Shown here piece after piece: positions 1-64,000 of a stretch of 64,000 nucleotides of DNA; position 1 is the stretch's first letter; each line of letters begins with the position of its first letter. Source of the DNA: Callorhinchus milii (Eukaryota). A model generated the notes under the pieces. It ran no database searches. It was not told the DNA's origin and was given only the letters and a program-made list of their open reading frames with translations. The DNA is taken from the NCBI RefSeq assembly GCF_018977255.1, contig NW_024704742.1:27034001-27098000 (forward strand), written 5' to 3'. A program made the position numbers and the translations under genes.

Positions 1-305
1 GCTTGCCAGACGGCAATATCAATGGCAAGCTATACGGTTTTAGCTGGTTAAACTCCAGCAGTATCCCAACGAACACTCTGGGGTCCCCAAGCCTTGGCTC
101 TGGCCAACCTGAGCCTAATACTTTCCGGAAAATTAGGTAAGCAGAATGCGTCCCTCCAGGGAGAGAGTGCACATTCCATTCCAACAATCTTATCTGTGGA
201 ATTTCTATGCGTTGGTGGGATGCGTGGAAATCTGAGCTTGGTTTAGATACTCTTAAGCACGGTGATAGGTTTCCGCATGCGCCAGGCGCCTGGTTGACCA
301 GAACA
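1..305 (+). repeat. Unclassified interspersed repeat, 3' part (other copies about 17428-17810, 28135-28465 (-), 41021-41510, 45150-45610, 49950-50390, 50497-50720, 58910-59166)
   Basis: Shared core ggttaaactccagcagta...ggggtccccaa.ccttgg.tct.gccaacctg...aggtaagca...atttccatgtgtaggtgg. Confidence 0.8.
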
Positions 306-477
306 AAGTACAGGAGATAAAGAGAGTTGGTATATGAAAATGGTACCAGTCAATGCACTGCAATGATCCTTCCTCGTCCTGGGCATTCCTATATTGCTAA
401 ATGCAGGAGACTGTGATCATTACCTCGGCTGTGAATAGTACACACATTCACGCTCTCGGGTCTCTTTATCCTTGTAG

Positions 478-668
478 ATTTATGGATGAGACGGACAAAG
501 GTGTAGTGTTTGTCAGACCCAGGAAGTATATCCACTCTTCGGGATCGGAACCTCCGGAGCTGGGATACGTAGACATCCGTACTCTGGCAGACAACGTGTG
601 TCGTTATGACCTGGATGATATGGACGTAGCCTGGCTCGATCTGCTGAACGAAGAATTGAAGCTAATGG
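478..668 (+). CDS. JADE1: JADE1 coding exon (first in window; EPC-N/EPL1 region)
   Basis: cttgtag|A acceptor, G|gtatgt donor; encodes [64 protein letters not shown], matching the JADE1 N-terminal region. Confidence 0.93.
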
Positions 669-1260
669 GTATGTTTGCACTGAAGGTGAATGAGAATTCT
701 CACACCACTAGCTGGATTTTAGGAAAGTTCCTTCGCTTGAAGGCAGGAGAGAGTCTTGTCCCGTTGATTTAATTGAAATCCAGAGTAAGCAAGTGAGTGA
801 TGTGGCATTATCCTCGGTGGATGGATGAATGAATATCTTGAGTGCCTTTTTGAACGTGCCTTGCCGATGTGACGTTTTTATGGTTGGGAATTTGCTGTTT
901 TAATTATTGCACCGCCACGTTGGCATAAAGTGCGGAGTGCACAGCAGCTGTGATTGAGAGACTTGGTGAGTAAGATTTCCCAATTAGTCGAGCATCAGGA
1001 GCAATTATGTGCTGCCAATGCATTTTTGGGACTGAGAGATTCAAAGTCATTTTGCTGATGGCAAAGAAGGGAAAGAAGACGGAAGCACAGCTCTTCAGCT
1101 CCTGTCAGCGGCATTGGGAAGGGCACCATTTAGAGAAAGTCAAGATTGTGTTCCTGCTCTTTCTCTCAGGAACAATATGTGATGGTTTAATATGTGAATA
1201 TAATATGTGTTTAATATAATATGTGATGGAATAATACGTGAAGGCGAGTGGCTCATTATA

Positions 1261-1424
1261 CAGTAAATCTCACATAAGTCGTATCAGTTGGGACCATGCA
1301 TTTAATATGACTTGTGCAAAGTATGAGTTATGTCAAACTTGCATGGAATATAAACTCTTGAATGGGCTTGGGCAGATGTACAACTTAGGCAAATTTATAC
1401 AGATCAGACTTGTGCAAATTTTAC
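1261..1424. mobile_element. Same MITE family, opposite orientation, right end clipped by an L2 tail
   Basis: Reverse-complement similarity to 35785-35957. Confidence 0.75.
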
Positions 1425-2193
1425 AACAACAACTTTGGTTTATATAGCGCCCTCCACACCGGATGGCGTCTCAGAGCGCTTGTGTGCACTTGTATAATAT
1501 GCGCTATTTGTGAGACACTCCTGTGCACAAATTGACTGCAAAGATCGCCCGTAAAACACACATTAGCTTTACTCAAGAGTATATATGTGAAGCGCTTTGA
1601 GACATCCTCCTGATGTTGAGAAAAGGCACTGTATCAACTGCAAGGATTATTAGTATTATTCTATTGACCAGGGGGGTGATGCATTCTTTGGAAAGTGATT
1701 TCTGATGAATCCAGAAGGGTTGGTGTTACCCCGATCAATTTGGTAGCTGGAAGCTTTTTGGAGGGTAATAGTATTTCCTCAGTCGTTCTGCCACGGTGAC
1801 TGTTGAGAAAGTGCATGGGGAAGGGTGGCTGTGTGTATAGCTGACCTGGGATCACTGAATGATATATTTGGATACCGGGGTGAAGAAGTGTTTCATCTTG
1901 AGAACTGACAGCCATCAGTCTTGATGAGCAAAATTATGCATCAGAAGTTAAAAAAAAATGACAAAAAGAAGCTTATTTACCTTGTTGTCAGTCGATTGGT
2001 GGTTCGCTTTCCAGGGGTAATAATTCCTAAATCTAGTCTTTTGTGGGCGAACCAAATATTGCACAGATTTTACAATGTATTGTGTGAAGCGCTTTGAGAC
2101 GTCTGTATTATTATTATTAATTAATCAACATCTCTTTCAGTGCTTGAACTAAAATATAAGTTTTTCACGCTTAAGACTTTGAGACATGAACTA

Positions 2194-2456
2194 CAGTTAA
2201 CTCCTCATAACTCAACCCTGGATTAATTTGTCACTACCACTTAAGTCATCATATTGTCAATATCCCAGCTGCATTTATTTATGTGTTTATTTATATATAA
2301 TATATGTGTGTGTATGTATATGTGTGTGTATGTGTGTGTGTGTATATATATACAAGTTATCAGGAGTATATATATATATATATCTAACTCGCCACTCCTG
2401 ATAACTTGTCACTGAGCCCTTTTCCATTGAAGTGACGAGTTATCAGGAGTTCACTG
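2194..2456. mobile_element. Tc1/mariner-type MITE containing a (TG)/(TA) microsatellite
   Basis: TA|CAGTTAACTCCTCATAACTC ... GAGTTATCAGGAGTTCACTG|TA. Confidence 0.75.
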
Positions 2457-2920
2457 TAGTTAAGTCAGAATGTCACTGCAGAATCGACCCTGGGCTAAGA
2501 GACTGACAATTAGTTAGACATCTCTGCTGTACATAATATTTTATTAATTGGATCTTGCACCTCACAATGTAAAATACTGACAATTAAACCCACATCTGGA
2601 TCTGGTTCAATATGGTGCAACAAAATAGTGGTACTAGTGTTGTGTATAGTGTAAGAAATCTGTTCCACCTGTATAATCTTTCAGAGTAGAACTCAAAATA
2701 ACACACGTCTCAAAGCAAGTTAGTATTATTAATATTAATCAAACTATTTTGAGCGTCAAAACCCATCTTTCACTTGTAAAGTGGTATCCAGCCAGCTTCA
2801 AGACTGAGTTTTCAGACCCTTTCAATTGTTAATTAAATGGAGGGAGATGTGGGAGGGGAGCATTATTCCGACACGATAGTATTTGACTCGGAGGAATCCT
2901 GCAGGCTGCAGGTTCAAAAA

Positions 2921-3189
2921 CAGTGGAAGCCGCTCAAGCTGGACACATTGGGTTCTGCTGGCCGTTCTGTCCAGTTTAAGCGGCGTCTGAGGTTAACCGA
3001 AGTTCCCCTACCTCTTCCCGCCCAGCAGAGGAGTGACAGTGGTGCCTCCTCCCTCAGAGTGCGGCATTTTGTCCGGATTAACCGGCATATTTAAAATAGG
3101 TAAGAATAAAAATGAATCGGGGCTCGGCATGTTGTCTGATTTATCTGGCGTCCGGGGTTTACCAGCGTCCGGTTTAAGGTGATTCACTG
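2921..3189. mobile_element. Degenerate Tigger-like MITE
   Basis: CAGTGGAAGCCGCTCAAGCTGGACAC ... GCGTCCGGTTTAAGGTGATTCACTG imperfect inverted ends. Confidence 0.5.
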
Positions 3190-3618
3190 CATTAACATAT
3201 TACTAATGATGCTTCAAGCTTAGGAAATGTCAGTTCCAGGTTAGATTGTTAAAAAAATGACCCGGAAACACTGATCGCTCTTGATCATGTATGAGTCACT
3301 CCCATGTTGTGTGTTGTGGCAGTTCAGTGTCATCCTCTTGCTGAACATCGGCCCTCCCTGTTGAGGGAATGTGTGTAGTTGGCACTTTGCAACTGCATTA
3401 ACGTCTCACCTTGAAGCAAACCTGCTCGCCATTTTGGTTGTCGTGAGCTCTTTGTAACTCATTTTCAGGCCCTCTACTAGCAGCCTTGGCTGAATCATGA
3501 CCAGCTTCCTCAGATGCAAAGATGGGTATGGTTAGCAAGTGTCGAATTGCACGCGAGCGTGAATGAACGTAAGACGGGTCAACTATTGACAGAAGATTTT
3601 ATTTATTAAAACCAACAG

Positions 3619-3830
3619 GGATAACAGAATTAGATGAGTTCACCATGGAGAGGGTCATGGAGGAGTTGGAGCGAAGATGTTACGACAACATGAATCATGC
3701 CATTGAGACCGAGGAAGGACTGGGGATTGAATATGATGAAGATGTGGTGTGCGACGTCTGCCAGTCTCCAGATGGCGAGGATGGCAATGAGATGGTTTTC
3801 TGTGACAAGTGCAACATATGTGTTCATCAG
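3619..3830 (+). CDS. JADE1: JADE1 coding exon, start of PHD1
   Basis: ccaacag|GG acceptor, CAG|gtatat donor, 212 bp, phase fits previous exon; [70 protein letters not shown]. Confidence 0.97.
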
Positions 3831-6705
3831 GTATATTCCTGAATTCATCCATTTTACTCAACGAGTTCATTTATTCAGGTGAAAGATGAGCACCTTGACA
3901 TATCACTGTGAAGCACCATGCTCCTTTTTTGTTAAGCTAAGCATGAGAGGATTGCTTTACGTACCAAGGTAACATCTAGTTAACTGCCGGCTTGTGATAT
4001 GATGTATTACAGTTTATACTTGCACTATGTTTCTTTTTAGAAAATGGGTTTTATCATCGCCCACCCCCCCTCCTCCTCCCCAGCTATGGTCATTCTCTGA
4101 TTGACTGGGTGTGATTGATGGTGGTGGGTGGGGGGAGATGGATTTGAAGAGAGAGACTTCTCATTTGACTTCTGTCAAGTTATTAGAGCCATGTAAGTCC
4201 CAGATCTCACAATCCCTTCCAGTGGTATTCCACACATATGCGAAGCTTTGGAACTCTTTCTCCCCCCATTCCCTCTATCTTGCCCCCTCTTTCCCCTCTT
4301 TTAGATCACGACTGAAGACCTTCCTCTTCGACCATGCTTACGGTCACCTCCCCCTTGCTCCCCGGCTTGGCGTCAGGATCCGGCACCGTAAAGCGCTCCG
4401 AGAGGCTGCCGTGCTTGAATGGTGCTGTATAAGTGCAAGTTGAAATGAATGATCATTGAAAGTAAAGTTGTTCCAATTCACCTGATGTCTGAATAGCTCC
4501 GTTTCTAATTACCTCCCCGCCACCCATGTGCGAGGTTGTGGTTTGCATCCCTCAACTTGCCCAAAATTGGGATTGTGTAAGTGTGAAAATCACGGACATC
4601 TGTATTCGTGTTCCCCCCACAGCTCCACAATGTGCTGCTGCATTGGGCTGACACAATACGTTGCATTGGGAAAAAAAATCAAGTCAAGACTCGTTCTATA
4701 AAGATTTTTTTTCCCCGAAACTTTTATCTGAAACCGAGAACGAGAAGCGGGACTTGTTTTGCTTTGGTTTCACAGAGCTGCGTTGAAATCACGCCAAGCA
4801 CATTGAAGTGACGTCATAAGGCGCTATATCAAATGCAAGGCTTCTAAGCATAAAAGTAAAAGGCTTTGCTGCTTTTGAAGTGGTTAAGAGCAGTAGATCT
4901 CAACAATAAACCAACGATATTCACACTAGAAAGAAGCAAATCTGCACTTCGGAATCATTTTGAGTGTGGGCGGCCAAGTAGTATTTGAAGGAATTGTTCT
5001 CTTATAAGCTTTTATTTACCACTGCTGTTGAAGTAGCTCTCTGACTACATTACCACTGTGAGGTTGCTGAAGGTGGAGAAGGTGGGGATATGCCTGTATC
5101 TTAAACAATACTTACTGCCTGTATGTCCAGCAGAGTTACAAGATTTTAGCTCTGATCAGAGCTTGGGCTGTTCCTTCACATTTTCCACACAGCAAGGATG
5201 CCGCCAGAGTGTGTTTAGACCCCACTGAGCTTTAATAGAGCATTGGATACCTCTGAAAGCTCAGATAGTTTATCCAGTAATAATTCAATGAAAATCCATG
5301 AAAATAAACAGTTCAGTAATTTAAATTAAATGTTTGACTTTTTAAAAATAAGTCAATGAAATACACATAAATACATGATACAGAAATGTTAATTTTAAAT
5401 TTAATGCTGATTGTAGTGGGTATGTCTATGGTACATATTTTGATTTTTATTCCATCCAATTTCCAATCTCCTCTCCAATGGTATTTGATTCCTTCGTACC
5501 TTCTACTAGGTCCCTGTCCCAATGGCGACAGTCATTCTGCAAGTACGATTGGTTTAGTGTGACATGCTAACACACTGCTTAACCAGGGCCTCACAGCCAA
5601 GTGCAGTCCTGATCACTGTTCAAACCACATGTGTATCTTCCTTTGTGGGGCTCACTGGTTATCGATCAGGGGCCCTGGCTCGTTTCCCCCCAACTAACCC
5701 AGAGCTGCTGAAGCCAAATGTATTGTTGTATTGCCCCAACTGATACCAACTAATTCAACACCGACCAAGGTTAGAACCTGCAGCCTTCCACTTCCTGTAC
5801 CATAGGGTGCTTTTGCTTTTACTAAATCAGGGAGCTTAAGTGTGGTACACGGTATACGAAAATAATATTTCATAATCTATTTTGATCACTTCAAAATGTC
5901 CATTCACGCTTGATGTGATACAAGTCTATACAAGTACTCTAATGTTTCATTGCTGCATCCTCAGTGTGTTGTTCTGTAATCTCACTGTAGATCAGGTTGG
6001 ACCATCAGGGATTCAAAACACATCATTAGGATTGGAAACAACCCAAGGGCAGGGAAATATGCAGCGGCAGAAGCATAATCCATTGGTTTATTACTAGAAT
6101 GTGATCATTTACCAGATCAGAGACAATGTGGTAACACCAGCTTCCCCGCCCTCCCTCCCTCTCTCTTTTGAGCATAGTGCTCAGAGGTACAGGATGAGAA
6201 AACGCAAACCGATCTCGTTTTATGCCTGTACCATCACAGAAAGAATTCGACAGTATTAACACAATGTGCAAGCAGGCATTAGAGACCTAGGAGATTAAAA
6301 GCAACAAAGTGAGGATGACCTGCAGGTTACACTGCTTGCTAATGTGGTAGCTGTTGCGAAAGATGGTGCAGACAAGCATGTAAGGCTTGCAAAGTCCTTA
6401 ATTGGTTTGCACAATGTATTGGATTACTGCTTGGCAGGAATCCAACGCATTGTGCAGATTTCTATAACTGACTTAGATGCTGTACTGCAGGTTATGTAAC
6501 TAACATGGAGGCTGGTGCTCAGTGGATTTAGTTGTCTCGCTGGTGAAGTATAAATTGCGCCATGTCTTGAGTTTTGGTGATATATTTACTCCTGAAGCCA
6601 ACTGAGCTTTGACTCTTTAAATACTTCACTTTGCATAAGGTGAAAAAAAAACAGGTGAAGCTTAAGATTGAGCTTTTGACCATGATGGTGGTTTGTGATC
6701 CTTAC

Positions 6706-7196
6706 ATGGTCTTGATTTCAAGATCCTCATCCTCACCTACAAGGCCATCACGGCCTTGCTCCCTCCTACCTCTCCAACCTACTATCCCCCTACCTACCTG
6801 CCCGTACCCTCCGTTCCTCTGGCTCCGGTCTACTCCACGTCCCCCGCCCCAACCGCCCTACCATCGGTGATCGGGCCTTCAGCCTCTCAGCCCCCAGGCT
6901 CTGGAACTCTATCCCCCAGTGCCTTCGCCGCCTCCTCCCTTTCCTCCTTCAAGGCCGGTCTCAAAACCTTTCTCTTTGACGGTGCCTTCAGCTCCCCTCT
7001 GACTCTCTTCCCCCTCCTCGCTCCCTCCCTTCCTCCCCTCACCCTGACCATTTCCCCCCTCCTCGCTCCCTCCCCTCCCCTCACCCTGACCATTTCCCCC
7101 CTGCTCGGGTCATGACCCAACTGTGCAGCGCCTTGGGACGTCCTCCTGACGTGAAAGGCGCTTTATAAATGGAATCTTGTTGTTGTTGTCGTTGTT
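6706..7196 (+). mobile_element. L2 LINE 3' fragment, family A (young)
   Basis: ORF2 C-terminal ...SFKAGLKTFLFDGAF, 3' stem-loop, (TTG)n tail; internal tandem duplication near 7010-7100. Confidence 0.88.
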
Positions 7197-8449
7197 GGAG
7201 AAATCGTACTTGGAATATGAGGGCAAATCACTGGATTTCTCACGTCCTGGATCACAGGCTCCAGGGTTTGCAGTCTTTGCTGCTGTTTGGTGGCGGAGGT
7301 AATAGGGGGGGTTGCTGCCGCCAGCAGTCTTTATGTGTATGAATGGTGCCTTTTTGAGCATATTATGCGATTGTCAATTGCATGTGTGCTGGTGGTCACT
7401 GGGAGTGGGTTGTAGCCAGATTCACCTCAGGAGGGGGGCAGTCTGCCAGTTATGAAGCTAAAAAAAACTAGACATCATACGAACCTACAGGATCTCCAGA
7501 AAGACCTGTTAACCTCCCTGCCCCCCCCCCCCCCCCAGCCCCCACCTTTCAGTGCACTGACCAACAACTCAAGCATGTGGAAGAATGACGATAATTAAGA
7601 AGTAATTAATTGCATTCAGTAAAAGTGTTTAACTGTATTTAGATGGTGTGTGAGCACCATTATTTTCATGGCAGATATTGACCGTCGCTGGGTTTGGTGC
7701 GACATCTTCCATAAAATGATGCAATGACGAGACAAAATGCATCTCTGACAGCTTGTTTCAGCTCCCCTGTAGTCTCATATCACTGTTTTGTAAGAGGAGG
7801 TAAGAGGACTTTTTGGACACCCTGTGCATTCGAAATAACATAAGGCACAGGAATCAGGCACTCTCATGCCTATCACTCTCTGTTCACATCCTCCCAAAAT
7901 AGGATCAGGTTCATCTTCACCATCCTTTTAACAAGAAAATAATCAGTAATGTACAAGGAATGTTGAAGGTTAGCAGCCGAGGACTCAATGAAAAGAAGAG
8001 ATTCAACCCAACATGAACAACTTTGTGAAATAAACACATTCGCGTTAAACTGTTATGATGTACAATCTGAATTATTTTCTAATTGAGATTATTTACTGCC
8101 ACGGTTTGCCTATTAACTGTTTGCCAATTTCCATTGTGATTTTGATTGGTGTCAGGTCATTGTGGCCCCATTTCAGATTTCAAGCTTGGAGCTTGTTAAA
8201 AGTCCCGCAGGATGTAGGGTGATGATGTTATCCCATGGGATGGAGGGTGTGGCTATTTCTGGAAGTAAAGATGAATATTTAAAAAATAACCTCGGGCATA
8301 TAAAACACATCATTACTTTTAAAAACTGCTCATTGACAAGGAAATCTCTGTCGATGTGTGATTTAGGAAAATATAAGAGGACGATGCAGCTTTTAAACTG
8401 ATTGTTGATGGATTTCACGTGCTAATTACTATGTATTGTAGTTTAAATA

Positions 8450-8825
8450 AAATCGTTGCTTTCGATGAAGCACCTTTCGTGTCAGGAGGATATCTCAAAA
8501 AGCATTTTGCAGGGTTTACTGTATTTTGCAGACAACGTTCAAACGGCTATGAAGTGAATATGTATTTTATCTACGGATTGTTGGCCAGAACACAGAAAAA
8601 ATCACTTCTCTTTTCGAGTAGTGTTACGGGATCTTTGAAGTCCACCTTGCGTGAAGAGACTTTGGTTTAACGTTTCATCTTTAGGACGGAGCCTCCAGCA
8701 ATGCATCTCATCCCCAGCATTGCATTGGAGTATCAGCATAGACTGTGAGCTCAAACTGGGGCTTGACCTCGCAGCTTTCTGACTCCGAGGGGAGAGTGCT
8801 ACAAACTGTGCCAGGCTGACACCCG
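8450..8825 (-). mobile_element. Degraded Deu-domain SINE (SacSINE1-like)
   Basis: Same head and body as the 48709-49138 copy. Confidence 0.7.
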
Positions 8826-9651
8826 AGGCCATGAATATTAATTAACATGTACTGTGACTGGAAGGCCTTGCATAATTTTCTTTAATGACCTATCTGAATT
8901 CCAAAACTTTTTGGAATGTTTGTTGCATGTCCGGCTGTTTGTACCTCTGTTTGAAATAATGCCAGAGAAAGCGTTTTCCGATAGTGGGAGGAAAACGCTA
9001 GGGGTTACGCTTCACGTTTGGTGGCGAATTGCTTTTATTTTGGCGGCAATTTGCCTTCATTTGTTCAGTGTAACCAACTACACCTCAGCCAGTGTGAATC
9101 ACATTGGACCCCGTGTCTGAGAGCAGATGGCGGAGGTGATTTCAAGAGCAGTTTAATCCTTTGCAATTGTAATGGCGACAGCAGGAACACTTAAACCTTG
9201 GAAAAGGTTGCAGCCTACTTCTAGGATTTTTCATTGATTTCAAAATAGATTGAATCTGGACGCTGATTGGCACCGAGGCTTAATCTGCTCGCAGTCTTCC
9301 ATGTAGATCTAAGGAGTAAATAGAAATCCCATGGGAGGCAGACTTTAAGTGCCATACCATCAGTTGAATTTTGAGTGCATTAGGAGACAGGTATTGAGTT
9401 TTTTCGGGGGGACAAAAAAGACATGCCTTTCGCGTTGCAGTCATCATCTTAGTGTGAGAGGCGTTCCCCGCTGGGTAATATGTAGAAGAAGAACAACACA
9501 CCTTAAACCTTTTAGCGTTTGTGGTAGTGCATCTGCTGAGCTTTCCTGGAGGCTGTGATTAGTAGAAAGGATTTTAAATAGGAGACATCTATCCCCTCCC
9601 TAGTCTGCCCTATTAGTGCAGGAAGTCATTGCACCTTTCTGTTTGTTACAG

Positions 9652-9819
9652 GCTTGTTATGGAATCCTGAAGGTCCCAGAAGGCAGCTGGTTATGTCGGA
9701 CTTGTGCCCTTGGTGTCCAGCCTAAGTGTTTACTTTGCCCCAAGAAGGGTGGGGCTATGAAGCCAACACGAAGCGGAACAAAGTGGGTTCATGTCAGCTG
9801 TGCTTTATGGATCCCAGAG
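9652..9819 (+). CDS. JADE1: JADE1 coding exon, PHD1 end / Zn knuckle
   Basis: ttacag|GCT ... GAG|gtaaga, 168 bp; [56 protein letters not shown]. Confidence 0.97.
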
Positions 9820-10370
9820 GTAAGAAACCCCCACCCCCCACCACCACCAACCCCGCATTCTTCTCTCACATCATTGTTTTCATTGAAATCTGAAGAATGC
9901 AGTTTGTTTGGCAATGCTTTGCCTGCAATGATCGCCTTTACTGTTAAGATTGATCTTCTGATACTAATACTACACGCAAGCAAGCATTTATTAGTTGTAC
10001 AAAGAAAAGGCAAAGCCAGAGTCTTAAATCGAGGACTTGTGAAACCTGGCAGCAGCTGTGTTTCCATCTTGCCATCGACTTGTTATAAGAGTAACAATAA
10101 TCCTTACATTTGGTATAGCGCCTTTTACGTCAGGAGGATGTCTCAAAACACTTCACAGGATATACTTTAAAATACTGCACAGTCACTGTGTGTTTTATGG
10201 GCGAACATATTTGAGCGTTTGGAAATGGTGGAATTTCTGATTCCATTCATTTCACAGAAAAGACTTGTACTATATATTTCTTCATCCTACCACATCCATC
10301 GCCTTGGGGGTTGTGATTGAAACCATAGGGCTTTTTATTAAACTTGTCCTAACTTTTATTTTTAATTTAG

Positions 10371-10487
10371 GTTAGCATCGGCTGCCCAGAGAAGATGGAA
10401 CCCATAACAAAGGTCTCGCACATCCCTACCAGCAGATGGGCTCTGGTTTGCAGCCTGTGTACTGAGAAGACTGGGGCTTGCATACAG
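10371..10487 (+). CDS. JADE1: JADE1 coding exon, PHD2 start
   Basis: atttag|GTT ... CAG|gtttgg, 117 bp; [39 protein letters not shown]. Confidence 0.96.
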
Positions 10488-12362
10488 GTTTGGAACAAAA
10501 TCCATTGCCTAATCTTAAGCATTTTTCAACCAAGTGGGTCACATCAAATAATGTGGCATGTGAATTACACATTGTGCAAATCAATCAACCTCCGTAAACT
10601 AGGGAGTTGCTATATTGCATTATGTTCCGAAGTAAGAAAAAAATAATTGAGTAGCGTGTGATAGCTATCTGGCTGAATTAATTTGGTTTCACACTAGAGG
10701 TAAAGGAACGTTTTCCTAAATATCCAGCATAACAGATATTCTATTGCAGGCCGTACCTGAGTTACATGCAGGTTGTCGCAAACTGATTTGAAATTGTTAA
10801 ATGGAGATAAATAGCTGATGAAACTGAGGATATGCCCCCAGGTTTTTTTTCCTCTTCCACAATTTGAATCAATTCTATTTCTGAAGGTACAGCCCTTTTT
10901 TGGGGGTTGTGTGTACTAAGTGACCTCAACTAAGTGGCTATTTATATTTCCAGTGTGAGCCCAGTCAGGGAAGCTAATGATTCAAAAGAGGTGGACCTCA
11001 CAATTTGCTAGGGTTAACTGGATCGTGATCTGGAGCAAGACTTTGGCTGATTTTTTTTATTTACTCTCCTGTGGATGAGGAAGCCGATTGTATAATAATG
11101 AATTGGTACAGCCTGTGCCAAGTTATTATTATCATTATTATTATTCAATTGGCACACCTCCTTTCCTCCCCCTCCTCTTCTCTCTTGCTCAGTATCTGGC
11201 TCCGTCCACATAAAGCGTTACAAGACATGTGTGAGGACTGAAGGATGCTTTAAAAACACAAGTTGCTGCTGTTGAGTGTAAAGTGAACAGCGGGAATAGC
11301 TGTTAACACTAAGCTTAAGATGGGGAATGAGGATGGGGGATAAATGTAAATAATAATAATCCTTGCATTCAGTATAGCACCTTTCATATCAAGAGGAGTC
11401 ACAGGATATAATAATAATAATCCTTGCATTATATGTACTGTAAAGAGTACGGATCATGCATTTGGTAGGTGAATGCGGCAGCTAATTTGCCTACAGCAGT
11501 GTCCCACAAACAGCTGTGAATTGAATGACCAAATTTTATTTGAGAAAGGGAGGGAAAAGCCCACTGTTTGACATAAATTAGTGATGTGCTGACTAATTAA
11601 ATTGCACAGTAATTGGCTAATACACAAGATAAGGTCAGTAGCCAGTGAGCATGGAAAGAGACTAGGTTTTCTCTAGGGAAAGCCAGTGGACTTTATCTGA
11701 CGCTCGGATCACTGGGTGACTGCGAGCAAAGGAATAGGCACCTGCTTTTTGAATGCTTTTTCCAGGAGAATTCTAACCCCCTCCCACACACGCGCATTTC
11801 ACGGAAAAATGGTACAATATTTGATTTCACCATTAAGATTCAGTCAAAACACTTTACAGTATATCCTGTGAAGCACTTTGAGACGTCCATCCAACGTGAA
11901 AGACTCTATACCAAACCCAATTATTGGGTTCTAAAAGTGTTGATTTCTTAGCAATAATAACTTTCAAAAGGGAATTGGATACTTACTTGAAAAGAAAAAA
12001 AATTGCAAAGCTACGGGGGAATAGCAGAGAACTGGGACTAGTTGGATAGCTCTTTCAAAAGAACTGGCACATGCACAATAGGCCGAATGGCCTCCTCCTG
12101 TGCCGCAGGATTGTATGAATCCCACGAGAATTCCTTCCGACCACGAGGAACTCCACTCCTGATGGAGGTAGCGTCAGAGCGGATGAGCACGATGGCACCT
12201 CTGGTCATAGGAATGAGTCTCCATTGGCGAGCTTTGGATAGATTCCTTGATGTTAAAAAAAAATTCCGTTAGGAATCTTGTGATCTGGACCCTGAATTGG
12301 TGGATCAGCAGCCTATCTCCCCGCACTAACTAACCTCTTCTCCTGTAACCTCCCTCCTGCAG

Positions 12363-12902
12363 TGCTCAGTGAAGAACTGCCGGACGGCCTTCCATGTCAC
12401 CTGCGCCTTCGACAGGGGTCTGGAAATGAAGACCATCCTAGCAGACAACGACGAGGTCAAGTTCAAGTCGTACTGCCCGAAGCATGGGAGCAGGCAGCAG
12501 GCCGTGGAGGAGGGGGCGGAGAGGGGAGGAGACCGAGGCCCCGGATGCATGGCAGAGACTCGGGAGAAGGCGTTGCCGGCAGGGAAGTCCTTGGCCCTGG
12601 ATCAGAGTCAGGAGGAGGAGGAGGAGGCACAGAGGATCGGGGCTCGCAAACAGAAACTACAGCAGCTGGAGGACGAGTTTTACAACTTTGTCAGCGTCTC
12701 CGAGGTTTCCCAGCAGCTAAAGTTCAGCGTGGATCTGGTGGATTTAATTTACCAGTACTGGAAGGTGAAGAGGAAGGACAACTTCAATAAGCCGCTCTTC
12801 ACTCCCAAGAAGGACGAGGAGGACAATTTGGCCAAGCAGGAGCAGGACGTGTTGTACAGGAGGCTGCAGCTCTTCACACACCTCCGGCAGGACCTGGAGA
12901 GG
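12363..12902 (+). CDS. JADE1: JADE1 coding exon, PHD2 end and following helical domain
   Basis: cctgcag|TGC ... AGG|gtgagt, 540 bp; [26 protein letters not shown]...[12 protein letters not shown]...[11 protein letters not shown]. Confidence 0.97.
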
Positions 12903-15789
12903 GTGAGTGCTCACTCCTGCCATTTTATTCACCGAGCTCTCGGGAATTTCACTGTTCCCTTATAATTTTTTTTGAAAATGTTATAAATGCCTTTAATTTA
13001 GATGAGCCTGGCTTTTTAAAAAAAAATTAAGGATACAGGAGAAAAATAGTTGGGAGCTGGGATTATATATTTTGTCCGTTGGCAGTGGCAGGGACACGGT
13101 GGGCCGAAGGGCCTCCTCCTGTGATGAGAAATGACGTTCCTGTATGTTTTTGTTCTGGTTGAATCGAAAATCCTCTCATTTTGCACTTTTTTTTAAAAAA
13201 AATGATAAATATAGTCAATGCACTTCCCAGTTTAATCCTGTGAAACGAGCGCTTTGAGATGTCTCGACGACGTGATAAATCGCTATATTAAACACAAGGA
13301 TCATCAACAATAGATACAGATTTCCCACTGACTGGGTGGGACTACGGACTTCTCTGTAATCGCCATCTTTTACAGTCATCCAGTGGGAAGGATATCTATC
13401 ATTTATATTTCTCCTCTCACCTAATCAGATGTACCTCGTCGCTAAGGGTTAATAGGTGCCCCAAGTTTGTGCCCACAACTTGGTGGATGAATCAAATCAC
13501 AAAGCAGGCTTTGAGCTCGGCCCTTTAGCTCACAGTTAGCGGATGCCAAGTCCCTAGAGGAGCAAGCAGCCCCCAACTGTCTTAATTGGACTAGTCACTG
13601 TGTCAATAAGAGGTTCACCCATGCCTTGGATTGAATTATATTGTTATGTATATTTCATTACAGGCCTGATGCTATAGTGCACCTCTATACCCTGTCACAA
13701 ATTAACACGCGGGTCCAAGAGAAGAAGTTCAAAGTTCATCTGTACTCCCCTTCCACAAAAACAAAAAGCCACATTACCTCGTGGTTTACGGCTTTGATTC
13801 TTGATTCAGATGAAGATCTGCCTCCCACCTGATGCTAGATTTACTCTCCATGTGGGATGAAGAGTTGCTTTCAGTTAGGGTACATTGAGGCTTCATTCGC
13901 AGGGCTGATTGACTGATGTTGAAATTCCAGTCGCTGTCCTGAGAATGTTTTTCTTTCACTCTGCTCTTGAGTGGAGCGCTGTGCTGGGACAATCTCGCAA
14001 TGTGAGCTTGCAGCCTATCATCATCCGTGGCCAAATGGTGCCCCATTGTGAAATGATGGAAATTCCTAAAATGTGTGAGCGAGACAAGGTTGAGGGACTC
14101 ACTCAGTAATGCACCTCACGTGACTTCCTATCAGCTGGGCTGGAAGTTCCCTTGTTGATGACGTGATAAGAGGATGTGCGGAGAAAGAGAGAGAGAGAGA
14201 GACGTAGATTAGCAAGGGAAGAAAAACTGTACCTTGAGAGCTCTCGTTTACAAGCTGTGGCAGATTTGAAAACATAATGAAGACAGTCTGGTTCTCAAGA
14301 TGTTAAACCCACAGCTCGTCCAATTCACAAGTGTAAAACGATTCCAGAAAGTAATTCCTACGTGGAAATGGGATGTGTTATGTCACTGTAAACGCCATTC
14401 TCACTATTGGCAAGACTGAGCCCCTATGTTTTTGACCTGGTGGCTCCCCTCAATTGTATAAGCTCTGTATGTATCTGCTCTCTGCCCTTTCTCCCAACTT
14501 AACCTTATGTCATCTTGATTCCAAGATTGCATTTCCAAATCTTAAGTTCTCTTTCTTACGTTTACCTATAGTCGTGCCCCACTCATTGAATGAGTTAGCA
14601 ATTAATCCACCACATTTTTCTCCTCCACTTTAATATAGCACATTATATTTGCTGTTTGCTGCTGGTTCAGTCTGAAATCTGTTTAAAGCAGGATAGATCT
14701 TTTACAATGCAGTCAATTTCACATAAGGGGATTACAGAGTATCACTCAGTGAATTTTTTTTGGGTAAGCTGCCAGGATTTGAAAATTGTAATTATTTTCT
14801 ATCTGCCCTCATGACATTTATTTCCCGTTTCTGGATTAGGTTTACCACGTAAATTCCTGCTCATATTTTATTTTGGCTCGAGTTAGAGCCTCGATGCCCT
14901 AGATCCCTTGAAGAATCTGCTGCATGGTGTCTAAACAGTGTCCTAAACTGCGGCAAAAAAATAATGGACGGTAGAAAGTTTACGTTCATGAAAATCATCT
15001 GATTTACTACTAAGTGCACAGCGAAGCTGTGTAGAGGGAAATCCTGGGTAAAGTTTTGCTGTGAAGCCCTGATCAGGGAATGTTGTTTGAGGCACTAGCA
15101 TTAACTGTACGGGTTTGAGGGGTGAATATTGATTGACAAGAGGCATTGACCCTTGCTATTCCTTGCTGGGCTGGGCCTGAAATGAGCAAGGTGCCAGAAG
15201 AGTTTTCGTTTTAACTTTTTGTTCATACTGTGGCTTTTCCTTCTCTGTGCAATACTGGACGTATACAGTGTGGCAATACTGTAATAAAATCCAATAAACA
15301 CAGCTGCAGGCTTTGTACAGTACACACTGCGTGGCTATCTCTTATTTTCCAATTTCCTCTCCCTTCTGTAGAAGGTTTCTTAGCGTCTGTGCTGATGCAG
15401 CCTTTACTTTCCTCGGCAGCCGCTTACAGGTCTTCATTCTATCCCTGCAGTTGACCATGAGTGGGGTGATAGCTTTCTGAACTCAGATAGGACACACTCC
15501 CTCCCTGTGTTATTTGTTTCAGTGCTGAAGCTGTGATTCTGTTGGGGAAGTGGGTTGCGGGTGAGAGCAAAAGAGCAGCTACCTGGCATTAATCTCTGCA
15601 GAATTTGGACTATCTTTGATTTTGTTGTAAAATCACTTGACACATCATTTTCGCTTGTATTAACTCTTGATATAAACTCCCAAGATAAAATGAAGATCCT
15701 CTTTTAAACAGCATGTGGTAGAAAATACTATTTATATTGTATACACCGGTATATATAAAAATTGCCTCGCAGCATCTCGCATAATCAAT

Positions 15790-16145
15790 TGGAATTTGAA
15801 TCAGATTGAGGTGTTCAAAACAATGAGGTTAACTGACCGCTAGATAATGGCTGACTCTTCCCTCTAGTAAAGTGATCCAAAATAACAGGACGTGATCTTA
15901 CAATTGGAACTAGTGTGGATAGAGGTGAGATTGGAAAAAAAAGATCTTCGTGCAAAGGGTTGTAGGAACGCATGCGTCCCCAAAGGGCCATAGATGCAGA
16001 CTTGATTGGGTGTTTGAAAAGGCGTTAGATACAACATGGTACATGGAGAAAAAGGCAGGTCATGGGATTAAAGGATCTATTGCGGTTGAACAATCTGTCT
16101 GGACAGGCTCAATGGACCGAATGGCCTGTTCCTATGCTCCTGTTT
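15790..16145 (+). mobile_element. Degraded CR1 3' fragment (smaller CR1 ends near 11960-12105, 27925-28075, 33858-34000)
   Basis: gattgaggtgttcaaaac...ggaccgaatggcctgttcct tail motif. Confidence 0.6.
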
Positions 16146-16640
16146 TGTTCGAGAGAGGTGAAGAGTTCTTATGTTGCCGGTTGTCTGCCAGTTGCATTTA
16201 AAAGCTTAAACACTTGACAAATTCTTCCCTCCTTTCTTCCTGAGAGAGTGAGAGGTGACCATCAATAGCAATGTGTGTGATATTGTGGCAACGAGAAGTA
16301 GAGTAAAACCCTAATGTAGGACGCTTTCTCATAAACGTAGGTTCGCTTATAAGGTGGACATCCTGTGACCCCAGCATCCCACACGCCAAACAATGTTTAA
16401 TCTCCATGTAATAACAAGGTTCTAGTTGAGTTAGATGTTCATATACACTGTGGGTGACTTGTTCCCATAAGCAGGCGATGTGGGGTAAGTGGCAGCCTCT
16501 GAACTGACCATTTTCTCCTGCCAATGATTTTGGTGAGTGTAGGTATCACTCCTGTGTATTTTTTTTAAAGTAATGTGGAGGCCACTGGTATTGAACTGTT
16601 CCTGAAGCCTGTCTAATAGGTTGTGATGTTTCCTCACTAG

Positions 16641-16758
16641 GTTAGGAATCTCACTTACATGGTGACCCGAAGGGAGAAGATTAAGAGAACAATCTGTAGA
16701 GTCCAAGAGCAAATATTCCAGCACCAGATGAAACTTGTCGAGGAGGAGCGCATTTCTG
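16641..16758 (+). CDS. JADE1: JADE1 coding exon (long isoform)
   Basis: cactag|GTT ... TCTG|gtgagt, 118 bp; [39 protein letters not shown]. Confidence 0.96.
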
Positions 16759-19700
16759 GTGAGTGGAGCAAGAGCACGGCTAGACGTCTGCTTGGTCTGA
16801 TGTCTCCCTTTTCTCTCCCCTTCTTCACAATAGAGCTGAAATGCTGGTCAGTGGTCAGCCAGAAGTCGCCGTTCGTGGTCACAAGTGCTGCGGTGTAATT
16901 CTCGGCAATAATTTTAACCCATTTAATCCAAAATCCGTAGTTGTTCTCGCAGAGAAAGATTGAAGCTTCTTGCACAGGCAATCAGTGACTTGCTAATAAA
17001 GTCACTGTTGAAAGTCGAAAGGAGTTGTTGTAGTTCTGGTTCAGATGCCTAGGCCTAGTGTGTGCTGAGATAGCAAATAACATAAGAATTGCTAGACGTA
17101 AGAAGTCCAAGGTCCATCCAGTTCGCTTTCCACCATCCTGGCAGTCGCATGTACATGTCATGCCCAAACTATACACTCTATCCCAAGATATTGTTTCCTA
17201 AAAGAAATCTAATAGCAGTCATGGTGAGAGGAAGTGTGCTACAATTAGCCTCAGAGTGCCTGTGTTGGGAAGTGGTGATGTTGTATTTGCCACAGTTTTC
17301 ATTCCAAGATTGCTAGCAAGTCACTGGAAAATACACACCTCGGGTTAATGGAACAAATTTGGCTATAAATCTGCACGGTCATAGTCATAGATGTTGCCGA
17401 CCTGCTCTGCCTCAACTTGTACATTTATTTTGGGTCAGCCAAGTGACGTAGTCCTAAACCATCAGCATCTTTAAACATGGTTAAGTGCTATTTCAAGGCA
17501 CTGCTAAGGACAGACCATCCAGCACTGGCATATTAGCAGGACTTAGAGGGACTGCCCAGTCATTCAACATGGATTATTCCCACTCGGCTCCTGTTAACCC
17601 TGCAAGCTAAAGCCCTAACAGTTAGTGTGGTCCAAGCTGGACAAACAGCAGGAAAGCTTCCCAGTCAACTTTTGCGATGGTAAGCTGTACAATATTAGCA
17701 AGTTAAACTCCAACAGTAACCCCCAAACTATGTTCTATGGGACCCCAAACCTTCGTTCTTGCCAACTGGCATAACCTACACCTAAACCTTCCAGGGTTAG
17801 ATAAGCAGTGTGCAGAATCGAGCCACAAAGGACCCCCTTGCTGCATGACAATGTTATTCTCTGTTTAGTTCTCAGATCTCAAAGCAATATAAAAGTAAAC
17901 TGTTGGAGTCCTGTGGATACCCAGCCAAGGAAACAGATTACTGTGACTGCCAGAGGGTCAACTCAATGCCAATACTCCATTACTGTATATGTGCGCTGGA
18001 GCCAAATCATTCCCAATCCCAGTCTCAGACCCCACTTACCTCTCCTCTCCCCCCACCCCCCCCCCTCAAAGGATAATCATATTAGAACAACCAACAGCGA
18101 AGTTGGTCACACAGAATTCTGAGTCCTGCTCCTCCTCAACCAATGTGAAGGATGTGATAGTTTCAATATGTGCAGGTCTAATACGAATTTGTTTGACATC
18201 CAGCAGTTTTTGTAACTGCAATACTTTTCTTTGGTTAAATGCCCACTGCACATCTGAAGACAGCGCTTTACATTAATAACTGCAGGGATTGTGAATTTAC
18301 GAGCACAGCTGTTGGAAACCACTGCACAGAATCCACTGTCAGATCTCGAGGTCTGAGCACTTGAACAGAGAATAACGTTGGCATGCAGTAAGGAGGTCCT
18401 TTGTGACTTGAGTGTTGATTTGATTTTCCATTACACCAGTTAAGTACAGCTGTTGTGACCAGTGGATTAGATTCTCCATAACCCTCATAGAATAGAACTA
18501 GTCATTAGCAGCTCAGTGGTCTAGTCTTAATCCCTTTTGAGAATGACTAGTAGTGTCACGGAAGCACACCAAAACACTAGCTCGCATGAAGGGTGCTATG
18601 TAAATGCAAGGTGTTGTTGTTGTTGACTTTGATTTTCGGGTGGTGATATAGGTCGATGTAGCTGATCACTAGTGAACCTCCCCACTCACCTTCTTTACAA
18701 GATGGGGACAATCTTAACCTGTTTTGTTTTTGTGCCTGTGGAGTACAGGAAAAACAAACATAAACACAATGAGCTTACAAACAACAACAGCTACTTGCAT
18801 TTATATAGCGCCCTTCACGTAGATTAACATCGTCTTGCAGTCACTTTATCTTTACAGTGACCTGACTTCCCCGGTTCCTGACCCTGCAGCATGTCACAGC
18901 CACACTGAGATCCCATTGTTTGATATGCGTTTTTTTTGCTCTATACAGCAATTTTGCTTCTGTTATCAATTTGCCACAATTTATCTCCACACATTCCTGA
19001 CTGCGCTCTTCTTTTCGTTATTTGTGCTGTCAGGTTTTCAAGTGAATATTGAGCCCTGAAGGCTTCTTTGCAGTGAGGATTGCTTAATGTGGGAAGAGCT
19101 TGATTATAGCAAGCATTTGGTAGAGAAGGCTGCAGAGTCATTAAAATGCACCTTTACTTTGGACTGCTATGGTTGGTATGATGCAGAGAGAACTTGCCTT
19201 CAGAGGCTAATTTGATGTCGTCAGTCTGTCCATTGAAGCCCCATTGAGTGGGCAAGTCAGTGGTAACGCTTGACAGCTCTAGGCTATCTTCAGCTGGGCT
19301 GGCTGGTTTCAAAGGCTGAACACAGTCAGCAGGTTCTGCTTTCCACGAAACAAAGACTGTTGTTTCTAGAGCTGACAACATGGAGTGGGGGGAAGGGGTT
19401 AGTAATTTCTGAACAGGAAGGATTGACATAGACTGCAAACACGTTTGAAATTCTGGAAGCTTTGCTTATTCTTACAGCTGATGTGCATCAAAAAAAAACA
19501 TTTTCAAATCGGCTTGTGTTTCCCACTGAAACATTACTCGAATTTCTAAGAACTTGCAGGAGATTTTTTTCCCCCTCCTCTTTGCCAGGAGAGAAAGTGT
19601 TCCCTGCGTCCTCAGGAATGCACCACCCCCCCTACCCCCTCCCATTCGTGTTTCTTTCGGTTCCTGAGACAGCATTGTGGGTTCTGAGGCTTTTCCTTCC

Positions 19701-19837
19701 CCTGCTCCCTGTGCTGCCTTCATCTGTTCGGGCAGATCGTCGCCAGTTACCGACAGTCACTTGTAAAGAAGCTTCAGTGGCAGCTGCTATCTCGAGATGT
19801 TTGGTCGCTGACAATTCAATTCAAAATCAAATGCTTT

Positions 19838-20144
19838 CGCCCGCAAAATATACAGTCAATTCACTTTACAGTATATTCTGTGAAGCGCTGTGAGACCTCT
19901 CAAAGTTGTGATAAGGCGTTTACATCCTGAAATAATAAGGATTATTATTATATTATTATTACTTTTGTAACTTTCTGGTAATAATTTGGTCACTCAATCT
20001 GTGACTGTTTGTGGAACACTGCTGTGCGCAATTGGCTGCTGCGTTTCGCCTACAAAATATACAGTCACCACACTGGGGTATATTCTGTGTGCCCTTTGAG
20101 ATGTCTCAACGACATGATAAGTCGCTATATTAAATGCAATGATT
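19838..20144 (+). mobile_element. Two tandem older SINE 3' fragments
   Basis: Repeated aaatatacagtca...ctgtgaagcg...tail motifs directly before the young SINE. Confidence 0.78.
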
Positions 20145-20147
20145 GGA

Positions 20148-20474
20148 GTGGAGTCCTGTAGCTCAGTGGTTAGAGCACTCGCTTTGCAAGCGAGAGACCT
20201 GAGTTCAATTCCAGGCACAGGGCGAAACCTTGGGCAAGTTTCCTTACTCCACACGACTAATAATAATCCCTCCAAAACCAAAAACAATAATAAATTGGTC
20301 ATTTTCAATCTACGACTGTTTGTGAGACATTGCTGTGCGCAATTGGCTGCCGCGTTCGCCCACACAAAAAAATATACAGTCAATTCACTTTACAGTGTGT
20401 TCTGTGAAGCGCTTTGGGACGTCCTCCCGACGTGAAAAGCGCTATATCAAATGCAAGGATTATTATTATTATTA
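20148..20474 (+). mobile_element. Young full-length tRNA-derived SINE
   Basis: GTGGAG start, A box (tagctcagtgg), B box (gagttcaattcc), Deu-like segment (tgtttgtgagacattgctgtgcgcaattggctgccgcg), L2-type 3' stem-loop and (TTA)n tail. Confidence 0.92.
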
Positions 20475-22187
20475 TGCACAATCCACAACTTTAAATCTGC
20501 CCTTCTGATCAGCACAGTAAACCTTAAACCATGTTTGAATTTGAATGGATCTAGTCCTTTAGGGGAGAGATCCAGATCTTACTGGAACCTCTGCTATTCA
20601 GGGTTGCTCAGAGGTATAGTGATTAGTGAAGGAATTGAACCAATCCTCCTAACATGGTGAACTCAAACAACAACAATAGCAAAGTAGCGCCCTTCACACG
20701 AGATAGCGTCCCGGAGTGCTTGACAGTGGCGGGAGTCTGATGTCGAGCCAGGGGTAGAAAGAGAGGGGAGGTGACCATAAGCACGATCAAAAAGGAAGGT
20801 CTTAAGCCGGGATTTGAAGGTGGGGAGGGAGAGGGAAAGGCAGAGTGATTGAAGGAGAGAGTTCCAGAATTTCAGGGCGCAGAGAATGAAGGCTCGGCTA
20901 CCGATGGTGGAGCGGAGGGGATGAGGGACAAACTCTGCTTCTCAGGATGTTTTCTGTACTCTTAAAGCTTGTGTTTCAAACCTTTGGAATACAGTACATT
21001 GAAATGAGAGGACTGGAGGCATCCCAATTGCTAGTATTTAAATGATTTAATTGTTGAGGAATGGAGTGAGGGAGGTGTTGTACTGTGTCCTTTCTTGCAC
21101 TTCTCAGATCTCCTCGTGGGTTGACTAAGAGCCATTGATGCCATTCAGCAATGGTCTTATAGAGTCAAGTACCATAAATGATTGTGGCTAATTTTGAAAT
21201 GGTACTAACGCTTATACTAAGTGCTCTCACTTGTGCTCTCGGTGTTGACTGAAAAGAATATTCAATAAAAAATGGAGGGGTACCTCTGAATTTTTATTTC
21301 AAAAGTTTCTTAAATCCCAGGATAAATACACCTGTTATTCTCCCCTGAATCCTCATTCCTCTTTTCACCAAACACTGGCCTGCTTCATGTCCTCCATGTG
21401 GTTTGTTCCACAATCGTTGGGCAATCCTTAAACCACTCTGCCTCCACTGTGCCTTGCTCCTCCATTTCCACCTTCAAAACCTGCCTTAGTATCCTCGGCC
21501 GTGCTTTCAGCCACTGTTCTCCTCCCTTCTTCAGCTCCCCACTCCGCCCCACACACAAGCATCCAGAACCTAGTGTGCTCATTTTGAAATTTTCAATGTG
21601 AAATATATTATTGTCTTCACCAGGAGTCACAAACTTGTTTTATGTGAGGGGGCTTCCAGGCTTGGCGTGGAATTGATGGTGCTGAACTTTCGTGGAGTAA
21701 ATCTGAGTGTAAATTACAGGCTCCACTGACATTTGGTGTTGGGTTTATCTTTCGGGGAAAGTTTATCATTTTGGGGCTATGGAGGGTTTCAAAGGCAGAC
21801 AGGACAAAGTGCTCCTAAAGCGGTTCTGTTCTGCACGAGTTCTGACTTAGTGAATGAGGGATTGCTATCTATGGAGTAACTGGTTCTTTGAACATCGGAG
21901 GACTGAAATTCCATGTGTAAGACCATTTTTATGTCTTAAAATTTGATATTGTGCAGAATTGAAGCAAATTTGTAAATTCAGTCCATTTAGAAGCTGGTGT
22001 CTCTTAAACAACTATGGAAAAATAGCTTCCGCATTAAGACTGAATTTCAAGAAATTTCCACAATTCTTAAATGTTAACCGAAAATGGTCTTATAGGGTCA
22101 GAGTAGGTGGAATTTTGGGACTTGGGTGCCTAAATATTACTCATGTAGTTAAATATTGCATCATCTCAAAGCGCATCTCATATTGAG

Positions 22188-22505
22188 ATGACTCCCGCCT
22201 GCTTCACGTTCCCTCACCTCGCTCGCCCCACTATTGGCGGGCGGGCTTTCTGCCACTCTGCCCCCACCCTCTGGAACTCCATCCCGCAGTCCCTCCACCT
22301 CGCCCTCTCCCTTGCCTTCTTCAAGACCCATCTCAAGACCCTCCTCTTCGACCGTGCTTTCGATGTCCCTGCTTCCCTCCCCCTGTCCTCCACCCTCACC
22401 GACCCCGACCCCCAGCTCGGGTCCGATACTCTGTCCAATACCTTGGGTCTTCCTCCCGACGTGAAAGACGCTATACAAATGTAATTTTGTTGCTGCTGCT
22501 GTTGT
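22188..22505 (+). mobile_element. L2 LINE 3' fragment
   Basis: IGGRAFCHSAPTLWNSIP...FKTHLKTLLFDRAF, typical L2 ORF2 end, plus tail. Confidence 0.85.
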
Positions 22506-22647
22506 ATTGGGGCCTACCTCCGCGGTTTCAATACCTTTTTTAAAAAAAACATGAAAAGGGCATTTTCCAAATTCAGAAAATGTCACACAGGGCCACCTGG
22601 GAGAAACGTTCAAATAATGACGTAATAGTTTCAGTGGTTGGTACCAT

Positions 22648-22961
22648 CAGGAGTGCCCAGTAAGCCCTTTGAGATGTTCATCACACGGGAAAGCCAGTAC
22701 AGGACAGCCCTTTTGAAATGGGCCTTTCTCTGCGGGTTTGATTATGATGCGGTCGTCCTTTGGACCCGCGCGTGCAGTTGTCGGGGTTCCTGTGGTTGGA
22801 AGTGATGTCAGCGGAGGCTGTATTTTTTTCAAGGAAGTGATGTCAGCTTGCGTGCGCACAAGAAGTGACATTGCAGGGGCCACTTTGTTGTGTTGCCCAA
22901 TCATAGTGTGATGCTTGGGGTATCCGGACCTGAAACAGTGCGTTATAACGGGGTTCTCCTG
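22648..22961. mobile_element. Degenerate Tigger-like MITE
   Basis: CAGGAGTGCCCAGTAA ... TTATAACGGGGTTCTCCTG imperfect inverted ends. Confidence 0.45.
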
Positions 22962-23107
22962 CATATAAATGCAGTTACAAATGTCAATTGCGTGTTGGTC
23001 CCTTTGAGCGTTTATTAAGGGAATACTGAAACCCGCACCCTAAATGCTAATTGATGTTCAGGCCTGTAGCAATACGACGCTGTAAGTTGTACCCTTTTGT
23101 TTTGTAG

Positions 23108-24089
23108 GTGTGCCTTCAGCATTCCCGTCGGATGAGGCTCTATTCCTTGGTTGGTTGGCGCAACCTGATCAATCGGATGATTTCCAATGGCGATCGAGCA
23201 ACCGGGAGCTGGGAATGCCTGGCCAGCACTCGGCCCGAGTGTGGCGTGCAAGCAGCTCCCACGTGGGCGACAGAATGCGAAGCCACACAGTCGCTGCCCA
23301 CAAGAGTTTGTTGAAACAATCGAACCGGGTCAGTGAGGTCAAAAGCAAAGCTGACCCGCACAGCACGAGGGAGGATTACAGTAGCCCGCGCGCTCTCCCG
23401 TCGTACGAGAAAGTGCGGCCGGGATCGCAAGGGAGCACCCGGGAGAGGAGTAATGGATTGGCCGGATCTGACTTGAGGAGGAAAACCGAGGGCAACATGG
23501 GATGTAAAACGGAATCGAGGGACAGAGCTTCTTCGAGGCGAGAGAAGTCTCTTGCGGCCATGGAATCCACCCTGAAGCAGTCGGAAAACAAGCGGGTTTT
23601 GTACGCTCCGACCTGCAGGCTGCCCGCCATCGGCAGTCGGAGGTTATCCGGGGATGGCAGCCTGGCACACACAAAATGCAATGGTACTTTGAGCCGGTTG
23701 GCTTGCAACCAAACGACCCTTCCTATTGCTCGTCCTGCAGTCAAAGTGCCTACCACCCCTACGAGCCCAGTGAAAAACTGGGGTGGGTTTAAAATCCCGA
23801 AGAAGGGAGAAAGGAAGCAGCACAGGGAGACACAGGAGGCCTGCGGGCAGAACTCAGAGGCCACCAAATACCAGCATTTGGGCTTACAGAGAGCATCTTC
23901 CAAAGAGAGGCCGAAGGTAAGGCTGTTGCCGGACAGTGAAAACGATGGCTACAGCCCGATGCTGAAATGAGCGACTCTGAGAGTGAGACGACAGACAACT
24001 GCAAGCCACAGAGGCTAAGTTCAAACAGTGCTATAGTCAACAGGCGGTACGGAGCAGACATTATTCGAAGAAGCATTCTGGCCTCTTGA
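23108..24089 (+). CDS. JADE1: JADE1 last coding exon; apparent 1-bp frameshift near 23955-23958
   Basis: tttgtag|GT phase-1 acceptor; contains SPVKNWGGFKIPKKGER and ENDGY. As written the frame stops at 23970, but the -1 frame continues DAEMSDSESE...DIIRRSILAS* to TGA at 24087-24089, the recognisable JADE1 C-terminus. Confidence 0.9.
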
Positions 24090-26940
24090 GCTAGCTGAGA
24101 GTGACAGCAGCAGCAAGTACAGTCACTGCCTGGTGTCCTAGCCCAGACCTATCTAAACTGTAATGAAATGCCTTGTTGTAATTTCATGTTTTTACACTTG
24201 AGTACTTGGTACCTCGGGGCATTACTCATCGGGAGATGAGTTGGTCAGTAAATAGCTTGTGTTTGAACTTGAAGGCTGCAGTGCTGCAGTTACATTAATC
24301 TGCCCCATGTACAGTTCCAGCACTTCAGGAAAGCCTTTCAAATGATCCAGTTTTATAACAGTAAAACATAAAAACACTATAGAAAAAAGGGTTCGATAAT
24401 GATTACATTCATTTTACATCTCAATAGTTCAGTAATCTGCTGCGTGTTTTCTTTTCCAAAATGGCTTTACAAAGCATGCAATATTGTTTTTAAACAAAAT
24501 CTGCAGATTGTGTGCTACTTCTGACAGAATGGATGTGTAGCAAGATTTGGGCTGGACAATCAAATGCCTCAAATAACAACTGTAGATTCAAAATGTTGCT
24601 CGACTCTTGCAAACCACTCTTTGTGTTTTAAAATGCCAGCGTTCAGTTGTAGTAAACTTTCGGATGTTGCTGTTTCAGCGTTTTTAACNAAAAATACTCA
24701 GCCAGTCGCTAAATACATGAGTGCTTAGTATCAGAAGAGCAATCATTTGGGTGGTGTACAACTAGAGAAAGGTTATTTTGTACAATCGCTGCAGAAAGCA
24801 AGGGCATCCCTTGAGGTCTGTAAATTCTGGAATTTGTACAGTAACCTGACTTGTATGACTGGCTAACAATTACTTGTACAAGAGTAAGGAATAACAGCTG
24901 GAAGCACAAGCGTTTTAGCTGCGTTCTTCCTGCTTTGCTCCTGCAGGAGTGAAAGGTTTGTTAAGTGTTCAAACTGTCCTGTGACACTTAAGAAGAACAT
25001 TCTTAATTTCTTAATTTGACGATTGGTCTGTTTGTAATGTGTTGATCTCCTGTTCATTAACATTTAATATATTTTTTTAAAAAGCCGCATGTTTCAATGA
25101 CATTTTTCAATCCTTATTTTGGATAATCTTGTTTTGCCATCAGAAGAAATAATTGTGCTAAAATACTGAATGAGGGATTTGTAGCACTATGCTTGGCTAT
25201 ACTGGTATCAAAGATGTTCTGAACTCTAGTGTAGAAATTACACCAGATCCTCTAAATGGCTGTTTAGGGAAACTCCACAGAAAGAACATTGCCGAGAGGG
25301 ATTTATTGGCTGGCTTCCCTATTCGCGAGAGAGCTGTAAGCAATAAATCAATTCTATTGAAGGTTGAGATACACTAGTGCTATTGAACCTGGGATACTTT
25401 TCCAAGTACAGTGCCACAGAACTAAACAGCTGACGTCCAATAGTTTGTGCCATTACACTATTTTGTAGCTCTTTTAAGTGACCAGCAAAGGGATAGAACT
25501 AGTCATAAAAGGGTAGTCATTTCAGTAAATGTAATATTTTTCATGTGCTCTTATCATTTGATCTCAGGATCTAAAATGTATTTATGTAACCTGGACATTC
25601 CTGATCATTTTTTGTGTGTTAATTTCTAGGGGGTTTAACTGGTGTTCTATTCTCAGCAAACACTGAAATGAACCAATTTTTGGAGGGAGGCTGGAGGGGG
25701 CACATTAAAAAGAATAGGTTTGACTTCACAATTGTTGAGAAAATACCACATCAAATAAAATCTATTGTGAGCTTATTCAGAACATTTAAAATGTTTGAAT
25801 ACATCAGGTTTCAATGTGTTATGAACTTGTTACAATTGATCTTAAGTTTTCAAAGTTTGCAAAACTCTTACTGTCTAAAGTATCGCACATACTGCACTAG
25901 ATTTATTTCCTGCTCATGTGTTGTCGTTTAGTTGAAATTCATTTTGTTAATGAGTGGCCTTTCCTAATCTTTTGCCAGTGCAATAGTTATGTACTAATTT
26001 CCTATGTGACAAGAATCCCCCAATGAATTCTGGAAGGAAAATGTTTTGCTCCGTGTTTGATATGGAGTATTTATGCATCCCAGATGTTCAGTTTGAAATA
26101 TATGAAGCATCTTAACATTTGCTGTTAACATGTGTTTTATCAATGACACACCATCTCACACACTGTCTGAAGAAAACAGTCACTAATTTTATGCCTTGCT
26201 TAGTTTTTTTTTAATATACATACCTGCACTAAATAATTTTTTGGATAGAAGTAGGCAGTAAGTTAATAACATGAGGATGATGGTCTACATAACGGCAACT
26301 CAGACAGTTCTTTTATACTTAAGGCTTTATAATTTTTTCCATTTGCTTAATGGTCAAATTGATCTTAAATTATGATTTTAGTATATATGTATATATAAAT
26401 ATTGTAGTTTGACATTAGGCTAGTTGAGCTACTGTGTAGTTGCTTCTGGCATGCGTAGTTTTACGAAAAAGTGATGTAATAATAATATTAATAAGCATCG
26501 CCGCATTTGATATCGCGCCTTATCACGTCGTCGAGACATGTTAAAGCACTTCACAGGATATACTGTAAAGTGTACTGACTGTATTTTGTGGGCGAAACTC
26601 GGCAGCCAATTGTGCCCAGCAGTGTCCCTTAAACAGTCAATATTTTTGTGAGGGACAGAAGCTCCCCTCCTCCACTAGCCAGCGGTGACTGAGAATAACA
26701 TCTCTGTGTTTGGCTCTGATACAGATATGTGTGGAGGGGACTCATAAAGGGATAAATTCCACATAGTCTATTTCTTGTTGTTTTGTACATACCTGCTGAA
26801 CAAACTTTGCAGTGTGGTGTTGTACAGAGGAAATAAATCACCATGTGCCTAGCGAAGTTTAACTGTTGTCCATTTAATTCTGACGAGCAACATGATGCAT
26901 GGAAATAAATGCAGAAATAAAGTTTATACAGAGACGACTA
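24090..26940 (+). other. JADE1: Probable JADE1 3' UTR
   Basis: AT-rich, mostly repeat-poor sequence after the stop, ending at clustered AATAAA signals. Confidence 0.6.
26477..26660 (-). mobile_element. SINE 3' fragment inside the JADE1 3' UTR
   Basis: Reverse complement of the common SINE tail and Deu-like segment. Confidence 0.78.
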
Positions 26941-26980
26941 TTTTAAATTACCTGGTTCTTTGTTGTATTTATTTTTGTTG
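26832..26980 (+). terminator. Polyadenylation signal cluster for JADE1
   Basis: AATAAA at 26832, 26904 and 26916, upstream TGTA motifs, downstream GT/T-rich tract (ctggttctttgttgtatttatttttgttgg). Confidence 0.6.
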
Positions 26981-29560
26981 GTAAAAAAAATATTTATAAA
27001 AATGTAGTTTGGAAAGGAAGATACCTGTTCTGTGAATGTTGGAACATGTAGATGAATTGTGCCTTTTATAAGTGTAAGATATTGTAGAATTTGCAATAGT
27101 GGTCTGATAAGCTATCAGCAACCTGTATCAGTTTCTCTGAATTAGATCTTATATAGAACCAACGGAGACACTGGCCTTTTTTGTGGGCCTGTATAGGCCG
27201 GAATAATTTTTTTTTACAAGAAAGAACAAGGATCTACAGCACTGTCTTCCTTTATGAATCTGGGAATTTTCACAAGATTTGAGGTTTTAAACTTTAATTA
27301 AAGGTTAATCGAGATGGCAATAAGATCACGGTTTCTTACTTTTTTTTACACAAGCCAGTGTTACACAACACGTGATGTTGAGTACAAGCAATTACTTGCG
27401 GTTTTCAGATGGTTTCTCCTAATCCAGCCTATGCAAGGTGATAAAAATGGATTTTGTCTCTCACCCAAATCGCATAATCCAAATGATTTTTTTTTGTTCT
27501 ATGACTTGCCTCCACTTCCACATTCACATCTGTCCACTGGTTGCAGCTCTCGCATCAAGTGTCTGCTGTCTCGGAATCCTATTATGCTGGTTTCCATTTC
27601 TTATTCATTGAAGCCTTTTCATCAGAGGCCTTCGGGGCACTTAAAATCACCACACTTTACCCGAATGTATGTACCATTCTTCACCATACATGTAAATGCT
27701 TGTTTTCCCAGTAAAACTGAACTGTTATGAAAAATCTTTGGATCTGAGTGATTTATGCTGTTGTTATGATTCTCCCTCATTCATCTTCGTGGAATTTTGA
27801 TCAGTTAATGATGCACAAGTATTGTGTTAGGCTGTTAAATTGGTAAGATGTGAAGGTATTTTTGATTTAAAAAGAAAGTGATCTGATTTTGGGTCACACA
27901 TGGGGTGATTGTAAAGCTTCTATAGAAGCATAGAAATTTATAGCATAGAAGGCCATCGTTTCTGTGCCTTTTTTTTTAAACAATAATCCAGTCAGTCCCA
28001 TGAATCTGCCTTTTGCCCATACTCTTGCAGTTTACACTTATTTAAATATCTATCTCATTTCCTTTTTAAAGCTAGTATGGATTTTGGCTGCTCTAATTTA
28101 GATCCTAATTCATTTTAAGCTCAATGGCATGTAATTTTTTTTAGTCTGCTGATGAAGACCGACAAATGTGGAAACCCATCTCCATGTTTAACCAAACTTC
28201 TGAGAGCTGCACATGTGTATGGTTTACATTTGTCTGGTATGGTGTACCCACTCTCTCCCCGGTGAGAAATTCCACGAACAATCCTGGAGAGTTCAGGGGG
28301 ACAGTTTAGCAAAAGCCAACGCTTGGGACCCAAAAGCTCTGAGATACCACAATAGCGTTTTGAGTTACTACTGGGATGTAACCAGCTACAACTGCACACT
28401 TGGTTGTGAAACGGGCAATCTTACCACTACACGGTTCACCTCGGACCACCCTGGTTTTTAAGTCTTTGCAGGGTTAAGATACTGAGTGGGATAATTCCAA
28501 CCCCCAAGCATGTCACCTTGGTGCATATAATAATAATAATCCTTGCATATTGAAGAAAGAATGATAGTGAAATTATGTTGTGAAGAAGCTCTACGTGTTT
28601 TCCCACAATTGTTCATTCTATACTAATTTATTGCCATGCCATTAAAGGTGGTATGGGCGGAAAGTTGCATGTGGATGGTATCAAAAGCAGTTTGCTAATT
28701 CCATAATGGGTTTATTATATATACATCATTAACACAGAATTATGCAACTCTTACATTTGTGGGCAAAAAAAAATCGATTTTGGTAAGTATATATTTAACT
28801 TATTACACTTAATGATTGGAGAATGGAAAACTCAAACTAAATATTCAAAATATAAGCCAGCAGTTTAACAGTTGACCTAAATTGGGGAAATTGTTCAAGT
28901 GTTTGATGAGATGCTTTGAATATTCATCAAAACAGCACAGAAGCAGCAAGGTTTGCAATGGATTTAGAAGAAAAAGCCAGCTTACAGCTCTGCAGGATTT
29001 CTTTGAAGAGGTAATTAATTTGGGGGCGTAAGCTTTCCAGTGCATATAATTGCTTGAATTATCAGAGGCCTTTTGATAAAGTACCAAGTTTGAGGCCTTT
29101 AAAGAAGATAAATGAAGTTAATGGCTCTCTCAGAAAGCAGGACATTGCTCTAAGTAGGAAAAGCAGTCAATGTGGTAGTGACTAATGGAACTAGTTATTG
29201 GTATTGTGACTTCTCCAGGGGAAGGGGAGATAACCAGATTCTCCATACTCGCTCATGCAGCTTCAGTCGTCTATTTGTTTTCCTTTTCTGATGTTTTATC
29301 ACACATTCAAGAGGGAATTGGGGGTTTATTTTCATGGGTCCACAAAATGCCACTTTCTCCTCTTTAGAAGATGCATCTGTGTTCAGTTTTACTTTCCATA
29401 TCTTACACTGGGAAGAAAATGCACCGAGTTTGGAACTGAGGCTCCAAAGCCGCATTCAATCTCTTCAAAGTACCACTGAGAAGACATTGTTGAAGCAATC
29501 TGACTGAAGAGATTGCAACACTTCCTTTGTTGAGATATTACAAATATTGAGATATTTGTT

Positions 29561-29890
29561 GTGGAGTCCTGTAGCTCAGTGGTTAGAGCACTCGCTTTGC
29601 AAGCGAGAGACCGGAGTTCAATTCCAGGCAGAGGGCGAAACCTTGGGCAAGTTTCCTTACTCCACACAGAGCCTAATAATAATCCCTCCAAAACCAAAAA
29701 CAATAATAAATTGGTCATTTTCAATCTACGACTGTTTGTGGGACATTGCTGTGCGCAATTGGCTGCCGCGTTTTGCCCACAAATATACAGTCAATTCACT
29801 TTACAGTGTGTTCTGTGAAGCGCTTTGGGACGTCCTCCCGACGTGAAAAGCGCTATATCAAATGCAAGGATTATTATTATTATTATTATT
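29561..29890 (+). mobile_element. Young full-length tRNA-derived SINE (intergenic)
   Basis: Nearly identical to 20148-20474 and 37206-37480. Confidence 0.92.
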
Positions 29891-30270
29891 ACCTGGTGGG
29901 ATGCGAAAAAGACCTCACCCTCTCATCAGCTGCCTGGGATACTGCACGTGATCAGTTATTGTGGAGGTAGTGACAACCAAATGCCCGTCACGTGCAGCAG
30001 TAGTCTGTTAATAGCAATTCAAGAGGAAATATGGGATAATACAATCTAAATTAGGCAATTATCTATAAATATGGTTTATTTAATCAGTATAACGCCTTTG
30101 GTCAGAGGTTTTTAATTAAAAATATTGTGATACGTTTGTTTAGAGAACTTGTTGCCGTTTCAATTGTACTCATAAACATGGTAGGACTACAACTGTAAAG
30201 ACATAAAAGCACAATATGGTAAAGAAAAATCTTTGGAATTTGGATTTATTTTATATGAGAAAAATGAATG

Positions 30271-30631
30271 CAGTAAAACTTGCACAAGTCTTATATCTTT
30301 ATAAATGCCTAAGTCGTACATGTACCCGCGTCCCATTCAGTTTCCTATCAAAACCATTTCGATTTCCTTACTGAGGAAAATAATGTCGCTGCATGCTCAC
30401 GTACCGGCCGGCTTCATCAAATTGTGGGAAATGTAGCCTTAGTCCATTGACGCATGCTGTGATGCCAAATGACTGCATGTGCACTGACCAGCTGTACTAA
30501 ATTATGCGTGAGCAGTGTAGATTATTGAGTAAATTGGATTTTATTGACTTCTACAGTTTGCGACTTGGACTTTGCGTAAGTCATATTAAATGTGATGGTC
30601 CCGACTGATACGACTTATGTAAGTTTTACTG
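30271..30631. mobile_element. Longer member of the same MITE family
   Basis: CAGTAAAACTTGCACAAGTC ... GACTTATGTAAGTTTTACTG. Confidence 0.75.
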
Positions 30632-31257
30632 GGAGACCTCGCCCCAACCAAACATCACACTCAGAACACACTCAAATGTATAGTGACGGAGAATATCTGG
30701 GGCCAGGTTTCAATGTTTTGCAATAAATGTTTATGACAGCAGGAAGCAACATTAGGGAAGGTTTTGACAGTTTCTTACATTTCATGATCCTAATTCAAAC
30801 TGTTTCCTCCATTTATTTTGAAGGGAACATCTCTAGAGTATTCTGATCGCCAAGTGTTTCAAGTCTCTGAGGCGACAACCTTTTGCAGGATCACCTGTCA
30901 AGCCTGAATTGGTTTCAAGTAACCAAGGTGACAATTTAGCAAAGAGACAAGTTGACGGCAAAACACAGACAGCACAACAACGGGCTCATGATAACATTTT
31001 GCTGAAATTGAAATAAGTTCTGAAGTTAAATGAAAAATCTGAATTTTAAAAGTGAAAAAAATTTAAATTACAATTAATTTACAATTGGTAGACAAATTGT
31101 ACGCAAAGTAACAATGTAGAATCTCCCACAGGTAAGCAAAACATGTTCACTTGGCACCTTGTGGTTTGATACAGTGTACTTTCCTGGAGGATCACATTTC
31201 ACAAGTTTGTGGTCTAATTGCATTGTGAGGCAAGATACCAAGGATAGAATAGTGGTT

Positions 31258-31332
31258 TCACGTACACATTGCTCTTTGACAAACATCCGCCTGTGAAGTG
31301 TCCTTTCTTCTCTGTGTTGTAATTCTACTGAG
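31258..31332 (-). CDS. SCLT1: SCLT1 last coding exon
   Basis: ttacag|CTC, 75 bp ending in TGA; LSRITTQRRKDTSQADVCQRAMCT*, starting like the human SCLT1 terminus (LSVITVQRRK...). Confidence 0.87.
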   Translation of the reverse strand, partial: LSRITTQRRKDTSQADVCQRAMCT

Positions 31333-31649
31333 CTGTAAAATAAATTAAAATTTTCTAATTACAATTTGGCGAAAGTCATTTTTGTTGGCTTGCGTTCTCT
31401 CCAATGTAATAATATGTTAGTATAGACGTTTGAAGCACAGCGAATGGGGATTTTTCCTGTAACCAAAGTATGACGCAGTTGTGGGAACTCTGCTCTGAAA
31501 GCATTCTCCTCTCATAATTTATTAATTATGGAATCCCCTTTTGAAATCTCAGCGTTTCAGACCTTTCAACCTTCCAGGTACCAGGATATTGAGGACCTAA
31601 CTGCAAAGCAAACCAACCTGTGAGTATAATTGAATTTAAGTTTATATTG

Positions 31650-32170
31650 AGAACATAAGAATCTAAGAAATAGGAGCAGGAACAGGCCATTCGGCCCCTC
31701 GAGCCTGCCCCGCCATTTAATAAGATTCACCCTCTGAATGAAGAAATGTTTTCTCAACTCAGTTCTAAAAGGCTGACCTTTAATCCTGAGACTATGACCC
31801 CTAATTTTAGATTCTCCAACCAGGGGAAACAGTCTCACACTATCTACCCTGTCAAGACCCTTAAGAATCTTATAGGTTTCTATAAGATCACCTCTAATTC
31901 TTCTATATTCTAGAGAATATAGGCCTAGTCTTCTCAATCTCTCCTCGGAGAGGAGGTCAACCCCCTCATCCCAGGAACCAACCTAGTGAACCTACGTTGC
32001 ACCCCCGCTAAGGCGAGTATATCCATTCTTAGATAAGGAGACCAAAACTGCACACAATATTCCAGGTGCGGTCTCACTAAGGCCCTATACAATTGCAGTA
32101 AGACTTTCCTACGCTTGTACTCTAACCCCTTTGCAATAAATGCTAACATGCTATTAGCCTTCCTAATTGC
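31650..32170 (-). mobile_element. CR1 LINE 3' fragment in the last SCLT1 intron
   Basis: LYRALVRPHLEYCVQFWSPY and LGLYSLEYRRIRGDLIETYKIL in two frames; CR1-type tail. Confidence 0.92.
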
Positions 32171-32866
32171 TTGGACCTTCTAACTTGAAGAAATTGTGTT
32201 AATGGAATAATGTAATCTCACAAGTTATTCCAGAGTTCCAAACCATAAAATAAATCCCTAATGAGTAAACTGTTTATACACAAATGAAGTCTCTGCTGGG
32301 ATTTCTAATATATTCCCAGCGAAGTAAAATTAAAAACTGATCACATGTTACTATATCCTTTCATGTCAACCACTCGCAGAGGTAAGTGTAATCATTGCAT
32401 ATAATAAAATTTTACGTAATGAACATCTCACCTCATTAAAGTGTACTTGCTCTAGAGCAGCGTGAAATAATTGAGTGATGCAATGAAACCTGAGAGATTG
32501 GAATGAAAAAGGCCCTTTCGATCCATTTGATCTCACTCTCCCAGAACACCCACCACCCATCCTCCCATTCCAGTGTGAAGCTGTTCTTTTTAAAAAAGAA
32601 CTTAAGTGTCCTGACCTCAGCTGTCAAATGACTCTCGGTGTAAATAGTCCACCAGTTACACAAAATCTATTTGAATTATGAAACATCAAGAGACAGCTAC
32701 AAAGCTTTTATGATCGACAAATCACTTGCAGGTATCCTTTTTTTAAAAGACAATATGAATTGTGGAGTTAATTGAAGCGCTATGTATCACTATTCAAAAT
32801 TTTACCAAAACGCTGTTGAATATGCTTTAAAAGTCACAACACTATGCAATTCGACCAGACATTTAC

Positions 32867-32962
32867 CTTCTGAGAGGCTGTGGCTGCTCTGTGTTCCGAA
32901 TTAGTCAGGCGTCTTTGAAGTCTGTTCGTCTTTTCTTGATTTTCCATCAGCCGTTTTTCATA
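32867..32962 (-). CDS. SCLT1: SCLT1 penultimate coding exon
   Basis: gcgtag|TAT ... AAG|gtaaat, 96 bp; YEKRLMENQEKTNRLQRRLTNSEHRAATASQK. Confidence 0.94.
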
Positions 32963-34705
32963 CTACGCAAAATAAAAATGGAAATGTCAGAGCAGATTCT
33001 AGCAAACGAAAAAAAATCAGCTCGAAGCGTATCAAGGGCTCTCTGGACCCTTAGGATTTTACATGTTCTTGCACTAAGATAAAAGTCCTCTCTGTCAAAA
33101 AAAATGGTGACAGGAGAACACGTGTATTGAAAAAGTTTGCAAAATTGGAGGTGCTTAAATCCGTCAACTGTTTCTGTCTGCACTTTGCACAGCAATTTTA
33201 ATGTTTTGGAATTATAAAAGATTATATGAACTGATGCAAGTCTATAAACTGTATCCAGAACATAATAGGCAGACCAGACATTGGTTTAATGCATGAAATG
33301 TTAAATTGTGGTCCTGCCTCCTGTTCAGGTGGACATTAAAGATCTCGTGCAATATTCAAAAAGGGGAGGAAGTTTGTCCCAAGTGTCTTGGCTAAGAATC
33401 TCTAAATAAAATTGATCACTCACTCCATGGTTGTTAGTGGGACAAACTGACTCCCATGACATACACAGTCACTCTACTTTGCAGTAACTCCTGAAAAATG
33501 CTGTGTGATGACTTCCCTTAGTGAAAGGTGTAAGGATTATTCTCTAATTTACAAATACAATGCACTTGTGAGTTGGTGCAAGAAGTGTCAGCAGTGACTT
33601 GACAACCCAGAAATCAACCATTTTTTTTTAGCTCTAGCATCTGTGTGCATCTCCCTTCCAGTTAGCACAGGTCTACAGTGGAGCTCTAAGAGCAGCACAG
33701 CATGTTGTGGAGGGGATATAATGGGGTTTACTGAAGAACTTTGGAAATTGCAGCTGTGAAGTGAAACTAATGTAGGTAGCTGGAAATCTGCACAATTGGG
33801 ATCAGCCCCATTGTGGATAAGGAAACAGTGTGAATAATTGATTGTCACACAAAATAGACATAGAATCATAGAATTGTACAGTACAGAAGGAGGCCATTCG
33901 GCCCATCGTGTCTATGCTGGCTCTTTGAAAAGAGCTATCCAATTCAATCCCACTCCCCCGCTCTGTCCCCGTAGCCTTGCAAACTTGTCCTCCCCAAGTA
34001 ATTATCTAGGCTACAGATAATTACATTGGCTACAGTACTAAAAACTTCTTCCATCAGGAATTACACTATCACAATGCATGATCACACTGTAACAGCCTCT
34101 CTATCAATGCCTTTATCTATTGTCTATCTTTTTCACTCTAGCTGATTCTGTCTTTCTAGCTGTGTTGATCTTTTCCTTCTCTGTGTTTCTCACTCCCTCT
34201 GACTTTCCTTTACACTTTACTTTACTAAAATAGATATCTAAATAAACACTAATAAGCCTTGCATTGATCTGGTTTCTAAATACTTTTCTATCTTCATTTT
34301 TTTCCTTCATTCAACATGAGTTGCCAAACATAGTGTATAAATATCTTTTTCCAAAAAAACAAAACTTTAAATAGAGAAGCAGCTAATGCTCCTAAGATCC
34401 CCCTATTCACTCAACCGCAGTAAAAGTAGATCATTGAAATCATTCAAAGGGCAGTCGGAATGATTTGAAAAACACCACGAATACTGAAAAAAAACACAAT
34501 CCTTTTATTTTAAAGGTTAGATTACCTTCTGTACATTGCACAGCTAAATTATGAATCCTGTAACCACATGCATATAACCAGACGTATTTTTTTTGCTAGG
34601 GTGGAGTCCCGAATTCATTGATTGGACACAAATGTATGTGGCATGCTACCTTATTTCAATCTGCTATAGATCTAAATTAAAAATGAACTTGAGCAATTAT
34701 CTTAC

Positions 34706-34784
34706 CTCTATTATTTGCTCATGCGCATTCTCCAGTTGGGAAACCATCTCCTGTAAGTGATGCTTCTGTCGATTCATCTCAGTT
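34706..34784 (-). CDS. SCLT1: SCLT1 coding exon
   Basis: tgacag|A ... GAG|gtaaga, 79 bp; TEMNRQKHHLQEMVSQLENAHEQIIE. Confidence 0.92.
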
Positions 34785-35784
34785 CTGTCAGCAAACAGAG
34801 GAATGATGGAAAAAATGCTTCATTTGGGAAGTTAGGAAGTATGATTCTTTTCAGCACGATTAAATGTTCATTTGGATGCAATTATAATGTACCTTGTTTA
34901 CCTATTCTTCCATAAAGTAAAGCCCAACAATAACCTTTTGTGCAACATGCATTCAATTCTAATTTGTTCTATAAATTTAAGGAATGTTTTATATAGTTGA
35001 GATTTANTTTTTTGAGTGGCTCAGAATCTTCTGACTGATGGACTATATCTCAATCTTGAATGTCGCTGAAATCTGCATTAAGAGCGAATTTAGTCAAGTT
35101 TCTAATCACTTGCTAATTAAATGGCGAGTTCTTATATGTTAAGGGCAAGTGAGTGCTACAGAACAATAGACAAGTTATATTCCACTCAGCAAGAACTATT
35201 TTTGTAGCACTGAATACTATGATATAAATAACATGTAAATTATAAACTGCATATAAAATGAAATTTAAATGTTTGATGCAAATTAGACTATTGCCTCCAA
35301 CAGAAATGCAAACTAGCAATTCTGTATCCAGTTTTCCCTACATTTAATTACATTGTGGTTGGGTGACATTTTGACTTCTTTTGCATGCATTATTAATATA
35401 ATTTGAATTTCATTTATTTGAATTTGATATAATTATAATTTGAAGAGCACTAATCAAATGTGATATCATTATGATTTGATATAATATAATTAGAATTACA
35501 TTACATTTACTTTTAAAACCTTTGTTTCCAGATCACAGGAATAAAGCTTTCTCAAGTCAGTGCCATGATGAGGTGATTAGACCTTATATCAAATGCAAGT
35601 ATTTTTATTATTATTTCACTGTGATTTGAAGTTCATGATTATGCACATGGACAGGGTTAGCAGACCACAGCTCTGCATCCCAATCCACCTGCAGCTTGAG
35701 CCTTTCAGACAATACTTGTAATGTAGTCAAATATTTATAGCCATTATTCCAGCTGAGTTGCAGTCAGAGAAGGCACTAGATGTA

Positions 35785-35957
35785 CAGTAAAACTCGCATA
35801 AGTCTGATCTGCATAAATCGTATAATCGCCTAAGTCATACATCTGCCCAAGTCTTGTCAAGACTTTATATTCTATGCAAATTTGACATTATTCATACTTT
35901 GCATAAGTCATATTAAATGTATTGTCTCAACTGATACAACTTGTGTGAGGTTTACTG
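35785..35957. mobile_element. Tc1/mariner (Tigger-like) MITE
   Basis: TA|CAGTAAAACTCGCATAAGT ... ACTTGTGTGAGGTTTACTG|TA: terminal inverted repeats with TA target duplication. Confidence 0.82.
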
Positions 35958-36140
35958 TATACATTAGTAGAGTTTAACAGTTAAATATTTGAAAACATGC
36001 AGATCAAATCTATTTAAATGCACGCTTTTGAAAGTCAACAAAATAGTTTGCATTATTTTGAATAATGATCCCAATCCCCATTGATGTAAATTGAATTGTC
36101 TTTTAAAATTGATGTCAACTTTAAGACTCGAGGCACTTAC

Positions 36141-36337
36141 TTCATATTGTTTATTTTTGCCTCAAAGGCGTTGGTTAGTTTCCTGGCCTCATCTCTCCAC
36201 CGACTGGCTGCTTTCTGCTGCGCTATTAACAAACGTTTGAGCTCATTGCTTGAATTCCGACTGGTTTCCTCCAGTTCGCTCAACTGAGTTTGAAATCCAT
36301 GTCCCTTCAGAGAACACTCATGTTCCATAGTTGCTAT
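36141..36337 (-). CDS. SCLT1: SCLT1 coding exon
   Basis: catcag|ATA ... AA|gtaagt, 197 bp; IATMEHECSLKGHGFQTQLSELEETSRNSSNELKRLLIAQQKAASRWRDEARKLTNAFEAKINNM. Confidence 0.95.
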
Positions 36338-37205
36338 CTGATGGAACAAAACACAGGTACAAACAATAAGCCTTGCATTGATTTGGTTCCAAATACTTTC
36401 AAATATTAAATTTTTTCCTACATTTCACATGATGTAACAATGCATTATATTGCACATAGTGCAATTAAAAAAAAATTCTCAAAAGACAAAACTTTCAATA
36501 GATACACAACTACGTTCATAAAATCATCCTATTCACCCAACTGCTGCAAATGCAGATTGTTGAAATCATTCAAAAGGCAGTCGGATTGATTTGAGAAACA
36601 CCACGAGTACGGAAAAAGAAACCATAGCAATTGCAAGTTTAGCATTGCAAGTTTATTTTAGAGTTTAGATTATCTGCTATAAACATGATTTGTCTCGTTT
36701 TATGAATGCTGTTCATCCTCTCCACACAAACGAATAGGACGTTATCCAAATTAGGAAAACCTACTTAAGGTCGTGCAAGAAACATATTGGTCACATAAGT
36801 CTTCCCCTCCCAGTTCTTTAGAGGACTTCATTCTAGAAGTTTATTTATCTTGAAAGTCAGCAACAACAGGAAGACTGAGATAACAGAAAGGAATTTGGAG
36901 CTTCAAGTCTATTAGCTCAAAGAGGAACCAAGGACAAATTGAGAGGGAGCTTTACATACAGCATTTAAATCCATCCAAAGACTGTCAAAGCCCATGCATA
37001 CAGGATATAATTAGATGTTAAATTATTTTTCTCATCTCAACATACAGAAAAATATAACTAAATAGCCCCAACCAGCATTGATGTCTCTATAGCTATTGAA
37101 TCAGGTTTGAGGGCTAAATGCTGCCTTTGAGTTGCTAGAACAAGTGAATACTTGTGCATAAATCGTGTAAATTATTCTTTCTAGCTTGTTTGCAGATAGC
37201 ATTGA

Positions 37206-37480
37206 GAACCTGAGTTCAATTCCAGGCAGAGGGCGAAACCTTGGGCAAGTTTCCTTACTCCACACAGAGCCTAATAATAATCCCTCCAAAACCAAAAACA
37301 ATAATAAATTGGTCATTTTCAATCTACGACTGTTTGTGGGACATTGCTGTGCGCAATTGGCTGCCGCGTTCGCCCACAAATATACAGTCAATTCACTTTA
37401 CAGTGTGTTCTGTGAAGCGCTTTGGGACGTCCTCCCGACGTGAAAAGCGCTATATCAAATGCAAGGATTATTATTATTAT
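37206..37480 (+). mobile_element. Young SINE, 5'-truncated within the tRNA head
   Basis: Matches the 29561 copy from the B box to the (TTA)n tail. Confidence 0.9.
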
Positions 37481-38414
37481 AAAAGCTTTGTCTGTGGGTC
37501 AAGGTGGAGAGGGCTCATACCTGGTGGTACCAGATTCCAGGCATAACACATGCATTAATGTCACACAGGTGCTTTGTCCACATGATTTTAAGTGGAGAGA
37601 GTGGTGGTTGTTGGGCCACACTGGATGGTATCTAGGTGGAGCCTGTTATGTGGTTGCTAATTGTCATGGCATTCAGCACCGTGCAAGATGTTGAGCAGAA
37701 GCAATGTCAATTTTCAATATTGTCTGTCCAGAGCTCAGTGACTTGCTGTACATAGCAACATATTGAATCCTGCAGGCAGGGTGAAACCTTTAGGCAGGTC
37801 CTGAAGAGTGGAGTGGCATAAAGGCTGCCCCAAATTGGTTGATACCAGGCACATAAGAAGGGCAGATACAGGCAGAGTTTGATTTCTGACTAGTTTGATA
37901 TTGATGAGAAACTCCAGTCTCCTAAGTCGATTCAAGTTATCCTGTACAGGCATTTATACAGCATTGACGGACAGCTCAGATGTAGAATGTGAACCTGCAG
38001 CAGTCAAAGCAAGGCAAGCATTTTGTGCTGTAAGAGGCAAAATCAGAGTTCTTTGTACTAGTAATTTACTCCTCCAGTGCTGAATCCTTCAATCTATGGA
38101 ATTCTCATACCTAGTGGTGAAAGCATACATCATTGAGACTGATGTCACAACTGTGACATGTTTAGCAAAAATCCCAAATCTAAATGCCAAAAATAGTAAT
38201 GAAGATTTTTGTTTCATACTAGTAAAAAACTGTCTACCAAGCCCTGCCTTTAGTGCTTGAGTTTCCAATGGCATTCACAGTACATGATTCTTTATTAGCC
38301 TACTTTGATTTCGTACAAACTTCTTCTCCCCAAGAAAATAAACTGAAAATATTTTGTTAACTAAGTCAACACGAATATGATCAAAGATAAGTGCCATGCA
38401 GCACTTTCATGTAC

Positions 38415-38607
38415 CTGCTGTTTTGCTTTCCTTTGTGTTTCCATACTGGCTTTCTTCAGCTCCTCCATCTCTTTACGAAGTTGCTCATTTTCATGCTGTA
38501 AACTTAATCTCTCCTCACTGACATGGTCACAGTCACTACGAACAGAGTCCAGCATGCTCTGTAATTTCTGCACCATTTCTTGGCAACGGGATGACTCTTC
38601 CTCTGAA
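38415..38607 (-). CDS. SCLT1: SCLT1 coding exon
   Basis: ttttag|T ... CAG|gtacat, 193 bp; SEEESSRCQEMVQKLQSMLDSVRSDCDHVSEERLSLQHENEQLRKEMEELKKASMETQRKAKQQ. Confidence 0.94.
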
Positions 38608-39919
38608 CTAAAAAGCAAATACTAGTCTATAAATTAGTCATAACCCTTTTGTCTACAAATGAGTGAGTAACGTCTAGCCTCTCCTACAAAACACACAGTT
38701 AGTCCCCCTTAAAGGTTATCATGGGAAGCACTTTGAGGTATTCTCCCTATGTGAAAGATGCTATATCCAATGTAAGGATTATTGACCGTATGATAAGGCA
38801 CTCTAAATGTAAAGATTTATGTATTATGCTTTATATTCATAAATTGCTGGAAATAAAGTATATGTATTATATATAATACAGATATTCAGATTTAGTAAAA
38901 ATAAATCTCATCAGACATTATCCAATAAATTCTTGAAAATGTACATACTTGGAAATATATTTTTAAAGATCTTAACACTTCACAAACTATGTTGTTCTAT
39001 CTTAAAGTAGGTTAATACTATTGTTTCACTCTTCTGCTGAAAAGGTATAATCAATGTCAGAGCTAAGTCAGTCAGAAGAATCACTGTCTTGTTTCAAATG
39101 CAGATGAAAACTACTCCCAAAAACTGCAGCATGAAGTTTAAATACTATAGTTTTCTTTGATAAAGGAAGCATCACATTAACGTGCAAACGTACAAAGGCA
39201 TGTGGCTTTATAATTTTTTTTACCATCACAGTAAATTCCTAAAACATGCATTTTTGGGATGTGATTATTGAGTATTCACTGTAAGTTTCCAACCAACATG
39301 AGGCTAATCAACAATAACAACTTGCATTGTTGCAATCAAGTACTAGGTTGTATCTAGCGAACATCTGACTCCAAACCAAAGAATTCTAATCATGTATAGA
39401 TCAAGAGTGAGATCACATTTGGAATACTGTTTGCATTTTTCGGGCACCTTACTGTCAATTGAATATTGACAAGTTGCAGAGGAGTCAAAGAAGATTGATT
39501 TTGACAGAGTAGCTGCAAGTTATGAGGGACGACTAGCTGAACCGGAGACTAAAATAACCTTGAACAGTAGTGGATATGTGGAATAGACTCCTAGCAAAAA
39601 AAATCAAGTTGAGAATTTTTGTTTTAGGGACTCATATGACCTCGACTAAGATGATCAGGACTATAGCAACATTAGTTATGGTTTTGTTGCTTCTGGGGTG
39701 GGTGAGAATTCATTTTGTTAGTCTGGGAGAGTGGGCCAGGACTGTATAGTGGAGATGAGCTGTGGAAAGAACAAATATAAGATGTCTTTTTCTCTTACGT
39801 TGTTATGATCAAGACATAAACAGCTGAAATGACTTTGGAAGTAAAAGACTGGTTAAAGTGATGGAGCAGCAATTTACCTCGGTAATAATTTTAGGAAAGC
39901 ATCAAGGTCTGTTACTTAC

Positions 39920-40166
39920 AATAATAATAATCCTTGCATTTGATATAACGCCTTATCATGTCTTCTAGACGTCTCAAAGCACTTCACAAAATATACTGTA
40001 AAGCGAATTGACTGTACACTTTGTGGGCAAAATGCAGCAGCCAATTGCGCACAGCAGTGTCCCACAGTCATGGATTGAGTGACCAAATTATTTTTATTTA
40101 TTTTGAAAGAATTATTCAGGTCCTGTCATTTGCGAGGCGAGTGCTCTAACCACTAAGCTACAGGAC
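39920..40166 (-). mobile_element. SINE with internal deletion
   Basis: Common tail plus part of the tRNA head (gtgctctaaccactaagctacaggact). Confidence 0.82.
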
Positions 40167-40242
40167 TATGGCTGTGTAGTGCATTGGACATCAAAACGTG
40201 ACATGTTGGAACGTTGGAATCCATTGATGCAAATATTCTTAC

Positions 40243-40385
40243 TTTATCTCAAATTTTCGGATTTTGCTTTGTGCTCCCTGTAGACTCATGTGGAGGTCAT
40301 CTTTTGCACGCTCTGCATTCAAACACCGTTGGTGAAGCTCATCGATTTTTTTGTGATCTTCAGTGCATCTGCCTTCTCGATAAAG
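40243..40385 (-). CDS. SCLT1: SCLT1 coding exon
   Basis: caccag|CTT ... AA|gtaaga, 143 bp; LYREGRCTEDHKKIDELHQRCLNAERAKDDLHMSLQGAQSKIRKFEI. Confidence 0.93.
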
Positions 40386-40770
40386 CTGGTGGAGGTGAGA
40401 ATGGAATACTGCTGATTAATGTGATAAGGAAGTTTGCAGACTTCCATTTTACCAACAGTTTTAGGAGCTGACTGGGTTAGAACAAGTGGAGTAACCTACC
40501 TCCTGGAGGTTCTCTAGTATTGCTTGAATTTTGCATTATTTGTAGTACAACTAAGGTAACACATTTTATACTTTAAATTTAACATGTGAAAATTCTCAGG
40601 CAGATTGGAATTATATGATGCACCTAAACTGCAAAGTACCATTGGGGACCCATTGTTTACAATCTACCCAATGAATCCTAAGGGGACAGAAGAAAGAAGT
40701 ATCCACACGTCACATAGAATCCACATCATAGAATCAATTGGAGCCTGAATTTTAAATTATTATTCCTTAC

Positions 40771-40845
40771 CTTTTCAAGTTCTTCTTCCACTGCTCGCTT
40801 CTCTCTTATGGCTCTCGCAATCCGACCTTCTTTGTCTGCATTGTC
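40771..40845 (-). CDS. SCLT1: SCLT1 coding exon
   Basis: tgatag|GAC ... AAG|gtaagg, 75 bp; DNADKEGRIARAIREKRAVEEELEK. Confidence 0.93.
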
Positions 40846-42150
40846 CTATCAAGTGATACAACACAGTGTCCAATTGGCAAGAAAGTACAATATGTCCTGA
40901 CATGGAGAACTGTCAGTGCTCATGGTAAGCATCAAGTGGGAGAAGGATGATGGCAATGCTACCTAGTGAGGGCTCAAACCTACGCTTGTCAGATGCCTAA
41001 ATTACCAACTATTGATTATCCTTTTGGGACGGACACATATGCCTGCGTCTCCTTGGGTTGAGCTGGCTCCATTGCGACATGCCTGGCAATGGAAGGTTAA
41101 AATTGAGTCAACCCTCTGTGACAGTCTCAATGGTCTGGTTCCTGAGCAACATGTGTCCGCACTAGTCCAGAGCACTGATGACAAGCCAGAAAGCCTGGCT
41201 TGTTCGCAGAATTTGGAGGGGCAAACCAGTCACTGGGGGCAGGGACAGACTATCCGATTTTAGCCGGTTAAGCTCCAGCAGCACCCAACACACACCCTGA
41301 GTGTTGACTCTTGCCTGTCTGTACTTTATACTTTCAGGAATAAGATAAGTAGGGTGTGTCCTTCTGGGAAGAGAGTGCACACTCCATTTCAGACACAGGC
41401 ATATTCCCATGTGTAGATGGCATGCCTTTGTGGAAGTCTGATGTTTGGATATTGTTAAGTAAAGGCAATGAATTTCTGCATGTGCCAGATAGCTGCCTGG
41501 CAAAATAAAATATACCATTACAGTGATACACCAAGATGCATCTCAAAAAAATAAATAAAACAGGCTTTTTAAAAATAAACAAACAGGCTGTCAATAAGGT
41601 GCAATGCTCCAGCAATCTGAACACTCATCTTGCCTGCCATTCACACCTGCCTGGTTTATCCATAAATAGCTTCCTTCCCACTTCACTTAAGCAAGCCTTT
41701 TGAATGGTTGACCAAGTAGTAGCACTGTGTAAATTTAAAAGGTTTTACAAACTGTTGAAGATAATTCCTCCATTTGATGTAGGGCCTTATCACGTCGTCG
41801 AGACGTCTCAAAGTGATTTACAGAATATATTGTAAAGTGGATTGACTGTGTATTTTGTGGGTGAAACGTGAAATATTGATGAAAATAAACATGGATAATC
41901 ATGTTAGAGAACTTTTTCTCAGGCGCAAATAACAAGAGATCTCCTGTACATGAATCACTACTGATGGGCTTTGTTTTTGTAACAAACAATGATTTGATTG
42001 ATGAGATATTTGCGAGTGAATCTGAATGAATGGGCTTCAGCTAAAGGACACTCAAGTTTGACACAAATGGACAATTGTATGACTATTGGAGCAAATACAG
42101 CAGTTTTTGTCTCAGTCTATTGTTTTTGAAGAGCAGACTGTCACACATAC

Positions 42151-42222
42151 CATTTGTAAAATTGATAGATCCTCAGCTAGATGAGAAATTTGCACATTGC
42201 ATTGTTTCCTCACATTTTCAAC
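42151..42222 (-). CDS. SCLT1: SCLT1 coding exon
   Basis: tttcag|GTT ... ATG|gtatgt, 72 bp; VENVRKQCNVQISHLAEDLSILQM. Confidence 0.93.
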
Positions 42223-42379
42223 CTGAAAGATACAGATGAAGACATTTCGTGTAAATCACATTTGTCTGTATACTTAGTTCAGCAATCATCAAAACGCTGA
42301 CAGATATGCCATATCAGCACGTTTCTACTAGAATTCTAAAGTTAAGTATTATCTGAAGGAGAATGAGAAGTGTTCTTTC

Positions 42380-42670
42380 AGCGCTCAGTTGGTAAAGGCA
42401 TTGCGTAGTGTGAAACTGAACCATACAGATAAGTAAAGTCTCAGTTTTGATCCCTTGTCTATGATGAATTAGTTTATTTCATTTATGGCAATTGTTAGAT
42501 ACTAAGTTGGCTTCAGCACTCGGCTTAGAAAGGTAAAAGAGAAACACAATTGGCAGTTTGCTTACAATCACCCTTGTTGGAAAATGAGTGGATGTAAGCT
42601 CTTGGGATGAGGACTCAGTCACTTTACCAAAACCCACATGTAAAATAGCCACTTGGGTACTGCAGGGTGT
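42380..42670 (+). mobile_element. Ancient LF-SINE-like element (related relics near 5500-5835, 10905-11070 and 44660-44915, all - strand)
   Basis: tRNA-like head (gctcagttggtaaagg...gatcccttgtct) and 3' aatagccacttggg motif shared with the other copies; family name from recall. Confidence 0.5.
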
Positions 42671-42879
42671 TTTAGAGGACTGCATGTAAGCACGAGCCTT
42701 TGAGAGAGGAAAAGCAGCAAACTGCAGAACACTTCACTAATATCGGAAACAAAAACCAGAACAAGTAATGTTTTTGTATCAAGCCTTGAAGGGCAATATG
42801 CTGTGTAAAGCACCTCAACCTGCCATTACACTCCAAGGTGTTGGAACTGGTCGCCACATAATACCTTTGCTCCTTCTTC

Positions 42880-43270
42880 TCTCAACACCACTTGTATGAG
42901 TTGCTCAATATGGATTTTATTCCTCCCACAGCACCAAGACAGCCATGGTCAAAGTTACAAGCAATATCCTCTGTCTCTACAACCAGGACTACCTTTGCCT
43001 CCTTTTCTTCCTTGATCTCTGTTGCTTTGCACACTGTCGACCGCCCCATCATTCTCCACCATTTCTCCTCCTTAGTATCCCCCATGGCTCTGCATTTTTC
43101 TGAGTTTTACTGTCTCCTATAATGGCTTCTCTTCCTGCTCATGCCCAGCCACATGTAGTGTTTCTCAGGGCTCTTCCTTGGTCCTCTCCTCTTCTTCATC
43201 TACGTGTTTTTCCTTTGCTGATATCATCCAGAGGCAGGGGGAGGTCACTTCCATATTTACATGGATAACA
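42880..43270 (+). mobile_element. Old L2 RT fragment
   Basis: Decayed similarity to the + sense of the 62122-63930 RT region (ctcagggctcttccttggtcctctcctcttcttcatctac). Confidence 0.6.
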
Positions 43271-43296
43271 TACAGATAAAGATTATGCATTCTTAC

Positions 43297-43395
43297 CTCT
43301 TTCCTTGTTCGAGCAGCGGCTTCTTGAATTAATTGAAACACAGCTTCCTTCATTTTTTCTATTTCTTCATCCTTCTGTTTCTCACGAAGCAGGGC
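43297..43395 (-). CDS. SCLT1: SCLT1 coding exon
   Basis: cattag|GCC ... GAG|gtaaga, 99 bp; ALLREKQKDEEIEKMKEAVFQLIQEAAARTRKE. Confidence 0.94.
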
Positions 43396-43800
43396 CTAAT
43401 GAAACCATTAAAAAGAGATATGTATCAAAATAAGTGACGATGGGGAAATTCATCTTTATATTCCAAATGTTCGAGATACAACCATTTGGGCCCTGTATTA
43501 AAAATTGAGTTTGATGTAATAGATTAATCCTGAGGAACAACTCACAGATTTACCCTAAAATGAAACCCAGAAAGGGTTAATACATGTTCTGAATTGTGGG
43601 GTAAATATTATGAAAATTGCTCTTTAATTGTTAGCCATTGCAATGTTAAATCATTCTTGTGCTACTTTCCCAAACCAAGGGGACCATTTATTGTTCAGCA
43701 AATTAACAGCTTAACATCCATTTATGTTTTTTGATAAAAAGTACTGAATTGAAAAATTGAGCAATAGAGAATGACATTAAAGTGTCTAAGATGTAGTGGT

Positions 43801-43850
43801 TAAGTGTTAAACAAGTACTTTGGGATAAGTGTTAAACAAATACTTTGGGA
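43801..43850. repeat. 25-bp tandem duplication
   Basis: taagtgttaaacaa(g/a)tactttggga twice. Confidence 0.85.
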
Positions 43851-45804
43851 TATTTGTCGTTTCATGAATTCAATTAAATTGTTTCATGAATTGTGCATTA
43901 AATCAGAAGTCTAATGTTCCGATTTAACATTTCCATTTTTATACTATTTAGCACTGCAGCTACAATAATACCATTTTAGGAAAATCATCTGTTGCCAGTC
44001 AATTCAGTTCACGATAAAGCACTAATGATTTACGGTCACAATTCTGCATTTAAATTATCCATCAGTTTTATTGATTTTTTTTAAAAAAGGAGCTAGTTTG
44101 TTTATTGTATACCATGGTTCACATGTAGATTAAATAGTGCGAGACTAATGGAAAGTCTTACTTGCTGCAAAAATATAGAGATGGCAATTGAAGCATATGT
44201 GCTTGTTGACATTCAGTTTTTCTTGTATAGATAAAATATTTTGTTCTTCCTGCACGCTTGTGTCTGCTGGCACTATAATAATGGGGAACTTACTCTCAAG
44301 ATCCTGCCAATTCCACTGGGGAGCCAGCATCTATCAGATATATAACTGAGGATGACTCTCGCTCTGGGGATAATCACACCACAATAGTTAGGGGAAGCAA
44401 GAGGGATCTGATATAGATTTTTGCAGGGTGGGGGGGTGGCATCCACAAACAAACAAATATTGCTTTATGGAGGCAGGGTGTTTAGTCCATCATTAACCTG
44501 AGAAATTTATGTGTTGAAGAATGAGGAATCCATTGGAAATAAATTTCAACTCTTACATCAGCTACAGTATGGATTTCCTTAGAAAGATGAGCTTTAGTAG
44601 AATAAATAGCCTGTTTATTATTGGTTTAATAATGGGTAAAGCTTCTTTGACACTGTCTGTCAATGGGTGTCAACACCCCTCCTGAGAAGGGCATCCTCTG
44701 CTCCACAATCCCCCTACCAGCTGTCCAAGTGGTCTCTCTAAATGAGTGGTTAGGCAATGTTGTGACCTGATCTCACCGCCAAAGATGTGAGTTGAAATTG
44801 CCTCCAGGGATCTTTAGAGCAGGCAGAGAGAAAATATTGATTTATTATTTTGGACTGCACTTAATCCAGATTCCAAATGGTGAAAGAACAGCGTTCTGAC
44901 CCTACAAGCCACCTAATTTCCTTAATTCCTTGCCCCCAAACAATGCTATATTTCACAATAAAAATGCATAATTGGAACTAATTCATTTCTATTATAGCTT
45001 TTAAAAGGTGAACCTTTATGCCTCCCTCTCCCATCCCATCGAGATCAGTGAAAAAGTGCAGCTTCTGCTTTATTCCATTGAAAACTCATATTCTGTTCCA
45101 CAGAAAGATGAGAGTGAATGTATACAATAGATCCATATTATGTAGAATAGATTTAAGGGGAGGTAAGCAGGTCTCTTTGGAGCTCAACTGGCTCCAAGCT
45201 GATATGCTTAGCTACAGAATGCTGGAATGTAGTGGCCTCAGGAGCCCAGTTCTTGAGCCGGACAGGTCAGTGGTATTCCAGGCCACTGCTGATGTCAGAC
45301 CAATCAATCCGGCTCATCAGCAGGACTTGAGAGGCAGACACTGGGGCAAAGGATTCTTTCCACTCAGCTCTTGTTAACTCTGCAAGTCAAAGCCCTTAAA
45401 CAGGTAGGCTTGTCTAGCTGGACAAGCAGCAGGAAGCTTACCAGACGGTCTTTCGATGGCAAACTATGCAGTTTTAATTGGTTAAACACCAGCAGCATTT
45501 ACTCTCAATGTACACTCTAATGTCCCCAATTGTTGGTTCTTGCCAACCTGCACTCTCCGAAATTAGGTAAGCAGGGAATAGGGTGCATAATCTATTCCAG
45601 ACACTGGAATTTATAATATAATAATCCTTACATTTGCACCTTATCACGTCTTTGAGACATCTCAAAGGGCTTCACAGAATATACTGCAAAGTGAATTTCC
45701 ATGTGTAGGTAGCATACATGAAACTTTCAGTCTGCTTTGGATACTCTTAAGCATGGTGAGTTTATAGCACATAAAAGAAAATTTATTGCACCAAGTGATC
45801 TTAC

Positions 45805-45982
45805 CTGATCTTTCTGCAAATTTGCTTCTTCGAGGAGTTGAATGCTGTCTCGAACCTTCACTACTGAGTCATATTTCTCTTCCTCCATCTCAGCACATTT
45901 TGCCTGTAGGGCGCCAATTTGTCTCTCAAAACAAAATCTTTCTTTCCGTAATTGTTCTGCATCCTCTACAGCTACTCGTAGC
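45805..45982 (-). CDS. SCLT1: SCLT1 coding exon
   Basis: taatag|G ... CAG|gtaaga, 178 bp; LRVAVEDAEQLRKERFCFERQIGALQAKCAEMEEEKYDSVVKVRDSIQLLEEANLQKDQ. Confidence 0.95.
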
Positions 45983-47569
45983 CTATTAAAAAATGCAATA
46001 ATATTCAAATCCAAAAGAGGATTTGGATTAATAGGATAATAGCAATAATGATTACCAAATGATGCAGATTACAGTATTTCATGCAAAATTCACCAGTGAA
46101 ATATATCCTGTTATTAAATACATTGACTATGAAAGGTGATCAGAAAGATTTTTGGAATTGTAAATAAAGTTAACATTTAAAAAAATCTGATTAATACAGT
46201 TTAAATGTAAAATAATTCTTTACTTTCCATATATACCCAACAATTATTCCATTCAGAAAAAGATGCCTCAACTAGCAAAACAGAAACCTTATAACATTTT
46301 TCAAGTACACAACATGCAGAACATAACAGACAAAAATAGGCCAATGTGGTGTTTTGGAAGATCTTTCATTTGCAATCCCCAAGGAACGGTGGGGAGGGGA
46401 AAACTAATTTTGAAGTTCAGTTGAGGTTGAGTAAATTCACAATTTATTCTGCCTGGGTTTTATTTTGCTAATAATTTAATACAAGTAATAGGCCTATTAA
46501 CCACTAATACATTAAAGATCCCATGGCGTTATTCGAAAAGAGAAGGGAATTTCTCCCTAACAATTCCTCAAATAAATTTGGCAATTAACTTTATCGCTAT
46601 TTGTGGGACATTAATTGGCTGCTGCGTTTACCTACAAAATACACAGTCACTACTCTTATGTGAAGTGCTTTGAAACTTTACTGTAAAGTGTTGTGACTGT
46701 GTAACTTGTGGGCAACAAAATGCCATGCAAACTAAGTGCTGTTGATGTAGATTGATATGCTGGAATGTGTGTTTTATGAACATAGTTTTGACTGAGCTTT
46801 TGGTTAGCATCTTTAGCTTTGGGACATGCTGCCGACATGATGTCCTCCTGATGTGAAAAGTGCTATATAAATGCAATTTGTTGTTGTTAGCTCTTTTTCC
46901 TCCCGGCTCAGTGCTCCCCGAGATTAATTTCTGAAGTTGTAAACATAAATGGAAATTGACTATTTTGAAAAAAAACTTAACTACAATCTTTTGAATTCCA
47001 TGGAAAATGTACTTAAGGAATACTATAATAACAATAACAAATTGCATTTTTATAGTGCCTTTCACATGGAGAGGATGTCCCAAGGTGCTGGACAGTGAAA
47101 GGTTTGCACCCAAAAGGTGTGGAGGGCAAGAGGGTGGATTTGGACGATAACGGAAGGTGCGAGCGATCAAAGAGGAAGGTCTTGAGAACTGAATTCTGAA
47201 TTTGCTTACAATATTTTCTCTTTAATAACTACCATGCATGAAACATCAGATAAAAAATTCTTCTGCGATATTCTCTGCACGACGTTCAATGCTATTATAG
47301 CTCCAAAGGGCAACAATTTAGTTAACTCTTTCGAGGATATCTCTTGCCTTTGAAATTCTGAAATATACTGTCTTAGTCAAAATGCCCTGTATGGCAAAAA
47401 TAATTTATTAAGATTTACATAAAGCAATCACAATATTTAAGATAGTACAAAACTACATATTATTCCTTCAATTATATTCAATTAATAAACTGTGTAACCT
47501 GGTTCCTTTGAAGTTTGGTACATGAATGATGCTGGGATTCTCAATGGAATAATTGGCACTTTCTAACAA

Positions 47570-48070
47570 ACAACAACAACAAGATTTCATTTATAGAGTG
47601 CCTTTCACGTCGGGAGGACGTCCCAAGCGTTGGACAGTTGGGTTGGGACCTGAGCAGGGGGAAATGGTCAGGGTGAGGGGAGGGAAGGGAGGGAGCAAGG
47701 AGGGGGTAGAGCGTCAAGAGGGGAGCTGAAGGCACGGTCAAAGAGAAAGGTCTTGAGATCGGCCTTGAAGGAGGAAAGGGAGGAGGCGGCGAAGGCACTG
47801 GGGGATAGAGTTCCAGAGCCTAGGGGCTGAGAGGCTGAAGGCCCGGCCACCGATGGTAGGGCGGTTGGGGCGGGGGATGTGGAGCCAGAGGAACGGAGGG
47901 TACGGGCAGGTAGGTAGGGGGATAGTAGGTTGGAGAGGTAGGAGGGAGCAGGGCCGTGAATGGCCTTGTAGGTGAGGATGAGGATCTTGAATTCGATCCT
48001 CTGGGGGATGGGGAGCCAGTGGAGGCGAGCGAGGGTGGGAGTGATGTGGTCGCGAAGCCTGGTGCGGGAC
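47570..48070 (-). mobile_element. L2 LINE 3' fragment, family A (young)
   Basis: Near-identical reverse complement of 6706-7196. Confidence 0.88.
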
Positions 48071-48708
48071 AGTACAAAGCTGGTTAGTTAACCGTTGGCA
48101 TGTTTTAACTATTCATTCAAAGCTGGTGAATAGCTTAGATTGACTAACTGATTGCTTCCAACTTGGTCAGATAATAGCGATCAAGTAGAGAACCTAATAC
48201 GGGCTTGTAATGTAAAATGATTCAAGCATTCAAGAATGTGAGTCAAAGGATTTGTACTCTTAAACACCTATAATTGCTTGCCACCTTAAGGTTGTCTAAT
48301 TTTAAAGAAATGTTGAATTTGTTTGTTGACCCTGTTACAGCTACCAAGGTTACTACATTCTGTAACACTTCAGTAAGGCATTTGTCCTTGGTAATCTGGT
48401 GAGGAACAAACATTAAAAACAACTCTAGAATTACCAGCTATAAAGTCTGCATCACATAGCAGAGACTTGGGAATGCAATCATGTTTCATTATCGCTGAGA
48501 TACTAATGGCACAGCAAGCTTGTGGATCTCACTTGTCTTTCTCATAAAGATGTACTGCCATTCTCTGGAAAGTTAAATTTGGGGAAATTTAATTGCTCCG
48601 AAAAGAAGGGAGAAGAGAGTAAATGAGTAATCTTATCTTCCTCTTACACGCCATCAAGTCTTTGGTAACTAAGCAGCAGCTGGACAGATAACCTACATGC
48701 ATTTAATA

Positions 48709-49138
48709 ATAATCATAATAATAATCCTTGCATTTGATATAGAGCCTTAATATGTCATTGAGATGTCTCAAAGTGCATCACAGGATATACTGTAAAGGGT
48801 ATTTGATGGGCGAAACACGGCAGCCAGTTGCACATAGCAACGTCCCACAAACAGCCATGGAGTGAGTGACTCATGTTATTTGGGGGATTGTTTGCAAGAT
48901 CACCAGGAGAGACTCCCTCCTCTTTTCGAATAGTACCATGGGANTTTTTACATTCACCTGAACAGACCTCGGCCTAACGTCTCACCAGAAGGATGGCACC
49001 TCCGACAATACAACACACCTCCAACACTGCATTGGAGCGTCAGCTTAGACTATGTGATTCCAAGTCCCAATGTGGAGTTTGAACTCACAACCTTCTGACT
49101 CAGAGGTGAGAGTGCTATCACTGAGCCAGACTGACACA
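48709..49138 (-). mobile_element. Full-length Deu-domain SINE (SacSINE1-like)
   Basis: Reverse complement reads gtgtcagtctggctcagtgatagcactctcacctctgagtcagaaggttgtgagttcaaac...gacgttaggccgaggtc..., then the common tail. Confidence 0.8.
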
Positions 49139-49322
49139 CTTCCTGAATGTATGTTCAGAAAGAGTAATCAAAAGATAGGAAGGCAGAAAAATAAATGTAG
49201 TTTCAAACGCATGATAACTTGCTAATAAAGCATCTATAATATCCTCGGATAAATGTTTAAGAATTGTTTTAACAAAGCCTAAGCAAGCCTTTGCTATTGC
49301 ACTGCTTTCCCAGGACAGGTAC

Positions 49323-49414
49323 CTGGCTTCTAACTTGGTTATAGCAGATTGTAATTTCTGCAATCGTTTGTCTGATGCTTCTTCTCTTCCGAGGGCAGTT
49401 GCAACATCTTCATC
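49323..49414 (-). CDS. SCLT1: SCLT1 coding exon
   Basis: ctgtag|GAT ... AG|gtacct, 92 bp; DEDVATALGREEASDKRLQKLQSAITKLEAR. Confidence 0.94.
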
Positions 49415-51672
49415 CTACAGATAATGAAAAAGGAACACTCCATATATGAACATTTTTTAATAATAAAATCTACATTAGCCCAGTTACTAATTAAAATCCA
49501 AATGTAATAAACACAGCGTTCAATAAAACACTCAGGAATAGTATGAACCCCCTATCGACCTTCCAACCAGTTTGCCTAACTAAGTGCAATCTGAATTCAA
49601 TATTTTATTCTTTTTAGTTGGCACTGGGACTTGGAGGAAATCAGCCATCATATTCATATCAAGAACCTAGAACATAATTCAGATGCAGCAATCCAGCCTG
49701 TGGAGGCAGTTTCTGGCTCTGTCCCACTGAAACCAGAGTAATGAAACACTAAGTACTTGTGTTGCTTTAATACTGTCTGCCCACACATGCATATTATATA
49801 TACATCCGCAGTCATGTTGCTCGAGTATACCTCTGCTTTTTAAAAAAATGCAATGAAAATTCAAATATGCAAGTGAAACCTGAAGGAGTGAAATAGGGTG
49901 CAAGCACCGGGAGAATTAATGGAGCCAATGGGGGGGGGGGGGGGGAGGGAATGAGATCTGGCTTCCTTGGATCTGTCTGTGTTGGCTACAGGATGACATG
50001 TTTGGCAACAGAATGTTGGAATCGAGTCAGCCCTTTGTTGGGGTCTCAGGAGTCTGGTCCCTGAGCCAAATGAATCCTTAGTACTCCAATGCACTGCTGT
50101 TGATAGACTAGCCAGCCTGGAACAGGTTTGAAGAATAATGAGCAGGTTTGGAGAATATTGGGGGCAAGGATTTTTCCCACTCAGCTCCTGTTACCCTGGT
50201 CTTAGTTGCACAAGCAGCAGGAAGATTGCCACACAATGGCAAGCTTTGGGGTTTTGGATAGTTAGACTCCAGCAGTATCTTAACACAAACTCTCGAGTCC
50301 CCAAAGCTTGGCTCTAGGACTAGGTAAGCAAGGTGTGTGCTTCTGGGGAAAGAGTGCAAACTCCATTCCAGACACAAAAATCTCCTTAAAAGCAAACAAT
50401 CTATATCTACCATGCATTCTCTTTTTTATATATCTGTTTATTTTAAATTTGTTTACTTCATTGGCAGGTCCCATTTGACAAATACCAACTATCCTTCTTG
50501 GGAGAAGTAGGTTTTTATCCTTGGAGCTTGATAACATGCTTGGCAATGGAATGGCAGAATTGAGTCAATCCTCTAAGGCAGTCTCAGTAATCTGCTTCCT
50601 GAGCCAAGAAAGAAAGAGTGCGCTTTCCATTCCAGACAGGGAAATTTCCATGTGTAGGTGGCATACATGCGTCTAATTCTCCTGAGTTTCCATATATGTC
50701 AGACACCCAAAGATCAAACAAAATCACAAGATTGACCTCTCAGATTAGCATTTGTTTGTGGTAATTCAGAATTTACAATGAGTATGATGGAAAAACACAT
50801 ATACACATGAATCAAACCTTGATTTGCCTCCAGAAATGGGATACCAAGGTGCAGAGCACCAACACATGTAAATCCAAAGAGTGCTGCCGATGATTAACAG
50901 ACATCAGGACTCTGCACTGATACAATTGTAAAATTTTGTGCAAGAAACATCTGTAAATTTTACATTATTCTTTTTCTCTTTCTTCACCCTTTCTTCAGCC
51001 ATTTTGGGATGCTGTAATTTATTTCCAGATTGTCATCCCACTCTTTAATGTGTTATTAATTTTAGCTTCTGTCTGCCAAGTTATTCAGGTAGATATGAAG
51101 GACTGCTCTGCTGTTTCCATCTCTAATTTATATCAATATTCACTTCATTTCTATTACATTTAAATTTTGTAACGCGTTTTGAAACATTTTGTTTCCATAA
51201 AAGGTGCTTTATAAATGCAATCAATATAAATTCAGCAATATGGAAAACAAATTTCTGGAAACAAGTTTGGTGTTATTTGGAACTTTTTAGTGTAACGTCA
51301 GCAAGGAAGTTATTCACTAATGTCGTGAACTCTGACATGTTCTATCTATAAATCTGTTGTCTGATCGAGGAAGTAGCAACCTATAACCTTGCTATAGCAT
51401 ATCAAAGAACACCTTAGCAAGCATTTGAAAGCCCAGCAGGTGTTTTCCTCTTTGTTGTGTGATAGTACATTTGTGCAGACAGGTGCATGTTCTACCAACT
51501 GGAGGTCAGAAATAGAACAGGCAACTGCTGAAATCCATTCTAGCATTTATGAGGCAAATCATAGCCATTGCCATAATCATTGCATTTGATTTAAGCCTCA
51601 ACATGTGTTGAGACGTCTAGAAGTACTTCATAGTATATACTGCAAAGCGGCGTGACTGTATTTTGTGGGCAA

Positions 51673-51980
51673 ATAATAATAATAATCCTTGCATTTGATA
51701 TCGCGCTTTTCACGTCTTCTAGGCGTCTTGAAGCGCTTCACAGAATATGCTGTAAAGTGAATTGACCGTATATTTGTGGGCGAAACGCGGCAGCCAATTG
51801 CGCACAGCAGTGTCCCATAGTCGTGGATTGAAAATGACCAATTTATTATTTTTTTTTGGAGGGATTATTATTAGGCGTGCGGAGAAGGAAAAATGCCCAA
51901 GGTTTTGCCCTGCCTGGAATTGAACCCAGGTGTCTTGCTTGCAAGGCGAGTGCTCTAACCACTGAGCTACAGAACTCCAC
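51673..51980 (-). mobile_element. Full-length tRNA-derived SINE, older subfamily
   Basis: Reverse complement starts GTGGAG with A/B boxes, same body, TAGAA loop in the 3' hairpin. Confidence 0.88.
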
Positions 51981-52164
51981 TGTCACAGCACAGCAATGTT
52001 CCACGAGAGCTTTGCAGTGAATGATTTATTTGGGGGATTGTTATATGGTATATGGGAGCTGGTACAGCTAATGATTTTGCTGTCACCTGACATCTTAGAA
52101 CTTTATTTTTAAATTGTTTTATTAAAAATGATCTAAAATAACAGCAAAGGGTAATCATTAATTT

Positions 52165-52520
52165 GGAGGCCTGTAATGTAGTGGTTAGAGCACTCGCCTC
52201 ACAGGTGAGAGAACTCGGGTTCAATTCCCGGGCAAGTCAAAACCTTGGGCAAGTTTCCTTACTCCACACACCTCTGTTTACCTAGCAGTAAGTAGGAACC
52301 TGGTTGTTATTTAATTGGCGGATTGCTTTTCTGGGGGATTAATAATCCCCTCAAAAAAAAAATTTGGTCACTCAATCCACGACTGTTTGTGGGACACTGC
52401 TGTGCGCAATTGGCTGCTGCTTTTCGCCCACAAAATATACAGTCAATTCACTTTACAGTATATTCTGTAAAGCTCTTTGAGACGTCTCAAAGACGTGATG
52501 AGGCGCTATATCAAATGCAA
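52165..52520 (+). mobile_element. SINE with alternative tRNA head and longer CORE-like segment
   Basis: ggaggcctgtaatgtagtggttagagcactcgcctcacagg head, ccttgggcaagtttcc...cctctgtttacctagcagtaagtagg, then the common tail. Confidence 0.8.
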
Positions 52521-52792
52521 GGATTATTATTATTATTATTTGTTCTGAATGTTTGAAATTCATTCTGAAATGATGGTCAGATTCACAAATAATCATCATC
52601 TACAGGTTCACAGTATTGCAATTAGTAGAATGCACAGCGCCTTGGGACGTCCTCCCGACGTGAAAGGCGCTCTATAAATGGAATCTTGTTGTTGTTGTTG
52701 AATGATTTGATATTTAATCGTCTAAAATGGGATAACTGCATGGAATCTAACATCATACACTTAAATGCCTAATTCTGATAAAAGCTTTATGA

Positions 52793-53205
52793 GATGTCAG
52801 CTTGGCTCAATTGGTAACCCTCTTGTTTCTAGGGCAGAAGTTGTGAGTTGATGCCTCACAATCTAGCCTGAACTGTCAGTGCAGTGCTGGGGGAGCGTTG
52901 CATCAGCAGATGTGCTGTCCTTCAGATGAGATATCTACCTGGTCAGTTGGCATGACGGATCTCATGACACTTTCTAAAAAGAGTTTCTCCAGGTATCTTA
53001 GACAACAATCTTCCAGAGAATTTATTATTATTATTATTTCATTTTTAGAAATTGGTCATTTGCTTAATGGTTGTGTGCGAGACATTGCTCTGCACAAATT
53101 GACTGCTACATTTGATTACAAATACATAATGACTACACTTTACAACAATTACCTGTGGATCCCTATGAGACATTATAGGCCCTATATCAAATGCAAGGAC
53201 TGTTA
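52793..53205 (+). mobile_element. Degraded Deu-domain SINE (SacSINE1-like)
   Basis: gatgtcagcttggctcaattggtaaccctc head through atatcaaatgcaagga tail. Confidence 0.7.
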
Positions 53206-53399
53206 TATATAGACACTAGCCTGAAACCAATTCTATGGTGGGTGTGGGAGGGGTCTAGGTCTTGTATCTGGAGGAATGGAGAATTTTATAAGAAATTTCA
53301 CACAAATTTCAAACATGATAAGTTTTAAAACATTCAAGTTCAGTTTCTCCATTCAAGACTGCACATATTTAGAGGAACCTTTGACAATACTTTATGCCT

Positions 53400-53617
53400 A
53401 ATAATAATCCCTTCAAAACCCAAAACAATAAAAAATTGGTCATTTTCAATCTACGACTGTTTGTGGGACATTGCTGTGCGCAATTGGCTGCCGCGTTCGC
53501 CCACAAATATACAGTCAATTCACTTTACAGTGTGTTCTGTGAAGTGCTTTGGGACGTCCTCCCGATGTGAAAAGCACTATATCAAATGCAAGGATTATTA
53601 TTATTATTATTATTATA
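53400..53617 (+). mobile_element. Young SINE, 5'-truncated
   Basis: Same body and tail; ends about 35 bp from a SCLT1 splice donor. Confidence 0.88.
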
Positions 53618-53652
53618 ATACTTGCTGTACAAGAAGTAGAAAAGTTACATAC

Positions 53653-53743
53653 TTTCCTCTGTATTTCTTCCTGTAAATTTTGCATAATTTGGTTCATTTC
53701 CACCACTTTTAATGTTGCTGTTCGCATGTCCAGCTTTGCTCGC
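53653..53743 (-). CDS. SCLT1: SCLT1 coding exon
   Basis: gtgcag|G ... AAA|gtatgt, 91 bp; RAKLDMRTATLKVVEMNQIMQNLQEEIQRK. Confidence 0.9.
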
Positions 53744-54922
53744 CTGCACATACACAAACAAACTGTTAACATGACAAGAGCGACATCGGTCTGGTGCAAT
53801 AGATCATATATGTGCTTTGCTCGTGTGTAAGATTATTACATCCTAATTAGCTTTGTTGAATCTACTGCTGGAGCCTGAGAAAATGGAACATAAATTTCCA
53901 ATACAGTAGTTAAAAAAAAAGTTACTCTTTGGTTGACATGAGGAAAATTAGGAGATGGCTAAGGATAATGGAAGAGAAGGAAGCAAGAATCCTGAGAGAT
54001 AGGAGTCCAGATCTATTCCTTTCTCTCTCAGAGGTAACATGGTCCATTTAACACCTAATAACTAAACACTGTTTGTCTACAAATCACGCAGAAACAACAT
54101 TTTACAAACATCTTCCTCCGTGAAAGGCGCAATATAAGGATTATTATTATAAGGATTATTATTATTTGTTAATATAAGTTAACCACATATGTGTAACAAA
54201 GTTACTTCATGTCTGCACCCTTGTTTTGGGTGGGATGGGGAAGAGGGGAAAGAATCATGTGGGGTAGGATGAAGAAAGCAGTAAGGCGGTGGACAGAGAT
54301 TTTCTTCCAATTTCACCTTTCCTTTCCCATCAATATCAAATGCAAGGATTATTATTATTATTATCTTTATGCAGAAGCAGAAGAGAGAAGTAGGGGACAT
54401 CAATTGTAAGTTAAAAAAACTACAACCTAAATGTAATTTATAAAATTTCACTGCCATCTAAAATCATGAACAGACTCAACCAAAACAATCAACTGGAAAT
54501 GGACAGATTTGTAGTTTAATAGGAGCAATGATATAGGCTTAGCGTCACACAGCTCCTGAATAAAGGATGTAAACTGCACGGAATCAATTTTCTTTTCCTA
54601 CTTATCTTTTGTTGAATTCTGCCCAATACACTCTACATTTAGTGGTTAGGTTTGCCTGCAGCATACACACCAGCTGATAATTATCTTGGGCAGCATATGG
54701 ATCCGATGATAGTAATTAGAAAACAACACCATGTATGCTGGCCCTTCAATACACTGTGTCATAGAGGAAAAGAACATGTAGACTTTACAATATATGGTAA
54801 AGCTACCCAAAGGGGTCAAATTATTTTGCAACACTTCCAAATTATTGAGTAGCAACTGATATGTTATACCCATGACGAGGTATAAGACATGGTGAAAAGA
54901 ACTATGAAAGTCGATTATGTTG

Positions 54923-56190
54923 CAACAAGAACAACAATATTACATTTGTATAGCACCTTTCACATCGGGAGGAAGTCCCAAGGTGCCGGACAGACAGTTA
55001 CAGACTCGAGTTGAGGGTCGGAGTGAGGGAGGGCAGTGGGGGAAGCAGGGAGATTGCAAGCACGGTCAAAGAAGAGGATCTTGAGGTGGGTCTTGTAGGT
55101 GGCGAGGAAGGGGGTGAGACAGAGGGACTGTGGGATGGAGTTCCAGAGGGTGGGTGCAGAGTGGCGTTAGTGGGGCGAGCAAGGCAGGGGATGTGAAGCA
55201 GGCCAGAGCCCACTGAGTGGAGGTAGCGAATAGGGTGGTAGGGGGTTAGAAGGTCAGAGAGGTAGGGGGGAGCAAGACCATGGAGGGCTTTAATGGTGAG
55301 GACCAGGATCTTGAACTATATCCTCTATGTGATGGGAAGCCAGTGGAGTTGGGCAAGGATGGGGGTGATAGGGTCGCAGAGCCAGTGCGGGAGAGGACAC
55401 GGGCTGCAGAGTTCTGGATGATCTGCAGTCTGTGGAGGGAGGAGTTGGGGAAGCCGACAAGCAGTAAGTTTTGCATAGTCGAGCCTCGATGTAATGAAGG
55501 CATGTATGAGGGTTTTGGTGGCCTGTGGTGTGAGACGGTGTCGGAGCCGGGCAATGTTGGGGAGGTGGGGGAAGGCAGAGCGGGTCATGGCACAGTTATG
55601 GGTAGAAAGGATAGTTGAGGGTCAAACAAGACCCCAAGGTCCCGGACTGGCTTAGTAAGGTGGAGTGTGCAACCATGGATGGTGATGCTGTCAGCACCTG
55701 AGGTGTTGAGGCACTGACGGGAGCCAATCAGGAGAGCCTCGGTCTTGTTGACGTGCAACTGAAGAAAGTTAGTACTCAGGACTTGATGTCTGACAGACAT
55801 TCTGTCAGGACAGCAGTGGTCCTGGAGTCAAGGATGGAGGCAGAGAGGTACAGTTGGGTGTCATCCGCATACATGTGGAAGTTGACCCCATGTCTGTGAA
55901 TGATGTCACCAAGAGGGAATATATAGATGTTGAAGAGGAGGGGACCAAGGACAGAGCCCTGAGGAAAGCCGCACGAGACGGTCCCGGGGCTAGAGGAAAA
56001 GCCGTTTGAGGAGATGAAGTGCAGGTGGTGTGAGAGTTATGATCCGAACCAATCAAGGACAACATCATGGAGGTTGAGATGAGAGGAGAGGCGGTGGATG
56101 AGGATAGTGGTTGACGGTGTCAAAAGCAGCAGAGAGGAGACATAGGGAGCCCTGGTGGCAGATGGACAGAATGTCATTTGTCACTTTGAC
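54923..56190 (-). mobile_element. L2 LINE fragment with decayed RT
   Basis: Frameshifted pieces NFLQLHVNKTEALLIG, DLGVLFDPQLSF, LIHAFITSRLDY; 3' tail at the low-coordinate end. Confidence 0.88.
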
Positions 56191-56623
56191 CACTTAGAGG
56201 TCTCTGGAGGGGGTTGGCAGCAGGGGTGTGTGGCATAGTTCCAGTTGTTAGCAGGAATCCCCATTTTTATTTTGAGCTCCTTAAGAAATCCCCATTTAAA
56301 ATCACCATGTTTTAGACCCTAATGTAGGATCACAAATGTTTTGTGTTTCTAAAACATCACAGAAACTAAAGGTTCACTTGCATGCTATAAGTGTTTAATT
56401 TCTATTCAATAAGTTTAGGTCAGAGGTTTGCTTTTATAGACAACACACGTTGATCACAAATAACATAATCGTGTAGAAATTATCGCCGCCCCCAAAAAAA
56501 GTCTAACAAATGAGAGAATAATATTGTGAAATGTGTTTTTAGAATACCAACAGCAGAAAAATTCCCATTAAGATTAGTCACATTTATTAAAAGAGCAGCA
56601 GGCACCTAGGAGGTTACACCTAC

Positions 56624-56694
56624 CTGAGCTCTTTGTGGTTCACTTCCAGTTCCACGTTCTGTTCAGTCACAGTTTTCACAAACTGCTGATTAGT
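56624..56694 (-). CDS. SCLT1: SCLT1 coding exon
   Basis: gaacag|ACT ... AG|gtaggt, 71 bp; TNQQFVKTVTEQNVELEVNHKELR. Confidence 0.92.
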
Positions 56695-57200
56695 CTGTTC
56701 AAAACATAATGGAGGAAAAGCTCTGTGAAGCTGTGTATACAGAAGACTGCCTTATAAAAAAATGATAGGGAAATCTTACGTTTCCAAGTATAGCACACAT
56801 GACTCCAGGGTAACAGAAACCTAACACTGTAGGCCAGTTTCCTAAATACAAAAATACAATGTACTTTACACTTAGCTTAGGAATCATGTTCTGGTCATTA
56901 TATTGTTTAATAGATAACATTATTTATCTCCTTCAAATATATGAAGACTGATACTGAATAGTTCATCTACACCTCAAATTTAATAATGCAAGGATTATTA
57001 TTATTGTAAGTTTGTTTCCACAAAGGGACTTCATTGAAAGAAGTTAAAAACTTAATAACTGATGATGACTTTTCTCCTACATAGTTTTCAATATTAGTAA
57101 GACTAAATATTCCAGCTTCCCCCCCCCCCCCCCCCCAGCAATCGGGTGTATATAAACTGCAGCTGGGTTGGATTGACATTTTCCAAATGTTTTTTCTTAC

Positions 57201-57266
57201 TGTGGTCATATTTTCATTGGCCAACTGAAGCTGCTGAGTAAGCTGTTGGAACCGTGTCAGCTGTTC
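57201..57266 (-). CDS. SCLT1: SCLT1 coding exon
   Basis: tttcag|GAA ... ACA|gtaaga, 66 bp; EQLTRFQQLTQQLQLANENMTT. Confidence 0.9.
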
Positions 57267-57558
57267 CTGAAACAAAAATACCAGAGAGCTATGTGGTTGC
57301 TGGTGCTGCTCACAAGAGAATGACATTTATGAAGCTTTCTTTATTAATTAGCGACTCTATTCATCACTGTTGTTTTGCATACTGTTGAATTTTTTTTTAA
57401 TAGACAAACATATCAATACACTGGAACAATATTTCATTATTTTTGTTTAATTCTATGCAATGGCAGAATATGCAGTGATGTTGAGCGCTTTGAGATGTCC
57501 TCCTGACATGAGAGGCACTGTAAAATGTAAACTGTATTATATTGTATGAAGGACACAC

Positions 57559-57681
57559 TTTCTGACGTCGTTGATCGAATGTTTGGCGCTCACTCTCTGA
57601 CACATGTTCTTGGTACATCTGCTGCAGTCGATCTAACTCCTGTGAAACTGTCTGCCACAATTCCAAAGCTTGGTTCTTTTC
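57559..57681 (-). CDS. SCLT1: SCLT1 coding exon
   Basis: ttttag|GAA ... AAA|gtgtgt, 123 bp; EKNQALELWQTVSQELDRLQQMYQEHVSESERQTFDQRRQK. Confidence 0.94.
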
Positions 57682-58348
57682 CTAAAATGTAAGACAGCTC
57701 TATTAGGAAAATAACTTGCCACTAGCAAGGGAAAGCATTACCATATTCGGGAGGCAATTTGCGACTTTTCCTTATACAAACAGACAAATTTCATAGGTAC
57801 CAATAGATTTTCACATATACTCACATCCAACAACCTACAATAAGTGACTGTTAATTCACTTATTTTACTTCAGGCCATCATTAAAATAAGTTTATAATTT
57901 AAGTGTTGAAAAGAATCTCCCACCATACCTTTAAAATTAAGCTGTTTAACTTGAAGCCTTAAATTACTGCAGTATCTAACCACAGAATAACTATACAGAG
58001 AATCCCGTCTAACTTCTCTTCTAGTCACTAACTAGAAAAGAAGAGTTGACGATCACCAGCAGCTGAGCTACTTGATCTCCAATGTATACACAGCATTATC
58101 CCAACCCATTCGGAAAAGTACGAGAACATTCAGGTTATCTTAGATGAGAACCGCAGCTGAATAAACATAATTTTGCTTACAGAACACAGCAAGTCTGAAA
58201 TCCTAGTTAGATGATTTTACCCCCACGCGTGATAAGTCTATCATTATCAAGTAAAAGCGCTACAGCAAATTCATTTTACTTCTAAGAGTTCTAATCCATC
58301 TCTGCTGTGCATTCACCAGGGAGTGAACCTCATAGAAGGAAAAGCAGC

Positions 58349-58686
58349 TGAAACACCTCCCAACCTCTCCGACCTGCTTACCCGCCAACCCACAACCCGC
58401 TGTCTCCCCTCGACTGCCTAACGTCTTCTGCATGTCCCTCGTGCCCTCCGTTCCACCATTGGCAGCCGCACTTTCAGCCATTATGCCCCAAAACTCTGGA
58501 ACACTCATCCTCTATCCCTCCACCTTGCCCCTTCCTTCCCCATCTTCAGGTCGCACCTGAAGACCTTCCTATTCGACCGTGCCTACAGTCACCTCCCCCC
58601 GGCTCGGAGTCGTGCTCCACCACTGTCAAGCTCTCTGAGCCGCTGCCCTGCATGAGGGAGCGCTATATAAATGTAAGTTGTTGTTG
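58349..58686 (+). mobile_element. L2 family B 3' fragment (similar fragments at 4240-4443 +, 20667-20930 -, 1425-1480 -)
   Basis: ctgaagaccttcctattcgacc...gagcgctatataaatgtaagttgttgttg tail. Confidence 0.8.
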
Positions 58687-59374
58687 AAAAAGAGCTAACA
58701 ACACTCGCTTGTTTATCTACTTGCATCTTGTTCTAACAACACCCGTGTTAACGTTCCAATGAAACATTATTTCTGTCCCCCTCATTATCTCATTAATACT
58801 GCAGCTTTAATCCCCTTTCCCCAGGACAAGGTGTTTGTTATTCACTACATATTCTGTTTAGTGCTCGAAACTGAAGGCACCAATCGATACCTATTTATGA
58901 CATTTGTACACTGGTTAAACTCCAGCAGTACCCTCAATGTACACTTTGGGGGCCCCAATCCTTGGTTCTTGCCAACCTGTGCCTAATACTCTCCAGAATC
59001 AGGTAAGCAAAATGAGTCCCTCCAGGGACATAGTACTTATTCATTTCATTGCAGACATCGGAATTTCCATGTGTAGGTGGTGTTCGTGGAACTCCCAGTC
59101 TGGTTTGGTTACTCTTAATCACAGTGATGGGATTCTTCACGAGTCAGACACTTGGCTGACCCAAAAAAAAATCTGAGAGGCAATTCTTAGAGACAACAAC
59201 AACTGCCAACAATTAACGTCTGCTTTATGAAAAAGAAATGAATCACATGGCTGAGAGTGTGGCTAGGAACCCGAGGCAAGTTTAGACTCATAGGATGAGC
59301 TAAAATACTGCAGCTGAGGTGTAAAAATCCATTAAAGTAACAGTCTTCACTCACTGTTCCAAAAATAGATTACA

Positions 59375-60075
59375 ACTGGTCTATGCTGGAGTTTGTGCTC
59401 CCCATGAGCCTCCTCCTACCCTTCCTCAACTAAGCCTTCAAGCACAACCTTCTATTCCTTTCTCCCTCATGTACCTATCTAGCTTCCCCTTAAACACATC
59501 TATGCTAATCACATATATTTGCCTCAACAACTCCTTGTGGTAGCATGTTCCACATTCCCACTACTCTGTGTGAAGAAATTTCTTCTAACTTCCCTATTTG
59601 ATCCATTTGTGACTATTTTATATTGATGGCCCCTGGTTTTGGTTCCCCCCACAAGTGGAAACATCTTCCCTATGTCTACCCTATCAAAACCTTTCATCAT
59701 TTTAAAGACCTCTATCAGGTCACCCCTTATCCTCCTCTTTTCAAGAGGAAAGAGTCCAAGTATGTTCAGCCTTTTCTGATAGGTATAACCTCTCAGTTCT
59801 GGGATCATCCTTGTGAATCTCCTTTGCACCATCTCCAGTGCCTCTACATTCCTTCTATAATGTGGGGACCAGAACTGCACACAGTATTCTAAGTGTGGTC
59901 TAACCATGGTTCTATAGACGTTTACCATAAATTCCCTGCTTTCATTTCTGTCTCTCTAGAAATGAACCCCAATGCCTGGTTTGCTTTTTTTTAATGGCCT
60001 TATTAACCTGCGTTGCTACTTTTAATGAATTGTGTATGTGTACCCCTAGGTCCCTTTGCTCCTCTATCCCATTTA
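59375..60075 (-). mobile_element. CR1 LINE 3' fragment
   Basis: VRPHLEYCVQFWSPHY...LEKRRIRGDLIEVFKMMKGFDRV. Confidence 0.92.
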
Positions 60076-60237
60076 GGTTTTTATTTTCCAGGATGTACGA
60101 TACCACAACAAAATATTTGTTATAATGATGCTAATTCTATCAAGATTATAACAAATATTTCAGTAAACTAAATCATGAAATTATGTTTTGACCATCGTTG
60201 TTTGTAGTGCTTTTGGCTTTGTGTTTTTGTCACCTAC

Positions 60238-60373
60238 CCTATTGGCCAACCGCAATTGTTCCTGTAGGCTGCTCACCATTGTGTCTTCTACAAGCGGATC
60301 ATCATCAATACCTGCACCACCAGGCAGGGTTTGAAGATGTTTTTCAATGTTTTCTCGTAACTCTGTGTGCAAC
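60238..60373 (-). CDS. SCLT1: SCLT1 coding exon
   Basis: gtgcag|G ... AGG|gtaggt, 136 bp; LHTELRENIEKHLQTLPGGAGIDDDPLVEDTMVSSLQEQLRLANR. Confidence 0.9.
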
Positions 60374-60885
60374 CTGCACCATTTGGAAACAAACACTCAT
60401 TATCTCAATTTACAATGAAAATAAATTCATTTTAGAAAAGTCCAAAATACCCACATTTTGCAACTGTCAACTTATCTCAAAATAACTTGCACCGAGTTAT
60501 CAACGATAGGATTAAAAATCAGAATTTTAAACCCATCAGCTTTAAAGAAAGGATGAATTCATTCAGAAATGGTCATGAAGAATCAATGTAGGTCACCTAG
60601 GAAGTGCCACTTTAAAAAAGATTAAAGAAGCAGAAAGCAAAAAGGTTTTACAAACACCACTTCCTTTGGGAATGTTTACAAGATTTCTGTCAAGACCCTG
60701 ATTTGAATTCAGATCTCATAAACTGAAACAAAAGTATTCAGCCCTTCAGAAAATCCTTGTTAATAATTATTATTGACAACTTAACCCCGATTCTTTCATT
60801 GTTAATTTGTGTACTATCAAAGAAACACCATCCTTAAAGATAATAGGCTTATAAAAACTTTAATACTGAATATATAAAACCTTAC

Positions 60886-60941
60886 CTCTCATTTTCTCTT
60901 ATGACACTTTCAAGGTTTAACTTCATCTCATTCATCTTAGT
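60886..60941 (-). CDS. SCLT1: SCLT1 coding exon
   Basis: aaatag|ACT ... AG|gtaagg, 56 bp; TKMNEMKLNLESVIRENER. Confidence 0.88.
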
Positions 60942-61028
60942 CTATTTTTAAATAAGACATGTTGTTATTATTCGAGGCAAGGAAATGTTATTAGCTTCTA
61001 AACCAAAATCAGACTCACATACTCTTAC

Positions 61029-61101
61029 CTGGTAGTAACATATCTGTTCATTCAATTCTTCCATGTTCTTGTCATATTCTATTATAAGAGGTGCCATTAG
61101 G
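61029..61101 (-). CDS. SCLT1: SCLT1 coding exon (first in window; about human exon 4)
   Basis: tggcag|C ... CAG|gtaaga, 73 bp; LMAPLIIEYDKNMEELNEQICYYQ. Confidence 0.9.
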
Positions 61102-61399
61102 CTGCCAGAGAAAAACAAATATAGAATACACCAGTTGCCAAATATTATACTGTACAGAGCTACCATCAAACAATCAATTAAGAATTTATATTGAATATTG
61201 ATACTTTTGTTACAAAAATAAATAAGGTTTAATCAATAGTAAGTAAATATTAAATCTGCAGGCTATAACACTAGACAACACGGTTATAAAGCGCCTCACT
61301 AGAATGTGAGTTTGCTTATGTAGTGGGTATCCTGTGAACCAGCAAGAACATATCGTCACTTGAAGACAACTGTTTCATTTGTCAAATAAAACTGAACCA

Positions 61400-61660
61400 A
61401 CAACATTAACAACAACAAAATTACATTTGTATAGCGCCTTTCACGTCGGGAGGACATCCCAGGGCGCTGGACAGACAGAGTTACGGACCCGAGCTGAGGT
61501 TCGAGGTGGGGGAGAGGGGAGGGTAGGGAGGAAAGCACGGTCGAAGAGGAGGGTGTTGAAGCAGGTCTTGAAGGTGACGAGGAGGGGGTGAGACGGAGGG
61601 ACTACGTGATGGAGTTCTAGAAGGTGGGTGCAGAGTGGCGGAAGGCCTGCCCGCCGATCG
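61400..61660 (-). mobile_element. L2 3' fragment
   Basis: Reverse-complement L2 tail with the cgtcgggaggaca hairpin. Confidence 0.78.
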
Positions 61661-62121
61661 TGTACAGCTCAGATTGCGTACAGCTCAGACTGCTAATGCC
61701 AATGATGAAGACCACAATGAATCAGTAACAAAGTCATTCAATGAAAATTGAGGATAATTCAAAACAGCTCAATTGCTGTCAGGTCCTCAATAATTGCCCA
61801 AATCAAGAGACGTCTTTCTTGATTAAGGATTTCATGTAGGTTGAGATGTCACTGTTGCTCAATAATTTCCCATTCTGACTCGGTATGGTCTTTAAGCTTG
61901 GTCAACCATGTGGTGCAACCCGAGAGATGCATATGTTGACAACTTAAAATGCTTTTGCAACTGATTAATCTCTTGGGGCAGAACTAATCAACCATTAATG
62001 ACCCATTTGAAACCATCTTTGTCGATTCTGCAACCAGAGTCCTGAGGTCAGAAGTTCCTATTTGACAAACCCCCTAAAATGAACTGCCCCACAACCAATT
62101 AAAATGTTCCGCTATGTGTCG

Positions 62122-63930
62122 ACAACAACTTGCACTTATATAGCGCCCTCCACGCAGGGTAGCGTCTCAGAGCTTCATCTTTGTTTAGCAGTGGCGCAGC
62201 CTGACTCCGAGCCAGGGGGAGGGGGGAAGTGGCCATAAGCATGGTCGAACAAGAAAGTTTTCAGGTGGGACTTGAAAGAGGGGAGAGAGGGAGCAAGGAG
62301 GAAGGATTCAGGGAGAGTGTTCCAGAGTTTTGGGGAGTAGTGGCTGAAAGCTCGACCTCTGATGGTGGGGCGGAGGGTGCGAGGGACGAGCAGGAGGCCA
62401 GTGCCAGTCGAGCGGAAGCGCTGGGTGGTGGATTGGGGAGTGAGGAGGTCAGAGAGGTAGGGAAGTGCCAGGGAGAGCGTGGATTTGAACACTAGTATGA
62501 GGTTCTTGAAGTCGATCAGTTCGGTGATGAGGAGTCAGTGAAACCTGGATAGAACTGATGAGATGTGGATATGGAGTTTGGTCTGGGTCAGTATATGGGC
62601 AGCAGAGTTTTGAATGAGCTGGATCTTGTGAATGATGGAGCTGGGGAGACCGGTGAGGAGTGCATTGGAGTAATCCAAGTTGGAAGTGACAAACACATGC
62701 ACAAGGGTTTCGGCTGCATTTGGGGTAAGTTACGGCCAGTGGTGGGCAATGTGGCGGAGGTGGAAGAAGGCGGTCCTGGTCAGGGACTGGATGTGGTGGA
62801 GGAAGGACAGCTGGGTGTCGAACCGGACGCCTAGGTTGCGCACTGATTCGGTGAGTCTGAGGGAGAGCCCAGGGAGGTTGAGGAGTTTAGATCCACAGGA
62901 GTGAAGACGTTGATGTATGGCTTCCATCTTGTCCATATTCAGCTGCAGAGACTCATCCAGGCCCAGATGCCTGCCAGACAAGCTGACAGAACATTGGTGG
63001 ACCTGGAGTTGGTACCGGAAGAGGCAAAGTAGATTTGTGTGTCATCCACATCCATGTGGAAGTTTACTCTTTGTCTGCAGATGACATTGCTCAGAAGGAG
63101 CATATAGATAAGGAAAAGAAGAGGGTCAAGGATGGAGCCCTGAGGTACCCTGCAGGTGACTGGTCGGGGCCGGGAGGAGAAACCATTTGCTGAGATGAAA
63201 TGGAGGCGGTTGGTTAAGTAGGACTCGAACCATGTTGAGTGCAGTCCCACTAAGGTAGATGAGGGAGAAGAGCTGATGGAGGAGGATGGTGTGGTTGACT
63301 GTGTCGAACATGTCAAGAGAGTTCCAGGAGGACGAAGAGGCAGAGGGAGTCTTGGTCACAGATAGAGGGAACGTCGTTTGTGACTTTGACAAGCCTGACT
63401 CTGTGCTGTGGGCAGGGTGAAAAACAGACTGCAGGGGGTTGAGGAGGGAGTGGTGGGAGAGGTGTGACTAGAAATTGACCTGCAACAATGCGTTCCAGGA
63501 TTTGACAAGGAAGGATAGATTGGAAATGGGATGGTACTGTGAGAGATTAGAGGGACCGAGAGTGGGTTTTTGGGGGAGGGGTGTGATAACAGCGGTTTTC
63601 AAGAGGAGTGGAACAGAGTCTGAGGAGAGAGATTGGTTGACGGTGTCAGCCAGCAGGGGGGAGAAAAGGAGGAGTTGGATGACCAGCAACTGGTTGGGGA
63701 GGAGGTCGAGGTAACAGGTGGTGAACTTCATCCAGGTGATTGTGGTTGAGTGGGAGGGAGAAATGGGGGCAAAGGAGTGTAAGGAGTCGGGGAGTGGCAG
63801 GAGCCGTGGTGGAGGGAGAAGACGGTGTGGATGGTCTAGGTGGAGTGGAAGGGAACATGGGTGGGGGAGGACGATGCAGCCAAGTCGATGTTTTTAATTT
63901 TTGAGGCGAAGAAGTCTAGGACCTCTTTGA
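62122..63930 (-). mobile_element. L2 LINE fragment (family B), decayed ORF2/RT
   Basis: LKTAVITPL...YHPISNLSFL, VPQGSILDPLLFLIYM, FHMDVDDTQIY, VRNLGVRFDTQLSF, RAFSHYSPKLWNTLP. Confidence 0.9.
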
Positions 63931-64000
63931 ACTTGTTATAACATTGTAGTTGGTTGTGGGGCATTTCCACTCTATGGTTGTTTGTGGGACTTCGTTGTGC

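Follow-up and report, generated by a model that had tools for sequence, protein, structure and literature searches.

The stretch of Callorhinchus milii DNA analysed here (64,000 nucleotides; hereafter, the window) holds, to judge from its protein matches, most of the elephant shark JADE1 gene. In vertebrates, the long isoform of JADE1 (PHF17) is a scaffold of the HBO1 histone acetyltransferase complex, and its C-terminal part is required for binding to ING4/5. A search with the exon translation among longer proteins retrieved 183 proteins at E ≤ 0.001, the top match being the C. milii Jade-1 isoform X2 of 901 amino acids (XP_007895904.1, hereafter P0001; 99% identity, E 8e-182), followed by proteins from sharks and one skate with 53–62% identity. 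Nearly all the named homologues among the 120 listed, out of these 183, are annotated as Jade-1. The precomputed Pfam assignments of P0001 (PF10513, PF00628, PF13831, PF13832 and PF13771) comprise EPL1, PHD and extended-PHD families and, together with the exon by exon match to Jade-1, they identify the gene as a JADE1 orthologue.

Comparison of P0001 with the window by tblastn recovered its residues 126–901 in seven exon blocks, all of them on the forward strand. The five earlier blocks (476–682, 3606–3833, 9637–9822, 10371–10487 and 12330–12905, all given with HSP bounds and unrefined splice sites) together encode residues 126–536, and the tblastn alignments of P0001 revealed no frame breaks within them. 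The penultimate coding exon (16641..16760) corresponds to residues 536–575 and is followed by a GTGAGT donor, whereas the last coding exon is directly preceded by a splice acceptor AG at positions 23106–23107. The upstream part of this last exon (23108..23957, within a tblastn block spanning 23107–24086) encodes residues 575–858, and its C-terminal coding part (DAEMSDSESE...DIIRRSILAS, 23958..24089, contained in the ORF 23940..24089) matches residues 858–901, with 44/44 identical positions. The 3' untranslated region starts at 24090; it is covered up to 24600 by a spliced contig from a public run (X1, see below), which matches the window over 23107–24600 and extends past the latter position. 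Only two residues differ between the exons of the window and P0001, with Q for R around 12498–12500 and T for I at 23437–23439. We rejected the possibility that a paralogue or a processed copy was being confused with the JADE1 exon, because a genome search with the stretch 23700–24200 matched the window's own place alone, at 100% identity; this stretch is single copy and, hence, no second gene copy is involved.

As written in the assembly, the reading frame of the last exon is broken. The sequence around the site is ...GGC TAC AGC CCG ATG CTG AAA TGA, with the CCC run at 23955–23957 and an in-frame TGA at 23968–23970 of the forward strand, so that the stop-to-stop ORF 23086..23970 (+; 294 aa with the standard code) has the C-terminal end ...ENDGYSPMLK. 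A second stop-to-stop ORF on the same strand (23940..24089; 49 aa) encodes KRWLQPDAEMSDSESETTDNCKPQRLSSNSAIVNRRYGADIIRRSILAS, and its frame comprises 43 codons from position 23958, DAEMSDSESETTDNCKPQRLSSNSAIVNRRYGADIIRRSILAS, before the stop at 24087–24089. In tblastn comparisons, P0001 aligned with the window in frame +1 as far as 23958, with 283/284 residues identical, and then in frame +3 at 23955–24086, with 44/44 identical, making positions 23955–23958 the sole change of frame relative to P0001 in the window. The second open frame is not due to chance, because P0001 matches on both sides of the break. This protein is continuous across the site (...ENDGYSPDAEMSDSESE...DIIRRSILAS), and the sequence GYSPDAEMSDSESE spans it both in P0001 and in all five of the C. 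milii Jade-1 models in its cluster. An earlier, sequence-only reading of the window had described a last-exon frame that stops at 23970 and 43 codons open from 23958, which proved correct to the base, and had likewise taken the frame downstream of the break to be intact and to encode the JADE1 C-terminus, in agreement with its full identity to P0001.

We then have to consider what independent C. milii data show at this site. A search of public runs with the stretch 23100–24600 listed 24 runs, 17 of them with all or part of the stretch, from 5 studies. Four runs, from four samples, were compared over the 1501 bases of the stretch: X1 (P1), X2 and X3 (P2) and X9 (P3). All four are Logan contigs, which offer one consensus per run, with rare variants dropped and no read counts; X1 was flagged as near-identical and is possibly the source of the assembly. 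In all four runs, belonging to three studies, a T is inserted behind position 23957, between this and position 23958 of the forward strand. The site is covered by one contig per run, with word depths of 9.2, 9.31, 9.76 and 32.4, and, apart from the extra T, no letter is gained or lost anywhere along the 1501 bases in any run. With this T the sequence becomes AGC CCT GAT GCT (Ser-Pro-Asp-Ala), the TGA at 23968–23970 falls out of frame, and the reading frame continues to ...SILAS. The four runs and the window also vary at 12 listed single-letter places, indicating that the runs are not copies of one sequence.

These data modify the repair proposed in the sequence-only reading, which was a fourth C in the CCC run at 23955–23957, to be verified by counting CCC versus CCCC in reads. 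An extra base is indeed uniform in the four contig sets, but its letter is T and not C, generating the codon CCT; a fourth C was therefore rejected as the repair. As for the two residue differences with P0001, the four runs agree with the window at 23437–23439, where the older model P0001 is the outlier, and the site near 12498 lies outside the region compared with the runs.

Whether these runs are RNA or DNA is stated in the record as a guess, and none of the listed runs containing the stretch is recorded as RNA; we deduced their kind here from splicing, intron coverage and size. The match of the X1 contig with the exon ends at 23107, and its preceding 30 letters are those of 16729–16758, at the end of the penultimate exon, after which comes the GTGAGT donor. 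This contig joins two exons directly, which indicates that it derives from a spliced transcript and that the T is present in mature RNA. Conversely, the X3 contig reaches into the intron by around 625 letters past 23100, and that of X2 covers the intron letters 23100–23107. The contigs of X2 and X3 amount to 897 and 963 million letters, respectively, for a genome of 991.5 million, and most likely represent whole-genome DNA, in which case the T is also present in genomic DNA.

The presence of the T in both kinds of contigs bears on the idea that the base is truly absent from the gene and that programmed ribosomal frameshifting, transcriptional slippage or RNA editing brings the message back into frame. 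The sole point in favour of such recoding is that the downstream frame is open and conserved. It predicts an mRNA that is out of frame like the genome, yet the spliced X1 contig and the X9 contig carry the T, which puts the message in frame; moreover, the T also appears in the intron-including, DNA-like contigs of X2 and X3, so that no correction at the RNA level is needed. The target frame opens at 23940, after a stop at 23937–23939, which would confine any shift to positions 23940–23970, and we found no slippery heptamer of the type X XXY YYZ in this interval. The exon contains a single heptamer of this shape (TTTGGGC, around 23877), located upstream of the stop at 23937–23939. The absence of a slippery heptamer had already led the sequence-only reading to regard programmed frameshifting as unlikely, and both the interval examined and the DNA-like contigs agree with that view; we consider recoding of any kind extremely improbable.

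The end of the protein encoded beyond the break is highly conserved. Among the 120 listed homologues (183 in total), 119 end in ..[IVL]I[RH]RSILA[ST], in the forms IIRRSILAS (95 proteins), IIRRSILAT (18), IIHRSILAT (4), VIRRSILAS (1) and LIRRSILAS (1), and the pattern ..DSENDGY.PD.EMSDSE...IIRRSILAS is common to proteins from sharks through mammals. In the window, the conserved ..IIRRSILA[ST] end is encoded at 24060–24086, in the frame open from 23958, and is in frame with the rest of the exon once the T is present. No Pfam families were found in the 43-residue tail at E ≤ 0.01.

The one listed homologue without this end is P0005, a Jade-1-like isoform X2 from the skate Leucoraja erinacea, which differs over the last ca. 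27 residues. The skate sequence in this part, ..EQEVWDRYYSKKHPGLL.., looks like a translation of the same exon in its other frame (compare ..VRSRHYSKKHSGLLS, from positions 23987..24094 of the window), and this similarity suggests that the skate model might also contain a frame change, whether through an alternative isoform, through an indel or through an error of assembly. The C. milii cluster ends in DIIRRSILAS in four of its five models, and the fifth, P0123 (C. milii Jade-1, 864 aa), shows ..AIVNRREHL in place of the ..NRRYGADIIRRSILAS of the others, as an alternative model of the last codons.

The existence of such alternative ends, ..NRREHL in P0123 and a tail in the other frame in P0005, is what could be invoked for considering the early stop as that of a natural, alternative short-tailed isoform. 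Nevertheless, the stop is produced solely by the missing base, no splice joins were seen in 23100–24600 in the four runs, and the ending ..GYSPMLK is absent from the 120 listed homologues and from the four further cluster members, all of which makes this explanation exceedingly unlikely. In human, JADE1 is described as occurring in a long form, of 842 residues, and in a shorter splice form, JADE1S, without the last 333 (PMC4111752); the two isoforms diverge in their C-terminal region, and most molecular work on JADE1 has used the short one (PMC4111752; bioRxiv 10.1101/2021.10.01.462752). The passages available from these two sources do not address the role of the last 43 residues of JADE1. The product deduced from the assembly resembles JADE1S in being a C-terminally shortened JADE1, although the latter arises by splicing and loses a large fragment, whereas only 43 residues are concerned here, through a missing base. 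This absence of a base is not shared by the RNA contigs.

Conservation of the tail is also pertinent to the alternative that the deletion is real and represents a very recent allele of the sequenced animal. Its product would be a JADE1 long form ending in ...GYSPMLK and devoid of the conserved last 43 residues, and, with the break located in the last exon, its message would be expected to escape nonsense-mediated decay. The deletion is certainly present in the assembly as written, and contig data, with one sequence per run, could miss a minor or private allele. Against this, the T appears in the four other runs, from three studies, and all five earlier C. milii protein models read through the site. 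Additionally, a frameshift should face negative selection, given that 119 of the 120 listed homologues retain the tail, and the codons past the break are undamaged (44/44), as expected for an error and, for an allele, only if it were very young. In general, a single-base consensus error in an assembly is a much more frequent event than a private frameshift in a conserved gene. In our opinion, a real allele in the sequenced animal is improbable, and slightly more so if specified as a private one-base deletion, perhaps present on one chromosome only, leaving a JADE1 long form without its last 43 residues. If true, this private allele would constitute a natural knockout of a tail that is conserved from sharks to mammals.

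All the other datasets compared contain the T, including RNA contigs, DNA-like contigs and earlier protein models, and we infer that the reference animal itself carries it. The break is very probably not a biological feature but a mere deletion in the text of the assembly, within an ordinary JADE1 gene. Indeed, independent C. milii data contain the base in 4/4 runs and in 5/5 protein models, and we hold it to be very probable that the one-base deletion is a consensus error of this assembly and that JADE1 itself is intact. Under this explanation, one T would have been lost from the assembly between the C at 23957 and the G at 23958, in the last coding exon, and the true sequence would be AGC CCT GAT GCT, with a single frame up to ...DIIRRSILAS. 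The deletion would adjoin the CCC run while sitting outside of it, neither transcription nor translation would be affected, and the gene would be whole in the animal. Compared with the JADE1 long isoform of vertebrates, there would be no biological difference: the exons match residues 126–901 of the C. milii protein P0001, save for the two residue differences, and it is the assembly text that is short of one T.

Other positions of the window are consistent with occasional indel problems in the consensus. The sequence-only reading had pointed out single Ns at 24689, 35007 and 48944, which we confirmed as the only Ns in the window, and each of them immediately precedes a homopolymer of 5–6 nucleotides (N+AAAAA, N+TTTTTT and N+TTTTT, respectively). 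It looks as if the consensus was unable to settle the length of the run at these three places. The location of the Ns before homopolymers indicates that the consensus was unsure of indels in places, which fits with a residual single-base deletion elsewhere. The break in JADE1 is thus similar to known single-base assembly indel errors in that a base lacking in the assembly is found in all the independent datasets, and in that uncertain Ns occur beside homopolymers elsewhere in the window. Such errors arise most commonly in homopolymers of the missing letter. However, the T lost here stands alone between C and G, outside any T homopolymer, which differs from a classic homopolymer-length error and counts against a consensus error. 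Equally, the fact that the missing base is a T, and not a fourth C, indicates that no C homopolymer was miscounted. The homopolymer assembly error put forward in the sequence-only reading is consequently retained for its first half, an artefact-like loss of one base, and abandoned for the second, a miscount of the C run, because a lone T is missing.

The correction, consisting of a T after position 23957 of the window, corresponds to a site near 27057957 of contig C1 of the assembly (G000), and its significance is for annotation only. With the assembly as it stands, a gene caller would either lose 43 conserved residues from JADE1 or mark the gene as low-quality or disrupted. More generally, the case serves as a modest warning of single-base deletions outside homopolymers in this assembly, and other apparent frameshifts in it deserve a similar comparison with reads before they are interpreted biologically.

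Downstream of JADE1, the window contains long ORFs that are all on the reverse strand, at 31569–31982, 59527–59955, 45730–46068, 53518–53832 and 56970–57326. No Pfam families were found at E ≤ 0.01 in six long ORFs of this downstream part of the window. Judged by eye, two of the five ORFs listed resemble the tails of reverse transcriptases from retrotransposons, and the other three resemble pieces of coiled-coil exons belonging to a neighbouring minus-strand gene.
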